A stretch of 64,000 nucleotides of DNA from an uncultured bacterium (GTDB taxonomy: Bacteria > Cyanobacteriota > Vampirovibrionia > Gastranaerophilales > Gastranaerophilaceae). The notes beneath the pieces were generated by a model. The model did not search any database. It saw only the letters and a list, made by a program, of their open reading frames with translations, and was not told the origin of the DNA. A program made the translations under genes and the position numbers. Every line of letters starts with the position of its first letter. The stretch's first letter is position 1. Below, piece by piece: positions 1 to 64,000 of the stretch. Where the stretch lies: NCBI GenBank assembly GCA_949299935.1, contig CASGCE010000031.1:47643-111642 (forward strand), given 5' to 3'.

Positions 1-2
1 TA

Positions 3-953
3 TTAGCGTTTTTTGGTATAAATTTTACCTTATTTGAAAGACCAAAAGCCAAATTGAATGATATTGAATTCGTACTTGTAGACAGAGAAGAAACGCCTTT
101 AAATAAAAATACACCATACCGTTCCGATATGAATTCACGGACAGGCGGGGTTAATGATCCTACCCGAAAAGTTTCAATGCCATCACCTTCGCCTTCGAAG
201 GCACAACCTACACAGGCACCTGCAGCAAGTACACCCGTAAAAAAACCAGCACCTGCACAAGCAGTTAAGCCGGTTCAAAAACCGACGCCAACAGAGCAAC
301 CTGTACAACCCAAGACGTCACAACAAGCAAAACCTCAACCGCCAACGGCACGTCCGTCCGTAAAACCGCCAATGACGCCTAAAACAACTCCAAAACCGTC
401 ATCAGCATTTAAAGTTCCTGTGCCTTCAAGCGGAACAAAATCCGGCAGTTATTCTACAGGTCCAATAAGCAGCTCCGGCACAGCTTTGAAAGGTAGCGGA
501 GGCAGTTCTGCACCGGCACCATCACTTGCACCGACAGGCGGAGGTTCATCTTCCGGAACACGTTTGGCAACAGGCGGAGGTGGCAGCTTAGGTACAGGTA
601 ATATAGGTAATCCCGGCGGCGGAGGTGGCAGACCAGGTATTGATGCAATAAGAGAACCGGATTTCGGACCTTATATGAGAGATCTTCAAAGAAGAATTAA
701 AATGAATTGGGACCCGCCAAAAGGTAATGAAAGTAAACGTGTTGTTTTATTGTTTAAAATCGCAAAAGACGGAAGGTTACTCTCTTGCAGCGTTTTCAAA
801 TCCTCCGGATTACCCAGTGCCGATAAAGCTGCCTTGAATGCCGTTCAACTAACCGCACCTTTTAGACCATTGCCTGTCGAATTTAAAGGACAAAGTATTG
901 ATATCCAATTTACATTTGATTACAACGTATTTGGAGCATCAGGATATAATTAA
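3..953 (+). CDS. tonB: TonB-family energy transducer, 5' end probably outside the window
   Basis: The frame is open from nt 3, and LAFFGINFTLF looks like the tail of a membrane anchor, so the listed TTG at 54 is probably internal. Long Pro/Lys/Gln-rich spacer. The C-terminal ~90 aa (PDFGPYMRDLQRRIKMNWDPP...IQFTFDY) resembles the TonB C-terminal domain. Followed by exbB-exbD-exbD. Confidence 0.75.
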   Translation, partial: LAFFGINFTLFERPKAKLNDIEFVLVDREETPLNKNTPYRSDMNSRTGGVNDPTRKVSMPSPSPSKAQPTQAPAASTPVKKPAPAQAVKPVQKPTPTEQPVQPKTSQQAKPQPPTARPSVKPPMTPKTTPKPSSAFKVPVPSSGTKSGSYSTGPISSSGTALKGSGGSSAPAPSLAPTGGGSSSGTRLATGGGGSLGTGNIGNPGGGGGRPGIDAIREPDFGPYMRDLQRRIKMNWDPPKGNESKRVVLLFKIAKDGRLLSCSVFKSSGLPSADKAALNAVQLTAPFRPLPVEFKGQSIDIQFTFDYNVFGASGYN

Positions 954-979
954 CAAGTACATAAAAAGAGGATAAAACT

Positions 980-1627
980 ATGGAATTATTATTACACTCA
1001 ATCAAACTGGACTGGCCCGTATTACTGCCTATTTTGGTATGCTCAATACTGGTTGTGGCCGTGGTTATTAACAGATTTTCTTTCTACAGAAGAAACAAAA
1101 GGGATGTCGTTCTTTTTATCCCTAAATTACAAAAAGAACTTGTAATAAATAACCTTCAAGGTGCACAAAATCTTGCTGTTCAATGTGGCGGCGTTATCGG
1201 TGAAGTAACAGAAGAAGCTGTCAGAATATTCTCTGAACAAAGAAGCGGTTTTTCACGTTCATTCGATATTGCGGCAGCGCTTGCAACAAGAAAACTTGAA
1301 AGTCATTTAACAATTTTGGGTACAATCGGTGGTGTGGCACCATTTTTAGGTTTGTTCGGAACGGTTGTAAGAATTTTGTACACGTTTCAGGACCTGGCAG
1401 TACAAGGCAACCAGTCAGCAGCAGTTGCAATGGGTATCGGTTCAGCATTGATTGCTACGGCTTTCGGTCTTGGAGTTGCGATTGTAGCAGTTATCTTCTA
1501 CAATTCTTTCCAATCTGTGGTTAAACGTTATGAGGATGATTTCCAGCTTATTAAATTGCTCTTCTTGAGCTTTGTTGACTCCGAAGATGAAACAACAATT
1601 ACATCTCCAACTTCTAATGCTATATAA
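980..1627 (+). CDS. exbB: MotA/TolQ/ExbB proton-channel protein
   Basis: 215 aa with three hydrophobic segments. The C-terminal half (LGTIGGVAPFLGLFGTVVRI...ALIATAFGLGVAIVAV) matches the ExbB/TolQ family pattern. Sits between tonB and two exbD genes. Confidence 0.8.
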   Translation: MELLLHSIKLDWPVLLPILVCSILVVAVVINRFSFYRRNKRDVVLFIPKLQKELVINNLQGAQNLAVQCGGVIGEVTEEAVRIFSEQRSGFSRSFDIAAALATRKLESHLTILGTIGGVAPFLGLFGTVVRILYTFQDLAVQGNQSAAVAMGIGSALIATAFGLGVAIVAVIFYNSFQSVVKRYEDDFQLIKLLFLSFVDSEDETTITSPTSNAI

Positions 1628-1640
1628 GGATTAAAATAAA

Positions 1641-2090
1641 ATGGCAATGAATTCAAAAAAAGGAAAACTTTTTACCGAAATAAATATAACTCCGCTAACG
1701 GATATATTTCTTGTGCTGTTAATTATAATGATGGTTATAGCACCTTCATTTCAATCAATAGATAATACCATTACAGTTCCCGAAATTAACAGCGGTATTG
1801 CCATTGAACAAAATAAAGCTGAAATAGCTATAACAAAAGAAGGTTTGATGTTTATAAACGGTAAACAGATTACGCCTGATCAATTAGTTGGTGAACTTTT
1901 GGCAATAAGGGATATGCTGGAAAAACCGGAAGTTGTTGTTAAAGCCGATGCTCAAGTAAAAAGCTCCGAAATAATGCAGGTTATGAACGCTGCACAAGAT
2001 GCAGAATACAAAAAATTAATCGTTGCCGGTGAGCCTTTATCCAAAAAAGAACAAAAAGAACTCCGAGAAGAAAACGAAACCAGAGGGTAA
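1641..2090 (+). CDS. exbD: ExbD/TolR biopolymer transport protein (copy 1)
   Basis: N-terminal EINITPLTDIFLVLLIIMMVIAP anchor, typical of ExbD/TolR (the conserved Asp lies in the TM segment), followed by a periplasmic domain. Confidence 0.8.
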   Translation: MAMNSKKGKLFTEINITPLTDIFLVLLIIMMVIAPSFQSIDNTITVPEINSGIAIEQNKAEIAITKEGLMFINGKQITPDQLVGELLAIRDMLEKPEVVVKADAQVKSSEIMQVMNAAQDAEYKKLIVAGEPLSKKEQKELREENETRG

Positions 2091-2096
2091 TAATAA

Positions 2097-2489
2097 ATGT
2101 CCAGAAATCGTGATACATTCAATGAAATAAATATAACACCATTAACAGATATATTTTTAGTACTGTTAATAATAATGATGGTAATTGCACCATTGCTTGA
2201 TCAGCAGGGACTAAATTTAACCGTGCCCGAAATGGTTGACCAAGAACAAATAAAACAGAATGATACAAAAATTCTGTCGGTCATGGTTACAGCCGACGAT
2301 AAATACTATGTTGAAGGTGATGAAATTACAGCCGACAATTTGGAAAGTACATTGAAACAAATGGCCAAAGATTACCCTGACGGAATGATGATTGAATCAG
2401 ACGGTGATGCAACACACGGTGCTGTTGTAAAACTCATGGACAGTGCAAGAAACTCCGGCATAACCAGCATTTCAGTAACAGAAATTTGA
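2097..2489 (+). CDS. exbD: ExbD/TolR biopolymer transport protein (copy 2)
   Basis: Same EINITPLTDIFLVLLIIMMVIAP anchor as copy 1, but the periplasmic domain has diverged. Confidence 0.8.
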   Translation: MSRNRDTFNEINITPLTDIFLVLLIIMMVIAPLLDQQGLNLTVPEMVDQEQIKQNDTKILSVMVTADDKYYVEGDEITADNLESTLKQMAKDYPDGMMIESDGDATHGAVVKLMDSARNSGITSISVTEI

Positions 2490-2872
2490 TTAGATACTAT
2501 AAAAGGCAACTTAAATACACTTGCTTTTTTGTTCATATTTGCATTGTAATAACCTAAACAGGTTTCTTAACTCATTTATGGTAACTTTTGAATCGTAATC
2601 TTTTATTTGTTTCAACAAATTAGCAATTACTTCTTATACACTACTAATAGCATTAAACTATAAATAGCACACTAAAATAATTGCTGCTGACTTAGTTTGG
2701 ACTTATTGTGTTCTATCAGTACTACAACCGGGGTTTGACACTTTTTAAATTGACATTTACATAATGTCTTATTTGATGTATAAATCAACTATTACTAACA
2801 GTTATTTATGTGGATTTTTTAATATTTTTAATATATAATGTAAAAGGATTTTATTATTAAGAGGTTAGTCAA

Positions 2873-4756
2873 ATGAATAAAAGTCAATCTGCAGGTATGT
2901 ATATAGTATTAGCCATTGTTGTTTTGGTTTTTGTGTCATCAGTATTTATGGCAGGACCTGTAACAAGCACAAGTGAGCTTTCATATTCAAGTTTTATTGA
3001 AAAACTTGCCAACAAAGAATTTAAAAAAGTTGAAAAAGCAGATGATTATTTAATTGCAATCCCGATAAATCAACCTGCAGCAGAACAAACCATAAAAGAG
3101 CAAAGTCCGTTTGGAGTGGTCGAAAAAAAACTCCCTCAAGTTCAATATAAAGTACTAACTCCTGAAGATCCTGATTTAATGAAAAAACTTGAGGCTGCAA
3201 ATGTAGAAATTGAGGTCAAAAAACCTGCGGAATCTTCTCAATTATTGGGGATTTTAGGTTCACTTCTTTTACCTTTATTATTCATAGTGTTCTTGGTCGT
3301 AATGGCGAAAAGCATTCAAGCGGGAGGTTCTCAGGCAATGTCTTTCGGCAAAAGCAAGGCAAAAATGTTACTTGACAGTAAAGTTAAAACAACCTTTAAA
3401 GACGTTGCAGGTATTGATGAAGAAAAGAAAGAGCTTGAGGAAATAGTTGATTTCTTAAAACACGGCGAAAAATATATCAAACTTGGCGCTAAAATTCCAA
3501 AAGGTGTTTTGCTTGTCGGTGCACCAGGAACAGGTAAAACCCTGATGGCGAAAGCTGTGGCCGGAGAAGCCGGTGTACCGTTTTTTTCCATAAGCGGTTC
3601 AGACTTTGTGGAAATGTTTGTAGGTGTTGGTGCAAGTCGTGTAAGAGATTTATTTGAACAGGCAAAAAAACATCAGCCCTGCATAATTTTCATTGATGAA
3701 ATAGATGCGGTAGGTCGTCAACGCGGAGCAGGATTGGGCGGAGGTCATGACGAGAGAGAACAAACACTAAACCAATTGCTTGTTGAAATGGACGGATTTG
3801 ATGAAAATATTAATATAATTGTAATAGCTGCGACAAATAGACCCGACATTCTTGATAATGCTCTTTTAAGACCCGGTAGATTTGACAGGCAAATCGTAAT
3901 TAATCGCCCTGATATTCTGGGCAGAGAACAAATTTTACAGGTTCACGCAAAAAATAAACCTCTTGCAAGTGATGTTGAACTAAAGGTTCTTGCAAAACGC
4001 ACACCGGGTTTTACGGGCGCAGACTTGCAGAACCTATTAAATGAAGCCGCACTTTTAGCAGCGCGACATGACCAAAAAGAAATATCAATGGAAAATCTTG
4101 AAGAAGCCATTGATAAAGTTATGGCAGGACCGGAGAAGAAAAGCCGAATTATTTCTGACGAAGAAAAAGAAAATACTGCATACCATGAAGTCGGTCACGC
4201 ACTTTTGGCAAAGCTTTTGAAAAATACAGACCCGTTGCATAAAGTCTCAATAATCCCAAGAGGTATGGCACTTGGTGTCACCATGACGTTACCTGAAAAA
4301 GATCATTTAACAATGAAAAAATCACAACTTTTGGACAGAATTACTATGACGCTCGGCGGCAGAGTCGCAGAAGAAATAGTCTACGGAAAAGATTCAATAA
4401 CAACAGGCGCGTCAAATGACCTCGAAAAAGTTACATCCTTGGCACGCAACATGGTTACAACTTACGGTATGTCCGAAAAAATGGGCAATCTTCAATATGG
4501 TAAAAGTGAAGAACATGTATTTATGGGACGTGATTTTGGTCATACCAGAGATTTCTCCGAAGAAATTGCTGCTGAGATAGATAAAGAGGTTAAAAAAATT
4601 ATTGACGAACGCTATGAAATTGCTAAAAAGTTACTTCTCGAAAACAGAGATATGCTGGAATATATCTCTAAGACTCTATTGGACGAAGAAACAATAGATG
4701 AAAAACGTTTTGTGGAATTAATGGAAAAAGTACAAAGTGAAAGGGAAAATTCATAA
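2873..4756 (+). CDS. ftsH: ATP-dependent zinc metalloprotease FtsH
   Basis: Walker A GAPGTGKT, Walker B IIFIDEID, zinc motif HEVGHAL, and two N-terminal TM segments. Confidence 0.97.
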
Positions 4757-5510
4757 AACTCTTTATGCACTTGAAATAAATATTTTCAATACTGAGGATA
4801 ATTTTCAAATTGCAAAAGATTTCTTTCGTACAAGTAAAAGGGCATTATTGGTTGCAAAAGCACAATCGTGTGCTTGTGATATTTTGTCCTTGAAATTCAA
4901 TATAAAAACTATAAAAGATATTCAAAAATCCGCCAAAATATTAAAAGCCCTTTTACCCAGAATAAAAAAACCTCTGATGATAAATGGGGTATGTGATGAT
5001 AATTTAAACAAAAAACTTTTGCCGGCGCTTATAAAGGTGCTTGACAGAAAATCCATAATATCTCCGGTTAACGAACAAACTTATACTGATTTGATACCTT
5101 TCATAATAAAAGGTAAACATAAACTGGTTCTTAAAAGTCCAATTGATATGAATCTTTGCAGAGAATTAAATATACTGGTATCTGAAAAGGGTATTCCCCT
5201 TGACCATTTAATTATTGATACAGATATAGGGGCTCTCGGATACGGTTTGGATTACGGATACAGCATAATTGAAAAAATAAAACTTGAAGATGACTTGTAT
5301 TTAAATCTGCCCATTATGAGTTTTGTTGCACAGGAGAGTTTGAATACAAAAGAAGCCAAGTATGATACTTTCACTGAAAGTTGGGGTGATTTAAAAACTC
5401 GTGCGAAAATGTTTGAAATTGCATCAGCGTCAGCTGTAAAGGCTGCTGGTGCAGATATTGTAGTTTTATATAATCCGGATAATATAAAAGTTATGAAAGG
5501 ATTACAGTAA
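4737..5510 (+). CDS. Corrinoid iron-sulfur protein small subunit-like (AcsD/CdhD family)
   Basis: GTG start overlapping the ftsH stop by 20 nt. The pattern PLMINGV...[12 protein letters not shown]...[26 protein letters not shown]...WGDLKTR..FEIASA...GADIVVL matches my recollection of the CdhD/AcsD TIM-barrel family. Translationally coupled (ATGA-type junction) to the AcsC-like gene. Confidence 0.6.
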
Positions 5511-6643
5511 TGAAACTTTCAGGACTCGATATTTTTAAATATTTGCCCGGAGCAAAAAAGTCATTACATACTAATTGCAAAGAGTGCGGATGTCCAACCT
5601 GCATGGCATTTGCTATTAAACTTGCTCAGAAACAGATAACCTATGACAGATGTAAATACATGTCAGAAGAACTTAAAACTCTTTGTAAAAAGAATATAAA
5701 ATCACCACAAAAAATTGTAAAAATTGACGGATTGAAAATAGGCGGGGAAAATGTTTTATATCGCCATGAAAAAAAGTTCATTAATAAAACAGTACTAGCG
5801 GTAATAGTCAATTGCAAAACACCGGATTATAAAGAAAAGTTAAAACGGATTGAAAATTTTGAAATAAACCGTGTGAATGAAAAGATGAAAATTGATCTTG
5901 TTATCTTAAGAAATAAAGAAAAGCATCAGCCGGAAAATTTATGCGATGAAACAGTATACATTGAAGAAAAAGATTTTTTAAAACTTTCAATAAAAAAAAT
6001 AGAAGATACTAACTTTAAAAAGACAGTTGAAAAACTAGTAAAAACAAGGACTAAAGCTATTATTGACCATAACGAAAAATACTGTGATCCTGTTTATGTA
6101 TATTTAAAGTCAACAACAAATAAGTATAATTTATGTGCGAGAGCAAGTTATTATTTATGTAAATATGCAAACATGCTTGTTTTTGAGGATTTTGATGAAA
6201 ACCTGTTTACAACGTTAATGATTTTACGTCAAAACATATACACAGATCCTCAAAAGCCCTTGCAGGTTGAACCTAAAATTTATGAATTTAATAATCCTGA
6301 TGAAAATTCATTGATATTTATAACAACAAATTTTGCATTAACATTTTTTGCAGTTGCTAATGAATTAGAAAACCTGAAGATTCCATCATACCTTGTTGTA
6401 ATACCTGCCTGCGGAATGAGTGTATTAACAGCGTTTTCAGCGGAAAAATTTACGGCAAAAACGGTTGTTAAAACATTAAAAAAGTTTGACCTATTAAACA
6501 AGGTTAAAACTCGAAAAATAATCATCCCCGGACTATTGGCTCATATGAAAGATGATCTTGAAAAATCACTTCCGGAATTTGAAATAATAGTCGGTACTGT
6601 AGAGGCTTATTCTATAGGAGAATTTGTAAAAAAACTTATTTGA
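5510..6643 (+). CDS. Corrinoid iron-sulfur protein large subunit-like (AcsC/CdhE family)
   Basis: N-terminal Fe-S motif CKECGCPTCMAFAIKLA...C. IGGENVLYRHEKKF segment. C-terminal corrinoid-binding-like segment FITTNFALTFFAV...GMSVLTAFSAEKF...IIIPGLLAH. At 377 aa it is shorter than canonical AcsC (~445 aa). Confidence 0.7.
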   Translation: MKLSGLDIFKYLPGAKKSLHTNCKECGCPTCMAFAIKLAQKQITYDRCKYMSEELKTLCKKNIKSPQKIVKIDGLKIGGENVLYRHEKKFINKTVLAVIVNCKTPDYKEKLKRIENFEINRVNEKMKIDLVILRNKEKHQPENLCDETVYIEEKDFLKLSIKKIEDTNFKKTVEKLVKTRTKAIIDHNEKYCDPVYVYLKSTTNKYNLCARASYYLCKYANMLVFEDFDENLFTTLMILRQNIYTDPQKPLQVEPKIYEFNNPDENSLIFITTNFALTFFAVANELENLKIPSYLVVIPACGMSVLTAFSAEKFTAKTVVKTLKKFDLLNKVKTRKIIIPGLLAHMKDDLEKSLPEFEIIVGTVEAYSIGEFVKKLI

Positions 6644-8177
6644 GTTCAAACTCATTAACAAGCAAAACTTGGATTTCGCCCGGCATAAGATTTACTTTGA
6701 ATTTATCTTTTTCAGAAACAGGCGCAGTATCCATTTCTATAGGAATAGTCAGAAATGAATCATTGTAATGAGGAACTTTAATAACAGCCTCATTGTTAGC
6801 CCTAAAGTTCATGTTTCCAAAAACTAAAACTGTGGTTTTATTATAAGACAATCCGTACGCGAAAACGGAAGAATTGCTGGACTTAAGCTCCACAAACTTT
6901 CCATTGGCAATCACAGGGGCAATAAAACTTTTAAAACTGTTTGCCGTTACAAAATCTCTTTTAAAATTAGTATTTTTACCGCCGGGTTGACGTGAAAAAT
7001 TAAATATATCAAGTTTACCTCTGTGTACAAAATAATATTCATCATCAGTGTAAGTAACACGAGCTTTTTTATTACCCCAAAGATAAATATAATTATCAGC
7101 AGTGTCAAAACCGTCAACATAATAAGCATTCAAAGGTAAGGTCGAATTCAGCCATAAAATCATGTTACTATAAGGCTGACCATTAATTAAAACAGGACTC
7201 AATTCATCATGGGTAGTAAAACTTCCGATGACGGCTTTTGGTTCAGCATATTTATTTTTTAGAGAATTAGTAAATTTAATATGACTAATTAATTCAGACG
7301 CGCTACGCCAATCTTGCATATTAAAGTAGCTACCGTAAAATCCGTCAAACCCGGCTTCCAGCAACTTGTCATAAGGAGTAAAAACGGCATCGGGTGATAC
7401 CGGTTCTTTCCACGAATCAGAAGCTTCCGCAAGCCACATAAACTGTGGATCCTTTTTTCTTGAATAGCTGATAAGTTCACGCCAAAATTTAGCAGGTTTT
7501 GTTGTCGCCACATCAGCTCTTATACCATCGACACCAAGCTGCATAACATAATCAACAAACCCCTTATATAAATTATAAACATCCATGTTAATATCATTCT
7601 CATTGCCGGCATTTAAAAGCCTTACATCTGTCCAATCAGAAGGAATAACCGGTTGTCCCAATGAATCCTTGAGAAAAAGCTCCGGACGCTTCAAGTAAAG
7701 GTCATAAGCACCGCATGCCGGAAGATCAATTATGACCCTTATTTTTCTTTTGTGTGCCTCATTAATAAATTTTACAGCCTGCTGCTCTAAAGACAATGCC
7801 GTCCTGTCACTTTTCAACTGCGGATTTAATTCATTAAAACTTGCAGCAGCATACAAAGAACCGGCAGAACCAAGCGCTTTTGTTTTACCAACAGCCATAA
7901 CAGGCATCACATGGATTGTATTTACACCCGATGACATAATCTCATCAAGTCTGCTTATTGCATTTAAAAAATTCCCGCTCTCTTCACCTTCCGAAATATC
8001 AATAATCCCGTCTTTGTTTAAATCTTGAGCTCCGAACGTTCTCAAATTTATCTCATAGATTATCGCATTATTATTCAAAAACAGAGATCTTAAATCATTA
8101 ACCCAAACTTCAGAGGCAAAAGCACTGCATAACATCATATGAATTACACAAAAACCTAATATAAATCTTCTAATCAT
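6636..8177 (-). CDS. Secreted alpha-amylase family (GH13) glycoside hydrolase
   Basis: Start moved to the ATG at 8177 (GAGGGG RBS), which gives the signal peptide MIRRFILGFCVIHMMLCSAFA. GH13-like regions VIIDLP, GVDGIRADVA, WLAEAS and FTTHDE. Confidence 0.75.
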   Translation of the reverse strand: MIRRFILGFCVIHMMLCSAFASEVWVNDLRSLFLNNNAIIYEINLRTFGAQDLNKDGIIDISEGEESGNFLNAISRLDEIMSSGVNTIHVMPVMAVGKTKALGSAGSLYAAASFNELNPQLKSDRTALSLEQQAVKFINEAHKRKIRVIIDLPACGAYDLYLKRPELFLKDSLGQPVIPSDWTDVRLLNAGNENDINMDVYNLYKGFVDYVMQLGVDGIRADVATTKPAKFWRELISYSRKKDPQFMWLAEASDSWKEPVSPDAVFTPYDKLLEAGFDGFYGSYFNMQDWRSASELISHIKFTNSLKNKYAEPKAVIGSFTTHDELSPVLINGQPYSNMILWLNSTLPLNAYYVDGFDTADNYIYLWGNKKARVTYTDDEYYFVHRGKLDIFNFSRQPGGKNTNFKRDFVTANSFKSFIAPVIANGKFVELKSSNSSVFAYGLSYNKTTVLVFGNMNFRANNEAVIKVPHYNDSFLTIPIEMDTAPVSEKDKFKVNLMPGEIQVLLVNEFELK

Positions 8178-8229
8178 ATTTTCCCCTCTTAAAATTATCT
8201 TAACAGACAGAGCATTTTTTTGCAAATAA

Positions 8230-9462
8230 TTATTTAGTATATTTTTTATCCTTCAATTCATCAGGCATAAATTGCTGATACACCTCCGGCGCATCATGGG
8301 TATAAACATATCCAACCCCAAAACCATATTTTTGCGCATCTTTGTAATGTGAATCTCTTAAATGCATAGGCGGGGGAAAATCATTTCCGGATTCAATATC
8401 GGAAAGTGCTATATCAATTGCACAAGCAGCCTCATTAGATTTTTTAGCTCGTGCAACATATATAACAGCCATTGCAAGAGGTATTCTTCCTTCGGGAAAT
8501 CCCAACAACTCAACAGCTTTATAAGCATTAATAGCAACATTCAATGCCGTAGGATCAGCTAATCCCACATCTTCTGCTGCACATACAATTAACCTGCGTG
8601 CAATAAACCGCGGATCTTCGCCTGCAATAATCATTTTTGCAAGATAGTAAACCGCCGCATCCGGGTCACTGCCTCTCAAACTTTTTTGAAAAGCTGAAGC
8701 ACAGTCATAATGTTCTTGCTGAGAATATCTGGTATTTCTTTTTTGACAAATGCTCTCAATAATTTTGACCGTAAGATTTCGCCTGTTATCTTTTAGATCA
8801 CTTGCAAAATAAGCATTTTCAACAATATTTAAAGCACAACGAGCATCACCTCTGGCAAGATTAATAATAAAATCTATGACTCCGGTTTCACAATCCATTG
8901 CCACATAATTCTTTGCAAGATATGCAAATCCTTTTTTAATTATATCTTCCATACTTTTATCATCAATGGAATTTAGCCTGACGACTTGGACTCTTGACAA
9001 AAGTGCCGGTATTACCTGAAAAGAAGGATTTTCGGTTGTAGAACCTATCAAAAAAAGCGTGCCATTTTCCAAATGAGGCAAAAGCGCATCCTGTTGAGTT
9101 TTGGAATATCTGTGAATTTCATCTATAAACAAAATGGTTTTTGTATTAACGCGCAACGCTTCTTTTGCATTATCAACAGCTTCCTTAATCTCTTTAACAC
9201 CAGAAGTTACAGCAGAAATTTCGATAAAATTTGCATTAGTTTTTGTAGCGATTAATCTGGCAAGAGTAGTTTTGCCACAACCTGGAGGCCCCCAAAAAAT
9301 CAGTGAAAATAACCTGTTTGTCTTTAGAAGATTTAAAATAGGACTGTTTGGCGTAATAACATTACTCTGCCCTAAAAAATCTTCCACAGTTTTAGGACGA
9401 AGAATTTCCGCAAGCGGGATTTGTTTATTTTGATTCTCAAGTTCTGTAAACAAATTATTCAT
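8230..9462 (-). CDS. rarA: Replication-associated recombination protein A (AAA+ ATPase)
   Basis: Walker A GPPGCGKTTLA, Walker B LFIDEIHR, and the C-terminal MgsA-type domain (DPDAAVYYLAKM...GEDPRFIARR). Confidence 0.9.
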   Translation of the reverse strand: MNNLFTELENQNKQIPLAEILRPKTVEDFLGQSNVITPNSPILNLLKTNRLFSLIFWGPPGCGKTTLARLIATKTNANFIEISAVTSGVKEIKEAVDNAKEALRVNTKTILFIDEIHRYSKTQQDALLPHLENGTLFLIGSTTENPSFQVIPALLSRVQVVRLNSIDDKSMEDIIKKGFAYLAKNYVAMDCETGVIDFIINLARGDARCALNIVENAYFASDLKDNRRNLTVKIIESICQKRNTRYSQQEHYDCASAFQKSLRGSDPDAAVYYLAKMIIAGEDPRFIARRLIVCAAEDVGLADPTALNVAINAYKAVELLGFPEGRIPLAMAVIYVARAKKSNEAACAIDIALSDIESGNDFPPPMHLRDSHYKDAQKYGFGVGYVYTHDAPEVYQQFMPDELKDKKYTK

Positions 9463-9497
9463 AGTATAATTGTAACATCAAAAGAAACGGGTGTCGA

Positions 9498-10808
9498 ATG
9501 AAAAAAATTTCTATCATTTTATTAATTATTTTAATCTGTATGTTATGTTTTGTTATTCATAAAATAAACTTTATAAACCCAAATGACAGTTTGTCATCAA
9601 GTTTTATAAATAAGAAAAACCAAAAAGAAGTAACCTTTTGGACACTTCAGATGAATGATTTTTCAGATTATATTAACAAAGTTATAAATGAATTCGAAAC
9701 AGCAAACCCCGGCATAAAGATTAACTGGATAGATGTACCTTTTTCTGAAGGAGAAAAACGTACTCTGGCTTCAGTTTTAAGTGACAATCCACCTGATTTA
9801 ATCAATCTTAATCCTGATTTTTCAGCTTTACTTGCACAAAAAGATGCATTATACAAAATAGAAAAAATTTACACGGAACAATTCGTTCCGCAAATTATTG
9901 ACTATTTAAAATACAACGGAGAAATATACTCAATTCCATGGTATGCGACATCAGCAATAACCATATATAACAAGAATTTATTTACGAAAGCAAAAGTCAA
10001 CGTACCAAATACCTATGAACAAATGGGGCAGATTGCAGAACAAATCAAAAATAAAACAGGCGCATATATTTGGCTTCCAAATCTTTCAGAGAATGACACA
10101 ATGTTAAAAATTTTAAACAAATACGGAATAAACTCCGATTATAACATAAATTCACCAAAATCCGTTGAGGTTTTTGAGTTTTTTAAGAAATTATACACAA
10201 ACAATCTTATCCCAAAGGAATCAATAACCCAAACCCACAGAGAAGCTTTGGAAAAATACATGTCTGAAAATATAGCAATGTTCCAAGCAGGCGCAAATTT
10301 TCTCAATATGATTAAGGAAAATGCACCTATGACATACAAAAATACCGATGTGTCAAATCAAATGACTGCAGAAACCGGACAATATGATTTTTCTTTAATG
10401 AATTTGATAATACCTTTGAAAGCGAAACATAAGCAGGAAGCATTAGAATTCGCTTTATTTTTGACAAATACAGAAAACCAACTTGAGTTAGCAAAATTAA
10501 CAAATATTATTGCAGTAAACAAAAAAACCTTAAAAAATGATTTTTATACAAAATATGATGAAAATGATTTAATGGCAAAAGCACGTGCAATAAGTGCAGA
10601 ACAATTAACCGAAATTAAACCGGCAATAAAACCAGAAAAAAACCAAAAAGAAATAACCATACTGATAAATTCGGCAATACAAGAAGTTTTACTTAACAAA
10701 CAAGACACCCGATTAATCCTGGATAAATTATCCGAAAATTGGAGACTTCTCAGCAATAACAACAAAACCCGCCCAAAGGAGGCATCCCAAACATTACCGG
10801 TCCGCTAA
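9498..10808 (+). CDS. ABC transporter extracellular solute-binding protein (sugar-type)
   Basis: N-terminal hydrophobic signal/anchor. At 436 aa, its size and pattern (FWTLQMNDF..., IPWYATSAITIYNK) fit family 1 solute-binding proteins. No permease or ATPase gene is adjacent. Confidence 0.65.
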   Translation: MKKISIILLIILICMLCFVIHKINFINPNDSLSSSFINKKNQKEVTFWTLQMNDFSDYINKVINEFETANPGIKINWIDVPFSEGEKRTLASVLSDNPPDLINLNPDFSALLAQKDALYKIEKIYTEQFVPQIIDYLKYNGEIYSIPWYATSAITIYNKNLFTKAKVNVPNTYEQMGQIAEQIKNKTGAYIWLPNLSENDTMLKILNKYGINSDYNINSPKSVEVFEFFKKLYTNNLIPKESITQTHREALEKYMSENIAMFQAGANFLNMIKENAPMTYKNTDVSNQMTAETGQYDFSLMNLIIPLKAKHKQEALEFALFLTNTENQLELAKLTNIIAVNKKTLKNDFYTKYDENDLMAKARAISAEQLTEIKPAIKPEKNQKEITILINSAIQEVLLNKQDTRLILDKLSENWRLLSNNNKTRPKEASQTLPVR

Positions 10809-11193
10809 ACATTGCCTGTGAAGGCCAAGCTGAATAATACCCAAATGTACCAAATGCAGGAGCAGAGGGTACCATAAAAATTGACGTGGCAAAAGCCGTG
10901 CCAGGCAAACCAATAGCTGCAGCATAAGGATTACCTCCAGTAAACGTATTTATAACACTGTTCATTGTAGTTCCTAAATAGCTATGAGTAGTTTTGTCAA
11001 TAGCATTACCTAAAAGTGCATTACCAACACCCATAGTAGTACTGCCTAAACCGTATGCTACAGCTTGACCAACATTAGCACCGCTGTTTCGCGCACTAAA
11101 ATAATCAATTATGCCGTTTAAACCGGAAAGTCCTGCCTGAATACCGGTTACTGTATCAGTAAATCTCGGATTGTATCCGCATCCAAAATTCAT
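10750..11193 (-). CDS. Hypothetical Gly/Ala/Ser/Thr/Asn-rich, almost uncharged protein ending in CCYC
   Basis: 147-aa ORF with AGGT upstream of the ATG. The strongly skewed composition is sustained over the whole ORF, which argues for real coding. No family recognised. Its 3' end overlaps the convergent SBP gene by 59 nt. Confidence 0.5.
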   Translation of the reverse strand: MNFGCGYNPRFTDTVTGIQAGLSGLNGIIDYFSARNSGANVGQAVAYGLGSTTMGVGNALLGNAIDKTTHSYLGTTMNSVINTFTGGNPYAAAIGLPGTAFATSIFMVPSAPAFGTFGYYSAWPSQAMFSGPVMFGMPPLGGFCCYC

Positions 11194-11361
11194 TATTATA
11201 CCTCGTATTTATATATTCTATATATATAAACACATTTTAGCAGTGAATAATTGCCAAAATTATAAATCATGTTAAGCATTGTAACAATGTGTTTGTAAAA
11301 ACTAAAGTTTGAATCAAAAAATGCCGATTTAAAGGACATAAGGAAAAAAAGGGATAAACTG

Positions 11362-11865
11362 ATGAGTCTTAATGTTAATTACACTCAAAATTACAAAACC
11401 GGAATTGATACTTCTATATTGAAGGAAGTATCCGCTGAAATTCTGAAAAGAGCTCAAGAAAAAGCAATGAATGTTCAATCAAGTCATTCAAACAGTGTTT
11501 TTAGAGCAAAAGATTTAGGTTTAGACTTATATCAAGGGAAAGTAGATGCTCAAACAGCTTGCCAGATCGCGATGAATAATTCAGGAATCCAAATTCAGCT
11601 TAAACAAAATGTTTTAGACTCAATAAAATTTTTAAATACACAAGCTGCACAACAAATACAAAAAAATGTTGAGGGCAAGCTCGCATTTTCTGTATACGAA
11701 AGCACAGACATACAAAAAGCTGCAGAAACTCCAAAATTTAATTCAATCATAAGTTTTAGTACAGCAAAAGATAAAAATGGTTCAAATCCATTTTATCATG
11801 GTGAACTTTTGGCTGACGGACACAAAAAAGAAGAAAAACGTGAAGATATTAACATATTTGGTTAA
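11362..11865 (+). CDS. Hypothetical protein
   Basis: 167-aa ORF preceded by GGAAAAAAAGGGA. No family recognised. Confidence 0.45.
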   Translation: MSLNVNYTQNYKTGIDTSILKEVSAEILKRAQEKAMNVQSSHSNSVFRAKDLGLDLYQGKVDAQTACQIAMNNSGIQIQLKQNVLDSIKFLNTQAAQQIQKNVEGKLAFSVYESTDIQKAAETPKFNSIISFSTAKDKNGSNPFYHGELLADGHKKEEKREDINIFG

Positions 11866-12233
11866 TAAAAATCTTCATCCTCAGTGTTTTTGTCAGTGTC
11901 AATTTTTAAAGATTCCTCAATTTTTTTATTTTTATTATTTTTGGTATCCTCAACATTCTTCTTGAGGATAATCTTTTTTTTCTTTGAATTTATAACATCG
12001 GCAACATTCATCATAGCAAGAGAGTTAAGAGTGGCACGCAAAACAGCACTTTGATCCATATATTTGTTTTGTTCCTGCGCCTCATCATCTTCGCGTTTTT
12101 GCTGTGCAAAATACTCTCCCCCTTGTCCCATTTTATCATCCTGAGTTTTTGCAGCAGTACCGGATATGTCACCACTTTTAAAATTAAAAGCTCCGCCAAT
12201 TCCAAAAAATCCTGCAGATCTGTTATCGACCAT
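11862..12233 (-). CDS. Hypothetical protein (Gly-rich N-terminus, Lys/Glu/Asp-rich C-terminus)
   Basis: 123-aa ORF convergent with 11362-11865, overlapping it by 4 nt. No family recognised. Confidence 0.4.
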   Translation of the reverse strand: MVDNRSAGFFGIGGAFNFKSGDISGTAAKTQDDKMGQGGEYFAQQKREDDEAQEQNKYMDQSAVLRATLNSLAMMNVADVINSKKKKIILKKNVEDTKNNKNKKIEESLKIDTDKNTEDEDFY

Positions 12234-12409
12234 AAATTATACCCTTCGTGTTTATTAGATTATAACTAACCCGTTGTAATTTTAACTCCACTAAATAAAT
12301 TAATTTGCTACAATGTAAAAAAATATTTACATACCCCGATTATATCATTTTTGTTGAAAAAAACAATGTAATATGGTATTATAAAAGCATAAAGAGCAGA
12401 TGGATTTAT

Positions 12410-13081
12410 ATGAAAAAAATTAAAGCGTATACATTGTCAGAACTAATGATTGCCTTAACGGTATTGGGTGTATTATGCGCAATTGTACTTCCGGGCTTAA
12501 TAAATAATAACCCAAATCAGAATAAACTAATGATAAAAAAGGCATACAATGTATTTGTGGATATAACAAACGATTTAATAAATGATTCCGAAAATTATCC
12601 AGTAATATACGGTTTGTGTCCGGACACAAAAACGGATGGTTACATAGGGTTTGATTGTGCGGAAACAGATTCAAAATTCCCATATCTTTTCTTAACCAGA
12701 TTATCAACAAAAACGACACCACCGGAAAGTGAAGCATTGATGAAAACAAACGCAAGTTATTCTCGCACAGGTTTGGCTAACTGTAACGGGGTTGGGAATT
12801 CTTGTTACTTTATTACATCAGAAGACAAAATGAATTGGACATTTCAAAAATCTAAAATAACTAAAGGAAGCTATACAGAAAGTATTCTGATAGGAATAGA
12901 CGTAAATGGTGATAAAAAACCAAACTGTTATCAAGGCAGTACCTCAAATGATTGCAAAGATAGAGATGGTAATTATGATCAATTTAGAATGCAACTGTAT
13001 GCTGACGGAAAAATAAAAATAAAAGATGAGGACACCTGGGCAAGAGAAGCAGTTCATGCAAGCTCATCATTAAAAGAATAA
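12410..13081 (+). CDS. Prepilin-type N-terminal domain protein (type IV pilin/pseudopilin-like), paralogue 1
   Basis: Start moved to the ATG at 12410, giving MKKIKA|YTLSELMIALTVLGVLCAIVLP: a short basic leader, Glu at +5 and a hydrophobic helix. The C-terminal block IDVNGDKKPNC...DCK.R..N.DQF.M....DG.I......WARE...SSSL is shared with the next gene. Confidence 0.8.
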   Translation: MKKIKAYTLSELMIALTVLGVLCAIVLPGLINNNPNQNKLMIKKAYNVFVDITNDLINDSENYPVIYGLCPDTKTDGYIGFDCAETDSKFPYLFLTRLSTKTTPPESEALMKTNASYSRTGLANCNGVGNSCYFITSEDKMNWTFQKSKITKGSYTESILIGIDVNGDKKPNCYQGSTSNDCKDRDGNYDQFRMQLYADGKIKIKDEDTWAREAVHASSSLKE

Positions 13082-13095
13082 TAATACGGAGGAAT

Positions 13096-13800
13096 ATGAA
13101 AAAAACAGCTTTCACGTTATCAGAATTAATGATTGCATTAACGGTACTTGGAATATTGTGTGCGATTTTATTGCCGGCGATTATAAAAACAATGCCTAAT
13201 CAAAATAAAGTAATGATGAAAAGGGCATACTATACTACCTCAAACGTAGTAAGTGACATGATAAATGATCCGAGTTTGTACCCCATATTAAATAAGGCAG
13301 GCACCAGAACAGTAGGATTTGACAACACAGATCAGGTCACTTATGGTGGAAAAACTTACGGAAGTGACTCTACAACAGGTAGTGTTGAAGATAAATATAC
13401 AAAATTCATAGGCTTATTTGCTGCTCATTTAAACATTGACGGAGAAATTGAAGATAGTTGTACGAGTTCAAGTTCTATAAGTCCGCCATCAACAACAACT
13501 CCTGTAAGTTCCGGATATTGCAGAATATTCACAACACCAGACGGAATACTATGGAATCTTCAAACAAATTACACAGTTACATCATCTTCGGCTGAAACTA
13601 CAATTATAGTAGACGTAAATGGTGATAAGAAACCAAATTGTTTACAAGGTGATGCCGGTGCAGATACAGATTGTAAAGCAAGAACCAAAAACTTTGACAG
13701 GTTCACCATGAAAATAGAAGATGACGGAACGATTACTATACCCGCAGAACAAACATGGGCAAGAGAAACTATCCAAGTAAGTTCATCTTTGACAGATTAA
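13096..13800 (+). CDS. Prepilin-type N-terminal domain protein (type IV pilin/pseudopilin-like), paralogue 2
   Basis: MKKTA|FTLSELMIALTVLGILCAILLP, RBS GGAGG, and the same C-terminal VDVNGDKKPNC...WARE...SSSL block as paralogue 1. Confidence 0.85.
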   Translation: MKKTAFTLSELMIALTVLGILCAILLPAIIKTMPNQNKVMMKRAYYTTSNVVSDMINDPSLYPILNKAGTRTVGFDNTDQVTYGGKTYGSDSTTGSVEDKYTKFIGLFAAHLNIDGEIEDSCTSSSSISPPSTTTPVSSGYCRIFTTPDGILWNLQTNYTVTSSSAETTIIVDVNGDKKPNCLQGDAGADTDCKARTKNFDRFTMKIEDDGTITIPAEQTWARETIQVSSSLTD

Positions 13801-13821
13801 TTTTTGTATTATAATAAAGTT

Positions 13822-14278
13822 ATAAAGCAGCCGGATAATCGCGCAGAAATGTGAGGAAAGTCCGTGCATTCAAGGACAGACCGCCGGAGAAAGTCCGGAC
13901 GACGTGAGTCGGTGGAAAGTGCCACAGAAATGTCGAATTTTGGTCGAAATATCGTTTGAGTTTCAATAATCACAGATTCAATTCAAACGGTTTTCGGGGA
14001 TGTTACTTTCCCAAATGCCAATGATTCGTGGTGTTGAGTTAAACGCCAAGACTGCCGATGGATTTTATATCACAGGCGATGGTGCAACGGTGAGTTAAGA
14101 GCTTCACCAGTGATATCGAGAGATATCAGCTAGGTAAACCCCGGTCGAATGCAAGATTGAATCGAAGGTTATAAAGGCTGTCCGCCCACTTCGGAAAAAT
14201 CGCTAGAGTATGCGGGTAACCGCATTCCCAGACAGATGATTATCTAGAAACAGAACACGGCTTATGAACTGCTTTATG
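13822..14278 (+). ncRNA. rnpB: RNase P RNA, bacterial type A, with extra sequence
   Basis: GAGGAAAGTCCGTGC (P4 5' strand), GTGCCACAGAAA, GGTAAACCCC, TGCAAG and ACAGAACACGGCTTA (P4 3' strand). The terminal pairing ATAAAGCAG / CTGCTTTAT closes P1. Followed by a terminator. About 457 nt. Confidence 0.85.
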
Positions 14279-14280
14279 AT

Positions 14281-14308
14281 AAAAAACCCTTATATAAGGG
14301 TTTTTTAT
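14281..14308 (+). terminator. Rho-independent terminator after rnpB
   Basis: AAAAAACCCTTATATAAGGGTTTTTTAT: a GC-containing stem followed by a T run. Confidence 0.7.
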
Positions 14309-14518
14309 CGTTAATAAAATTTAAAAATTAATTTCTATATTGTATTAATTCGACAATAATTTTAACCATACGGTTAAAAATACCTTTAAAATTAATACAA
14401 CTTATAAAGTATAATGATGATAAAATCTCTGATTTGATATGTAAAGATTACTTTAAAATTAACACTTTACAATGTTTTTATGCTATAATTTAGTTATAGG
14501 GAGTTGGAGGAGAAAACT

Positions 14519-17074
14519 TTGAATCAGCAAAATATTTTTGATGATGGGAAAATAGTTCCCGTAAATATAAGAGAAGAAATGAAACGTTCATACATAGATT
14601 ATGCAATGAGCGTAATTGTGGGACGGGCGTTACCAGATGTAAGAGATGGTTTAAAACCTGTTCACAGGCGTATTTTATATGCTATGAACGAATTGGGCAT
14701 GACACCTGACAAACCGTTTAAAAAATGCGCACGTATAGTCGGTGAGGTTTTAGGTAAATATCACCCGCACGGAGATACCGCTGTATATGAAGCATTAGTT
14801 AGAATGGCACAGGATTTTTCAACAAGGTACTTAACAGTAGACGGCCATGGTAATTTTGGTTCCGTTGATGGTGACGGAGCTGCAGCAATGCGTTATACAG
14901 AAGCTCGAATGCACAAAATTACCCAATCAATGCTCGCTGATATTGATTGTGAAACTGTGGAATTTGAACCTAATTTTGATGGTTCTTTGCAGGAACCTTC
15001 CGTACTTCCGGTAAGACTGCCAATGCTTCTGCTAAATGGAGTATCCGGTATTGCAGTAGGTATGGCAACAAATGTACCACCTCACAACTTGTGCGAAATC
15101 GTAGACGGCACGGTTGCGTTAATTGATAATCCGGATATAACGGTTGACGGACTTATGGAATATATTAAAGGTCCTGATTTTCCGACAGCGGCGACAATTA
15201 TAGGATTGAATGATATCAAACAAGCCTATGAAACAGGCAGAGGATCCATTAAAATGTCTGCCGTCGCAAACTTTGAGGAAATATCCGGCGGCGGCGGAAG
15301 ACAAGCAAGAACTGCCATTGTAGTTACTGAAATTCCTTATCAGGTTAATAAATCAATACTTATTGAAAAAATAGCCGATCTTGTTAAAGAACAAAGAATT
15401 AATGGTATTTCTGATATTCGAGATGAGTCTGACCGTGAGGGTATGAGAATAGTCATTGAACTTAAACGTGATGCTAAGCCTGACGTAGTTAAAAATAATC
15501 TGTTCAAATATACTCAACTTGCAACTACTTTTGGTGTAAATATGCTTGCTCTATGCGGTAAACAACCAAGATTAATGAATTTGAAACAAGTTTTGGAGGA
15601 ATTTGTTGAGCATAGAGTCGAAATTGTTACAAGAAGAACAATTTTTTACCTCAAAAAAGCTAAAATCAGAGCTCATATCTTAGCAGGTTTAATTATTGCA
15701 TTGGGTTCAATTGACGAAGTTATTGAGATTATTAAAAAATCCAAGACTATTGATGATGCCAGAACGGCCTTAATGTCAAGATTTGGACTTGATGCAGATC
15801 AGTCAAATGCCATTTTGGAAATGCAATTAAGACGATTAACCGGTCTGGAACAAGATAAAGTTAAAGCAGAATACGACGAGCTTGTTAAAAAGATTGCTGA
15901 ATATGAAGACATCTTGGCCAGCCGTCAAAAAGTTTTGGACATAATTAAAACAGAACTTTTAGAAGATAAAGAAAAATACGGTGACGATAGAAAAACTCAA
16001 ATTCTGCCGGAACAGGGAGAAGTTACTATTGAAGACTTAACACCGAACACACCTATGGCAGTATTTATCACACATCAGGGTTATTTGAAACGTATTTCAC
16101 TTGATACGTTTGAACGTCAAAATCGTGCCACAAGAGGGAAATCCGGTATAAAAACAAAAGATGATGACGATATTCAGCACTTCTTCACGGCTATGATGCA
16201 TGATAAAGTGTTGTTCTTCTCATCAAAAGGAACTGTATACAGCTTGAATGTATACGACTTCCCGGAAGGCGGACGTCAATCTAAAGGTTTGCCGATTGTC
16301 AATGTTCTGCCTATTGAACAAGACGAAAATATCACCGCCGTCGTACCTGTAAGTAATTTTTCACACGATTTAAACTTAATTATGTTGACTAAAAAAGGCT
16401 ACATAAAACGTATTGAACTTGATAACTTTGCAAATATAAGAAGAAACGGTATAATAGCAATCGGACTTGAAGAAGGTGACAAACTTAACTGGGTAAAATT
16501 GGCAACCGCAAAAGATGAAATAATAATCGGAACCTCATGCGGTATGGCAATTAGATTTCCTATCCAAGATCTCAGACCACTCGGAAGAAGTGCCCGCGGA
16601 GTTACTTCAATGAAACTGCGTACAGGTGACGAAATAGTAGGCTGTGACATAGTTCCAAGCGATTATGATGCAGATCTTCTTGTGGTCACCTCCGATGGTT
16701 TTGGTAAACGTACAAAACTTTCGGAATTCAGAACCCAAAATAGAGGGGGCATCGGGCTTATTGCTACCAAGTTTAAGACAAGTACTTCAAGACTTGTCGC
16801 ATTAACAATAGTAAAAGATAGCGATGATATAATGCTTGTAACCGCAAATGGAATTGTAACAAGAATAAATGCAGGCTCAATTTCAAGGCAGGGACGTCCG
16901 GCAACCGGTGTTAGAGCACAAAACCTTGTTGATAATGATTCAGTAGTTTCCGTAAATAAAATTATTAACCCTGATGAGGATGATGTAATAATTAAATCGG
17001 AAACATCGGACCAAATTGAACAAGAAATTGAACAAGTTGAACAAACAAGTTTGTTGGGTGATACCCAAGAGTAA
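14519..17074 (+). CDS. gyrA: DNA gyrase subunit A
   Basis: [19 protein letters not shown], and the active-site region AAAMRYTE. C-terminal beta-pinwheel repeats and an acidic tail. I prefer the TTG at 14519 (GGAGG 8 nt upstream) over the ORF-track TTG at 14504. Confidence 0.97.
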
Positions 17075-17089
17075 TTACAAAATTTTGGC

Positions 17090-17121
17090 AAAAAAATACC
17101 GGTCATATGACCGGTATTTTT
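17090..17121. terminator. Bidirectional terminator between convergent gyrA and rpsO
   Basis: Perfect 22-nt palindrome ATACCGGTCATATGACCGGTAT, flanked by an A run on one side and a T run on the other. Confidence 0.75.
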
Positions 17122-17126
17122 CTGAA

Positions 17127-17396
17127 TTAACCTCTGATTTTTAATTTTTTAATCAAATCTCTGTATTCATCAAGATTTTGACTTTTAACATAAGCAAGTA
17201 ATCTCTTTCTCTTACCGACCATCATCAAAAGACCCCTTTTTGTCGCAAAATCTTTTTGATTGGTTTTCAAATGTTCTGTAAGTTCAGCGATTTTTTTGCT
17301 CATCATCGCAATCTGTACGGCTGCAGAACCTGTATCTTTTTCATTCGCACCATATTTTTTGACGATTTCTTTTTTGTTTTTCAAGTTAATTGACAT
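17127..17396 (-). CDS. rpsO: 30S ribosomal protein S15
   Basis: 89 aa. DTGSAAVQIA...LTEHLKTNQKDFATKRGLLMMVGKRKRLLAY matches the S15 signature. Confidence 0.97.
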   Translation of the reverse strand: MSINLKNKKEIVKKYGANEKDTGSAAVQIAMMSKKIAELTEHLKTNQKDFATKRGLLMMVGKRKRLLAYVKSQNLDEYRDLIKKLKIRG

Positions 17397-17502
17397 ATTA
17401 TCTTTCCTTTATTGTTGAGTGACATATTGGCGTAAGCACTCTACAAAAGAAATTTTAATATATCAAAAAAAAATTGCAATAGTTAAATTTTGTAAAATAT
17501 AA

Positions 17503-17991
17503 TTAACTTAACACTCTGGACGTCAGATAAGCTTTAAATGCAGAATTATTCGCAAAATTAAATTGATCTCTGGCACAACTTAAATCCAGATCTGCATTAA
17601 ACAGCGATTTGGCTGTAAGATTATATTGTTTATATGCATCATTATAACGTGAAGAATTTTCACCATATACATTCGTAGCATATTTCAGATCCTTAATTGC
17701 AACATATTCAGCTTCCTTCATCGCATTATATTGTGCAAGGGCCGCATAATATTTTACCTCTGCCTCATCTTTTTTTGCTTCTTTTTCCAATGCCCAACCT
17801 TTAACCGAATCCTTTATTTCATTGGCATTATCTTCAGCTTTGGCTATGTTTAAAGCTCTTTGGAAAGTAAACGCTGAACCGAGTTTCAACGCTTTATCAA
17901 GATAATCAGTATATGACATAAAATTTTTGAATGGCGAATTTTTAAACTGTTGTTCGGTTAATATTTTGTTGGTATTATCTACTCTTTCCAT
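17503..17991 (-). CDS. Hypothetical helical protein
   Basis: 162-aa ORF, Ala/Lys/Glu/Asn-rich, with no signal peptide. No family recognised. Confidence 0.45.
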   Translation of the reverse strand: MERVDNTNKILTEQQFKNSPFKNFMSYTDYLDKALKLGSAFTFQRALNIAKAEDNANEIKDSVKGWALEKEAKKDEAEVKYYAALAQYNAMKEAEYVAIKDLKYATNVYGENSSRYNDAYKQYNLTAKSLFNADLDLSCARDQFNFANNSAFKAYLTSRVLS

Positions 17992-18100
17992 AAATATCCC
18001 TTCGATTATCCTCTTTTATATATAAAGTATATAAATCTTTAGAAATTGCCTTTTTTGTTAAGTTTTATGACATTATAAATATTTATGTTAAAATAAAGCT

Positions 18101-19390
18101 ATGATTGAAAGATATTCTCGTGAGGAAATGAAAAATATCTGGGATTTAGAGTCCAAATTCAACTACTATTTAAAAGTTGAAATAGCAGTTTGCGAAGCAT
18201 ACGCTGATCTTGGAGAAATCCCTAAAGAAGATGTTTTGATTATCAAACAACGTGCAAAATTTGATTTAAAAAGAATAGATGAAATAGAACACGAGGTCAG
18301 ACATGACGTAATTGCTTTTCTGACGAACGTCAATGAGAATTTAGGGGATTTAAGCAAATATATGCACGTGGGGCTTACAAGTTCTGACGTAATTGATACT
18401 GCTTTTGCGCTTCAAATCCAAGATAGTGGGAAAATTATTCTTGAAGACTTGAATAAAACAATAAGTTCACTTAAAAATTTGGCATCAAAACACAAAAATA
18501 CGATTTGTATAGGGCGTTCACACGGAATACACGCTGAAATAATGACATTTGGAGTAAAACTTTGCAGTTGGATTGACATTCTTGAACGTCAAAAAGATAA
18601 TTTTGAACACGCACTTGAACAAATTCGTGTAGGACAAATTTCGGGGCCTGTAGGCACATACAGCAATATTTCGCCTAAAGTTGAGGAAATTACTTGTAAG
18701 AAACTTAAACTGAAGCCTGCAAGAATCTCAACACAAATAATTGCAAGAGATTATCACGCATACTTTATGCAATCTTTAGCTTTAATTGCAAGTGTAATCG
18801 AGCAATTTGCAACGGAAATCAGACACCTTCAAAGAACAGAAGTTTTGGAAGTAGAAGAAGGCTTTGGAGCAACGCAAAAGGGGTCATCTGCGATGCCTCA
18901 CAAGAAAAACCCTGTATTATCCGAGAATTTATGCGGTTTAGCAAGGGTAGTAAGAGCAAATTCCATTGTAGCTTTGGAAAATATTCCGTTATGGCATGAA
19001 AGAGATATTTCACACAGCTCCACAGAACGGATAATATTTCCTGACAGCTTAACTCTTATAGATTTCATGCTGAACAGGTTCAACGAAATCATCAATAACC
19101 TTGTTGTCCACAAGGATAACATGCTTGAAAATACCGATAAATTTGGCGGAATAGTATTCTCGCAAAAAGTACTTTTATCTTTAGTAGCAAAAGGCTTAAA
19201 ACGTGAAGATGCATATATAATAGTTCAAAGAAATGCCCTAAAAGCCTTTAATGAGCGCGGCAACTTCAAGGAAAATCTTTTGAATGATAAGGATGTAACA
19301 AACTTAATATCACCGAGCGAAATTGAGCTTATTTTTGATAAGAAAAAATTTCTGCAAAATACAGACAAAATCTATGCAAGGATTTTATAA
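18101..19390 (+). CDS. purB: Adenylosuccinate lyase
   Basis: MIERYSREEM N-terminus, the fumarate-lyase signature GSSAMPHKKNP, and 429 aa. Confidence 0.95.
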   Translation: MIERYSREEMKNIWDLESKFNYYLKVEIAVCEAYADLGEIPKEDVLIIKQRAKFDLKRIDEIEHEVRHDVIAFLTNVNENLGDLSKYMHVGLTSSDVIDTAFALQIQDSGKIILEDLNKTISSLKNLASKHKNTICIGRSHGIHAEIMTFGVKLCSWIDILERQKDNFEHALEQIRVGQISGPVGTYSNISPKVEEITCKKLKLKPARISTQIIARDYHAYFMQSLALIASVIEQFATEIRHLQRTEVLEVEEGFGATQKGSSAMPHKKNPVLSENLCGLARVVRANSIVALENIPLWHERDISHSSTERIIFPDSLTLIDFMLNRFNEIINNLVVHKDNMLENTDKFGGIVFSQKVLLSLVAKGLKREDAYIIVQRNALKAFNERGNFKENLLNDKDVTNLISPSEIELIFDKKKFLQNTDKIYARIL

Positions 19391-19442
19391 AAAAGTTGCC
19401 TAATTAAAAGTTATAAATTAAAATATACAGTGAGAGGACAGT

Positions 19443-19682
19443 ATGAGTAAGATAGATATAACCGTATGTATGGGGAGTTCCTGCTATGCAAGAGGTAATC
19501 AGGAAAATTTAGCTTTTCTTGAAGATTACATAAAAGAACATGGAATTGATGCTAATATAGAACTAGCAGGCAGCAGATGTGAGAATAAATGTGCTTTAGG
19601 TCCTAACATTTATGTTAACGGAAAAGAGTACAATCAAGTAGATATTGAAAAATTAAAGGAAATTTTGGAAAAAAACGGTTAA
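19443..19682 (+). CDS. Thioredoxin-like [2Fe-2S] ferredoxin (NuoE/HydC-like small protein)
   Basis: 79 aa with the four-Cys pattern CMGSSC...C..KC and the LGPN motif. Lies immediately upstream of the HydS-like gene. Confidence 0.7.
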   Translation: MSKIDITVCMGSSCYARGNQENLAFLEDYIKEHGIDANIELAGSRCENKCALGPNIYVNGKEYNQVDIEKLKEILEKNG

Positions 19683-19700
19683 ACATACTGAGGAGAGAGA

Positions 19701-21431
19701 ATGGATAAACAAAATCCTGTATATACACTTGTTAACGAATGTCACGATTGTTACAAATGTGTTAGGGAATGCCAAGTAAAAGCAATAAAAATAGAAGACG
19801 GTCATGCCTCTGTAATTCCGGAAAAATGCATAGCCTGCGGTGCCTGCGTAAAAGCTTGTCCGGCCGGCGCAAAGCGTGTAAGAACTGACATAGACAAGGT
19901 GAAAAAATTATTATTATCAAAAAAAGATGTATACGTTTCGCTTGCGCCATCATGGAGCGGAGTATTTGAAATGACCGAAGAAAAAATAATTTCAATACTA
20001 AAACACCTTGGCTTCAAAGATGTGTCAGAAACTGCGCTTGGTGCAGAAGAAGTATCTATCAAAACTGCTGAAATGCTCAACAATGCGGAAAAAGGTCTGT
20101 TTATTTCAAGTGCGTGTCCGGTTATTGTTGATTTTATAAGGCATTATCACCCCGAATTTACAAAAAATATTGTTCCGATAGGCTCACCTGCAATGACACA
20201 TGCCAAAATGCTGCGGGAGAAATTTGGACAGGATATACATGTTGTATTTATAGGTCCTTGTATAGGCAAGAAAAATGAAGCTGACCATAGTGACTTAATA
20301 GATGTAGCCTTAACTTTTGAAGAATTAAAATTATGGATAAATAAAGAAATCAGTGATATCTCAAAAATATCAGTTGACAAAAAAAACAATTTTGTCCCAC
20401 ATTCAGCACACGAAGGCTCTTTATACCCTATAGACGGCGGAATGAATGAAACAATAAAAAGGATCGGCATAAAAGAACACATACAACTTATAGACATTTG
20501 CGGTCTTGCAAATTTTGAAAAAGCATTAACTAATCTTAAACCGGAAAAACTTGAAAAAGTAATATTTGTAGAAGGACTTTCCTGCGAAGGCGGGTGTGTT
20601 ACCGGGCCTTGTATAGCCACAGAAAAAGCCGGTCTGACAGTGATTTCTGACGTTATATCAAATGTAAAACACAGGCTTGTTATTCCCAAAAAACCGTCAG
20701 TAGTAGTTGATACTGATTACACATCAATGAAAATCAAACATAAAACATATCCGATAGAAGATATCTTACAAGCTTTGAAAAGAATTGGCAAGCACACAAT
20801 TGACGATGAACTTAACTGCGGAGGCTGCGGTTACCCTACTTGCAGGGATATGGCAGTAGCACTTTTAAATGGTGATGCCGAAACTTCAATGTGCGTATCT
20901 TATATGAGAAAAATTGCAGTAAGAAAAGCTGCAACACTTTTCAGATGCATGCCTGCTGCTGTCGTAATGGTTGATAATAATATGAATATTTTGGAAGCAA
21001 ATGACAGTTTTATGAAAATGTTTACCGGTGACATGTACGAAATATTCAAAGCAAGACCTGACGGAATGACCGGTGCTGCAATAGATAGAATTGTTGATTT
21101 TGCTGATATATTTAAAACAATTCTCCAAACCGGAAAAGAATTACATAAGGAGAGATATCCGGTAAAAAATCGTCTCTACGATATAAGTGCTTTCACTATT
21201 GAAGAAAACGAAATAGTTGGTGCAATAATAACAGACGTAACACAAACAGAAACAAACCGTGAAAAAATTTCACAAAAAGCACACGAAGTTATATCAAAAA
21301 ATATATCAATAGTACAGGAAATTGCCTGTCTTTTAGGTGAGCACATGGTAGAAACAGAAACTTTGTTAAGTTCAATAGCCAATGATTTCGACGACAAGGA
21401 TGAAGAATCGGAGGACGAAGTTGTTCATTGA
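19701..21431 (+). CDS. hydS: Sensory-type [FeFe] hydrogenase-like protein with C-terminal Fe-S and PAS domains (HydS-like)
   Basis: Two N-terminal ferredoxin CxxCxxCxxxCP motifs. H-domain motifs SSACP (L1 with Cys to Ala), GPCIGKKNE (L2) and LSCEGGCVTG (L3). Then CGGCGYPTCRDMAVAL...C (a 4-Cys Fe-S domain) and a PAS-like segment (AVVMVDNNMNILEANDSFMKMF). Confidence 0.85.
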   Translation: MDKQNPVYTLVNECHDCYKCVRECQVKAIKIEDGHASVIPEKCIACGACVKACPAGAKRVRTDIDKVKKLLLSKKDVYVSLAPSWSGVFEMTEEKIISILKHLGFKDVSETALGAEEVSIKTAEMLNNAEKGLFISSACPVIVDFIRHYHPEFTKNIVPIGSPAMTHAKMLREKFGQDIHVVFIGPCIGKKNEADHSDLIDVALTFEELKLWINKEISDISKISVDKKNNFVPHSAHEGSLYPIDGGMNETIKRIGIKEHIQLIDICGLANFEKALTNLKPEKLEKVIFVEGLSCEGGCVTGPCIATEKAGLTVISDVISNVKHRLVIPKKPSVVVDTDYTSMKIKHKTYPIEDILQALKRIGKHTIDDELNCGGCGYPTCRDMAVALLNGDAETSMCVSYMRKIAVRKAATLFRCMPAAVVMVDNNMNILEANDSFMKMFTGDMYEIFKARPDGMTGAAIDRIVDFADIFKTILQTGKELHKERYPVKNRLYDISAFTIEENEIVGAIITDVTQTETNREKISQKAHEVISKNISIVQEIACLLGEHMVETETLLSSIANDFDDKDEESEDEVVH

Positions 21432-22584
21432 CATTGATTGCAGTCAGATGAAAAAGTACAATCAAAATGCTTACGGGGACTACTTTGTTTCAAAAAGATA
21501 TCCTGATGAAGCCCGTCTTATTGCAGTATTATCTGACGGTTTGGGAAGCGGAATTAAAGCAAATATTTTATCGTGTATGACTGCGACAATGCTATTGAGA
21601 TTCATAGAAAATCAGCAAATCTCAATAAAAAAAGCGGCCGAAATTGTTATGAACTCACTACCTGTGTGTAAAGTTCGCCATATAAGTTATTCAACATTTT
21701 CAGCAATAGATGTTAATGATGACGGACATGCCAAAATAGTTGAAGAGGGTAATCCTGAATTTATCTGGATAAGAAATAATGAAATTTTAAAACCGGAATA
21801 TGAAGTAATACAATCAAAAACTTTCCGAAAAAGAAAAATGAGAGTATATAAACTGGATTTCAAGCTTGAAGATAGACTAATTTTCTGCTCCGACGGAATA
21901 ACCCAGGCAGGTCTTGGAGGGGGAAGATTGAAGCTCGGATTACGTCGTGAAGGCTTGATTATACTTTTACAGGACAAATTAAAAGAATATCCGGATATTT
22001 CAAGTTCCGAATTATCACAATATATTATAAATCAGGCGCGTAACATTGAAACAGATCGAAAACCAAAAGACGATATTTCCGCTTGTGTTTTGTATTTCAG
22101 AAAGCCGCGTGAATCACTTATATTTACGGGTCCACCGTATCACCAATCAAAAGATGCCGAGTATGCGCGTATGTTCAATAATTTTAATGGCAAAAAAGCC
22201 ATATGTGGCGGAACAACTGCAAATTTAATATCCAGAGAACTCAATAAACCAATAACAATGGATACTACAATAAGTATAGGCAAACTTCCTTCATGCTCAT
22301 ATATGGATGGAGTAGATTTAGTGACAGAAGGGGTCTTAACCCTCACAAAAACATTAGAATATCTTGAATCCGGAAAAACAGATATTGACAACGCAGCAGG
22401 AAAGCTGGTAAACTTTTTATTGGATAGTGATTGCATAAATTTTATGGTCGGAGCAAAACTAAACCAAGCGCATTATGATCCGGCACTACCGGTTGAAATT
22501 GAAATTCGTAAAAATATAATAAAGAAGATTTCCGAGGTACTTCAAAACAGGTATTTCAAAAAAGTCAATATACAGTATATATAA
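21421..22584 (+). CDS. PP2C/SpoIIE-family serine phosphatase with an uncharacterised C-terminal domain
   Basis: YGDYF...AVLSDGLGSGIKANILS...LIFCSDGITQAG is typical of PPM/SpoIIE phosphatases. I prefer the TTG at 21421 (GGAGG 6 nt upstream, overlapping the hydS stop). Alternative starts are 21382 and 21448. Confidence 0.75.
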   Translation: MFIDIDCSQMKKYNQNAYGDYFVSKRYPDEARLIAVLSDGLGSGIKANILSCMTATMLLRFIENQQISIKKAAEIVMNSLPVCKVRHISYSTFSAIDVNDDGHAKIVEEGNPEFIWIRNNEILKPEYEVIQSKTFRKRKMRVYKLDFKLEDRLIFCSDGITQAGLGGGRLKLGLRREGLIILLQDKLKEYPDISSSELSQYIINQARNIETDRKPKDDISACVLYFRKPRESLIFTGPPYHQSKDAEYARMFNNFNGKKAICGGTTANLISRELNKPITMDTTISIGKLPSCSYMDGVDLVTEGVLTLTKTLEYLESGKTDIDNAAGKLVNFLLDSDCINFMVGAKLNQAHYDPALPVEIEIRKNIIKKISEVLQNRYFKKVNIQYI

Positions 22585-22618
22585 AGCATTTATGACAGAA
22601 TATAGTGAGGATAAAAGT

Positions 22619-22876
22619 ATGGACAAAAAAGTTAGTGTTAAGGTTTGTTTAGGTACAACGTGTTTTGTAATGGGATCCGCAAATTTACAAGAGTTAATAG
22701 AATTGGTTCCCAAAAAATACGGTGACAGGGTTGATGTATCAGGAGTGCCTTGTTTAGGGCTTTGTTCTATAGATTGGGAATTTTCTAAAGCACCGTACGT
22801 AAAAGTAGATGATGAAGTAATTAAAGAAGCCACTGTTGAAAAAGTTTTAGCAGCAATAGAAAAGAAACTAAAATAA
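22619..22876 (+). CDS. Thioredoxin-like [2Fe-2S] ferredoxin (second copy)
   Basis: Cys pattern CLGTTC...CLGLC. Start moved to the ATG at 22619 (GAGGA RBS). Lies immediately upstream of the catalytic hydrogenase gene. Confidence 0.65.
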   Translation: MDKKVSVKVCLGTTCFVMGSANLQELIELVPKKYGDRVDVSGVPCLGLCSIDWEFSKAPYVKVDDEVIKEATVEKVLAAIEKKLK

Positions 22877-22889
22877 TAAGGAAAAAGAT

Positions 22890-24368
22890 ATGAGTATGAA
22901 TAGTACCCCAAAACAAACTTCACACTTAAAGCGTGAAATTTTAGTAAGGTTAATAAAGGCATATTTAAGCGATAATTTTGCGGAAAATACTCGTCTTATA
23001 CCTTATGCAATGCGCCCGAAAGGGAGCGAAGTTCCATACCGATGCTGCATACATAAGGAGCGTGCGATATTACGTGACAGAACTGTTGCAGGACTGGGCA
23101 TGTCTATTGAAGAAGCAGATGACAGTACTCTTTTATCAACACTGGCAGAAGAATCTTTAAAACGGGAAGAACCGGAAAAAAATCCTCTCACAGTATTGAC
23201 AACAGCTTGTAAAGGCTGCGTTCCTTCAAGAATATACGTAACCGATCTTTGTCAAGGCTGCGTAGCAAGACCCTGTATAAATACTTGTAAATTTGGAGCG
23301 ATAAGCATCCAAAACGGTAAATCTGTTATAGATCCTGAAAAATGCAAAAATTGCGGTATGTGCGTTCAAGTCTGTCCGTACCAAGCAATTACAAAGATTA
23401 TTGTGCCATGTGAAAATGCTTGTCCTGTAGGGGCTATCGCAAAAGATGAAGATGGTTACGCTAAAATTGATTTTGAAAAATGTATTTCCTGCGGGAAATG
23501 TGTTGCTGCCTGCCCATTTGGCGCAGTACACGAAAAAAGCCAAATTATAGACATATTAAAAAATGTTAAAGCAGGCAAAAAAGTTATTGCAATGGTGGCC
23601 CCTGCGATTATGGGACAATTACCTTGCAAACCTGCACAATTAAAAGAAGCTATCATGAAACTTGGCTTTGCTGACGTTTATGAAGTAGCACAAGGTGCTG
23701 ATGTAACCACAAAAACAGAAGCCAAGGAGTTTGAAGAAAGACTGGAAGCAGGTGCTGAATTTATGACAACATCTTGCTGTGCAGGTTATAATGAGTTAGT
23801 TGAAAAACATATTCCTGAAATGAAGCCTTTCAGATCAGATACAAAAACTCCTTTATACTACACTGCAGAAATAGTAAAAAAAGAACATCCCGATGCAGTA
23901 ACGGTATTTTTCAGTCCTTGTAATGCAAAACGAAAAGAAGCTATGCAAAATCCAAACGTTGATTTTGTGCTTAATTACGAAGAATTAGGTGCGTGGTTTG
24001 TAGCTTTGGGAGTTCAGGTTTCTGAATGCGGAGAAGTTCAGTTTAAAACTGAAGCATCAGCAGAAGCAAGAAACTATGCTGTAACCGGCGGTGTTGCAAA
24101 AGCAGTTCAAACAATGTTGCCGGAACATTTACCGACATATCCGGTTGTAATAAACGGGTTAGACAAACAATCAATCCGTGACCTGAAAAAGTACGCCAAA
24201 AACGGTGTTTGCGAGCTGGGTAACTTAATTGAAGTTATGGCATGTCCCGGAGGATGTTTGGGCGGCAACGGTACCGTTAACGCTTATAAACAAGCACTAA
24301 AACAACTTACAGGGTACGTAAATGAAAGCAAACCACTTGTTAATGAAGAAGAACACATAGAAAAATAG
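22890..24368 (+). CDS. hydA: [FeFe] hydrogenase, catalytic type, with N-terminal ferredoxin-like clusters
   Basis: Several CxxCxxCxxxCP motifs. H-cluster motifs TTSCCAG (L1, both Cys present), FFSPCNAKRKE (L2) and EVMACPGGCLGG (L3). Confidence 0.85.
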   Translation: MSMNSTPKQTSHLKREILVRLIKAYLSDNFAENTRLIPYAMRPKGSEVPYRCCIHKERAILRDRTVAGLGMSIEEADDSTLLSTLAEESLKREEPEKNPLTVLTTACKGCVPSRIYVTDLCQGCVARPCINTCKFGAISIQNGKSVIDPEKCKNCGMCVQVCPYQAITKIIVPCENACPVGAIAKDEDGYAKIDFEKCISCGKCVAACPFGAVHEKSQIIDILKNVKAGKKVIAMVAPAIMGQLPCKPAQLKEAIMKLGFADVYEVAQGADVTTKTEAKEFEERLEAGAEFMTTSCCAGYNELVEKHIPEMKPFRSDTKTPLYYTAEIVKKEHPDAVTVFFSPCNAKRKEAMQNPNVDFVLNYEELGAWFVALGVQVSECGEVQFKTEASAEARNYAVTGGVAKAVQTMLPEHLPTYPVVINGLDKQSIRDLKKYAKNGVCELGNLIEVMACPGGCLGGNGTVNAYKQALKQLTGYVNESKPLVNEEEHIEK

Positions 24369-24391
24369 AAAGAGCCTTCGGGCTCTTTTTT
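24369..24391 (+). terminator. Rho-independent terminator after the hydrogenase operon
   Basis: AAAGAGCC-TTCG-GGCTCTTT followed by Ts. Confidence 0.8.
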
Positions 24392-24416
24392 AATATATTT
24401 GTCATATAATAGACAT

Positions 24417-25499
24417 ATGGAAAAAAGAAAGATAAGCATAATAGGCTCAACCGGATCTATCGGGACTCAGGCGCTTGAAGTATTAGAAAAACTTCAAGAT
24501 AAATTTGAAATAATAGCACTTTCCGGAGGCCACAATAAAGAACTTTTGGAAGCTCAGGCAAAAAAGTTCAAACCTAAATATACCGTTCTTGGAGAGCAGG
24601 GTTTGGAAAGAATTTGTTCCGACACACAAAATGACATAATTCTTGTGGCATGTTCCGGAAAAATCGGCTTGAAACCGACTCTTACTGCAATAAAAAACGG
24701 CATAAATATTGCTCTTGCCAATAAAGAAACCCTTGTTATGGCAGGCGATATCGTTATGGCAGAAGCTAAAAAACACAATGTGAAAATTATTCCGGTTGAT
24801 AGCGAACACTGTGCCATTCACCAGTGTATAAAAGATATTTCACAAGTAGAAAAATTAATTATAACAGCCTCCGGCGGTCCTTTTTTGCATAAAACAACCG
24901 ACGAAATGAAAAACGCTACAGTCAAAGAAGCTCTTGCACACCCAAAATGGCATATGGGTAAAAAAATAACGGTAGACAGTGCAACTTTAATGAATAAAGG
25001 TTTAGAAATAATCGAGGCGCACCATCTTTTCGGCTTTGATTACGATAAAATAGATGTGGTAATCCACCCGCAAAGTATCGTTCACTCTGCAATAGAATAC
25101 AAAGACGGCAGTATAATCGCACAATTAGGCCTGCCGAGTATGCATATTCCAATCCAATATGCGATATCTTATCCGGAAAGATTTGAAGGGATTAAATCAA
25201 AAAGTTTTAGCTTTTCTGAAATTGCAAGGCTTGATTTTGAAAAACCCGATTTTGAAAAATTCCCTTGCGTAAAACTTGCATATCAAGCCGGCAAAATCGG
25301 CGGCACAATGACAACTTGCTTAAACGCTGCAAATGAAGAAGCAGTATTTGCATTTTTGGACGGGAAAATAAAACTTTCTAAAATATATGAAATTGTTGAA
25401 AAAATGATGTCTGAACACACAGTAATCCAAAACCCCACAATTGATGAAATATTTGAAGTAGACAAACAAATCAGAGAAAAAACAAGGATTATAATTTAG
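24417..25499 (+). CDS. dxr: 1-deoxy-D-xylulose 5-phosphate reductoisomerase
   Basis: ISIIGSTGSIGTQAL NADPH motif, LANKE, DSEH and HPKW. Start taken at the ATG at 24417. Confidence 0.95.
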   Translation: MEKRKISIIGSTGSIGTQALEVLEKLQDKFEIIALSGGHNKELLEAQAKKFKPKYTVLGEQGLERICSDTQNDIILVACSGKIGLKPTLTAIKNGINIALANKETLVMAGDIVMAEAKKHNVKIIPVDSEHCAIHQCIKDISQVEKLIITASGGPFLHKTTDEMKNATVKEALAHPKWHMGKKITVDSATLMNKGLEIIEAHHLFGFDYDKIDVVIHPQSIVHSAIEYKDGSIIAQLGLPSMHIPIQYAISYPERFEGIKSKSFSFSEIARLDFEKPDFEKFPCVKLAYQAGKIGGTMTTCLNAANEEAVFAFLDGKIKLSKIYEIVEKMMSEHTVIQNPTIDEIFEVDKQIREKTRIII

Positions 25500-25790
25500 T
25501 TAATCATCACCAAATTCACATAAATGACCAAAAACTCCTGTTTGTTCGCAAAAAGCAATATAATCTTGTATATTGGAATCTAATTTTTCCAATTGTTCCA
25601 CCAATAAATAAATTGAATTGATTAAATCTGAATCGGCAGGCTTTTCAATTTCGTTTGTAACAGCACTATAAAGCAAGTTACAATAACTATGTACCTCTTT
25701 AAATCTTTCTGCAATATCTTTAATTCTATCTTCGTTGGTCAAAATATTTTCTGTTTCTTCACACATAATAATATCCTCACTTAAGTTCAT
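25500..25790 (-). CDS. Hypothetical small acidic protein
   Basis: 96-aa ORF divergent from the first XRE gene. Its start codon lies inside palindrome 1. No family recognised. Confidence 0.4.
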   Translation of the reverse strand: MNLSEDIIMCEETENILTNEDRIKDIAERFKEVHSYCNLLYSAVTNEIEKPADSDLINSIYLLVEQLEKLDSNIQDYIAFCEQTGVFGHLCEFGDD

Positions 25791-25800
25791 TTATATGAAC
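25785..25800. promoter_or_regulatory. Palindromic operator candidate 1 (GTTCAT-TTAT-ATGAAC)
   Basis: One of four TTCAT-N4-ATGAA sites read directly in the two XRE upstream regions. Confidence 0.5.
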
Positions 25801-25835
25801 TATATTATATAAAAGTTTTGTTAATATCAAGAAAA

Positions 25836-25851
25836 GTTCATACATATGAAG
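25836..25851. promoter_or_regulatory. Palindromic operator candidate 2 (GTTCAT-ACAT-ATGAAG)
   Basis: Ends 10 nt upstream of the ATG at 25862. Confidence 0.5.
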
Positions 25852-25861
25852 ATATATTAAG

Positions 25862-26107
25862 ATGGAAAAACAACTATTTAACAGTATTATCTGCAAAAGA
25901 ATAACAGATTTACGTATAGAGCACAACTTTACAAAAGAAAAATTGGCTTATGAAAGTGGAATTTCTAAGGGTGGATTGAGCGAAATTGAAAAAAATATGA
26001 AAGAACCCAGACTATCTACTATTGCCAAATTATGCAGCTGCTTAGGTATAAAAATAAAAGATTTTTTTGACTTTGAAGAAATAGACAATTTTGTGAATTT
26101 ATTATGA
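25862..26107 (+). CDS. XRE-family helix-turn-helix regulator (paralogue 1)
   Basis: 81 aa. LAYESGISKGGLSEIEKNMKEPRLSTIAKLCSCLGI is a classic Cro/C1-type HTH. Confidence 0.8.
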   Translation: MEKQLFNSIICKRITDLRIEHNFTKEKLAYESGISKGGLSEIEKNMKEPRLSTIAKLCSCLGIKIKDFFDFEEIDNFVNLL

Positions 26108-26118
26108 CAAAAAATTAT

Positions 26119-26134
26119 TTTCATACATATGAAC
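26119..26134. promoter_or_regulatory. Palindromic operator candidate 3 (TTTCAT-ACAT-ATGAAC)
   Basis: Lies in the spacer between the two XRE genes. Confidence 0.5.
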
Positions 26135-26170
26135 CATTGAAAGACCTTTAAAGGCTATAATCTCATAGTA

Positions 26171-26186
26171 GTTCATCAATATGAAA
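26171..26186. promoter_or_regulatory. Palindromic operator candidate 4 (GTTCAT-CAAT-ATGAAA)
   Basis: Ends 5 nt upstream of the ATG at 26192. Confidence 0.5.
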
Positions 26187-26191
26187 TTAAT

Positions 26192-26437
26192 ATGACTAAT
26201 TCAGACTTCAACAAAATAATTTGTCAACGCATATCAAGTTTAAGAAAAGAGCATAGCTTAACACTTGAGCAGCTCGCCTACCAATGTGGTATTTCTAAAG
26301 GTGGATTGAGTGAAATTGAAAGAAACATGAAAGAACCTCGTGCTTATACAATTATAAAGATTTGCACAGGACTTGGTATTACGATGAAAGATTTCTTTGA
26401 TTTTAAAGAAATCAATGATTTTATGGATAAATTATAA
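26192..26437 (+). CDS. XRE-family helix-turn-helix regulator (paralogue 2)
   Basis: 81 aa. About 51 of 81 residues are identical to paralogue 1 by manual alignment. Confidence 0.8.
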   Translation: MTNSDFNKIICQRISSLRKEHSLTLEQLAYQCGISKGGLSEIERNMKEPRAYTIIKICTGLGITMKDFFDFKEINDFMDKL

Positions 26438-28633
26438 AATATCCAACGGATCAACGTCTATTGTGAGTTTTATATCTTTTGGCATAGTTATTTTGTTCAA
26501 AAAACTTGAAATAAACCTGTGACCTTTTTCGTCAAGTTTATTTTTTATGATAATTTGAAAACGATATTGACCGTTTATCCTTTCGATAACACAATTTGTC
26601 GGGCCAAGAACTTCAAGCCGTTCAGAAATTCCGTATTTTTCAATCATAGTACAGAGCCTCAGCGCAATTTCTTGTGCTGATTTTTCCGCTCTGAAATTAT
26701 TTTCACTTGAAAGAACAAGTCTTATAATCTGGCTAAAGGGCGGATAGTCAAATTCTTCACGTGCGATAATTTCTTTTTCGTAAAATTCACCGTAATTTTG
26801 AGATTTTGCACTTTCGAGTGCGTAATATTCGGGGTTGTAGGTTTGAAAAAATACTCTGCCTGCAAAATCTCCTCGACCGGCTCTGCCCGCAACTTGTGTC
26901 AAAAGCTGAAACCCACGCTCTGATGCTCTAAAATCAGGTAAATTAAAACTGGCATCGGCAGAAATTACACCAACTAAAGTTACATTCGGGTTATCTAAAC
27001 CTTTTGCAATCATTTGTGTACCGACCAAAATATCAATTTCACCTTTTTCAAAACGCTCCAAAAGCCTTATGTGTTCGCCTTTTCTGACTAAAATATCGCT
27101 GTCAATTCTTTCAACAACTTTATCAGGATAAAGCTCTTTTATGTATTGTTCAATTTTTTGAGTGCCCGTTCCGCTATTTTTTAATGCATCAGAACCGCAT
27201 TCGGGACAGACATCGGGAAAACTTTCACTATGATTGCAATAATGGCATTTCAATTTTTGATCTTTTGAATGCCAAATCATAGGTATCGCACAATTTGGAC
27301 ACTCAATAACATGCCCGCATGCCTGACACTGGGTGAATGTTGAAAATCCACGCCTGTTAATCAAGAGAATAACTTGCTTTTTGCTGTCCAAAGTTTCATT
27401 AACAGCCGTTTGCAGTGGTTTAGAAATAACATTTTTGTAAGCCGCTCTGCCATACTCTTGCATGTTTATAACAGTAACTAAAGGAACTTTTGCATCATTA
27501 TACCGTTTTTTCAATTCAAACAAATTACCCGAATTTATTGCCCTATAATAAACAGATATATCAGGTGTTGCAGACCCAAGAAGCAGCGGGCATTGGTTAA
27601 GTTCTGCAAGTTTTCTTGCAACGACTTTAGCATCATATCTTGGTGCGGGGCTTGTTTGTTTATAAGCACTTTCATGCTCTTCATCGATAATAATTAGACC
27701 GATATTTTGCAATGGCGCAAATACAGCCGATCTTGCGCCTGCAAGAATTTTAATTTCGTTTTTATAGAGTTTTTGCCAAACGTCATACCTTTCACCGTCA
27801 GAAATACTGCCGTGCCAAATTGCTACATCTTCGGTTCCGAATTTTTTTGCCAAACGCTTTGTAAGTTGAGATGCCAGAGCTATTTCAGGTGCTAAAAACA
27901 AAACATTTTTGCCTGATTTTATAGCATCGTCAATCAGCTTAAAATATACCTCTGTTTTCCCGCTTGCAGTAACCCCGTGTAAAAGTATTGTTTGATTACC
28001 CTTAGCTTTTTTCTTTATTCCTTCGTAAACTTTTTGTTGTTCGGCTGTAAGCTCAAATAATGATTCTCTTTCATTTATTTTCAAAATGTCCAGCGGATTT
28101 CTGTATAATTCTTCTGACGTTATTTTTAAACAGCCTGATTCATCAAGTTTTTTTATCGTTGTACGGGTAGTTTTGGCAGTTTTTTCAAACAAAATCAGAG
28201 GCATTTTACCTGCTTTTTGCAAAATTTCCAGAACTTGTTTTTGCCTTTTAGTTGCTCCGTCAAATTTTATAAATTCAACAACCTGCTCTGTTTTTGATAC
28301 CTTCTCAATCAATTTTAAAGGTATTGCCGCATTCAAAACAGTCACCAAATCACAGCAATAGTAATTTGCAACCCAATCAAGTAAGTTAAGGTAATCTATT
28401 GAAAAAAGCGGCTTTTCATCAAGAATTTTGTTTATCTTTTTTACTTTAAAATCACCCGGCAAATAATCTGAAAACCCGACGCAAAATGCATTCACAAGCC
28501 CCTGACGTCCAAACGGCACAAGAATAGCCTGACCGATTTGGATTTTTTCCTTCATCTCGTCAGGAATCAAATAGCTGAATGTTTTTACCCCCAGCCCCTT
28601 AATATTTACCAATGCCAAAGCATATTTGCTCAT
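26432..28633 (-). CDS. priA: Primosomal protein N' (replication restart helicase PriA)
   Basis: Walker A GVTASGKTEVY, DEEH box, and the Cys-rich zinc region CQACGHVIECPNC...CHYC...CPECGS. Confidence 0.95.
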   Translation of the reverse strand: MSKYALALVNIKGLGVKTFSYLIPDEMKEKIQIGQAILVPFGRQGLVNAFCVGFSDYLPGDFKVKKINKILDEKPLFSIDYLNLLDWVANYYCCDLVTVLNAAIPLKLIEKVSKTEQVVEFIKFDGATKRQKQVLEILQKAGKMPLILFEKTAKTTRTTIKKLDESGCLKITSEELYRNPLDILKINERESLFELTAEQQKVYEGIKKKAKGNQTILLHGVTASGKTEVYFKLIDDAIKSGKNVLFLAPEIALASQLTKRLAKKFGTEDVAIWHGSISDGERYDVWQKLYKNEIKILAGARSAVFAPLQNIGLIIIDEEHESAYKQTSPAPRYDAKVVARKLAELNQCPLLLGSATPDISVYYRAINSGNLFELKKRYNDAKVPLVTVINMQEYGRAAYKNVISKPLQTAVNETLDSKKQVILLINRRGFSTFTQCQACGHVIECPNCAIPMIWHSKDQKLKCHYCNHSESFPDVCPECGSDALKNSGTGTQKIEQYIKELYPDKVVERIDSDILVRKGEHIRLLERFEKGEIDILVGTQMIAKGLDNPNVTLVGVISADASFNLPDFRASERGFQLLTQVAGRAGRGDFAGRVFFQTYNPEYYALESAKSQNYGEFYEKEIIAREEFDYPPFSQIIRLVLSSENNFRAEKSAQEIALRLCTMIEKYGISERLEVLGPTNCVIERINGQYRFQIIIKNKLDEKGHRFISSFLNKITMPKDIKLTIDVDPLDIL

Positions 28634-28644
28634 ATAATTCAGGC

Positions 28645-28875
28645 TTATGCTTCCATAAATTCTTTTTTAGCTTCTTGAATTGCTTCTTCCAAAAGATCAA
28701 TTTGTTCAGGTGAAAAAGTAACACCTTTTTTGGTCGGAAGCCAAGTCGCACCATCATCTGTTGTGTAGAATATACGCATATTCAAATAGCTTTTACCCTT
28801 GTATTCGCTTATAGAAATTTGCAATTGTTCTGTTTCACTTCTGTCAATTGTTGCCAAAATTTTTGCATCTGCCAT
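28645..28875 (-). CDS. PC4/YdbC-family ssDNA-binding protein
   Basis: 76 aa. The pattern QLQISISEYKGKSYLNMRIFY...KKGVTFSPEQIDLL resembles the transcriptional coactivator p15/PC4 fold family. Confidence 0.65.
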   Translation of the reverse strand: MADAKILATIDRSETEQLQISISEYKGKSYLNMRIFYTTDDGATWLPTKKGVTFSPEQIDLLEEAIQEAKKEFMEA

Positions 28876-28959
28876 GATTTTTCCTCTCCTTTACCAACTA
28901 TATAATAATAACATAAATTTTTTGTTTCTGATAAAATATACAAAAAAGGAAAGGTTATT

Positions 28960-29715
28960 ATGATAAAAGTTGCAGTATGCGGAGCTTTAGGCAAAATGGG
29001 TAAAGAAGTTGTCAGTGCAATTAACGATTATCCTGAAACAGAGCTTGTTGCCCAAATTGATATTATTTCACAAGACGGCATTTATAATACAATTGAAGAT
29101 GCTAAAAAAGAATGCAATATTGACGTTGTAATTGATTTTACACAGCCAAAATCCATTTTTGAAAACGCTAAATATTGCCTTCATAACGGAATCAAAATAG
29201 TTATAGGCACAACAGGCTTAACAGATGAACAAATCAAAGAGTTGGAAGAACTCTCTAAGAAAAATAATGTAGGCTGCTTTATCGCTCCAAATTTTTCTAC
29301 AGGTGCAGTTTTGATGATGATGTGTGCGGAACTTTGTGCAAAATATTTTGATAATGCGGAAATTATTGAACTCCACCACAACCAGAAAAAAGATGCCCCC
29401 TCAGGTACCGCTATAAAAACAGCTATGATGATGTCAAAATCAAAAGAAAGCTTCATAAAAGGAAATTGTCCTGAAAAAGAAACAATTCAAGGCTCCAGAG
29501 GCGGAATATCATACTCTGATATCCATATACATTCAGTCAGAATGCCCGGCTTTATGGCATCACAGGAAGTTATTTTCGGCTCAATGGGACAAACTTTGAC
29601 AATAAAACACGATTCCACAGACAGAAAATGTTACATGCCGGGAATTTTACTCGCAATAAAACATATTTCTAAAGCAAATGATTTTGTTTACGGGTTGGAA
29701 AACATCTTAGTATAA
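28960..29715 (+). CDS. dapB: 4-hydroxy-tetrahydrodipicolinate reductase
   Basis: VAVCGALGKMG NAD(P) motif and the signature ELHHNQKKDAPSGTA. Confidence 0.95.
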   Translation: MIKVAVCGALGKMGKEVVSAINDYPETELVAQIDIISQDGIYNTIEDAKKECNIDVVIDFTQPKSIFENAKYCLHNGIKIVIGTTGLTDEQIKELEELSKKNNVGCFIAPNFSTGAVLMMMCAELCAKYFDNAEIIELHHNQKKDAPSGTAIKTAMMMSKSKESFIKGNCPEKETIQGSRGGISYSDIHIHSVRMPGFMASQEVIFGSMGQTLTIKHDSTDRKCYMPGILLAIKHISKANDFVYGLENILV

Positions 29716-29757
29716 CTTTTATAGTATAACCCCGGTTTATATAGGAGAATGGATCTA

Positions 29758-30774
29758 ATGAAAAAACCAAACATTGCAATTCTAGGTGCAACAGGCGTTG
29801 TAGGCAGAGAAATATTAAAAATCATGGACGAGCTTAATGTAGAATATAATAAGCTTAAATTGTTATCAAGTCCCAAAAGCGCAGGTACAGAACTTGAATT
29901 TCAAGGCAAAAAATATATAGTTGAAGAAGCAAAGCCTGAATCATTTGACGGAATAAATATAGTCATAGCCTCTGCAGGAGGCTCAACCTCCAAAAAGTTT
30001 GCACCTGAAATTGTAAAACGCGGCGGAGTTTTAATAGATAATTCATCAGCATTTAGAATGGAACCTGACGTTCCTCTTGTTATAGCTTATGTTAACGACG
30101 AAGATTTGAAAAAACATAAAGGAATTATAGCAAATCCAAATTGCTCAACATCTCAACTGATGCTTGTTTTGAAACCGTTACATGAAAAAGCAAAAATTAA
30201 AAGATTAATAGTATCAACATATCAATCAGTGTCAGGCGCAGGACTTGCCGCAATAAATGAACTGACCGCTGACACAAAAGCAAATCTTGCAGGTGAAAAT
30301 TTTGAAAACATTTGCTTTAAAAAACCTATTTCTTTTAATGTAATTCCTCAAATTGACGTATTTTGCGAAAATGGCTACACAAAAGAAGAAATGAAAGTAA
30401 CAAACGAAACCAAAAAAATCTTACACTTAAACCCCGATACTCCAATCTCCTGCACGGCTGTGCGTGTACCTGTGTATAGAGGACATAGCGAAGCTGTTGA
30501 TATCGAGTTTGAAAATGAAATTACACCGGATGAAGTTAGGCAAATTCTAAAAAATACGTTTGGCGTTAAAGTAATTGATAATCCTGAAAATTACGAATAC
30601 CCTACGACACGTGACGCTGCAAACGTTGACCCGGTTTTTGTCGGCCGTATAAGAAAAAATATCGCTTTTAAAAATGGTACAAGCCTTTGGTGTGTTGGGG
30701 ATAACCTAAGAATAGGGGCTGCTCTTAATACCGTCAGAATTTGTAAAAAAATTACAGAAATGGGACTTTTCTAA
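29758..30774 (+). CDS. asd: Aspartate-semialdehyde dehydrogenase
   Basis: AILGATGVVG, active-site NPNCSTS, and SVSGAG. I prefer the ATG at 29758 (AGGAG 10 nt upstream) over 29749. Confidence 0.95.
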   Translation: MKKPNIAILGATGVVGREILKIMDELNVEYNKLKLLSSPKSAGTELEFQGKKYIVEEAKPESFDGINIVIASAGGSTSKKFAPEIVKRGGVLIDNSSAFRMEPDVPLVIAYVNDEDLKKHKGIIANPNCSTSQLMLVLKPLHEKAKIKRLIVSTYQSVSGAGLAAINELTADTKANLAGENFENICFKKPISFNVIPQIDVFCENGYTKEEMKVTNETKKILHLNPDTPISCTAVRVPVYRGHSEAVDIEFENEITPDEVRQILKNTFGVKVIDNPENYEYPTTRDAANVDPVFVGRIRKNIAFKNGTSLWCVGDNLRIGAALNTVRICKKITEMGLF

Positions 30775-30895
30775 AAAAATTTTATATCCTTGTATTTTGA
30801 TGCTAATTTTATAACTGCTGTGATAATTTGTTGGTTAAAATATTTTTTAAAACGGCAAATTAAAAATTGCTTTAATTAAATATGCAAAACCCCTA

Positions 30896-31915
30896 TTAAA
30901 CAACCTTATTAGCAGCTAAAGTAAATTTATCCTTAAACGTTTCAATAACTATGTCGGGAGTCAAAAATTCCATACAATCAGAAACCCTGTTTTTACAGTA
31001 TTTTTTAGAACCGGGCTGCAAACAACAAGGCGAACATGAAAAATGACGTGACAAAACTATACATTTTTCACTTCGCGGTTTCCATCTTACAAGTGAAGTC
31101 GGCCCGTGAAGCATTATAGACGGAATATCAAGAGCTGCCGCCATATGAATTACACCGGAATCAATCCCTATAACCAGATCCATTTTTTTTACCAGTGACA
31201 TTGTCTCTTTAATGGAAAGTTTTCCGCACATATCTATTGGCGGTAATTCAAGTTCACTTTTCACCTTTTTTATAAGATTTTGATAATTTTGAATATCTTT
31301 ATCTCCACCAACAAGAAAGACTTGTGATTTTATATTATTTGAAAGATATGAAATAACTTCTGCCCAATATTCATCTAACCAATTTTTTTGTTGAAATCTG
31401 CTATAAGCTTGTATTAATACTTTTTTATCGGGTATAATTTCTGTAATTTCTCTTACTTTGGAATCATTAATCTTATCAAGCCATAATTCAGTCTTATCAT
31501 TCTCGACAGAAAATCCAGAAATCCTTAACAAATCAAGGTAACAATCTATTTCATGTCTATCGCAATTGTATGGTGCCGTTTTAGTCAAAAATTTGTTTCT
31601 TCTGATGTTGAACCCTATACGATTTTTAACACCTGCCCAAAAAGCAATCATTGTGAAAAAACGGTCATTTTTTAGAAAATATACTGTATCGTATTTTTTA
31701 AACAATGCTATATATGCAAAATAGTTTTTATACTTACCGTTAATATGGAAAATTTTATTTATATAAGGACATTTTTGCATTACTTCAAAGGCGATATCAT
31801 CAACAAGCACGTCTATTTGTGCTTCGGGTAACGCCTTTCTTAGTTCTCTGTAAAATGCGCTCGCGAAAATTGTATCGCCAATTGTTCCGTATCTTATAAC
31901 AAGGATTTTTTCCAT
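30896..31915 (-). CDS. Glycosyltransferase family 9 (LPS heptosyltransferase-like)
   Basis: KILVIRYGTIGD N-terminus and the C-terminal GIDSGVIHMAAAL motif, both typical of GT9. Confidence 0.85.
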   Translation of the reverse strand: MEKILVIRYGTIGDTIFASAFYRELRKALPEAQIDVLVDDIAFEVMQKCPYINKIFHINGKYKNYFAYIALFKKYDTVYFLKNDRFFTMIAFWAGVKNRIGFNIRRNKFLTKTAPYNCDRHEIDCYLDLLRISGFSVENDKTELWLDKINDSKVREITEIIPDKKVLIQAYSRFQQKNWLDEYWAEVISYLSNNIKSQVFLVGGDKDIQNYQNLIKKVKSELELPPIDMCGKLSIKETMSLVKKMDLVIGIDSGVIHMAAALDIPSIMLHGPTSLVRWKPRSEKCIVLSRHFSCSPCCLQPGSKKYCKNRVSDCMEFLTPDIVIETFKDKFTLAANKVV

Positions 31916-32010
31916 AACCTGTTAATCCTATCATTGACAATTTATTTTTAATATTAACCACTTGGCTATAATTAGGTATCCCAAATTTTTTAAATAAAAT
32001 GTAAAAATAT

Positions 32011-32052
32011 TATTACTCATATTCGGGTATTATTACTTGTATATGAGTAATA
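32011..32052. promoter_or_regulatory. 12-bp perfect inverted repeat (TATTACTCATAT-N18-ATATGAGTAATA) upstream of a small HTH gene
   Basis: Read directly from the sequence. Lies in the divergent intergenic region between the GT9 gene and ORF 32099. Confidence 0.35.
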
Positions 32053-32098
32053 TAATAACAAGAGTAATTTTTATTGTCAAGTAGACTATAATTAGGAA

Positions 32099-32305
32099 AT
32101 GAAAGCCCGTAACAAAATCAAATCACTAATAGCCTTAAGGTGTCTTACAATTACAAAACTGGCACAAATGATGCGAGAAAAGACCGGAAAGCCGTACACC
32201 TTCAAAAGTCTTACCGGAAAACTTCAGCGCGGAACACTAACATTAGATGAAACATATATAATAGCTGATTTATTGGACTATAAACTTGAATTTATAGAAA
32301 AATAA
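32099..32305 (+). CDS. Small HTH DNA-binding protein (phage-repressor-like)
   Basis: 68 aa. LTITKLAQMMREKTG...SLTGKLQRGTLTLDETYIIADLL looks like an XRE/DUF739-style HTH. Confidence 0.5.
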   Translation: MKARNKIKSLIALRCLTITKLAQMMREKTGKPYTFKSLTGKLQRGTLTLDETYIIADLLDYKLEFIEK

Positions 32306-32393
32306 ATTACCCGATATTATTACTTTTTGTAAAAAGGACACGACTTTTGAGGTTTTTTCTGGTAAAATGGAAAAGGCACAAGGAGTGTTTTAT

Positions 32394-32867
32394 ATGGGAC
32401 AAGTGTTAAGAAGAGAAAATATAGCTGAATTTGTCCGCAATTTACAAAAAAGCGGGAAAACCGTAGTTGCAACAAATGGATGTTTTGATATTCTGCATGT
32501 TGGGCACATCCGGTATTTACAAAAAACAAAATCCTTTGCCGATTATCTTATAGTACTGTTAAACTCTGATAAATCGGTCAAATCAATAAAGGGAAAGAAT
32601 CGTCCTATAAATAATGAAAATGATCGTGCCGAGATATTAACAGCTTTAAGCTGTGTTGACTACGTAGTATTATTTGATGAAGACAGTCCTAAAGATTTAC
32701 TTAATGAAATTAAGCCTGACGTATACACAAAAGGTGCCGACTATAACATGGAAACTCTTCCTGAAGCAGATATTATGAAAAAAAATGGTACAAGGGTTGA
32801 GTTTATAGAGTTTGTACAGGGTAAGTCAACAACAAATACAATTAATAAGATTAATAATAAGGAGTAA
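32394..32867 (+). CDS. hldC: D-glycero-beta-D-manno-heptose 1-phosphate adenylyltransferase (RfaE domain II type)
   Basis: GCFDILHVGHIRYL nucleotidyltransferase motif. Small size (~157 aa from the ATG at 32394, GGAG RBS). LPS gene context. Confidence 0.85.
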   Translation: MGQVLRRENIAEFVRNLQKSGKTVVATNGCFDILHVGHIRYLQKTKSFADYLIVLLNSDKSVKSIKGKNRPINNENDRAEILTALSCVDYVVLFDEDSPKDLLNEIKPDVYTKGADYNMETLPEADIMKKNGTRVEFIEFVQGKSTTNTINKINNKE

Positions 32868-32870
32868 AAA

Positions 32871-33965
32871 ATGAAAACGTTTTCAGTGGAAGAAATTACA
32901 CAAATAGTGGGCGGTATGCTGACAAAAGCCTCAGATGTTGAAATAACACACATCGCGCCTCCGCTTTTAGCTGACGAAAAAACTTTAGCCCTTGCTTTGG
33001 GAGAAGATGAAATTGCAAATCTTGCATCGTCAAAAGCAAAAGTTGCACTTGTTCCATTGGGAGTGCAAATTGAAGGGATTACGACAATTGAAGTTGAGCG
33101 TCCAAGGCTTGCTATGATGAAACTTTTAAATCTATTTTACGTCCCGCCGGCAGTTAACAAAGATGTTCACCCGACTGCAGTGGTTGATCCGACAGCGAAA
33201 CTTGGTCAAAATGTTTCAATCGGACCAAATGTTGTAGTTTCGGCTAATGCTGAAATCGGTGACAATACAAAGATTCTTGCCAACTCGTATATAGGCAGCG
33301 GTGTAAAAATCGGGACGACTTGTTTCTTCCATCCCGGCGTTAATATAGGTGATAGAGTGAAAATTGGCAACAATGTAATATTGCACCATGGAGTATCTCT
33401 TGGAGCAGACGGATTTAGTTTTGTTACCGAAAATCCTGATAATATTGAACAAGCAAGAAAAGACGGTGAAATTAAAGAAGGTGCTCAAACAAAACATGTA
33501 ATTTTCAAGATACCTTCAATCGGTTCGGTAGAAATTGGGAATAACGTTGAAATTGGTGCTAATACCACAATTGACAGAGGGACTATTGAAAACACAACAA
33601 TAGGTGACGACACCAAAATTGACGATCAAGTAATGATTGGTCACAATTGTAAAATAGGTAAAGGATGTCTTTTGATATCACAGGTAGGTATTGCAGGAAG
33701 CTGTGTAATCGGTGATAGAGTTGTAATAGCGGGTCAAGCGGGTCTTGCAGACCATATACAAATCGGTTCGGATACAATTATAGCGGCAAAAGCCGGAGTT
33801 ACGAAATCTTTTCCCGAGCGCTCGATTGTAGTAGGTATTCCTGCCGTTCCAAGAAAAGAATTTATTAAACAACTGAAAACAATGAAAGATGCTCAAGAGA
33901 TTATAGCAAAGTTCAGAAAATATGAACCGATGCTGACAGCATTTGAAGAGGCACATAACGAATAA
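32871..33965 (+). CDS. lpxD: UDP-3-O-acylglucosamine N-acyltransferase
   Basis: Long run of hexapeptide repeats preceded by an LpxD-type N-terminal domain. Adjacent to lpxC and fabZ. Confidence 0.9.
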   Translation: MKTFSVEEITQIVGGMLTKASDVEITHIAPPLLADEKTLALALGEDEIANLASSKAKVALVPLGVQIEGITTIEVERPRLAMMKLLNLFYVPPAVNKDVHPTAVVDPTAKLGQNVSIGPNVVVSANAEIGDNTKILANSYIGSGVKIGTTCFFHPGVNIGDRVKIGNNVILHHGVSLGADGFSFVTENPDNIEQARKDGEIKEGAQTKHVIFKIPSIGSVEIGNNVEIGANTTIDRGTIENTTIGDDTKIDDQVMIGHNCKIGKGCLLISQVGIAGSCVIGDRVVIAGQAGLADHIQIGSDTIIAAKAGVTKSFPERSIVVGIPAVPRKEFIKQLKTMKDAQEIIAKFRKYEPMLTAFEEAHNE

Positions 33966-34774
33966 TGGGAACACTCAAAAAACAAGTTGAAATAACAGGT
34001 AACGGCTTAATGAAAAATAAGCCTTGCAAAGTAACCTTTTTCCCTTCAAATGAGGGTAAAATAAGGTATTTTGTAAAAGGGCAGGAAGCCTTTACAGCCG
34101 ACGTTGATAATTTAATTTCAACAGAACATTGCGTTACTTTAGGCAACAAAAAATCAAAAGTTATGCTTGAAGAACACTTATCTGCGGCTATGGCTTTTTG
34201 CGGAGTAGATTCCGTTGATATTTGTATGGATGAAGAAGAAGTCCCTGCACTTGACGGGAGTGCAAAAAAATGGGTAGAGCTTTTTAATCAAGCAGGTGTT
34301 GAAAAATCAAAACCAAAATATTACACGGTTTCTGAACCCATCTTTTACTTGAATGGAAAAACCAGTATGGTAATCCTTCCTGATAAAGACTTATTTATCT
34401 CGTATGCTGTAAACTATGACCACCCTAATCTTATAAGACGCTGGGTAAACTATGACCCTAAAAGTCCACAAGAGGTCATAGAAGCAAGAACTTTCGGGTT
34501 TTACAAAGATTTAAGAAAGTTCCAAATGTTCGGATTTGCTAAAGGCGTGACTTTAGAAAACACTGTTGGATTAAAAGACGAAGGTTTTACAACGGATTTG
34601 AGATCTGAAAATGAGCCTATAAAGCACAAGATACTCGATTTAATAGGCGATTTATATCTTACAGGAGTGAATCCTTTAAACTTAAAAGCACAGATTCTTG
34701 TAAAAGAAGCCGGACACGCAGTACATTTAAAAGTCGCAAAAATGTTAAAAGATAAATTAATAGAGACAAATTAA
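33965..34774 (+). CDS. lpxC: UDP-3-O-acyl-N-acetylglucosamine deacetylase
   Basis: [19 protein letters not shown] and the AGHAVH motifs of LpxC. Confidence 0.92.
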
Positions 34775-34791
34775 AATATAAGGAGAGAATT

Positions 34792-35232
34792 ATGACAGAA
34801 GAAGTATTAAGTTTTGATATTATGGATATTATGAACATGCTTCCGCACAGATATCCGTTTTTGCTAGTAGACAAAATTACAGAATGTGTTCCCGGTAAAT
34901 ACGCAAAAGGTTACAAAAACATGACGATGAACGAAGGATTTTTCCAAGGACACTTTCCTGGCAACCCAATAATGCCGGGTGTATTGCAGTTGGAAGCTCT
35001 TGCACAATGTTCAGCACCTATTTTGCTTAAATTACCTGAATTCAACGGCAAACTTGCACTTTATGCAGGTGTTGAAAATGCACGTTTTAAAAATATAGTA
35101 AGACCCGGTGACAAGTTCGAAATGGAAATCGAATTGTTAAAAATCAAAGGGCCTGTATGCAAAGCTCATGGTATCGGTAAAGTTGACGGCAAGGTTGCTG
35201 TTGAAGCTGACATGACTTTTGCTTTAAAATAA
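34792..35232 (+). CDS. fabZ: 3-hydroxyacyl-ACP dehydratase
   Basis: [29 protein letters not shown]. Confidence 0.95.
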
Positions 35233-35238
35233 TCATAT

Positions 35239-35270
35239 AAAGACTTCCCAAATTGGAAGTCTTTATTTTT
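35239..35270 (+). terminator. Rho-independent terminator after fabZ
   Basis: AAAGACTTCC-CAAATT-GGAAGTCTTT followed by ATTTTT. Confidence 0.8.
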
Positions 35271-35314
35271 ATAGTAAAATGTAATTGTGTACAAAATAAA
35301 GAAGGAAAATACAT

Positions 35315-36997
35315 ATGAAAAAACTTTCACCGTTACAAATCGAAAGATTAAAATATCAACCAAAACTACCTGCTTGTCTTGCTTTAGGGATAAACAGCCT
35401 TGAATTGGTTGAAGGTTCTTCAACTCAATCAGTAAAAGATCAAGAACAAATACAAAATTTATTCAAAAATACATACGGCAAACCGGTTGTTACGTTCAAA
35501 AACTCAATTTCTGTAACAACATCAGAACAAAGAAATGTCGGTGTAATCTTATCCGGCGGTCAAGCACCCGGGGGACACAACGTAATTGCAGGTTTGTATG
35601 ATGCTTTAAAACAGGCAAATTCCACAAACAAATTGTACGGATTTTTAGGCGGTCCTTCAGGTATAATTGACGGGAAATATGTAGAATTCACGGATGAATT
35701 TATAAACCAATACAGAAATACCGGCGGATTTGACATAATCGGCTCAGGCAGAACCAAATTAGAAACTGAAGAACAATTCCAAAAATCTTGGGAAGTTTGT
35801 AAAAAATTAAACATCTCTGCCGTTGTAATTGTCGGCGGTGACGATTCAAACACAAACGCAGCACTCTTGGCTGAATGGTTTGTAAAAAATAATGCAGGTA
35901 TTCAAGTTATCGGATGTCCTAAAACTATCGATGGTGATTTGAAGAATGATCAAATCGAAATTTCCTTCGGTTTTGACACTGCAACCAAAACTTATGCAGA
36001 ACTTATCGGAAACATCCAACGTGATGCAAATTCTGCAAAGAAATATTGGCACTTCATCAAAATCATGGGCAGAAGCGCATCCCACGTTGCTCTTGAGGCT
36101 GCTCTACAAACACAACCGAATATCACTTTAATTAGTGAAGAAGTTGAAGAAAAGAAAATGTCTTTGGAACAAATTGTCAGTTATATGACCAATATAATTG
36201 TAAAACGTTCTAATACGGGTAAAAACTTCGGTATCGCAATAGTTCCTGAAGGTTTAATAGAATTCATACCTGAAATGAAATCTATGATTGCAAACTTGAA
36301 TGATATTATGGCAAATTTGGAAACTGACCCTAGTTTCGTTAATACAACAACTATTAGAGAAAAATTTGATATTGTTGAAAACAGACTTGATCCACAAAAC
36401 GCAAAAGTGTATAATTCACTTCCTGCATTGATTAAAGGACAATTATTGGCAGACCGCGACCCGCACGGAAATGTTCAGGTATCAAAAATTGAAACTGAAA
36501 AGTTATTGATTGAAATGATTTCAACAAAACTTGATGAATTAAAATCTCAAGGTGAATATATCGGTAAATTTTCACCACAATCACACTTCTTCGGTTATGA
36601 AGGAAGATGTGCATTCCCGTCAAACTTTGATGCTGATTACTGCTATTCACTGGGCTTCAATGCTTTTGCATTAATCAACTTTGGCATGACAGGATACCTT
36701 TCATCAGTAAGAAATCTTACCCAACCTGCCGATCAATGGATTGCAGGCGGTATCCCGTTAACAATGATGATGAACATGGAAAAACGCCATGGTGAAATGA
36801 AGCCGGTTATCCAAAAAGCATTAGTAAAACTTGACGGTCCTGTTTTCAAAGAATTGGAAGAAAACAGAGAAGACTGGGCAATGAATGACAGATACCTATT
36901 CCCTGGTGCTGTTCAATACTTTGGTCCATCTTGCGTATGTGACGTAACAACTTGCACATTGCAACTTGAACGTTCAAAGTCATTGGTTAATGCATAA
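35315..36997 (+). CDS. pfp: Diphosphate--fructose-6-phosphate 1-phosphotransferase (PPi-dependent PFK, long type)
   Basis: GGDDSNT (Asp rather than Gly, diagnostic of PPi use), [15 protein letters not shown]. 560 aa. Confidence 0.92.
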
Positions 36998-37017
36998 AAC
37001 AAATACTTGAATATACA

Positions 37018-37046
37018 AAAAGGAGGCTCATTGGTCTCCTTTTTTA
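37018..37046 (+). terminator. Rho-independent terminator after pfp
   Basis: AAAGGAGGCT-CATT-GGTCTCCTTT followed by TTTT. Confidence 0.65.
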
Positions 37047-37081
37047 TTGCACATAAATAAAAAATATGCTATTATCGGGGT

Positions 37082-37486
37082 ATGGAAATAGACTTAACAA
37101 ATTTAAAATCAGCGCTGCAAACACTAAAAACAAGCATGGAAAAACTTGACGAAAACAAAACCTGTGATTTCGTTGATATGCTTGAGGATTCGTGCATAAA
37201 AAGATTTGAGTACACGTTAGAAATAGCAAGAAAAACGATGAAGCGTGTTTTGAAAAAAATATACGGCAAAAATGAAGAAGAATTAACCGTAAATAACACA
37301 TTCCGATTTATGGAAGGATATAAATTTATAGATAATTGGGAAAATTGGCAGCAATATTACGAAAAACGAAATAACACAGCACACGAATACAACCTTGAAA
37401 AATCGCGTAAGCTCTTGGAAATTATACCTGCATTTATAAAAGATACTGAAATTTTAGTCAAAAATTTGGACAAAAATCTGCAATGA
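37082..37486 (+). CDS. hepT: HEPN-domain toxin, HI0074 / nucleotidyltransferase-substrate-binding family (HepT-like)
   Basis: 134-aa helical protein with the Rx4H motif (KRNNTAHEY) and the IKRFEYTLE pattern of the HI0074 family. Overlaps the MNT gene by 4 nt. Confidence 0.8.
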   Translation: MEIDLTNLKSALQTLKTSMEKLDENKTCDFVDMLEDSCIKRFEYTLEIARKTMKRVLKKIYGKNEEELTVNNTFRFMEGYKFIDNWENWQQYYEKRNNTAHEYNLEKSRKLLEIIPAFIKDTEILVKNLDKNLQ

Positions 37487-37767
37487 TTAAAGGAATTACA
37501 GACAAAGAATACAAGATAATACAAAATATTTTAAAAGACTACCCTTACAAATTTTACGCGTACGGTTCAAGGGTAAGGGGAGATTTTTCAGCACTTTCTG
37601 ATTTGGATATACTTGTCAAGTCAGACAAATTTGACGAAATAATTTCAGATTTAAAATACAAATTTGACCAAAGCAAACTGCCCTACATAGTCAATTTTAC
37701 CGATTATAATTCGATTGATGAGTATTTTTATAACCTTATAAAGAACGACCTGACTTTGCTAAATTAA
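37483..37767 (+). CDS. mntA: Minimal nucleotidyltransferase antitoxin (MntA-like)
   Basis: YGSRVRGDFSALSDLDILV is the GSx(n)DxD polymerase-beta-type nucleotidyltransferase motif. 94 aa. Confidence 0.8.
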   Translation: MIKGITDKEYKIIQNILKDYPYKFYAYGSRVRGDFSALSDLDILVKSDKFDEIISDLKYKFDQSKLPYIVNFTDYNSIDEYFYNLIKNDLTLLN

Positions 37768-37967
37768 TCCGGAATATACGTAAATATATCATTTGTAGTG
37801 CAATCCAGTGCAAAACAAAGTTTGTTCAATGTTTCAAAATCTATACCATTAGTTTCATCTTTATAAATTTTCAGCACGGTATGACTGTTAAGTCCCGTTA
37901 TTCTAACGACATCGCGCCTGTCCATTTTTTTAATACCTAATAATTCAGAAAAATTGTTCTTTATCAT
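37764..37967 (-). CDS. XRE-family HTH protein
   Basis: 67 aa. RDVVRITGLNSHTVLKIYKDE...TLNKLCFALDCTTNDIF is a Cro/C1-type HTH. Its 3' end overlaps the convergent mntA by 4 nt. Confidence 0.7.
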   Translation of the reverse strand: MIKNNFSELLGIKKMDRRDVVRITGLNSHTVLKIYKDETNGIDFETLNKLCFALDCTTNDIFTYIPD

Positions 37968-38065
37968 GTGCTTATAATAACGTATTTATTATAAAAAATC
38001 TTTTACCGTATGTATAACTACTTATTGGTAACTTGACAAGCCATATTTTTTAATATATAGTTACA

Positions 38066-38281
38066 ATGGAGAATAAAATGAACGAAGAAGATATAAAATT
38101 TACCAAACTTGCATATAATGTTTTGAAAAATTTATCTCAACATGTAGACGAAATAAACATAATAATAGAAAATAACCTGACCAAGATAGAGTTATTGCAT
38201 ATCGGATTGTTAATAGACGATATGGAGAAAGCTATTTTGCCGGTCAAAAAGGAATTGGAAAGTTTGGGGATAAAATGTTAA
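38066..38281 (+). CDS. Hypothetical small helical protein (paralogue a)
   Basis: 71 aa. Shares the block HIG.LI..M......P...ELE with the next ORF. Confidence 0.45.
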   Translation: MENKMNEEDIKFTKLAYNVLKNLSQHVDEINIIIENNLTKIELLHIGLLIDDMEKAILPVKKELESLGIKC

Positions 38282-38535
38282 CGAAAAAAGAGAAAAGACT
38301 TGCGATAATGATATCAGACGTTACAATGCAAATGATAAGCTATCTGGAACTTGCGCAAGCATATGTGGAGGCAAAGTATTATTCGCCTGAAATTGTTCAC
38401 ATCGGCAAACTTATCTCCAAAATGCAAGAAATTCTTGAACCGCTTACACAGGAACTTGAACCGGCAAGATTTCTCATGAAAAGGACAAAAGATAGTGCTT
38501 GCCAAATATATATTAAAAACCCGCCAGAAAAATAA
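38275..38535 (+). CDS. Hypothetical small helical protein (paralogue b)
   Basis: 86 aa. Overlaps the preceding ORF by 7 nt, and VHIGKLISKMQEILEPLTQELEP is similar to it. Confidence 0.45.
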   Translation: MLTKKEKRLAIMISDVTMQMISYLELAQAYVEAKYYSPEIVHIGKLISKMQEILEPLTQELEPARFLMKRTKDSACQIYIKNPPEK

Positions 38536-38892
38536 CTAAACTTTATTAATCATTTGCGAGATTTTTTGCTTATTTTTATACTCTTTAATGAGTTTTTTAA
38601 GCGTTCTTTCCTCGGGAGTTTTTACTCTAAATTTATTTAAAAACCAAACCTTTGCCATTCTAAGACCCAGTTTTGAAAACAAAGGGACCTTTATACTCTG
38701 GGACGTTGTTTCCGGCAACAATTCAAAATTTTTAACAGCCAATTTTGCATAATCAATTGATGCTTTCTTAAATCTTTTGTAATCACCCATAGCAACCGAT
38801 AATATCTGATCGGACTTCAAAGATGATAGCTTTCTAACTATAGGATTAACTTTTGCCATAAACAACCTTTCTTCGGACTTTGAATATAACAT
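38536..38892 (-). CDS. Hypothetical basic protein
   Basis: 118-aa Lys-rich ORF. Its stop abuts the stop of 38275-38535. No family recognised. Confidence 0.4.
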   Translation of the reverse strand: MLYSKSEERLFMAKVNPIVRKLSSLKSDQILSVAMGDYKRFKKASIDYAKLAVKNFELLPETTSQSIKVPLFSKLGLRMAKVWFLNKFRVKTPEERTLKKLIKEYKNKQKISQMINKV

Positions 38893-39013
38893 TTACAAAT
38901 AATCATGTCAAATAAATTTGTTACTTATTGTAAATAATTTATAAAAAGCTGAAAGTTAGCTCAAAAAAATCCGTTTATAGAATTATGAGAAGTGTATTTT
39001 ACTGAGGAGCTTT

Positions 39014-39181
39014 ATGGCAGAACCAATCAAACCCGTTTTAAACGGCGATATAGGTAAAATTATACAAAAACTGGATAAAAAACTTCCGGAAAACAATCCG
39101 AGTATTTTCATGAAACCCCAAGACACAGAAGATACTACGATTACTAACGATTTTATCTTTAACCAGTTATATAAAGCGTAG
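39014..39181 (+). CDS. Possible 55-aa protein missing from the ORF track
   Basis: GAGGAG 4 nt upstream of the ATG at 39014. Translates to MAEPIKPVLNGDIGKIIQKLDKKLPENNPSIFMKPQDTEDTTITNDFIFNQLYKA, stop at 39179-39181. It falls below the track's 60-aa cut-off. Confidence 0.35.
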   Translation: MAEPIKPVLNGDIGKIIQKLDKKLPENNPSIFMKPQDTEDTTITNDFIFNQLYKA

Positions 39182-39188
39182 AATAATT

Positions 39189-40295
39189 TTATATGAGAAA
39201 CTTGCCGTTTTTGTAAATTAATACATCATCGGCAAATATTTTCCCGCCGTTTTTCATGTTTTTAATCAAATCCCAGTGAAGTCCGGAAACGTTTTTCCCG
39301 CCTGTTTCCGGATAAGAAGCGCCAACTGCCATATGGATTGCACCGCCGATTTTTTCATCAAACAATATATTGCCGGTAATCTCTTGAATCATATCGTTTG
39401 TTCCGACAGCTATCTCACCGATTCCCCTGGAACCATCATCCATATCAAGCATTGCATTCAAAAATTCTTCACCCTTTTCAGCTTTAGCTTTAACAACTTT
39501 GCCGTTTTCTATCCAAAGATGAACACCTAACGCTTCATTGCCGCGATAATTTTGCGGATAATCAAAATATATTTCGCCATTTATACCGTCTTCTACAGGA
39601 GAGGTGAAAACTTCACCGTCGGGGTAATTGTTTACTCCTGAACAGCTAATCCATTTTCTGCCCTCAACATTGAAGGTTATATCTGTTTTTTCACCGGTTA
39701 TTTTGAGTTTTTTAACGTTGTTCAGGTAATTTGCCCATTTGGTTTGCTTTTCATCAAGTTCTTTCAGCTTTTGAACAGGATCTTCAAGATCCAAATAGCA
39801 GGATTTGAAAAGAAATTCAGAATATTCATCAAAAGACATTTTAGCTTCTTGAGCGAGAGCATGAGTTGGAACATCTGCTATAACCCACTTTGCAGAGCCT
39901 TCTGCCGCACGCTTCATAAGCATTTCTGAAAGTGCTTTCGTAGCTTTCCCGCGTCTTGCAAGTTTACCCAAATCAGCATGCGCCATACATTTTGTATTCA
40001 ATGGACTTCCTATAGAGATGAATTTATCAACTGTTTCATATTCAAGTTTTGTTATCGGATCAACATAATCCAGTTGTTCATCAGAAGCGTATCTTATAAA
40101 CAATTCCGCCATATCACCATAACCCGTTCTTAAAAGCGGATGACCACCGCGCTCTAAAACACGCTTATATATAGCTCTTACAAGGTCTTTTGCGTAAATA
40201 CTCTCCGCCCTGATTTCAACCAAATCCCCTTTTTGAACGTCAGTAGAATAGTCAACCAAAACTTGAGCATATCTATCCCAAACTGTCTTATTCAT
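39189..40295 (-). CDS. Aminopeptidase, peptidase family M29 (AmpS/PepS-like)
   Basis: 368 aa. N-terminal WDRYAQVLVDYS...KGD.V.I and C-terminal GTNDMI...EKIGGAIHMAVG match my recollection of M29 thermophilic metalloproteases. Confidence 0.75.
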   Translation of the reverse strand: MNKTVWDRYAQVLVDYSTDVQKGDLVEIRAESIYAKDLVRAIYKRVLERGGHPLLRTGYGDMAELFIRYASDEQLDYVDPITKLEYETVDKFISIGSPLNTKCMAHADLGKLARRGKATKALSEMLMKRAAEGSAKWVIADVPTHALAQEAKMSFDEYSEFLFKSCYLDLEDPVQKLKELDEKQTKWANYLNNVKKLKITGEKTDITFNVEGRKWISCSGVNNYPDGEVFTSPVEDGINGEIYFDYPQNYRGNEALGVHLWIENGKVVKAKAEKGEEFLNAMLDMDDGSRGIGEIAVGTNDMIQEITGNILFDEKIGGAIHMAVGASYPETGGKNVSGLHWDLIKNMKNGGKIFADDVLIYKNGKFLI

Positions 40296-41103
40296 CTTCT
40301 TCGCCCTCTAAAGATTGATAACCGTGCTTGTGAGATTTTAAAAGAACTCCGCGTTTTGAAGTTTGGATAAAATCAATCATCTTTTCAATATATTCATTCA
40401 TCGGAATTTCAGCTTTGATTTTTTCAATAGCTTGAGTTGTGTTCAATTCTTCAGAAATAAGCAATTTGAATGCTTCATTGGTTGCCGTTCTGATTTCTTG
40501 AGATACTCCGCGGCGTTTCATAGCAATGACATTAAGTCCACGCGGAACAGGAGGACGACCTTCACCTTTTGAATAAGGTAAAATATCCTGACGAGAAGCT
40601 GAAAAGCCGGAAATTATCGCCATATCACCAATTCTAATGTTTTGATGGAATACACTCATACCACCGACAAAAGCACCAAAACCAACGTGAACGTGACCGC
40701 CTAATGTTACAAGGTTGGCTAAAATAACTTGATCAGCAAGTACACAGTTATGCGCAACATGCGAACCAACCATCAAAAGACATTTGTTACCGATTCTTGT
40801 GGTAAAATCGCCGCATGCGGCACCTCTGTGAATGGTTACATTTTCTTTTATGATAGTATCATCACCGATAACAACTTTTGTTTCTTCGCCCTTATAACCC
40901 AAATCCTGAGGCTCTGAACCAATTGTTGCAAATGGCGAAATCGTACAGCGCTCACCAATTTCAGCATGTTCAATATAAGCATTTGCTATAACTTTTGTCT
41001 TACTTCCTATTTTTACATTTTCACCTATAACTACGTAAGGCCCGATTATTGCGTCATTTGCAATTTGTGCCGACGGGTGAATGACTGCTGTTTTATCTAT
41101 CAT
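40288..41103 (-). CDS. lpxA: Acyl-ACP--UDP-N-acetylglucosamine O-acyltransferase
   Basis: MIDKTAVIHPSAQI start, hexapeptide repeats, and the C-terminal helical domain with GLNVIAMKRRG. Confidence 0.92.
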   Translation of the reverse strand: MIDKTAVIHPSAQIANDAIIGPYVVIGENVKIGSKTKVIANAYIEHAEIGERCTISPFATIGSEPQDLGYKGEETKVVIGDDTIIKENVTIHRGAACGDFTTRIGNKCLLMVGSHVAHNCVLADQVILANLVTLGGHVHVGFGAFVGGMSVFHQNIRIGDMAIISGFSASRQDILPYSKGEGRPPVPRGLNVIAMKRRGVSQEIRTATNEAFKLLISEELNTTQAIEKIKAEIPMNEYIEKMIDFIQTSKRGVLLKSHKHGYQSLEGEEDE

Positions 41104-41423
41104 GATTACCTCTCTTCTTAATTTTACGATATTACAATTATATTATAAATAAGGCTATGCTTTAAAATTTTAATATTATCTTAATCTCATGCCAGTTATT
41201 ATTAAACCCTCTATAAATTATTACAAAATCTAAAAATATAAACCAGTATTGTTCCAAAACACAATCAAATAGTATAAACCGCTTCAGTTATAAATAAAAA
41301 ATCCTTTGCAGAAAAGACTTTTTTAGTAACTTGTTATAAAAACATTTCATTTGAATCTAACAGTCTTTTCATAATTATATTTTTGTCATATTATATAAAT
41401 ATAGGATTTTTGAAGGGGAAATT

Positions 41424-42371
41424 ATGGCAAGAAACAGAATTGGAATTGATGTTGGCGGAACTAATGTTAAAATTGCACTTGTTGACGACAATGGCGGCAT
41501 TTTGTATTCAAATTCCGTACCTACACGTGCAGAAATGGGTTATGAGTACACAGTAAACAACATAAAGCAGGCAATACGTGACTTGATGTCTGAAACAAAA
41601 GTTACCAATATTGAAGGCATCGGCTTTGATTTTCCGGGGCAAATTGATTACAAAAACGGTATCGTACGACTTGCTCCGAATATTCCGGGTTGGGTTAATA
41701 TCCCGATAGCAAAAATTATAGAAGATGAATTCAAAATCCCCACAAGAATTGATAATGACGTTCACTGCGCAGCACTTGGAGAACTTAATTTCGGAGCAGG
41801 AAAAGGTTGCGAAAACTTTATCTGTATGACCGTTGGAACAGGTATTGGTTCAGGCATTGTAATAAACGGAAAACTTGTCAGAGGTGCATCAAATGCTGCG
41901 GGAGAATTAGGGCACATAAAACTTCAAATGCATGAAGGCCCTTTATGCGGCTGCGGAGATTACGGATGTTTGGAAGCCTTTGCATCAGGACCTTCGATTG
42001 TTGCTATGGCAGAAGAATATATTATGGGCGGCAAATCAACCAAGTATCGTGAAATCGCTAACGGAAGCGAAATAACACCTTTTGTTGTTGCAGAAGCTGC
42101 AAAACAGGGTGACCCTGTTGCAAGAAGAATCTTTACAAGGGTTGGCGAATATATAGGATTTGGACTTGCCAGTGTTGTAAACCTTTTAAATCCTGAAAAA
42201 ATAATTATCGGCGGCGGAGTTGCTGATGCAGGCGATATTTTACTTAATCCTATAAGAGAAACTATTAAAAAACGTGCAATGGTTGTTGCAGAATCAGCTG
42301 TAGAAATTGTTCCGGCAAAACTTGGAAATACTGCAGGTGTTATAGGGGCAAGTTTACTAATAGAAAGTTAA
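41424..42371 (+). CDS. glk: ROK-family glucokinase
   Basis: GIDVGGTNVK ATP motif and the ROK zinc motif GHIKL...CGCGDYGCLE. Confidence 0.85.
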   Translation: MARNRIGIDVGGTNVKIALVDDNGGILYSNSVPTRAEMGYEYTVNNIKQAIRDLMSETKVTNIEGIGFDFPGQIDYKNGIVRLAPNIPGWVNIPIAKIIEDEFKIPTRIDNDVHCAALGELNFGAGKGCENFICMTVGTGIGSGIVINGKLVRGASNAAGELGHIKLQMHEGPLCGCGDYGCLEAFASGPSIVAMAEEYIMGGKSTKYREIANGSEITPFVVAEAAKQGDPVARRIFTRVGEYIGFGLASVVNLLNPEKIIIGGGVADAGDILLNPIRETIKKRAMVVAESAVEIVPAKLGNTAGVIGASLLIES

Positions 42372-42374
42372 AAC

Positions 42375-42409
42375 AAAATGGGATAATACTACACATATTA
42401 TCCCATTTT
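42375..42409 (+). terminator. Rho-independent terminator after glk
   Basis: 13-bp stem AAAATGGGATAAT / ATTATCCCATTTT with a 9-nt loop, running into Ts. Confidence 0.7.
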
Positions 42410-42577
42410 CTCGGTTGTAACGGCAGGGAATCATGCTGTCCCTGAACCCAACCGACGGTGCCATCATAAGTTATATGTGAATTACCTGCATATTTATATG
42501 AAAAATTATTCACAAACAACTCCCCGCATTTTTGCATGTCCCAGCAAATCCGGGATTGATTCGGGTTTGACACCGTT

Positions 42578-43057
42578 TTAATCTTTAATTTCCACCTTGT
42601 GCGGTTTGTAATTTTCGGTGTCTTGTTTGGGTATCGTTATTTTTAAAACACCGTCTTTGTATTTCGCATATGCTTGCGTACTTTTGACAGGTTGATCAAA
42701 AGATATTGTCCGTTTGTATTTACCATATCGAAATTCACTTGTGTGATAACGTGCATTCTTCTCGGATTCTTCTTTTTCTTCCTTTTCTTCCTGTATTTCC
42801 GCAGTTATTGTCATGAAATCATTATCGATTTCAATCTCAATATCATCCTTTTTTATACCCGGAAGCTGAACCTTTACGTTGTAATCATCTTTATTTTGTT
42901 TAACCTCAATTGCAGGTCTCCATATTGATGTCTTTTTTATGTTTAACGGATTCGCAAAATGATTAGTTAAAAGAGTATCTCTTAAAAAGTTGTTCAGTTC
43001 TTGATGAATACTATCAAAATAAAGCTCCGGTTCCCTTATTATTATATCGTGTTTCAT
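42578..43057 (-). CDS. Hsp20/alpha-crystallin small heat-shock protein
   Basis: WRPAIEVKQ..., LPGIKKDDIEIEI, DGVLKITIPK. Start taken at the ATG at 43057 (AGGAG RBS) rather than 43105. Confidence 0.9.
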   Translation of the reverse strand: MKHDIIIREPELYFDSIHQELNNFLRDTLLTNHFANPLNIKKTSIWRPAIEVKQNKDDYNVKVQLPGIKKDDIEIEIDNDFMTITAEIQEEKEEKEESEKNARYHTSEFRYGKYKRTISFDQPVKSTQAYAKYKDGVLKITIPKQDTENYKPHKVEIKD

Positions 43058-43198
43058 GCAAACTCCTTTCCTTTTCAAAATAAACTTTTTTTTTATTTGT
43101 TTCATTCTCTTATCGATTAATAATTTTTTTTTAATTATACACTTTTGATTAATAGAATTAATCCATACTTATTAAATAATAATTCCAGGAGGTCTATT

Positions 43199-44224
43199 AT
43201 GGCAATAAAAATGTTAGTATTCGAGTATCGTGAAACAGAACATAAATTTTTTGGTCAAAATAAGTTTTGTAATTATGATATAAGTTTTTTTGATTTTAGT
43301 CTAAATGAAGAAACTATTAATAAATTGTCTGACGAAGATATTGAACAAGCAGCTATTATAAGTCCATTTATAAATTCGGTACTTACAAAGAAAATTATCG
43401 ATCGTTTTAAAAATCTACGTGTTATTGCAATGCGCTCGACAGGTTATGACAATGTAGATAAAAAAGCCTGTATTCAAAGGAATATAGCTCTTTTAAACGT
43501 CCAAAACTACGGAGAAACAGCCGTTGCAGAATTCACTATGGGGTTAATAATCGGGATTGTAAGAAACATTTTTCATTCTGTAATAAGTGTAAAAAATAAC
43601 GATTATGTAAATACCTCTTTTGTAGGAAGGGATTTAGAAAAACTGACACTTGGAGTTATAGGAACAGGCGCGATAGGAGCCACCGTCTGCCGACTTGCTT
43701 ATGCATTTAAAATGAAAATTCTTGCATACGATCTGGTTGAAAAGACAGAGTTGCAGGATAAATACAATGTTAATTTTACGACTCTGGATTTTCTAATACG
43801 CAACTCGGATGTTATAACACTACATGTGCCATATACAGGTGATAATTATCATATGTTCTCAAAACACGAATTTGATCTGATGAAACAAAACTCATACTTT
43901 ATAAATGTTTCACGCGGAGAGCTTGTTGACACAACTTACTTAAAGGAAAATCTTGATAATGGAAAAATACTTGCAGCTGCTTTAGATGTCGTTGCGTGTA
44001 ATTATAACATCGATTGCGAAAAATTTTCAGGGAAAATTGAAAAATCTTCTATTGAATGTCTTCAAAATTCTAAAATTGTTCAAGAATTAATCCGAATGCC
44101 TAACGTTTTTGTCACTCCTCATATTGCTTATGAATCACAAGATGCTATTGATTTTATACTAACAAGAACGTTTGATGGAATTTCTGATTTTATCAACGGT
44201 GGCAGCAAAAACAGAGTTTTTTAG
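43199..44224 (+). CDS. D-isomer-specific 2-hydroxyacid dehydrogenase (LdhA/SerA family)
   Basis: GVIGTGAIGATV NAD motif, VSRGELVD, VTPHIAY. Start taken at the ATG at 43199 (GGAGG RBS). Confidence 0.85.
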   Translation: MAIKMLVFEYRETEHKFFGQNKFCNYDISFFDFSLNEETINKLSDEDIEQAAIISPFINSVLTKKIIDRFKNLRVIAMRSTGYDNVDKKACIQRNIALLNVQNYGETAVAEFTMGLIIGIVRNIFHSVISVKNNDYVNTSFVGRDLEKLTLGVIGTGAIGATVCRLAYAFKMKILAYDLVEKTELQDKYNVNFTTLDFLIRNSDVITLHVPYTGDNYHMFSKHEFDLMKQNSYFINVSRGELVDTTYLKENLDNGKILAAALDVVACNYNIDCEKFSGKIEKSSIECLQNSKIVQELIRMPNVFVTPHIAYESQDAIDFILTRTFDGISDFINGGSKNRVF

Positions 44225-44276
44225 ATAAAATTTGTTAAAATTTTGCCTATAAAATATAATATTTTATAATTAAAGA

Positions 44277-45605
44277 ATGAAAATAGGATTTATACCAATA
44301 GATAATCGTCCGGTATGTTATACTTTGCCGAAACAAATAGCGGCAATTGACGATAGTATTGAACTTTTTATACCGGATAGAAATCTGCTTGGAGATTTAA
44401 CCCGATATGCAGATATTCGAAAACTTTTTCGATGGTTAGATAATCTTCCGGAACTTGATGCGCTTATAATTTCTCTTGATACCCTTGCTTATGGCGGATT
44501 AATTCCTTCAAGAAAATCCTCGGATACTTTTGAGATTATTAAATCCAGAATACAAAAATTGAAAGAAATTCTTTCAAATAAAAATACTCAAATACACGCT
44601 TTTTCAAGCATTATGAGAATTTCAAACAACAATATTAATGAAGAAGAAAAAGATTATTGGGCAAAATGGGGCAAAAAAATATTTAATTACTCATACTCCA
44701 TGGATAAATATGGCACTGTTTGCACAAAAGAAGTCCCTGATCAAATTCTTAAGGATTATCTTAATACAAGAAAAAGAAATTTTGAGATAAACAAACTCTA
44801 CCTTGAAATGGCAAATCAAAGATTTTTTAAAACTCTTGTTTTCTCAAAAGATGACTGTGCCCAATACGGTTTTAATGTTCAAGAGGCTAAGGCTCTTAAA
44901 AATCTTGGAGGACTAATCAAGACAGGAGCGGACGAAATTCCTCTAACACTTTTGGCAAAAGCAATTAAAGGCAATGTAAATATTGCGCCGATATTTTTAG
45001 AGCCTGATAGCATAAACCTTATTTCTAATTATGAGGATATTTCAGTCCAGAAAAGTGTTACTGAGCAAATTAATCTGGCAGGATGTAACGTTTCTGATAA
45101 AGAAAATGCAGATATCTTACTTTATATTAATAATTTCAAAAATCATCAGGGCGAAATCGTAATGAATATCGATACCGAGCCATTCAAAGGTACTTGGTGC
45201 AAACCGGATAAACCTTATATGATAGCTGATATACGTTTTACAAACGGAAGTGATAATTGCTTTGTTCAAGAATTGTTTAAAAATGATTTAGATAATAATT
45301 TTTACGGATATTCTGCGTGGAATACCACAGCAAATAGCCTTGGTAGCCTTATTTGTGCCGCAAAAATTAAATTCTTAGCACAAAATTATAATGACACAGC
45401 ATTTAAAAAACTTGAAATTATAAGATTTTTGGATGATTGGGCATATCAAGCAAATGTGCGACAACAATCGCCTGATAATAAATCCGTTAAAGATAAAATG
45501 TCTGGATTTGAAAAAATTGTATTTAATAAAATTGGCCTGCACACAGATGTTAATTATAAATTCCCGTGGAACAGGCTATTTGAGGTGGAAATTGAGCTTA
45601 ATTGA
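44277..45605 (+). CDS. Conserved uncharacterised protein (possibly DUF4127 family)
   Basis: 442-aa ORF. The N-terminus MKIGFIPIDNRPVCYTLP resembles what I recall of DUF4127 proteins. The family assignment is uncertain. Confidence 0.45.
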   Translation: MKIGFIPIDNRPVCYTLPKQIAAIDDSIELFIPDRNLLGDLTRYADIRKLFRWLDNLPELDALIISLDTLAYGGLIPSRKSSDTFEIIKSRIQKLKEILSNKNTQIHAFSSIMRISNNNINEEEKDYWAKWGKKIFNYSYSMDKYGTVCTKEVPDQILKDYLNTRKRNFEINKLYLEMANQRFFKTLVFSKDDCAQYGFNVQEAKALKNLGGLIKTGADEIPLTLLAKAIKGNVNIAPIFLEPDSINLISNYEDISVQKSVTEQINLAGCNVSDKENADILLYINNFKNHQGEIVMNIDTEPFKGTWCKPDKPYMIADIRFTNGSDNCFVQELFKNDLDNNFYGYSAWNTTANSLGSLICAAKIKFLAQNYNDTAFKKLEIIRFLDDWAYQANVRQQSPDNKSVKDKMSGFEKIVFNKIGLHTDVNYKFPWNRLFEVEIELN

Positions 45606-46140
45606 TATAATATTACTTGCAATAGCACTTGGTATAGATTGCCTACTTGTTTCATTTTCACAAGGGTTGATGCTTCGAGGGAAAAAAACTGTTAATTCCT
45701 TCAAGTTAGCATTAACAATGGGATTATTCCAAGGCTTAATGCCGTGCATTGGATATACAGGAACAAATTATATTTATGAATTGGTCGAACCGTATAGCAA
45801 ATGGGTTGCTTTCGGCATATTTTTCGTTTTGGGAATGAAATTTATACTTGAAGCATTTGAAACCGCAAAAGAAGAAATATGCTGTATAGAATTTAGATGT
45901 TTAATAAGTTTGGGCGTTGCAACCAGTATTGATGCCCTCGTCGCCGGTGCAAATTTAAATCTGTTACATACACCCTTATTAAATGCTGCAGTATTAATAG
46001 GTTTAGTGTCATTTTTTATGTCTTTGGTCGGGTTTTGGTTCGGCAACTTCCTGAAAAAATTCAATAAAAAGTATTTGGAAGTAACAGGTGGCATAATCCT
46101 AATTTTTCTTGCTTTAAAATCAATCATTACAATATTTTAA
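45592..46140 (+). CDS. mntP: Manganese efflux pump MntP family
   Basis: Six hydrophobic segments with duplicated DUF204-type motifs (ALGIDCLLVSF and ATSIDALVAG). I prefer the TTG at 45592 (GAGG 6 nt upstream). The ORF-track start at 45433 lies inside the previous gene. Confidence 0.8.
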   Translation: MSLIDIILLAIALGIDCLLVSFSQGLMLRGKKTVNSFKLALTMGLFQGLMPCIGYTGTNYIYELVEPYSKWVAFGIFFVLGMKFILEAFETAKEEICCIEFRCLISLGVATSIDALVAGANLNLLHTPLLNAAVLIGLVSFFMSLVGFWFGNFLKKFNKKYLEVTGGIILIFLALKSIITIF

Positions 46141-46201
46141 GGCATGCCAACAAGTGCAAAACCCTGAAATATTAATAAATAATTTACATTTCTTAATACA
46201 A

Positions 46202-46251
46202 TTTTAAACCATGTAAAACCATGCTGCAACATGGGTTTTCATGGTTTAAAA
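46202..46251. other. Long imperfect hairpin (~20 bp stem, 6-nt loop)
   Basis: TTTTAAACCATGtAAAACCATG-CTGCAA-CATGGgTTTTCATGGTTTAAAA, with one bulge on each arm. Lies 60 nt downstream of mntP. No adjacent U-tract on either strand. Confidence 0.5.
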
Positions 46252-46362
46252 TCTTATGAGCATGATATAGCTTTATTTAACATGTAACTAACACCTTTAA
46301 ATACTATGTATAAAAGCATTTGAGGCTATTGTTACAAATCTTCATAACAACATGTTCGCCCC

Positions 46363-46390
46363 TTGAAAAATAAAACTTATTCCCTATAAT
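46363..46390 (+). promoter_or_regulatory. Sigma-70-like promoter (TTGAAA-N16-TATAAT)
   Basis: Read directly from the sequence. It would give a ~125-nt leader before the ATG at 46522. Confidence 0.5.
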
Positions 46391-46521
46391 GTTAGTATAA
46401 ACAGGTCGGAGATAGTTGATACAAGCGACCTCAGGGGTGGGATAGAGACAACTTGGTTGTCTGTATCGCGTGTGCAGATAGTTTAATTTGGAGATTACAT
46501 AAATTGTTTAGAAGTAGAGAT

Positions 46522-46725
46522 ATGGGTAGAGCTGTTGCCGTAAGAAGATGGACACCAACCGCTCTGGAGTGTTATAAAAGAGGTTGTAATTGCGAGGGAT
46601 GTTTTTATAAAGATTTCTTTAGCGGATCTTCTCAAAAATGCCAAATGAAGGCTTCCGTGTTGGAATTAGTGCGAGTAATCGGTACGCCGAATGTTGAATT
46701 ACCTCAATTTATTCTTGAAGATTAA
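46522..46725 (+). CDS. Hypothetical small Cys-rich protein
   Basis: 67 aa from the ATG at 46522 (MGRAVAVRRWTPTALECYKRGCNCEGCFYKDFF...KCQM). The N-terminal 23 codons in the ORF track (from 46453) overlap predicted leader hairpins. Confidence 0.5.
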   Translation: MGRAVAVRRWTPTALECYKRGCNCEGCFYKDFFSGSSQKCQMKASVLELVRVIGTPNVELPQFILED

Positions 46726-46790
46726 AACCCCTTTAAAAAATCCTTTTGTTATGTTATACTGCAATAGCAGTATAATAATGGAGGTTTTAA

Positions 46791-47159
46791 ATGCACATTC
46801 ACGTAAACGGAAGAAACATTGAAATTACTGATGCTATCAAGGCTTATGTAAAAGAGAAAATAGGCAAAGTTGCTGCGCATTATGATCAAATTCAGGGAAT
46901 CGACGTAGTTTTGTCGGTAATAAAAAATCCCTCAGCATCAGGAAAACATGTTGCTGAGGTTTCTTGCAAAATGGCTTCCGGCGTAGTACGCTGTGAAGAA
47001 GCTGCTGAATCTATGTATGCAAGCATTGATTTATTAGCTGACAAGTTGGCAAGACAAATAGAAAAATATAAAGGTAAAACACTTACTCCGAGTAAAGAAT
47101 CTATTCGAACAGATTCTGTTGAAGAAAGTGAAGATACCGACAAAGAAATTGTTGAATAA
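46791..47159 (+). CDS. hpf: Ribosome hibernation promoting factor (short HPF/RaiA family)
   Basis: MHIHVNGRNIEITDAIKAYVKEKI...YASIDLLADKLARQIEKYK is the sigma-54 modulation protein/S30EA signature pattern. Confidence 0.9.
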   Translation: MHIHVNGRNIEITDAIKAYVKEKIGKVAAHYDQIQGIDVVLSVIKNPSASGKHVAEVSCKMASGVVRCEEAAESMYASIDLLADKLARQIEKYKGKTLTPSKESIRTDSVEESEDTDKEIVE

Positions 47160-47163
47160 CACG

Positions 47164-47190
47164 AAAAGAGCCTTAACAGGCTCTTTTTAA
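47164..47190. terminator. Bidirectional terminator between hpf and the convergent pilin-like gene
   Basis: AAAAGAGCC-TTAACA-GGCTCTTTT, flanked by A and T runs. Confidence 0.75.
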
Positions 47191-47200
47191 TATTTTGATA

Positions 47201-48084
47201 TTATTTAAAACATTCATCATACATTTGCTGAAACGTTCTGCCACCTTTTTCCGTAGCGTAATTGGAAGAACTCAAAGTTGTAATACCTCCGCTCAAATCT
47301 CCAACAAATTGGAAAGAAAATATATCGTATCCCCATTTGTTGGGGCCTTTAAATCCGTTTATGTCAACCGTAAATACAGGAGTAGCCGTCAACAAGTTTT
47401 TATTGGAATATTTAATTAGATACGTTCCATCCGATAAAACTGCAACAGAATAACTATTTTTTATTTTACTGTCAGAAAAATCACCGTTTGGATCATAGTT
47501 TTCATCAGGATTTTTTTCTGAATTGGCTACATCTGCCCCTCTAAAATCCTTAGGTAAACATCCTTGTTCATATGCTTTATTGTCACATATTTTGGTTGTT
47601 TTTAATGTATTATAAAATAATTCATTATAAAATTCTGTGCATTCACTAAATGCACCGGTATAATCAGACGGGAGAGGTTCACCTGTTTCTGCACAAGCCC
47701 AAACAGTACAAGTACCAAAATCATTACGGTCTGTACAGGTTGCCGTACACTTACCCGTATAAGGATTCCTCTTACTATTCCAATAATAACATTTTACAAG
47801 TCTGCCATTTTTTGTCTGTATACCAAATACTGCTTGTGTAAATGTGCTATAAAATTTTCTAAACTGATTTTTTAATACAAATTCCTGTATTTTTGAGGTG
47901 ACTGTCGGTATTGTTATTGCCGCTACTATACCGATTATTCCAAGCGTTATTAATACCTCCGCTAATGTAAAACCTTTTCTTAAACCGTGTTTTAAATTAC
48001 AATACCTAATATCAATTAAGTAAAAACCCTTGTCTTTTCTACTTAGAGGAGTCGCCCCCCCCCGTTATTTCCGCTCAATTTCAT
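47201..48084 (-). pseudogene. Type IV pilin-like gene, interrupted as sequenced: the ATG and RBS are out of frame with the pilin body across a G9 tract
   Basis: The minus-strand frame is open from 48064 to 47201 (287 aa). It encodes LRKG|FTLAEVLITLGIIGIVAAITIP and the C-terminal TVDINGFKGPNKWGYDIFSF, but has no ATG, GTG or TTG before 47395. AAGGAGG-N6-ATG at 48084 sits in a different frame and stops after 13 codons. Confidence 0.8.
48055..48063 (-). repeat. Homopolymer: nine G on the coding (minus) strand
   Basis: Plus-strand CCCCCCCCC counted at 48055-48063, between the ATG and the pilin reading frame. Confidence 0.95.
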
Positions 48085-48108
48085 TCACTTCCTCCTTTTA
48101 TCAGGTTG

Positions 48109-48137
48109 ATTATACCATAGTTTTTTATGATTTGCAA
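48109..48137 (-). promoter_or_regulatory. Sigma-70-like promoter for the pilin-like gene (TTGCAA-N17-TGgTATAAT)
   Basis: Reverse complement of 48132-48137 is TTGCAA. Reverse complement of 48109-48114 is TATAAT, with a TG extension. Confidence 0.55.
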
Positions 48138-48168
48138 CAAAAAATAAAGGCGGTGGAGGGCACCGCCT
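48138..48168 (-). terminator. Rho-independent terminator of the GGDEF gene
   Basis: The minus strand reads AGGCGGTG-CCCTC-CACCGCCT followed by TTATTTTTT. Confidence 0.75.
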
Positions 48169-48218
48169 ATTAACCAGATATACACTTTCGTGCTCAGAAA
48201 GGAGCTTGTTTTAATGTT

Positions 48219-49091
48219 CTATTCTCCTAAGTTTATTTGAGAGAACTGAACAATTTTATTTTTACCGCGTTTTTTCGCATTGTATAACGCATGTTCAGCG
48301 TAACGTATAATTGTATTTGCATCTTCTTCAGCGCCTTCTATGCAGGGATAAGTCGAAATGCCACCTGAAATTGTAATCGGGTGTCTTTCTTCTTCTCCGG
48401 CAGGAATAAATTCCATTCTTTCAATTTCACGTCTGAATCTTTCTGCGAATAAAAATGCATTATCTTCTGATGTATTTGGTAAAATGAGCAAAAATTCTTC
48501 ATCGCCGTATCTTGTCAAAACATCTTCTTTTCTGATTAGCTGTTTCAATTTGTCGGCAATGGAACGTAAAAGAACATCTCCCCATTCGTATCCATAAATA
48601 TCATTAACTACTTTAAAAAAGTCTAAATCAAACAAAAGACACGAAAGACTGTTACCGTATCTCCTTGACCGTGAAATTTCCTGTTCTAAACGTTCATTTA
48701 AATATTTTCTGTTATGCAAACCGGTAAGTTCATCTGTTGTAGACACAATCTTTAACTTTTCACGCAAATCTCTGATTTTCAAAAGACAATTTGCACGAAT
48801 TAAAAGTTCATCATTGTCGACAGGAGTCTTAATAAAATCAAAAGCAACAGAACGTACCGTAGTGCCTTTAAAAACTTCTCCGATAAACAAAACCGGCACT
48901 TTAAATTTTATTACCATTAAAACATCTTTAATATTAGAAACACTTTCTATAACAATAATTGCCGGATTTAAAGTTTCATAATCTTTTAAATTTTCAGCAT
49001 TTTCAATTCTAACGTTGGTATCGTCAATCTTAGCCAACACATCGGCAATAGTCGAAGAATTTTGATCGGTATAAACAACAATATTTCTCAT
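48219..49091 (-). CDS. GGDEF-domain protein with a degenerate active site (GDEEF) and an N-terminal receiver-like domain
   Basis: TGLHNRKYL, LFDLDFFKVVNDIYGYEWGD, RKED (RxxD I-site) and RYGDEEF in place of RYGGEEF. The N-terminal ~110 aa is CheY-like, but it has IIVIES where the phospho-acceptor Asp is expected. Confidence 0.85.
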   Translation of the reverse strand: MRNIVVYTDQNSSTIADVLAKIDDTNVRIENAENLKDYETLNPAIIVIESVSNIKDVLMVIKFKVPVLFIGEVFKGTTVRSVAFDFIKTPVDNDELLIRANCLLKIRDLREKLKIVSTTDELTGLHNRKYLNERLEQEISRSRRYGNSLSCLLFDLDFFKVVNDIYGYEWGDVLLRSIADKLKQLIRKEDVLTRYGDEEFLLILPNTSEDNAFLFAERFRREIERMEFIPAGEEERHPITISGGISTYPCIEGAEEDANTIIRYAEHALYNAKKRGKNKIVQFSQINLGE

Positions 49092-49185
49092 CGATGCTCC
49101 TCTCTCTAAAAAGAGTTTATCACAGCACCATTACTAAATCAAAATTGTAACATTTATTTAACAAATTTTATGTTAAAATCAGTAC

Positions 49186-49695
49186 ATGGAAATTAAAATT
49201 CAACGTATGCAAAAGTCCGATGTGGACAATGTAATAAATATTGAAGAACAAGCTTACGGCGAACATCATTGGTCTAAAGAATCTTTCTTAAACGAACTTT
49301 CAAATGATCTTGCACGATATTACGCAGCATTTGATACAGACGGGAATCTTGTTGGTTACGCCGGTTGCTGGCAAATATTAGAAGAAGTCCATATAACAAA
49401 TATTGCTGTAGCTTCAGATTTCAGAAGGAAAAAAATAGGAGAAAAACTCCTCAGACAGATTATTAATGACTGTTATGCAAACAAAGCCAAATATATTACG
49501 CTTGAAGTGCGAGTTTCAAACAATGCAGCAATAAAATTGTATGAAAAATACGGTTTTAAATCGCTTGGAACAAGAAAAGGCTATTATCAAGACAACAGTG
49601 AAGATGCCTTAATAATGTGGACAGAAAACATATTTTACGATAAATTTAAAATGAATTACGAAAAGATAATATCAGGAGAAGATAATGTCAGATGA
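49186..49695 (+). CDS. rimI: Ribosomal-protein-alanine N-acetyltransferase (GNAT)
   Basis: About 150-170 aa GNAT with HITNIAVASDFRRKKIGEKLL and ITLEVRVSNNAAIKLYEKYGF. Confidence 0.8.
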   Translation: MEIKIQRMQKSDVDNVINIEEQAYGEHHWSKESFLNELSNDLARYYAAFDTDGNLVGYAGCWQILEEVHITNIAVASDFRRKKIGEKLLRQIINDCYANKAKYITLEVRVSNNAAIKLYEKYGFKSLGTRKGYYQDNSEDALIMWTENIFYDKFKMNYEKIISGEDNVR

Positions 49696-50353
49696 TGAAG
49701 CTATGTTACCCAAAATTAAAAGGATAAGCAAAGAAAAGAAGAAACTTAAGATCCCCGTATTGAATATACTTTTAGTACTTTTTTGTTCTTTTTTACTGAT
49801 GATATCAACTTTTATCCAGCTTAACATAACTCATTTCATAATTCCGCACGACATAATTTCAAACCACACATTAACAAAAAAAGAATTTTTGTATACATTT
49901 TCAATAATACCTCAAATTCCGGCTGTAATGTTTGTAGCAGGAGTTTTAGGACGGAAGCTTGGAATAACAAGTGTTCTAATTTATATTCTAACGGGATTGT
50001 TTTTTTTACCGGTATTTGCTCTCGGCGGTGGCATAAAATATCTCTTAGAACCGGGGTTTGGTTATATAGCAGCTTATATCCCGGCGGTATTTTTTGCCGG
50101 CAGCATTTTATCTTGCGGATTCTCAATTAAGAATATACTGAAAGCTACGTTAATTGGTGTCGTAACGATACATTTTATTGGAATAATATATATGCTGTTT
50201 ATTTGTGCGATTAAACACGAAGGCACAGCTTTTATAAAAGGTTGGATACTATCACAAAGTTTGTTAAAACTCGCGTACGATTATGCATTAAGTTTAGCAT
50301 CACTATTTGTTGCCAAATATGTTAATAAGTACATCAAATATTTAATAGGCTAA
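49685..50353 (+). CDS. bioY: BioY-family biotin transporter S component
   Basis: Multi-TM protein. PQIPAVMFVAGVLGRKLG...LPVFALGGG...GFGYIAAY resembles the BioY pattern. It has an N-terminal basic extension. Confidence 0.65.
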   Translation: MSDDEAMLPKIKRISKEKKKLKIPVLNILLVLFCSFLLMISTFIQLNITHFIIPHDIISNHTLTKKEFLYTFSIIPQIPAVMFVAGVLGRKLGITSVLIYILTGLFFLPVFALGGGIKYLLEPGFGYIAAYIPAVFFAGSILSCGFSIKNILKATLIGVVTIHFIGIIYMLFICAIKHEGTAFIKGWILSQSLLKLAYDYALSLASLFVAKYVNKYIKYLIG

Positions 50354-51665
50354 TTTTGTTAAGATAGTCTACTAATTTTTTAATATCTTTATTCCAAATG
50401 CCGTTCCAACTTCTCAAGATAATGTCTGCAGGGCAGAGTCCGTTAATAACAAGCTCTTTCACCGGCTCCAAAAACTTTTCCTCACTTTTGCCAGATTCTA
50501 TCAGGGATTTTTCCGCAATAGTTAAAATTTCTTTAGCAATATCAAGCACCGCATAATTTTTTATACGGCATTGAAGTGCGTTTTTTGGAACATTATACCT
50601 TAACTCCGCAAAATCATTATGACGTAATGGCTTAAACAATTCTTCAATTTGCTCCATTGCATACTTATTGTACAAAATCCCTTTATAAATAGCCAAAACA
50701 GCATAAGGCATATTTGTACAATCATGATTACGTATTTCAAGGAAATTACGCAATCTTACCTCCGGAAAATACAAATTAGCATGCAATTTGTAATCATTCA
50801 GAGTCGGTTCAAAACCTTCAAATCCTTTTTCCATATAATCAACGAAATTTATTCTGCCGTTAATCTCAATAGGGTTATTTTCTTTTTCTAAAAATATAAT
50901 AGGAGATTGCATAACCTTGTTAATATATTCATCAAGAGAAAACTCATCATCAAGACAGCAGGCAAAGCCGCAACGGTCATTATCCGTATTAAGCCAGCTA
51001 AGACTTCTAAAACTTTTGTAACCTGTTTCAACACCACCTCTTATTGGAGAATTTGCAAACATAGCCGTCATAAAAGGTACTAACTTATTTGCAAGTTTGA
51101 ACTTTCTCACAGCATCTTCTTCGCTGCTGAAATCAAAACAACCTTGAATTCCGGCGGTTTCTCTCATCATTACATCTGACAAAATCCCCCACAAATATTT
51201 TGCCATAATTTTGTATCGTCTTTTAGGTATAATATTGATATTTTTGTTTGTAGTTAAAGGAGATATTCCATACTCTAAAAGTGTAATATTTAATTTATCT
51301 AAAATCGGAAAGATTTTTTTATTCAGCGATCTGATTTTTTCTTGAACGTCAAAAATTGTTTTTTCAGGCTTTATGCTCAATTCAATTTGACAACCCGGCT
51401 CAAGAGTAATAGTATCGTGATTTTGTTTCAGACCGATAATATTAAAGTCATCAGTAATGTAATCCCAATTTTCTTCTCTGGCGAACTGTCTTAAAAAATC
51501 ACATATGCCGTCTTGATAGTCAATTGACTTAAAAGATGATAAAGAAACCGGTAATCTTTCATATTCCACACCTACCAGATATTCTTCAGTTTTTTTAAAA
51601 CCTTTTTTATATAAATTTAAAATGTCTTCTTTTTCTAGTCTATGTTTAATTTGTGAGCTTAACAT
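50334..51665 (-). CDS. gshA: Glutamate--cysteine ligase family protein (plant/cyanobacterial type)
   Basis: 443 aa. GVEYERLPV (GxExE) near the N-terminus, with overall length and pattern similar to GCS2/GSH1-type ligases. Moderate certainty. Confidence 0.6.
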   Translation of the reverse strand: MLSSQIKHRLEKEDILNLYKKGFKKTEEYLVGVEYERLPVSLSSFKSIDYQDGICDFLRQFAREENWDYITDDFNIIGLKQNHDTITLEPGCQIELSIKPEKTIFDVQEKIRSLNKKIFPILDKLNITLLEYGISPLTTNKNINIIPKRRYKIMAKYLWGILSDVMMRETAGIQGCFDFSSEEDAVRKFKLANKLVPFMTAMFANSPIRGGVETGYKSFRSLSWLNTDNDRCGFACCLDDEFSLDEYINKVMQSPIIFLEKENNPIEINGRINFVDYMEKGFEGFEPTLNDYKLHANLYFPEVRLRNFLEIRNHDCTNMPYAVLAIYKGILYNKYAMEQIEELFKPLRHNDFAELRYNVPKNALQCRIKNYAVLDIAKEILTIAEKSLIESGKSEEKFLEPVKELVINGLCPADIILRSWNGIWNKDIKKLVDYLNKISLLNI

Positions 51666-51756
51666 ATTCCCTCGTAAACTAATTATAACACTATCAAAAC
51701 TATCAGAGAAATTTTTTTAAAACATTTACCTGTGTGTGGTATTATTATTTAGTAAT

Positions 51757-52596
51757 ATGAACTACTTCGACAGAGCAAAATTCTTTAAAACAAAAAAAAG
51801 ACTCGGACAAAATTTTCTAATTAACGGAGAAATTATTCGGGAAATAGTTGATAGTGCAAAGATTACACCGGATGACACAATAGTTGAAATAGGTGCGGGA
51901 GTTGGTTTTGTAACGGAACAGCTTATAAAATATGCCAAAGAGGTTATAGCAATAGAATTAGATGAAGAAGCAATTAAAGAGCTTAAAAAACTAAATGCGC
52001 CTAATCTTAAAATTATTCATGCAGACATTTTGAAGACTGATTTATCAACGTTATGCGAAGGTAAAATCAAAGTAGTTGCGAACATTCCTTATTATATAAC
52101 AAGTCCGATAATTGTGCATTTATTAGGTGAAGTTGACGATTTAGAGAACAAAAATCGTAATAAAATCACCGAAATAATCTTAATGGTTCAAGATGAAGTT
52201 GCCAGAAGGATGACTGCGAATGAAAAATCACCCTCAAAGCAATACGGACTGTTAACAATATTGTCACAATTTTGGGCAGAGGTTGAAGTTATAAAATTTG
52301 TTAGCAGAAAATCATTTTACCCTGCACCAAAGGTAAATTCAGCATTAGTAAAGCTTACAGTCAAAAATAGGCCCAGATTGAAATTATCAGATTACACTCA
52401 CTTTAGAAAAACGGTTAAAGCATCATTTTCACAGAGACGAAAAAATATTAAGAATTGTCTTTTAAACAGCGGTTATAAGTATGATACCATAAAAGCAGCT
52501 TTATCAAAACTCGACATAGACGAAAATACACGAGGAGAGAAGCTTTCCATAGAAATGTTGGGCAGATTATCGGAGGCACTTTGTGAAAAAAATTAA
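51757..52596 (+). CDS. rsmA: 16S rRNA (adenine1518/1519-N6)-dimethyltransferase
   Basis: KKRLGQNFL, VEIGAGVG, NIPYYITSPI. Start taken at the ATG at 51757. Confidence 0.93.
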   Translation: MNYFDRAKFFKTKKRLGQNFLINGEIIREIVDSAKITPDDTIVEIGAGVGFVTEQLIKYAKEVIAIELDEEAIKELKKLNAPNLKIIHADILKTDLSTLCEGKIKVVANIPYYITSPIIVHLLGEVDDLENKNRNKITEIILMVQDEVARRMTANEKSPSKQYGLLTILSQFWAEVEVIKFVSRKSFYPAPKVNSALVKLTVKNRPRLKLSDYTHFRKTVKASFSQRRKNIKNCLLNSGYKYDTIKAALSKLDIDENTRGEKLSIEMLGRLSEALCEKN

Positions 52597-53374
52597 AATT
52601 CAATGTCCTGCAAAAATAAACCTGACACTAAAAGTTATCGGCAAACGTCCGGACGGTTATCATGATATTGACAGTATTATGCAGACAATTAATTTATTTG
52701 ACTATCTTACAATTTCAACCGAACGGAGTAAACTTAATGAAATTTCATTAAGCGGAACAAATAATGAAATTCCATATGATGAAAAAAATCTTGTGTATAA
52801 AGCATGGAAAATGTTCACAGAAAAAACTAACATCCGCCCAAGCAAAATAAACGTATTTATAGAAAAAAACATTCCGGTAGCAGCCGGTCTTGCAGGCGGC
52901 AGTACTGACGGAGCCGGAATGATATACGGATTAAACAAACTTTTTGATGAACCATTAAATCGCGAGGAATTACACGAGCTATGCGCAAGGCTCGGTTCTG
53001 ACTTGAATTTATGTTTAGAAGGCGGTAAACAAAAAACTTCGGGCAGAGGAGAAATTTTAGAAAAATTATCTTTTCAAGAATTAAAAATTTCATTAATAAA
53101 ACCGAAAAATCTTGGAATAAGTGCGAAAGAAGCCTACACCAAATTTTCTGCTAAAATAAAAAATTCGGATCGCGATTTATTTTTAAACGATTTGGAATGG
53201 GCTATTATTAATGACTACAAGTCTTTACAATACATAAAAAAATTATATCCGAATGCTGTTATGTCAGGTTCAGGTCCAACATATTTTGGAATAAACATAA
53301 ATTTTAAAAAACACAACGGTTATTGGACAAAAAATGACTTAAAATCAATACCATACGGAATAAAAGAAATATAG
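52583..53374 (+). CDS. ispE: 4-diphosphocytidyl-2-C-methyl-D-erythritol kinase
   Basis: CPAKINLTLKV, IPVAAGLAGGSTDGA, MSGSGPTYFG. GTG start overlapping rsmA. Confidence 0.92.
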   Translation: MKKIKIQCPAKINLTLKVIGKRPDGYHDIDSIMQTINLFDYLTISTERSKLNEISLSGTNNEIPYDEKNLVYKAWKMFTEKTNIRPSKINVFIEKNIPVAAGLAGGSTDGAGMIYGLNKLFDEPLNREELHELCARLGSDLNLCLEGGKQKTSGRGEILEKLSFQELKISLIKPKNLGISAKEAYTKFSAKIKNSDRDLFLNDLEWAIINDYKSLQYIKKLYPNAVMSGSGPTYFGININFKKHNGYWTKNDLKSIPYGIKEI

Positions 53375-53402
53375 AGAACCTCTTATACAAGGGGTTCTCT
53401 AT
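53373..53402 (+). terminator. Rho-independent terminator after ispE
   Basis: AGAGAACC...GGTTCTCT stem followed by ATATTTT. Confidence 0.65.
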
Positions 53403-53480
53403 ATTTTGTATTTTTTACGATCTTTGATTTTACAAAACCGCAGTTTGGATTTTATTCTTAGTTCCTAATTTGGCTAAGAA

Positions 53481-55535
53481 CTAGCTATTCTCTTTTGCGT
53501 TATCTATAGCATCTATAAGTCGTTTAATATCCTCAGCAGTTTTATAATCATTTTCATCTATGTTTTGAATGTTACAAGCTGCGGCCTCTTTTAATATTTT
53601 TGCTCTGAATGCTTTTTCTGCCGCAGGACCTGCTGCCTTAATATTTTCATAACAATACCTATTTTTCTCGAGAAAAGCTTCGCTTGTTACAGATTTAATA
53701 TAGTCAGCATTAATCCGCTCTTTTGTAAATGTTTTGGTGTATTCATCAACTATATCAGCTTTAGCACCTTGCGGAATCAAGATTTCTTTTCCTGCAACAA
53801 GGTATTTATGCTGAACTTCTTGGCAATCAATATGACCTGATTTTTGACCTCTGACACTTTCATTGAGATGAATCAATTCCTCAACTTCAACACCAAATCG
53901 ATCTGCAATTTTTTTATAAGTATCATTGTTATTTATAAATACTTTTGTCTGCTCTTGAGTTAACACTTGACCATTAGATGTTGTAGAACCACTTGGTGTA
54001 ACACTTTTATTTTTGTCAACAGCAGTTTGAGTATTAACATTAGATTCATCACCGTTTATCTGTGCCTGTCCATCATTTTCGGTATTTTCTGCTTCTTCAA
54101 CAGGTTTTTCTTCTTCAACAGGTTTTTCTTCTTCAACAGGTTTTTCTATCTCAACCGGAGGTTCTAAAAACGCCTTTACATAAGCTATTGCAAGTTCTTT
54201 TTTGCTCAAAATTCTTTGACTATTTTCACCTGCAGCTTCTATCAAAAACTGTGTTTTGCTTTCATCAGAAACGTTTGTTTCATCAATTGCACGTAACAAA
54301 ATCTTTACCTTCAAGGTATCATTTTTGGAACCAAAATTCATACTCTCATATACTCTTTTACCGTTTGAGTCATTTTTAAACAATTCTTGAATACCTATAC
54401 CATGAAGAACATCTTCATCTTGGGAATTACCAAACATTGCTGCAGCTACTGCGGTACCAACTGCTGCACCAATACCTGCACCTTTCCAGTTAACGTAATT
54501 TACATCTGCAGAAGCACTATCATATGCCAAGACCTCTCCTGTGACAGAATTACTTACCAGAGCTTCGGCAAAAGCACTGATTGTAGCAGGCAATGCTGCT
54601 GTTCCAACCTGCGATAATATACCAACAGAAAGACCTTTTCCAAGAATTGCCCAAGTATTATCTTCAACATCAAAACCCAGCTTTTTAAGCTCTTTTTTTG
54701 CTGCAGCATCATGTGCTCTTACGGTAGATGTTTTTGAAGCAAAATTCTCTACTTCATTAGGATCAAAAGTCCTGTCGCCACTAATATCTCTTGCTATATT
54801 ATAAAGGGCTTCATGAGAGGATACTTCATCTTCCTTCATTGCAGAATGAAGAGCTGCATTTTCGGGGCTCAACATTTTTTTGTTATGAACTTTGAATCTT
54901 AAATCATCAGCCTCCCCTTTAAGAGCTTTCTTTTCCTCGCGCATTTCCTTGCGAGAATCAAATACCCTTGTATGTTCTACTCTGTCTGCAATGGCAATAT
55001 CCTCGGCAATAACTTTGGCACCACGCTTCGTCATTTTTTTGTATAATTTTTCTACTTGCTCTTTATCTTTAGCATTTTTTATTGATTGTTGGTATGCACC
55101 ACTTTGTTCATATTTCTCTTGAATCGTTTTTTCCAAAGACTTTTTCAACTCTTTTTTAGCTTTACGATTCTTGTAAAGCGGTTTATCACCTTCCTTAATG
55201 ACTTCGTTCATTTTTTCTCTCTGGTACTCGGTCAATTCTTCAGGAGCAAAAAGCTTTTTTGCTTCTTCTTTTTGTTGATTAATTTCTTGTTCTTGTCTTA
55301 CTTTTGCCTCGTTTCGTGCACGCTTTTTTTCTTCCGTTTGCGGAGTTTCAACGTGTTCAATGTCAATACCCCTAATAGAGTTAGCTTGTAAACCCTGACC
55401 ATTTCTAAAATTAATGGTTAATTGTTTGCGTTCTCGTGGAGACGCTAAAAGATAACTTTGTTGGTCCTCCACACTCAATAGATTAAGTTCAGCCCGCGTT
55501 AACAATTTGCTTTGCACCTTGTCCACTGACATCAT
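53481..55535 (-). CDS. Large hypothetical protein: Lys/Glu-rich coiled-coil N-half, Gly/Ala-rich hydrophobic core, (EKPVEE)3 repeat, LysM-like C-terminal segment
   Basis: 684-aa ORF. The LysM-like stretch is TYKKIADRFGVEVEELIHLN...YLVAGKEILIP. The hydrophobic stretches are GLSVGILSQVGTAALPATISAF and GAGIGAAVGTAVAAAMFG. Confidence 0.55.
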   Translation of the reverse strand: MMSVDKVQSKLLTRAELNLLSVEDQQSYLLASPRERKQLTINFRNGQGLQANSIRGIDIEHVETPQTEEKKRARNEAKVRQEQEINQQKEEAKKLFAPEELTEYQREKMNEVIKEGDKPLYKNRKAKKELKKSLEKTIQEKYEQSGAYQQSIKNAKDKEQVEKLYKKMTKRGAKVIAEDIAIADRVEHTRVFDSRKEMREEKKALKGEADDLRFKVHNKKMLSPENAALHSAMKEDEVSSHEALYNIARDISGDRTFDPNEVENFASKTSTVRAHDAAAKKELKKLGFDVEDNTWAILGKGLSVGILSQVGTAALPATISAFAEALVSNSVTGEVLAYDSASADVNYVNWKGAGIGAAVGTAVAAAMFGNSQDEDVLHGIGIQELFKNDSNGKRVYESMNFGSKNDTLKVKILLRAIDETNVSDESKTQFLIEAAGENSQRILSKKELAIAYVKAFLEPPVEIEKPVEEEKPVEEEKPVEEAENTENDGQAQINGDESNVNTQTAVDKNKSVTPSGSTTSNGQVLTQEQTKVFINNNDTYKKIADRFGVEVEELIHLNESVRGQKSGHIDCQEVQHKYLVAGKEILIPQGAKADIVDEYTKTFTKERINADYIKSVTSEAFLEKNRYCYENIKAAGPAAEKAFRAKILKEAAACNIQNIDENDYKTAEDIKRLIDAIDNAKENS
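54093..54146 (-). repeat. Three perfect tandem copies of an 18-bp unit (plus strand TTCTTCAACAGGTTTTTC) encoding EKPVEE
   Basis: Counted directly: 54093-54110, 54111-54128 and 54129-54146. Confidence 0.95.
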
Positions 55536-55867
55536 TCACATCCTTTCAGCCATTAAAGGCATATTTATATTTTGTACTCTTTTTTCTCTTGATATAAGAA
55601 TAAACGTTTTTGTGTTCCTAAAATTGCATGTCATAACCTTAATTTTACCTTTTGTTATATCTTAATTTCTTGCTATATCTGCATTTGTTGTACATAATAT
55701 TTGAGTTTACAATACTTAATATATACATTTTATATACAGATATACTTCTACACAAAAAAGTTAACGGTATATTTAGTGTTTATCTTTAATTAATGTTACG
55801 AAATATGAAGCAGTTATTCCCTTACTACCCTATTCACATATTCCCATTTTGCAGATATAATAAACCC

Positions 55868-56821
55868 ATGACAATATTGGATGTCAAAAATTTGAACTTG
55901 GGCTTTAATTGCGAAAACGGATTTAAACAAGCATTATATAACGTAAGTTTTTCACTGGATAAAGGTAAAATGTTTGCGCTGGTAGGTGAATCCGGTTGCG
56001 GTAAAACAATCAGCGCAATGAGCATTTTGCAATTGCTACCCAAAACCGCAAAAATAACCGGTGGTGAAATTATTTATGACGGAAAAAATATTTTGAACTG
56101 TACGCGAAAAGAGATGCAAAAAATTCGCGGAGCGAAAATAGCCTTGATACCACAGGACCCTATGACATCATTAAATCCTCTATATACTGTAGGAGATCAA
56201 TTGCTTGAGGTTTTAAAAATCCACCAAAACCTTGAAGGTAAAGAAGCCTTCAATAAGGCAGTAGACGCATTTGAGATGGTACAAATTCCATGTCCGAAAA
56301 TAAGACTAAAATCATATCCACATGAATTTTCCGGTGGGATGAAACAACGTGCCATTATAGCAATGGCACTCTGTTGTAATGCCGAAATATTAATTGCAGA
56401 TGAACCGACTACCGCACTTGATGTTACAATTCAAGCTCAAATTATGAATATTTTGAAAAAAATTAAGGAGCAAATGAAAACTGCTATACTTTTAATTACT
56501 CACGACCTGGCACTCGTTGGTGAAAATGCCGATGAAGTTTCTGTTATGTATGCCGGCAGAATAATCGAAAATGCACCCGCAAACGAATTTTTTCAAACAC
56601 CGAACCATCCCTATTCAATAGCCCTTTTGAATGCATTACCTTCTAATAAAAATAAACTTCTGGAAACAATCCAAGGGCACCCGCCATCTATACACCAGAT
56701 AATCCACGGCTGTAAATTCCATCCGAGATGCAACTATTGTATGGATATTTGTAAACAAGAGGTTCCTCAAATGTTTATAATCGAACAAAAACACCATTCT
56801 GCATGTTTTCTAAATAAATAA
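55868..56821 (+). CDS. ABC transporter ATP-binding protein, oligopeptide/dipeptide (OppD/DppD) type
   Basis: Walker A GESGCGKT, signature FSGGMKQR, Walker B LIADEPTTALD, and a C-terminal Cys-containing oligopeptide-type tail (HPYS...CKFHPRC..C). Start taken at the ATG at 55868. Confidence 0.85.
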   Translation: MTILDVKNLNLGFNCENGFKQALYNVSFSLDKGKMFALVGESGCGKTISAMSILQLLPKTAKITGGEIIYDGKNILNCTRKEMQKIRGAKIALIPQDPMTSLNPLYTVGDQLLEVLKIHQNLEGKEAFNKAVDAFEMVQIPCPKIRLKSYPHEFSGGMKQRAIIAMALCCNAEILIADEPTTALDVTIQAQIMNILKKIKEQMKTAILLITHDLALVGENADEVSVMYAGRIIENAPANEFFQTPNHPYSIALLNALPSNKNKLLETIQGHPPSIHQIIHGCKFHPRCNYCMDICKQEVPQMFIIEQKHHSACFLNK

Positions 56822-56845
56822 TTTGGATTGTTATATAATATAAAT

Positions 56846-57802
56846 ATGACAATATATTTCTATTATGGCGATGAAGAATTTAATATTGAACAGGAAGTTA
56901 ATAAGTTGAAAAAAAATCTCGATAAAGATTTTTCCGATTTGAACTTCAAAACTTTTGACAATCCGAAATTTACGGATTTAATCCCGATACTCAGAACTCA
57001 ACCTATGATGTTCGGTAAAATGCTGGTGATTATTAAATCAAATGAGTACTTTAACAGAACGTTTGATGATACGGAAATTAAACAAATCGAAGAAGCACTC
57101 GACAATAATAACGAAAACCTTGATATAGTGTTTTTGGCTGAACTTCCCCGCAATGACGGTAAAAAATTGGACAGCAGAAAGAAATTTTTTAAATTGCTTT
57201 CAAAATATAATTCAAAAGAGTTTTTGTCAATTCCTGTCTACAAAACAGCTGAGCTCGAAAACTGGATAAGAAAACAGGCAAAATTAAAAAAATTGGAAAT
57301 TTCATCCGATGCAGCTTCTTCAATGATTAATCAGATAGGTAATAACTTAAGACAACTTGATGGTGAACTGGAAAAGCTGAAACTTTTTATTCACCCTGAA
57401 AAACAAATTACTACAGAAATGGTTAAAGAATTTTGTATTTCTAATGAAGATTTGTTCGCATTTTCCGATTATTTGATGCAGAATGAAAAAGATAAGGCTG
57501 TTTTGGAATATAGAAAACTGCTTGAAAAAAGAACCTGCCTTGAAATTGTTGCAGCATTGCAAACAATGCTGAGAAAATGGATTATGCTGAAGGCAAAAGC
57601 TTTTGAATACTCCTTTTTTGAACTTGCAAAGCTTACCGGTCAACACGAATATGTCATAAAACTTAACCTCCAAAAACTTAAAAATACAAGCCTTGCAGAT
57701 TTGATTAAACTGAAACAAAATTTAACCGATGCTGAATTTAAAATAAAATCAGGTCAGTCTTTGTCTCCGGAAAAAGAGGTGGAAAATGTCTTGTTTAAAT
57801 AA
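56846..57802 (+). CDS. holA: DNA polymerase III delta subunit
   Basis: About 318 aa. YFYYGDEEF N-terminus and the overall HolA-like pattern (LRQLDGELEKL). Adjacent to a delta-prime-like gene. Confidence 0.72.
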   Translation: MTIYFYYGDEEFNIEQEVNKLKKNLDKDFSDLNFKTFDNPKFTDLIPILRTQPMMFGKMLVIIKSNEYFNRTFDDTEIKQIEEALDNNNENLDIVFLAELPRNDGKKLDSRKKFFKLLSKYNSKEFLSIPVYKTAELENWIRKQAKLKKLEISSDAASSMINQIGNNLRQLDGELEKLKLFIHPEKQITTEMVKEFCISNEDLFAFSDYLMQNEKDKAVLEYRKLLEKRTCLEIVAALQTMLRKWIMLKAKAFEYSFFELAKLTGQHEYVIKLNLQKLKNTSLADLIKLKQNLTDAEFKIKSGQSLSPEKEVENVLFK

Positions 57803-58649
57803 AGATTATCCGTTTTTGCTTGATTATTTTACAAAAGGAATTGAAAATCCCGAAAAGAGTATCTCTCACTGTATACTGTTTTGGGGAAACGATATTGATG
57901 CACAGTATGAGATTGCTATCGAGATTGCAAGAATTTTAAATTGTAAAAATAATGCCGAAACAGATTGTAATTGCTTGAATTGCACCTGGATAAGAAATAA
58001 CTCCCACCCCGCTGTCTTAACTTATTCAAAAATTGACAACAAACCATCTGATGATGATTCGAAAACTATGTTTTCAATCTCACAGGCAAGAATGATTAAA
58101 AATAACCTCGCTGTTACGTCAGATTATCACAGAATTTTGATATTCTGCGATAAAGACTCGGAAGGTAAACCGGGCGGGCTTAATTTTTCAAACTTTTCAA
58201 CAGATGCGGCAAATGCCTTATTGAAAACTTTTGAAGAACCTCCAGCAAATACAACTTTCTTCTTTCTTACAAATGATATTTCTGATATGATTCCTACCAT
58301 AGTTTCACGCTCACAATGCTTTTTCGTACCATCTAAAAAAATTGAACCCCAAAATTTTGAATTGGTTAAAAATGTTATGCAAAATTATTTGGAATTGGAT
58401 AAAGCTGATGTCTTCGATTTTAATGAAAAAATTTTAAATCTTACTAAAGAAACTCCTCCGGAAAAAATTTTCGTGCAAATGCAAAATTATTTGGTTAATT
58501 TCTTGAAAATTAACCTCAAAAATAAACAGCTCGAATCTAAACTTTTGCATGATATTAAGATGATTGAAAAAGCTAAAAAAGAATTGAAACTTAATATGAA
58601 TATACAAACAATTATCGAAAATCTTGCCTTTGAACTTGTTTTATATTGA
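57786..58649 (+). CDS. holB: DNA polymerase III delta-prime subunit-like clamp-loader protein
   Basis: SHCILFWGN..., Cys cluster CNCLNCTWI...HP, and ALLKTFEEPPANTTFFFLT (the LLKtLEEPP motif), SRSQ. Confidence 0.7.
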   Translation: MSCLNKDYPFLLDYFTKGIENPEKSISHCILFWGNDIDAQYEIAIEIARILNCKNNAETDCNCLNCTWIRNNSHPAVLTYSKIDNKPSDDDSKTMFSISQARMIKNNLAVTSDYHRILIFCDKDSEGKPGGLNFSNFSTDAANALLKTFEEPPANTTFFFLTNDISDMIPTIVSRSQCFFVPSKKIEPQNFELVKNVMQNYLELDKADVFDFNEKILNLTKETPPEKIFVQMQNYLVNFLKINLKNKQLESKLLHDIKMIEKAKKELKLNMNIQTIIENLAFELVLY

Positions 58650-58697
58650 ATTATTTAACAAATTGCAACTAAATATGCTGTCTAATATAATATAATT

Positions 58698-60353
58698 ATG
58701 AAAAGGTTTAGCTTCTTAAATCAATTTCCCGATTCAGTTATTGTAACCGATAAACTAGGTAATATCGTTTTCCAGAACAATGCCTTTAAACGTCGATTTC
58801 ATAATTTTTCGGATTTGAAAAAATTTTCACATTATACAAATTTTGATATTTGCCCCCTTAATAGTGAAAATATAGAAATTTATTCACCAATATATCATGC
58901 GTTAAATTCAAAAGAGGATTTTTTTGCATACGTTACTTTTGAATTTTCTCCAAGTAATATTCTTTATTTTAACCTTATGGCAATAAAAAAGAAAAAATAT
59001 ACCGTAATATTTTTGACAGATGTAACAGCTGAAAATGAATTGGAAAATTATAAACTGCAAAAAGAAAAATTGCAGCAAAAATATAACCGGCTTGAAGAAG
59101 AAAATCAGGATCTGCAAAAAATTCGACAAAAAGCTCAATCTCAAGCTATACGCATAGCCTTGATTAATAAAATGTCTAACATAATAAGAGAATCAATGGA
59201 TATATCGAAAATTTTAAATTCAGCTCTTTCTGAACTGGCAATAATGTTTGGAGCTTATGAAGTGTATTATGCTTCAAATCTTGATAATGTTTTGACTGTA
59301 AAAGAAATATACGGAAACAAAAATAAAAAAAATATTCAAATAAAATTTGATGAAAATACCTATAATCAGCTAACTTCCGGTGATATATCCGTAAGCCATT
59401 GTTTGATTGAATATATAGGGGCAAAACCGTTTAAACAACCCGTGATGCGAATAATTGTTCCTATTTTCCATATGCAAAAATTAATAGGAATTATAGTTCT
59501 TTTAAGCTATCAAAAACGTGAATTAAATGAAGAATTAGAAATTTTAGAGGCAATTTCTTCCCAGCTTGGTAACGCAATAATAAGAGCTGAACTCTACCAG
59601 AATAACATCAAAACAGTTAATGAGCTAAAAAATACGTTAAAAGAACTTAAAGAAACACAAATTCAATTGATAAATTCCGAAAAAATGGCATCTTTGGGAC
59701 AATTAATCGCAGGTGTAGCACACGAGATTAATACCCCCATCGCTTCAATTAAATCAAATAATACCATACTTAACAAATTTATCCCCAGAATTAAAGATAC
59801 CGAAATAGCTGATATGTTAAAGGAAATTAATGAGATTGATTATGAAGCGATTCAGCGGATAAGTAATATTGTAACTTCACTCAAAAAATTTGTTCGGTTA
59901 GATGAAGCAGAACTTCAACAGGCAGATATTAATAGGGAAATTGACTTAACTTTAGATTTGATACGCCATGAAACAAAAAATCGAATAGAAATAAAAAAAC
60001 ATTACGGAAATATTCCGCTTATAAAGTGCTATCCGAATATGCTAAATCAAGTTTTCACCAATATTTTGATTAATGCATGTCAAGCAATTTCAGGTAAAGG
60101 TAAAATAGAAATTACAACTAAATATGCAAACAAGAAACTTACCGTAAAAATAAAAGATAACGGAAAAGGAATAGCCAAAGATCAGCTTAGCAAGATATTT
60201 ACAGCCGGATATACAACAAAAGGAGCAGGTATAGGAACAGGTCTTGGTTTGGCAATATGTACAAAAATTATTGAGCGTCACAACGGTGAAATATTGGTAA
60301 ACAGTGAGCTTGGGCAGGGGAGCGAATTTATTATTACTATCTGTAGTGAGTAG
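58698..60353 (+). CDS. Sensor histidine kinase (PAS-like, coiled coil, GAF-like, HisKA, HATPase_c)
   Basis: H-box GVAHEINTPIASI, N-box NILINACQA, G-boxes DNGKGI and GTGLGLAIC. No response regulator is adjacent. Confidence 0.88.
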   Translation: MKRFSFLNQFPDSVIVTDKLGNIVFQNNAFKRRFHNFSDLKKFSHYTNFDICPLNSENIEIYSPIYHALNSKEDFFAYVTFEFSPSNILYFNLMAIKKKKYTVIFLTDVTAENELENYKLQKEKLQQKYNRLEEENQDLQKIRQKAQSQAIRIALINKMSNIIRESMDISKILNSALSELAIMFGAYEVYYASNLDNVLTVKEIYGNKNKKNIQIKFDENTYNQLTSGDISVSHCLIEYIGAKPFKQPVMRIIVPIFHMQKLIGIIVLLSYQKRELNEELEILEAISSQLGNAIIRAELYQNNIKTVNELKNTLKELKETQIQLINSEKMASLGQLIAGVAHEINTPIASIKSNNTILNKFIPRIKDTEIADMLKEINEIDYEAIQRISNIVTSLKKFVRLDEAELQQADINREIDLTLDLIRHETKNRIEIKKHYGNIPLIKCYPNMLNQVFTNILINACQAISGKGKIEITTKYANKKLTVKIKDNGKGIAKDQLSKIFTAGYTTKGAGIGTGLGLAICTKIIERHNGEILVNSELGQGSEFIITICSE

Positions 60354-60656
60354 TATTGTGTTAAGTTTTGTAACACGAAATACACCGCTATTACTTTATT
60401 ATACGTAAGTTTTAAAAAACAATCTTTATAATTTTGAAAATAATACATTTAACCCAAGAAATTGTTCAAAAAATATGTTATATTGTAAATATAAAGTGTG
60501 AGTGTTACCCTTATTATTTTCTCACAGCAGGTAGACATCGTAAAAGGAATTGTTACAGAAAATTAAGTAAAAAGTTACAAAAAAAGCAATTAAATTCAAC
60601 ACGAATTTTTTATATTAAATGTAGGTGTGAATTTATTACTTTAGTGTCGGAGGAAA

Positions 60657-61517
60657 ATGATGACAATTAGTGTGAACAGCAAGAAAAAACAGGTAAAAAA
60701 GACATTTGATGAATTATTGATGGATTTGAAAACAAGCAATTCAGAAAAAATAAGATACAATGCAGCACGAATATTAGGTGAGATGGGTGATTCAAAAGCA
60801 GTTGAACCGTTAATTGATGTATTGAAACATGATAAAAACGGATCAGTAAGATTATACGCAGCACGTGCTTTGGGTGAGCTTGGCGATTCAAAGGCAACAA
60901 TACATTTAATAGAATCCTTACGTGAGGACAGAAATGTTGATGTAAGAGTTCGTGCAGCAAGAGCATTAGGCAGGTTAGGCGGCGAAATTGTTGTCGAACC
61001 GCTTGTTGAGGCTTTAAATGATGAAAATCCTCAAGTATGTATTACGGCAACAGATGCTTTGATTGAGATTGGAGATGTTGCAACAGATGCTTTAATTGAA
61101 TCACTTGACCACGAAAAAGTTAACGTAAGATGTGACGCAACCCGTGCTCTCGGTGAAATTGGTAACAAAAAGGCTGTTGATAAGGTTATTAACATGCTAT
61201 ATGATGAATGGGTTAACGTAAGAATTTATGCAGTAACATCATTGGGAAAATTAAATGATACAAAAGCAGTTCCGGCGTTAATTGATGTAATGAAAAATAG
61301 AAGTGAAAATGAACTGGTAAGAGCCGGTGCTGCCGCTGCATTAGGCGTCTTGAGAGATCAAAGAGCATTACTTCCTTTAAGAGAATTAATTATGGAAGCT
61401 GAAGAATTAGGTGAATTAGAAGATACCGCATTGAAATCTTTCAAGAAGATTATGGCTGCAAACTGGCAGTCTATACCGGGTGCTACGGCTCAGAAGAAAC
61501 CTGTTGCTGCTTTTTAA
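60657..61517 (+). CDS. HEAT-repeat protein (PBS lyase HEAT-like repeats)
   Basis: Repeated VR..AA.ALGE.GD.KAV.PLI units throughout. The start could instead be the second ATG at 60660. Confidence 0.85.
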   Translation: MMTISVNSKKKQVKKTFDELLMDLKTSNSEKIRYNAARILGEMGDSKAVEPLIDVLKHDKNGSVRLYAARALGELGDSKATIHLIESLREDRNVDVRVRAARALGRLGGEIVVEPLVEALNDENPQVCITATDALIEIGDVATDALIESLDHEKVNVRCDATRALGEIGNKKAVDKVINMLYDEWVNVRIYAVTSLGKLNDTKAVPALIDVMKNRSENELVRAGAAAALGVLRDQRALLPLRELIMEAEELGELEDTALKSFKKIMAANWQSIPGATAQKKPVAAF

Positions 61518-61536
61518 AATTTCAGATTGAAGAAAT

Positions 61537-61572
61537 AAAAAACGTCCTTAAATTATTAAGGACGTTTTTTTT
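61537..61572 (+). terminator. Rho-independent terminator after the HEAT-repeat gene
   Basis: AACGTCCTTAA-ATTA-TTAAGGACGTT followed by TTTTTT. Confidence 0.85.
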
Positions 61573-61628
61573 CAATATAGTAAAACCGGACAATTTTATT
61601 TTTTGGGAATTTTTACAATAATTTTTTT

Positions 61629-62018
61629 ATGCAAGATTCACTGTGGTACTATTCATTAAATAAATCTCCTATTACACCACCGGCAGAAGTTTTCCCGGTT
61701 GTATGGAGTATAATTTATTTGATGATAGCTATATCTTTATTCTTATATGTCAAAGATGGTTTTAAGCAGGAAAAAATTGTACCCTTGGCAGTATTTAGTA
61801 TTCAAATAATTCTAAATCTTTTATGGTCACCTGTATTTTTCGATTCTCACGATATAAAATTAGCTTTTATCATAATTATTTTTCTTATAATTTCAGTTTT
61901 AGTAAACATTGTACTTTTTCATAAAGCATCAAAAATTGCCGCCTATCTTTTAATACCATATTTTCTGTGGTTAATATTTGCAGCATACCTAAACTTTGAA
62001 ATCGTTATTCTAAATTGA
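61629..62018 (+). CDS. tspO: TspO/MBR family protein, short at the N-terminus
   Basis: WYYSLNKSPITPPAEVFPVVWSIIYLMIAIS and PYFLWLIFAAYLN match TspO motifs. At 129 aa it seems to lack the first TM helix. Confidence 0.75.
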   Translation: MQDSLWYYSLNKSPITPPAEVFPVVWSIIYLMIAISLFLYVKDGFKQEKIVPLAVFSIQIILNLLWSPVFFDSHDIKLAFIIIIFLIISVLVNIVLFHKASKIAAYLLIPYFLWLIFAAYLNFEIVILN

Positions 62019-62077
62019 ACTATATTATACATTGGTGTACTAAGCCTAATAAAAATAATTTAAGTTATTTTATTAAA

Positions 62078-63160
62078 TTATTTTTTAAATTTCATTTTTA
62101 TTCCAATTATTGTAATCACTTTATGTTTACTAATTCCCCCAAATTCATCTTCGACTGAAAAAATTGTCTTTAATATTTTTTTGGGTGTAATCTTAAATTC
62201 CTTTAATAAATCTTGTTTTATTTCTCTTCTTACTCTCTCAGAGATTATTTTATATTCTAGTTCTCTCAATAGACCCTCGCTTATCAAATTATCATCAATA
62301 AGTTTTTTCAAATTCTGTATAAAAGTACCATCATTTATATTTGGATTCTTATTTTTATAAGCAAAATAACACCAATGTAAAACACCGGCAGAATATTGAG
62401 GATATAAATTGGGAAACATATTGTGTTTTTGTATACGCTTTTTGAAACTATTTAAAATTTCTTTTAATGGAAGTATATATTTTGAATTATGAGAAATGGA
62501 ATCAGTTCTCATCGTATAATTATATAAAATTTTGTTTACATAACAAATACGCCCAAGAATTCTAACTTCTAAAGAAAAACCGGCATCTTCACCACATGGT
62601 TTAAATTCATCAAACCAGATATCATTTTCAAGCAAAAATTGACGTCTATAAATACGTTTCCAAGGTGCAGCATCAAAGGTCATCAATGTATTTCCAAGAT
62701 CTTTATAATCACAAACACATTTTTGTGGAAGAATGATATTTCTTTTTAAGTATTCATTTTTTTGATATACTTTTTTTATCAATTTTTGATATTCATCCAA
62801 TATTTTGTAATCATATTGAATACAATCTGCATCAAACTTCTCCGCCATAGGAATTGTAAAAATATATATTGCAGGAGAAACAAAATCATCACTATCAACA
62901 AAACTTATATATTGTCCGCGTGCATTTTTAATCCCCATATTTCTAGCTGTACCTGCGCCAGAATTTTTCTGATTTAAAATGCGTATTCTAAAATCCTTTT
63001 GTGCATATTCTTCAAGTATTTTCAAAGAGTTATCTGTTGATCCGTCATTTACACAAATAATTTCTATGTCTTGTAATTTTTGATTTAATAAACTATCCAA
63101 ACATTTTCTCAAAGAATTCTGTGAATTATACACCGGAACTATTACAGATACCTTCGGCAT
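62078..63160 (-). CDS. Glycosyltransferase family 2
   Basis: VSVIVPVYNSQNSLRKCLDSL..Q, CVNDGSTD, FVDSDDF. Confidence 0.88.
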   Translation of the reverse strand: MPKVSVIVPVYNSQNSLRKCLDSLLNQKLQDIEIICVNDGSTDNSLKILEEYAQKDFRIRILNQKNSGAGTARNMGIKNARGQYISFVDSDDFVSPAIYIFTIPMAEKFDADCIQYDYKILDEYQKLIKKVYQKNEYLKRNIILPQKCVCDYKDLGNTLMTFDAAPWKRIYRRQFLLENDIWFDEFKPCGEDAGFSLEVRILGRICYVNKILYNYTMRTDSISHNSKYILPLKEILNSFKKRIQKHNMFPNLYPQYSAGVLHWCYFAYKNKNPNINDGTFIQNLKKLIDDNLISEGLLRELEYKIISERVRREIKQDLLKEFKITPKKILKTIFSVEDEFGGISKHKVITIIGIKMKFKK

Positions 63161-63174
63161 AATTTCTCCTTTAT

Positions 63175-63963
63175 TTATAGTTTTTTAAACACATAAATCG
63201 TAAACTGCCCGTTATATCCCCTTTTAAGCTCCATTTCTTCGGGCTTTAAAGAGCCTTTAACTCCTCCATCATTGTCTAATGTATAAGTATCTTGCCCGTA
63301 TAGTTCCAATAATTCAAAACCCTTGTTTGAAAGCAGGTTAATAAATTCTTCATTGTAGTAGTGTTTAAAATGAAATTTGTTACAAAATTTTTCATGACTC
63401 AATATTGCTTCGTTTGGGGTACTGATTATTAAAAGTTTTAAATCACTATTATTATTAATTGAATCTGACAATAAGTTTAAAAATAGGTCATCATCTTTAA
63501 TATGTTCAATAGATTCCATTGAAATAATGTAATCATATTTGTTTCGTGGTAATTGAAAAGGGAAAATTTTATTATAATAATTTACATCCGTATTTTTATA
63601 GTATTTATTTGCACATTTAATAGCATCTTTTGATGCATCATATGAATCAATATATGTATTCAGACATTCCGAAATTAAGTATGAACCATAGCCATTGCCG
63701 CAAAAAATATCCAGACCATAAAGTTTTTTAAAATTATTTGAATATTTTTTTATAACATTTATAGCCAAATTATATCTGTTCAAATGGTCCTGTCTAATAT
63801 TTTTTAATGTTGTAGCAGTTTGGCGTTCTCCTGATTTCAATGAATAATCTCTTTTTATAGTTCTTTTAAATTTAAAATTTATACCCAAAACAGTTAACAC
63901 TTTATGCGATTTATCATTAGTATTTTTAATTGAAAAGATATTTTTTAATAGTTTGTTCCTCAT
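63175..63963 (-). CDS. Class I SAM-dependent methyltransferase
   Basis: Motif I LDIFCGNGYG and a downstream acidic loop. Adjacent to the GT2 gene. AGGAG RBS upstream of the ATG. Confidence 0.7.
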   Translation of the reverse strand: MRNKLLKNIFSIKNTNDKSHKVLTVLGINFKFKRTIKRDYSLKSGERQTATTLKNIRQDHLNRYNLAINVIKKYSNNFKKLYGLDIFCGNGYGSYLISECLNTYIDSYDASKDAIKCANKYYKNTDVNYYNKIFPFQLPRNKYDYIISMESIEHIKDDDLFLNLLSDSINNNSDLKLLIISTPNEAILSHEKFCNKFHFKHYYNEEFINLLSNKGFELLELYGQDTYTLDNDGGVKGSLKPEEMELKRGYNGQFTIYVFKKL

Positions 63964-64000
63964 AAATTATCTCCTTTAAAATATGCATCACGCAAATTTA

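Follow-up and report, generated by a model that had tools for sequence, protein, structure and literature searches.

A conserved poly-G leader cassette as a probable on/off switch of type IV pilin-like genes in Gastranaerophilales

A pilin-like frame separated from its start codon by nine guanines

The locus lies on the minus strand of a 64-kb window (the whole stretch of DNA that was analyzed, 34% GC), downstream of a gene that Pfam assigns to GGDEF (48219-49091). Its features, in the order of transcription, are as follows.

48148..48168 (-): intrinsic terminator of the upstream GGDEF gene, 8-bp stem with 6 GC pairs, T-run
48109..48137 (-): outer promoter, -35 TTGCAA at 48137-48132, 17-nt spacer, extended -10 TGgTATAAT with TATAAT at 48114-48109
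48091..48097 (-): Shine-Dalgarno (SD) sequence AAGGAGG, 6 nt 5' of the ATG at 48084-48082
48043..48084 (-): mini-ORF in the ATG frame, MKLSGNNGGGRLL followed by TAA at 48045-48043, the product at G9
48055..48063 (-): G9 homopolymer (C9 on the plus strand), putative frame-switch element; G10 or G7 joins the ATG to the pilin frame
48039..48054 (-): conserved 16-nt block CGACTCCTCTAAGTAG, closing two frames (ATG frame by TAA, third frame by TAG)
47972..48055 (-): segment of the pilin frame that encodes the long leader, ATPLSRKDKGFYLIDIRYCNLKHGLRKG, with Gly-1 (GGT 47974-47972) as its last residue
47201..47971 (-): mature pilin-like protein, 256 aa, FTLAEVLITLGIIGIVAA..., Cys-rich head, TAA at 47203-47201
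47164..47187 (-): terminator hairpin 3' of the pilin ORF, bidirectional, with the convergent HPF gene at 46791-47159 (+)

A first-pass annotation made from the letters alone had placed a promoter, a ribosome-binding site, an ATG and the G9 tract on this strand, and each element was present where it had been located. The outer promoter scored 10/12 with TG in a promoter scan, and, since the terminator of the GGDEF gene stands between, the pilin cassette is isolated as its own transcription unit. Translation from the ATG reads the mini-ORF and terminates at its TAA, as had been claimed, while the neighboring frame is open for 287 codons from 48064 to the TAA at 47203-47201 with no ATG, GTG, or TTG before 47395, again in agreement with the annotation. 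The tract begins 21 nt past the ATG and separates the start codon from the ORF body. One nucleotide is missing for the SD-ATG to be in register with the pilin frame, which is the OFF state. When the tract length was varied in silico, 7 and 10 G fused the ATG to the pilin frame and 8, 9, and 11 G did not, translation in these three cases ending at TAA or TAG within 6 codons; the earlier reading of 10 or 7 G as fusing the frames and of nine as the OFF state therefore stands. G9 is the sole G/C run longer than 5 in the window. Lengths of 6, 7, and 8 do not occur at all in 64 kb at this base composition and 9 occurs once, so that the tract goes well beyond what chance would give.

The start-less frame encodes a protein for which the prepilin site LRKG|FTLAEVLITLGIIGIVAAITIP had been proposed, and profile matches to Pfam N_methyl (PF07963, 25.5 bits at a cut-off of 21.2) and to TIGR02532 (27.5 at a cut-off of 16.3) bore this out. 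The prepilin peptidase motif G|F(T/S)LxE is present with its Glu at +5 and is followed by a hydrophobic helix. An AF2 model of the protein (pLDDT 88.3) showed a 52-residue N-terminal helix (model residues 7-58) and a beta-rich alpha/beta head. With the type IV pilins and type II secretion pseudopilins of these two profile families, which have class III signal peptides, the protein shares the G|F-T-L-x-E cleavage/methylation motif, the hydrophobic helix at the N terminus and, in the model, the alpha/beta head. Unlike the usual type IV pilins, the protein and its relatives have a leader of 22-38 residues or longer with GGGA[ST]PLS and a 200-residue Cys-rich head without a structural match in the PDB: a Foldseek search with the head domain returned no pilin or other match at E <0.001, and nothing <0.35. 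Neither a prepilin peptidase gene nor assembly ATPase or platform genes were found within about 5 kb of the locus. The tract was judged not to act through a G-quadruplex of the kind found at Neisseria pilE, given that a single G9 is unable to form an intramolecular G4 and further G runs nearby are absent.

A reused cassette in Candidatus Gastranaerophilales

The arrangement recurs as a cassette with the order TGnTATAAT, AAGGAGG, ATG, 6-9 codons, G tract, C..CTCCTYTAAGTAG, and pilin frame. At least 63 loci were found in at least 11 Candidatus Gastranaerophilales metagenome-assembled genomes (MAGs), with up to 17 per MAG; these copy numbers are lower bounds because most of the 16-mer was prescribed in the search pattern, and the variants CTCTCCT and CCTCTTT came to light only by other routes. 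G tracts after the starts of other pilin-like genes, for which the first-pass annotation had suggested a scan, exist in large number. A scan of JGI metagenomes with the same pattern yielded only 4 G5 matches, which look like chance, and a literature search found no published description of this cassette.

The expression elements are conserved among the copies. A TATAAT-like -10 with at most one mismatch lies 5' of the SD sequence in 52/65 cassettes (37 of these with TG), AAGGAG(G/A) is conserved, and the distance from ATG to tract is a multiple of 3 in nearly all. Among 76 pattern hits, the tract was G9 in 57, G10 in 9, G11 in 3, and G8 in 1. The SD-ATG register could be placed in 64 cassettes, of which 50 lack one nucleotide relative to the pilin frame, 9 are in frame, and 5 have the third register. 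Each MAG has 0-3 of its 6-16 cassettes in frame. The 50 short cassettes encode mini-ORFs of 12-15 codons that end in ...GGG[RHQL]L[LF] and a stop.

These counts bear on whether the tract of the window has been read correctly. G homopolymers are error-prone, and tract lengths in databases can misstate the population (PMC9187656), so that a true G10 and an intact gene might lie behind the G9. However, G9 was obtained in three out of three independent assemblies of the locus (the window, L001, and L087) and predominates among the pattern hits, which come from MAGs assembled with three programs (SPAdes, MEGAHIT, and IDBA), and G10 and G11 were called without difficulty elsewhere in the same MAGs. 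The assembly miscount that the annotation had entered as a caveat is thus hardly credible.

The frame on the far side of the tract is kept open. From the tract to the G|FTLAE site, 0 stops occurred in 2,055 codons of the pilin frame at 56 evaluable loci, versus stops at 6.4% and 14.1% in the two other frames over the same stretch, and the frame is open even in subtypes that possess an inner start. Thirteen OFF cassettes, the window included, offer no alternative in-frame start; in the 8 start-less OFF cassettes whose ORF end falls within the 300 codons read, the ORF is intact, at 219-284 codons.

Directly after the tract comes the 16-nt block, in which the pilin frame alone is open, encoding A-T-P-L-S-R. 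The block is near-invariant across 62 unique copies, an invariance that is partly circular, most of the block having been required by the search. Conservation of its stops in both wrong frames and of its all-pyrimidine 7-mer, a potential pairing partner of the G tract in RNA, extends to copies in which the residue swaps between Pro and Leu. Beyond the block, the sequence differs between subtypes. Identity between copies begins exactly at the first G (L018/L026) or stops right after TAAGTAG (L017/L038), and by these alignment boundaries the 16-nt block is apparently a recombination junction.

The annotation had also called a fused leader of 38 residues unusual. It is not, since M-x(5-8)-GGG-A-[ST]-[PL]-L-S-[RS]-x-x-K-G|F is the standard long leader of the family, and that of the window is longer because its subtype has an extra segment. 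The whole long-leader segment comprises 27 codons in the window, compared with a fixed 30 in 17 type-B loci.

Loss of the inner start in the window lineage

The syntenic orthologue L001 possesses an inner TTGACC-17-TATAAT-6-ATG, the start of MKNYSSKKG|F. Of the same unit, the window retains TTTACT at 48024-48019 (formerly TTGACC) and TGTAAT at 48001-47996 (formerly TATAAT). The inner ATG was removed by an in-frame deletion of 9 nt near 47991/47990. The pilin ORF is therefore start-less in the window, as had been noted, yet this is a derived state: judged from the alignment, the window copy has lost its inner start through the deletion and promoter-killing substitutions. Since inner promoter and ATG are gone from this lineage, expression of the window copy would depend entirely on the tract.

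The two sequences differ at 41 positions, 28 of which are concentrated in 83 nt of the leader segment. The pilin ORF differs by 5 nt and 1 aa, and from the outer -35 to the tract there are 2 differences in 73 nt, none of them in the promoter, SD, ATG, or tract elements. A donor for the divergent leader segment was found at none of 80 or more loci. A second candidate orthologue, L029 (G11), was rejected, as its upstream region is not syntenic and the shared stretch covers only 0..165 nt after the tract.

The window copy could accordingly be a newly dead gene of the subtype that is expressed from the inner promoter, with its inner start destroyed and the upstream cassette an unused relic. The degraded -35 and -10, the deleted ATG, and the OFF state in all three assemblies of the locus would fit such a history, and at 0.65% divergence from L001, with only 5 nt separating the ORFs, intactness of the ORF says little on selection on this copy. 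Against it, the deletion is of exactly 9 nt and leaves the tract-to-pilin frame intact, and 19 substitutions have introduced no stop into the leader of 27 codons. The outer promoter, SD sequence, ATG, tract, and 16-mer are almost unchanged relative to L001; 12 other cassettes are equally start-less, 7 of them with their ORF end reached and all 7 intact; and the tract-to-pilin frame is kept open even where a subtype has an inner start. Decayed orthologues, or orthologues lacking the upstream ATG and ribosome-binding site, had been named in advance as marks of a plain pseudogene, but orthologues and paralogues keep both elements and their genes are not decayed. We consider a dead gene unlikely.

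Even less probable is initiation at a non-canonical codon past the tract, for example, ATT at 48016-48014 or 48010-48008. Both match the pilin frame, and the first is preceded by AAGGG at a distance of about 10 nt, but no SD sequence with proper spacing accompanies them, and they sit in the remnant of the inner promoter's -35 and spacer, at no conserved start. Downstream initiation in homologues had been listed as evidence that would speak against a switch; relatives do initiate there, with a canonical ATG, at the very position that is deleted in the window.

Tract alleles, a proposed switch, and known systems

Tract length polymorphism was observed directly at a paralogous locus. L082 (G10, 9x coverage) and L084 (G9, 21x) align over 1,590 nt with 0 mismatches and 1 gap, the tract being their sole difference. 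Four mature-protein haplotypes of this locus each occur both as a 295-aa read-through form and as a 262-aa form (P0123/P0125, P0130/P0124, P0128/P0127, and P0003/P0126), in total on 44 versus 63 contigs. G9 and G10 on identical flanks, together with haplotypes in both states, indicated that DNA-level slipped-strand switching occurs in the cassette family. The polymorphic locus also carries an inner ATG, so that the tract there would not necessarily govern pilin output. A protein search found no in-frame allele of the window's own locus. The expectation that tract length would vary on conserved flanks thus came true for the paralogue and not for the window, whose tract was G9 in every assembly. 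The phase switch proposed by the first-pass annotation fared likewise: it is upheld at the family level by the conserved cassette, the open frame, and the paralogue alleles, and the window's own locus, G9 in all three assemblies, would switch by analogy.

We propose, with a probability of roughly two in three, that the G9 tract serves as the switch of a leader cassette, conserved and portable, which many type IV pilin-like genes carry and of which the window holds a copy in the OFF state. The promoter and the strong SD-ATG would begin translation 18-27 nt 5' of the tract. At G9, the ribosome would read Gly-Gly-Gly, meet the conserved TAA five codons on, and release a peptide of about 13 residues, leaving untranslated the prepilin frame that is open from the last G to G|FTLAE. 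Slipped-strand mispairing during replication would alter the tract by one G at high frequency, and G10 would fuse the ATG to the prepilin frame, giving a precursor with the leader M..N-GGG-A[ST]PLS[RS]..KG|F. Each genome would then hold a repertoire of mostly silent pilin variants that are switched independently. For the window locus we infer switching from the family, and reversibility, rates, protein products, and leaderless use of the inner promoter are likewise deductions.

Two observations count against this DNA switch in that simple phase variation requires neither: the 16-nt block is near-invariant, and one OFF register strongly outnumbers the other (50 versus 5). They may reflect an added role at the RNA level. 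One could accordingly imagine programmed recoding on a fixed G9 DNA, either by slippage of the polymerase (+1 G) or by a ribosomal -1 shift on G GGG GGG, with every cassette giving a low constitutive output of full-length prepilin; such recoding would be compatible with switching of the DNA. The register one nucleotide short in 50/64 cassettes from human and chicken MAGs would fit, the -1 frame re-pairs perfectly on the G run, and the conserved stops in both wrong frames and the pyrimidine 7-mer would fit as well. A hairpin of G2-G8 with CUCCUCU was predicted in 41/61 minimum free energy folds. The RNA:DNA hybrid in transcription has the length of the 9-nt run, which speaks for recoding, and rG:dC hybrids are the least slippage-prone, which speaks against it. 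Fold z-scores are weak (mean -0.57), no relevant Rfam family matched the window at the gathering threshold or 47900-48220 at permissive E-values, and no conserved downstream stimulatory structure was apparent, the sequence after the 16-mer differing between subtypes. Moreover, DNA alleles with G9 and G10 were seen directly and are common, and mutational bias accounts for the G9 mode: in the poly-G contingency tracts of C. jejuni, the modal length is nine, with insertions favored below and deletions above (PMC3401435). We regard recoding as possible but rather improbable. A riboswitch-like element is not claimed, as a helix that sequesters the SD sequence with CUCCU appeared in just 13/61 folds and the z-scores are weak.

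Sites of programmed slippage and -1 frameshifting in bacteria include the A9 of Thermus dnaX, the T9 of Shigella mxiE, and those of IS elements. Like the cassette, programmed slippage sites combine a conserved 9-nt homopolymer with two ORFs, a short one in the zero frame that ends just past the homopolymer and a long, conserved one in the -1 frame. To our knowledge, however, the run in bacterial examples consists of A or T and is usually accompanied by a stimulatory structure, whereas the cassette has no demonstrable stimulatory element and its DNA length alleles are common. A broader, speculative scheme, which we think improbable as a whole, would take the G9/-1 register, the 16-nt block, and the pyrimidine 7-mer as an RNA-level recoding site that gives silent pilins a basal output and the cassette as a fixed recombination junction that swaps pilin bodies between expression sites, amounting to a combined system of recoding, phase variation, and shuffling for surface variation in a non-photosynthetic lineage related to cyanobacteria.

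The proposed DNA switch has relatives among known contingency loci. The C. jejuni loci share with the cassette family G/C homopolymers with a mode of nine, but they comprise unrelated genes with gene-specific ON lengths (PMC3401435). The Gastranaerophilales family, in contrast, reuses one cassette, and for about 78% of its copies the modal length means OFF. A second parallel is found in the sortase-dependent pilus loci bbr_0113 and bbr_1889 of Bifidobacterium breve, in which a G tract splits the first pilus gene into a signal-peptide ORF and a body ORF and replication slippage was established via error-corrected sequencing (PMC9187656). The host is likewise a gut commensal, and tract length decides, as proposed for the window, on read-through from the only active start into the pilin. 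The B. breve genes encode sortase (LPXTG) pilins with Sec signals, have tracts of G10-G12, and number one or two loci per genome (PMC9187656); the cassette family has type IV pilin-like prepilins and a G9 mode, its cassettes can number 17 or more in one genome and share the conserved 16-nt block, and many copies have a second, inner start.

Neisseria offers a third comparison. The opa genes carry CTCTT repeats in the region coding for the leader peptide (PMC3960869). As is proposed for the cassettes, these are multi-copy surface proteins in which slipped-strand frameshifts occur independently in the leader region, most copies are OFF, and recombination between copies adds diversity. The opa repeats are pentamers and their products outer-membrane beta-barrels, and the organisms are unrelated. 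Neisseria pilC, with a poly-G in its signal-peptide region, encodes a tip adhesin and not a pilin. Unlike the Neisseria genes, the Gastranaerophilales cassette forms its own unit of promoter, SD sequence, and mini-ORF with fixed stops in both wrong frames.

Genomes are the only source of knowledge on the biology of Gastranaerophilales (Melainabacteria), which live in the human and animal gut and are uncultured. If the proposed switch is real, each genome would hold about 6-17 or more independently switchable and mostly silent pilin-like genes under one poly-G cassette, a large contingency-locus repertoire in a commensal lineage with a logic comparable to that of Neisseria opa. With the cassette as a defined target, phase variation could be studied at the level of reads in the metagenomes themselves. 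Since the true start does not share the frame of the gene, gene callers systematically misannotate the family as truncated proteins, as proteins with spurious long N termini, or not at all.

The G tract and the pilin-like gene in the window

The first-pass annotation had placed a run of nine G residues between a complete promoter, ribosome-binding site and ATG and a pilin ORF lacking a start codon. Each of these elements was confirmed on the minus strand (reading of 47100-48300), as follows.

48168-48148, minus strand: intrinsic terminator of the upstream GGDEF gene, 5′ of the cassette
48137-48132, minus strand: outer promoter −35 element, TTGCAA, 17 nt from TGgTATAAT; scores 10/12 with TG
48114-48109, minus strand: outer −10 element, TATAAT (within TGgTATAAT), from the promoter scan
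48097-48091, minus strand: Shine-Dalgarno (SD) sequence, AAGGAGG
48084-48082, minus strand: ATG start, followed by six codons and the G tract
48063-48055, minus strand: tract of nine G (G9)
ending at TAA 48045-48043, minus strand: mini-ORF in the ATG frame, reading MKLSGNNGGGRLL
to TAA 47203-47201, minus strand: pilin frame, 287 open codons, adjacent to the ATG frame

No ATG, GTG or TTG occurs in the pilin frame before 47395. When tract lengths were varied in silico, the two frames fused at 7 or 10 G, reproducing a further claim of that annotation. The tract is no chance feature, since it is the only G/C run of 9 in a window of 34% GC that has none of 6, 7 or 8. The pilin gene is solitary, with the GGDEF gene upstream and a convergent HPF gene downstream, and MntP, DUF4127 and other housekeeping genes surround the three. 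The window also carries a class A bacterial RNase P RNA at 13823-14280, plus strand (203.8 bits).

The ORF has a prepilin cleavage/methylation motif, LRKG/FTLAEV... (slash, cleavage site), and matches PF07963 (25.5 bits; cutoff, 21.2) and TIGR02532 (27.5; cutoff, 16.3). Its AlphaFold model, built with 44 homologues, is confident (pLDDT 88.3) and consists of a 52-residue N-terminal helix and an alpha/beta head. The Cys-rich head of ~200 residues (model of 47204-47983, minus strand) was modelled with high confidence, and a Foldseek search of it against the PDB returned nothing with an E value below 0.35.

A cassette reused in gut Melainabacteria

Used as a protein query, the hypothetical G10 product returned >7,000 relatives. 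Several over-extended gene calls among them take in the "leader" peptide of the window (NGGGATPLS, GGASPLSRYSKGF and similar), indicating that the tract and the downstream sequence are conserved at the DNA level. Scanning genomes for G(5 or more)-C-NN-CTCYTNTAAGTAG yielded 67 loci. Of these, 63 belong to Candidatus Gastranaerophilales MAGs or to look-alike uncultured bins (Melainabacteria), a single MAG holding as many as 17, and 4 are chance matches elsewhere. All true copies share one plan: an extended −10, AAGGAG(G/A), ATG plus 6 to 9 poorly conserved codons, the G tract, a 16-nt block (C..CTCCTYTAAGTAG) and then ...K-G/F-T-L-A-E-V, whose frame starts at the last G of the tract. Within the block, the ATG frame meets TAA and the third frame TAG; thus, the pilin frame alone is open. 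This reused cassette, governing a large family of pilin-like genes, is previously undescribed.

The 76 pattern matches comprised G9 (57), G10 (9), G11 (3), G8 (1) and G5-6 (6, a class that takes in the four chance matches). Across 459 kb of these genomes, G/C tracts of 8 or more are almost confined to the cassette and its diverged copies. Poly-G tracts of Campylobacter jejuni show the same tight mode at nine, which has been explained there by a bias to insertion in shorter tracts and to deletion in longer ones (PMC3401435). Functionally, the nearest precedent is a pilin of Bifidobacterium breve, in which a G tract between a signal-peptide ORF and the pilin body switches by replication slippage (PMC9187656), and the neisserial opa genes follow a similar multi-copy logic with a repeat inside the leader-peptide region (PMC3960869).

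Variant blocks, C..CTCTCCTAAGTAG and CAACCTCTTTAAGTAG, were seen at L080:1528-1553, L081:52-77, L017:538-562 (minus) and L054:2836-2859 (minus); they keep an all-pyrimidine 7-mer and both wrong-frame stops and encode Leu in place of Pro. Since the scan pattern misses them, the cassette counts are lower bounds. Two other loci carry SD-ATG, 12 codons and a C9 on the opposite strand, in frame into ...KDFALAEGATH... (L051:7327-7335 and L056:2917-2925), a different homopolymer leader, suggesting that these genomes have another class of genes under tract control.

Reading frame and tract-length alleles

The SD-start could be resolved in 64 cassettes. Of these, 50 share the register of the window, where the ATG falls short of the pilin frame by one nucleotide (OFF), 9 are in frame (ON) and 5 are in the third register; in-frame cassettes number 0 to 3 of 6 to 16 per MAG. 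Tract and cleavage site are 9 to 156 codons apart, and over 56 loci the pilin frame has no stop in 2,055 codons of this stretch, versus 128 and 282 stops in the other two frames (1,999 codons each), the cassette copies in this count not being independent. The contrast between frames is decisive for regarding the stretch as maintained coding sequence continuous with the tract. Thirteen of 46 out-of-frame cassettes, including the window's, have no in-frame ATG, GTG or TTG before the cleavage site; 8 of them have an ORF that ends inside the 300 codons read and is intact (219 to 284 codons), and the other 5 are stop-free over those 300 codons. To be expressed as prepilins, these genes therefore need the frame to change at the tract.

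Such a change could also occur by slippage at the RNA level. The strong excess of one OFF register is more than a plain DNA switch needs, as is the near-invariance of the 16-nt block, although the latter is in part imposed by the search pattern itself. The same applies to the 7-mer, which stays pyrimidine while its encoded residue flips between Pro and Leu, and to a hairpin between the G tract and CUCCUCU, predicted in 41/61 copies, albeit with a weak z-score. Against RNA slippage, no conserved stimulatory structure was found among the cassette copies, and an Rfam search found no matching family.

Switching at the DNA level is directly supported by a paralogue of leader type B (see below), flanked by TIM on one side and by UPF0367 and YceD on the other. 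In its protein cluster (90% identity), 295-aa forms (MFIYVKHNGGGATPLS...) read from the SD-ATG through the tract stand beside 262-aa forms called from an inner ATG, and each of four distinct mature haplotypes occurs in both.

Haplotype pairs of the paralogue
P0123, read-through, 295 aa, 37 contigs; P0125, inner ATG, 262 aa, 9 contigs
P0130, read-through, 295 aa, 3 contigs; P0124, inner ATG, 262 aa, 28 contigs
P0128, read-through, 295 aa, 3 contigs; P0127, inner ATG, 262 aa, 7 contigs
P0003, read-through, 295 aa, 1 contig; P0126, inner ATG, 262 aa, 8 contigs

Two alleles from different samples, L082 (G10; 183-kb contig, 9x coverage) and L084 (G9; 21x), show 0 mismatches over 1,590 nt and a single gap, which is the tract. 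Further alleles are G9 (L064a, L085 and L086) or G10 (L079). Tract length thus shifts before even one substitution has accumulated, as is characteristic of slipped-strand contingency tracts. These data support, at the level of the family, the earlier interpretation of the G9 as a frame switch, and the switch is of a known kind: phase variation by slipped-strand mispairing of a homopolymer within a leader-peptide region. For the window's own locus, which is G9 in 3/3 assemblies and for which the protein search gave no in-frame allele, we infer switching from the family.

At another locus, two syntenic copies in divergent genomes (L080 and L020; flanks 81 to 88% identical) are both G10 and in frame; the gene there may be one that stays ON, perhaps as the chief pilin expressed.

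Leader subtypes and probable recombination at the cassette

Three leader subtypes were recognized. In type A, the block directly abuts KG/FTLAE, giving a leader of ~22 residues. Type B has an extra segment between block and pilin; at 17 loci, counting from the GCN codon that includes the last G of the tract, Gly-1 is reached after exactly 30 codons, and 25/65 cassettes carry in the extra segment an inner consensus, TTGACA-17-TATAAT, with an in-frame ATG after 6 nt. This spacing is that expected of a leaderless mRNA and would encode a normal short leader, M[KR]NY..KG/F, so that type-B genes would have a choice of two starts, each with its own leader length; the inner start may contribute to total pilin output on its own, independently of the tract. 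Type C has long inserts of recurring repeat modules. Leaders of 89 to 156 codons were found at L060, L020, L013, L035, L055, L057, L028 and L053, all stop-free in the pilin frame, with module translations including VILNLFQDL..RFFA.AQNDK, SEAHSKELNVLTSYRLNDFKKK, VPYCLSNLVSSKK and FRDHSGAGGGSVVE.

The window's cassette belongs to type B. In the syntenic orthologue, L001 (98.4% identity across 2.6 kb; HPF, MntP and DUF4127 neighbours in common), the outer promoter, SD, ATG and G9 are as in the window, and TTGACC-17-TATAAT-6-ATG is present in addition (MKNYSSKKG/F; inner promoter at L001:185-213). In the window, a remnant of the inner promoter persists at 48024-47996, minus strand (−35, TTTACT; −10, TGTAAT), and a 9-nt in-frame deletion has removed the inner ATG, leaving 27 codons versus 30. 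Of 41 differences between the window and L001 in ~1.09 kb, 28 fall in the 83 nt between block and cleavage site, versus 5, 4 of them synonymous, in the 771-nt mature ORF. Such clustering points to replacement of the segment or to its rapid remodelling, but the fetched loci contained no donor. The start-less leader and G9 recur in L087, a third assembly of the locus (1 mismatch and 0 gaps over 1,359 nt).

The copy in the window may have become a pseudogene very recently, but the deletion is in frame and the outer cassette is almost unchanged, both of which argue weakly against this. As a phase-variable gene, the copy sits in OFF, the modal state, and relies solely on the tract: it would be silent at G9 and expressed only through a frame change at the tract, without an inner start.

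The cassette also appears to behave as a recombination junction. L018 and L026, on different contigs of the same MAG, are 100% identical for 367 nt from the first G and unrelated upstream; L001 and L029 share only 0..165 nt downstream of the tract; and L017 and L038 have 1 kb of upstream flank in common up to +28, the end of TAAGTAG, beyond which L017 has the pilin gene and L038 has the cassette without it. Identity edges at the first G or after TAAGTAG indicate that expression units and pilin bodies reassort at the cassette. In sample ERZ17292904, the window's locus is split over contigs L087 and L088, which overlap by ~76 nt inside the conserved pilin N terminus, a repeat-induced assembly break typical of the family.
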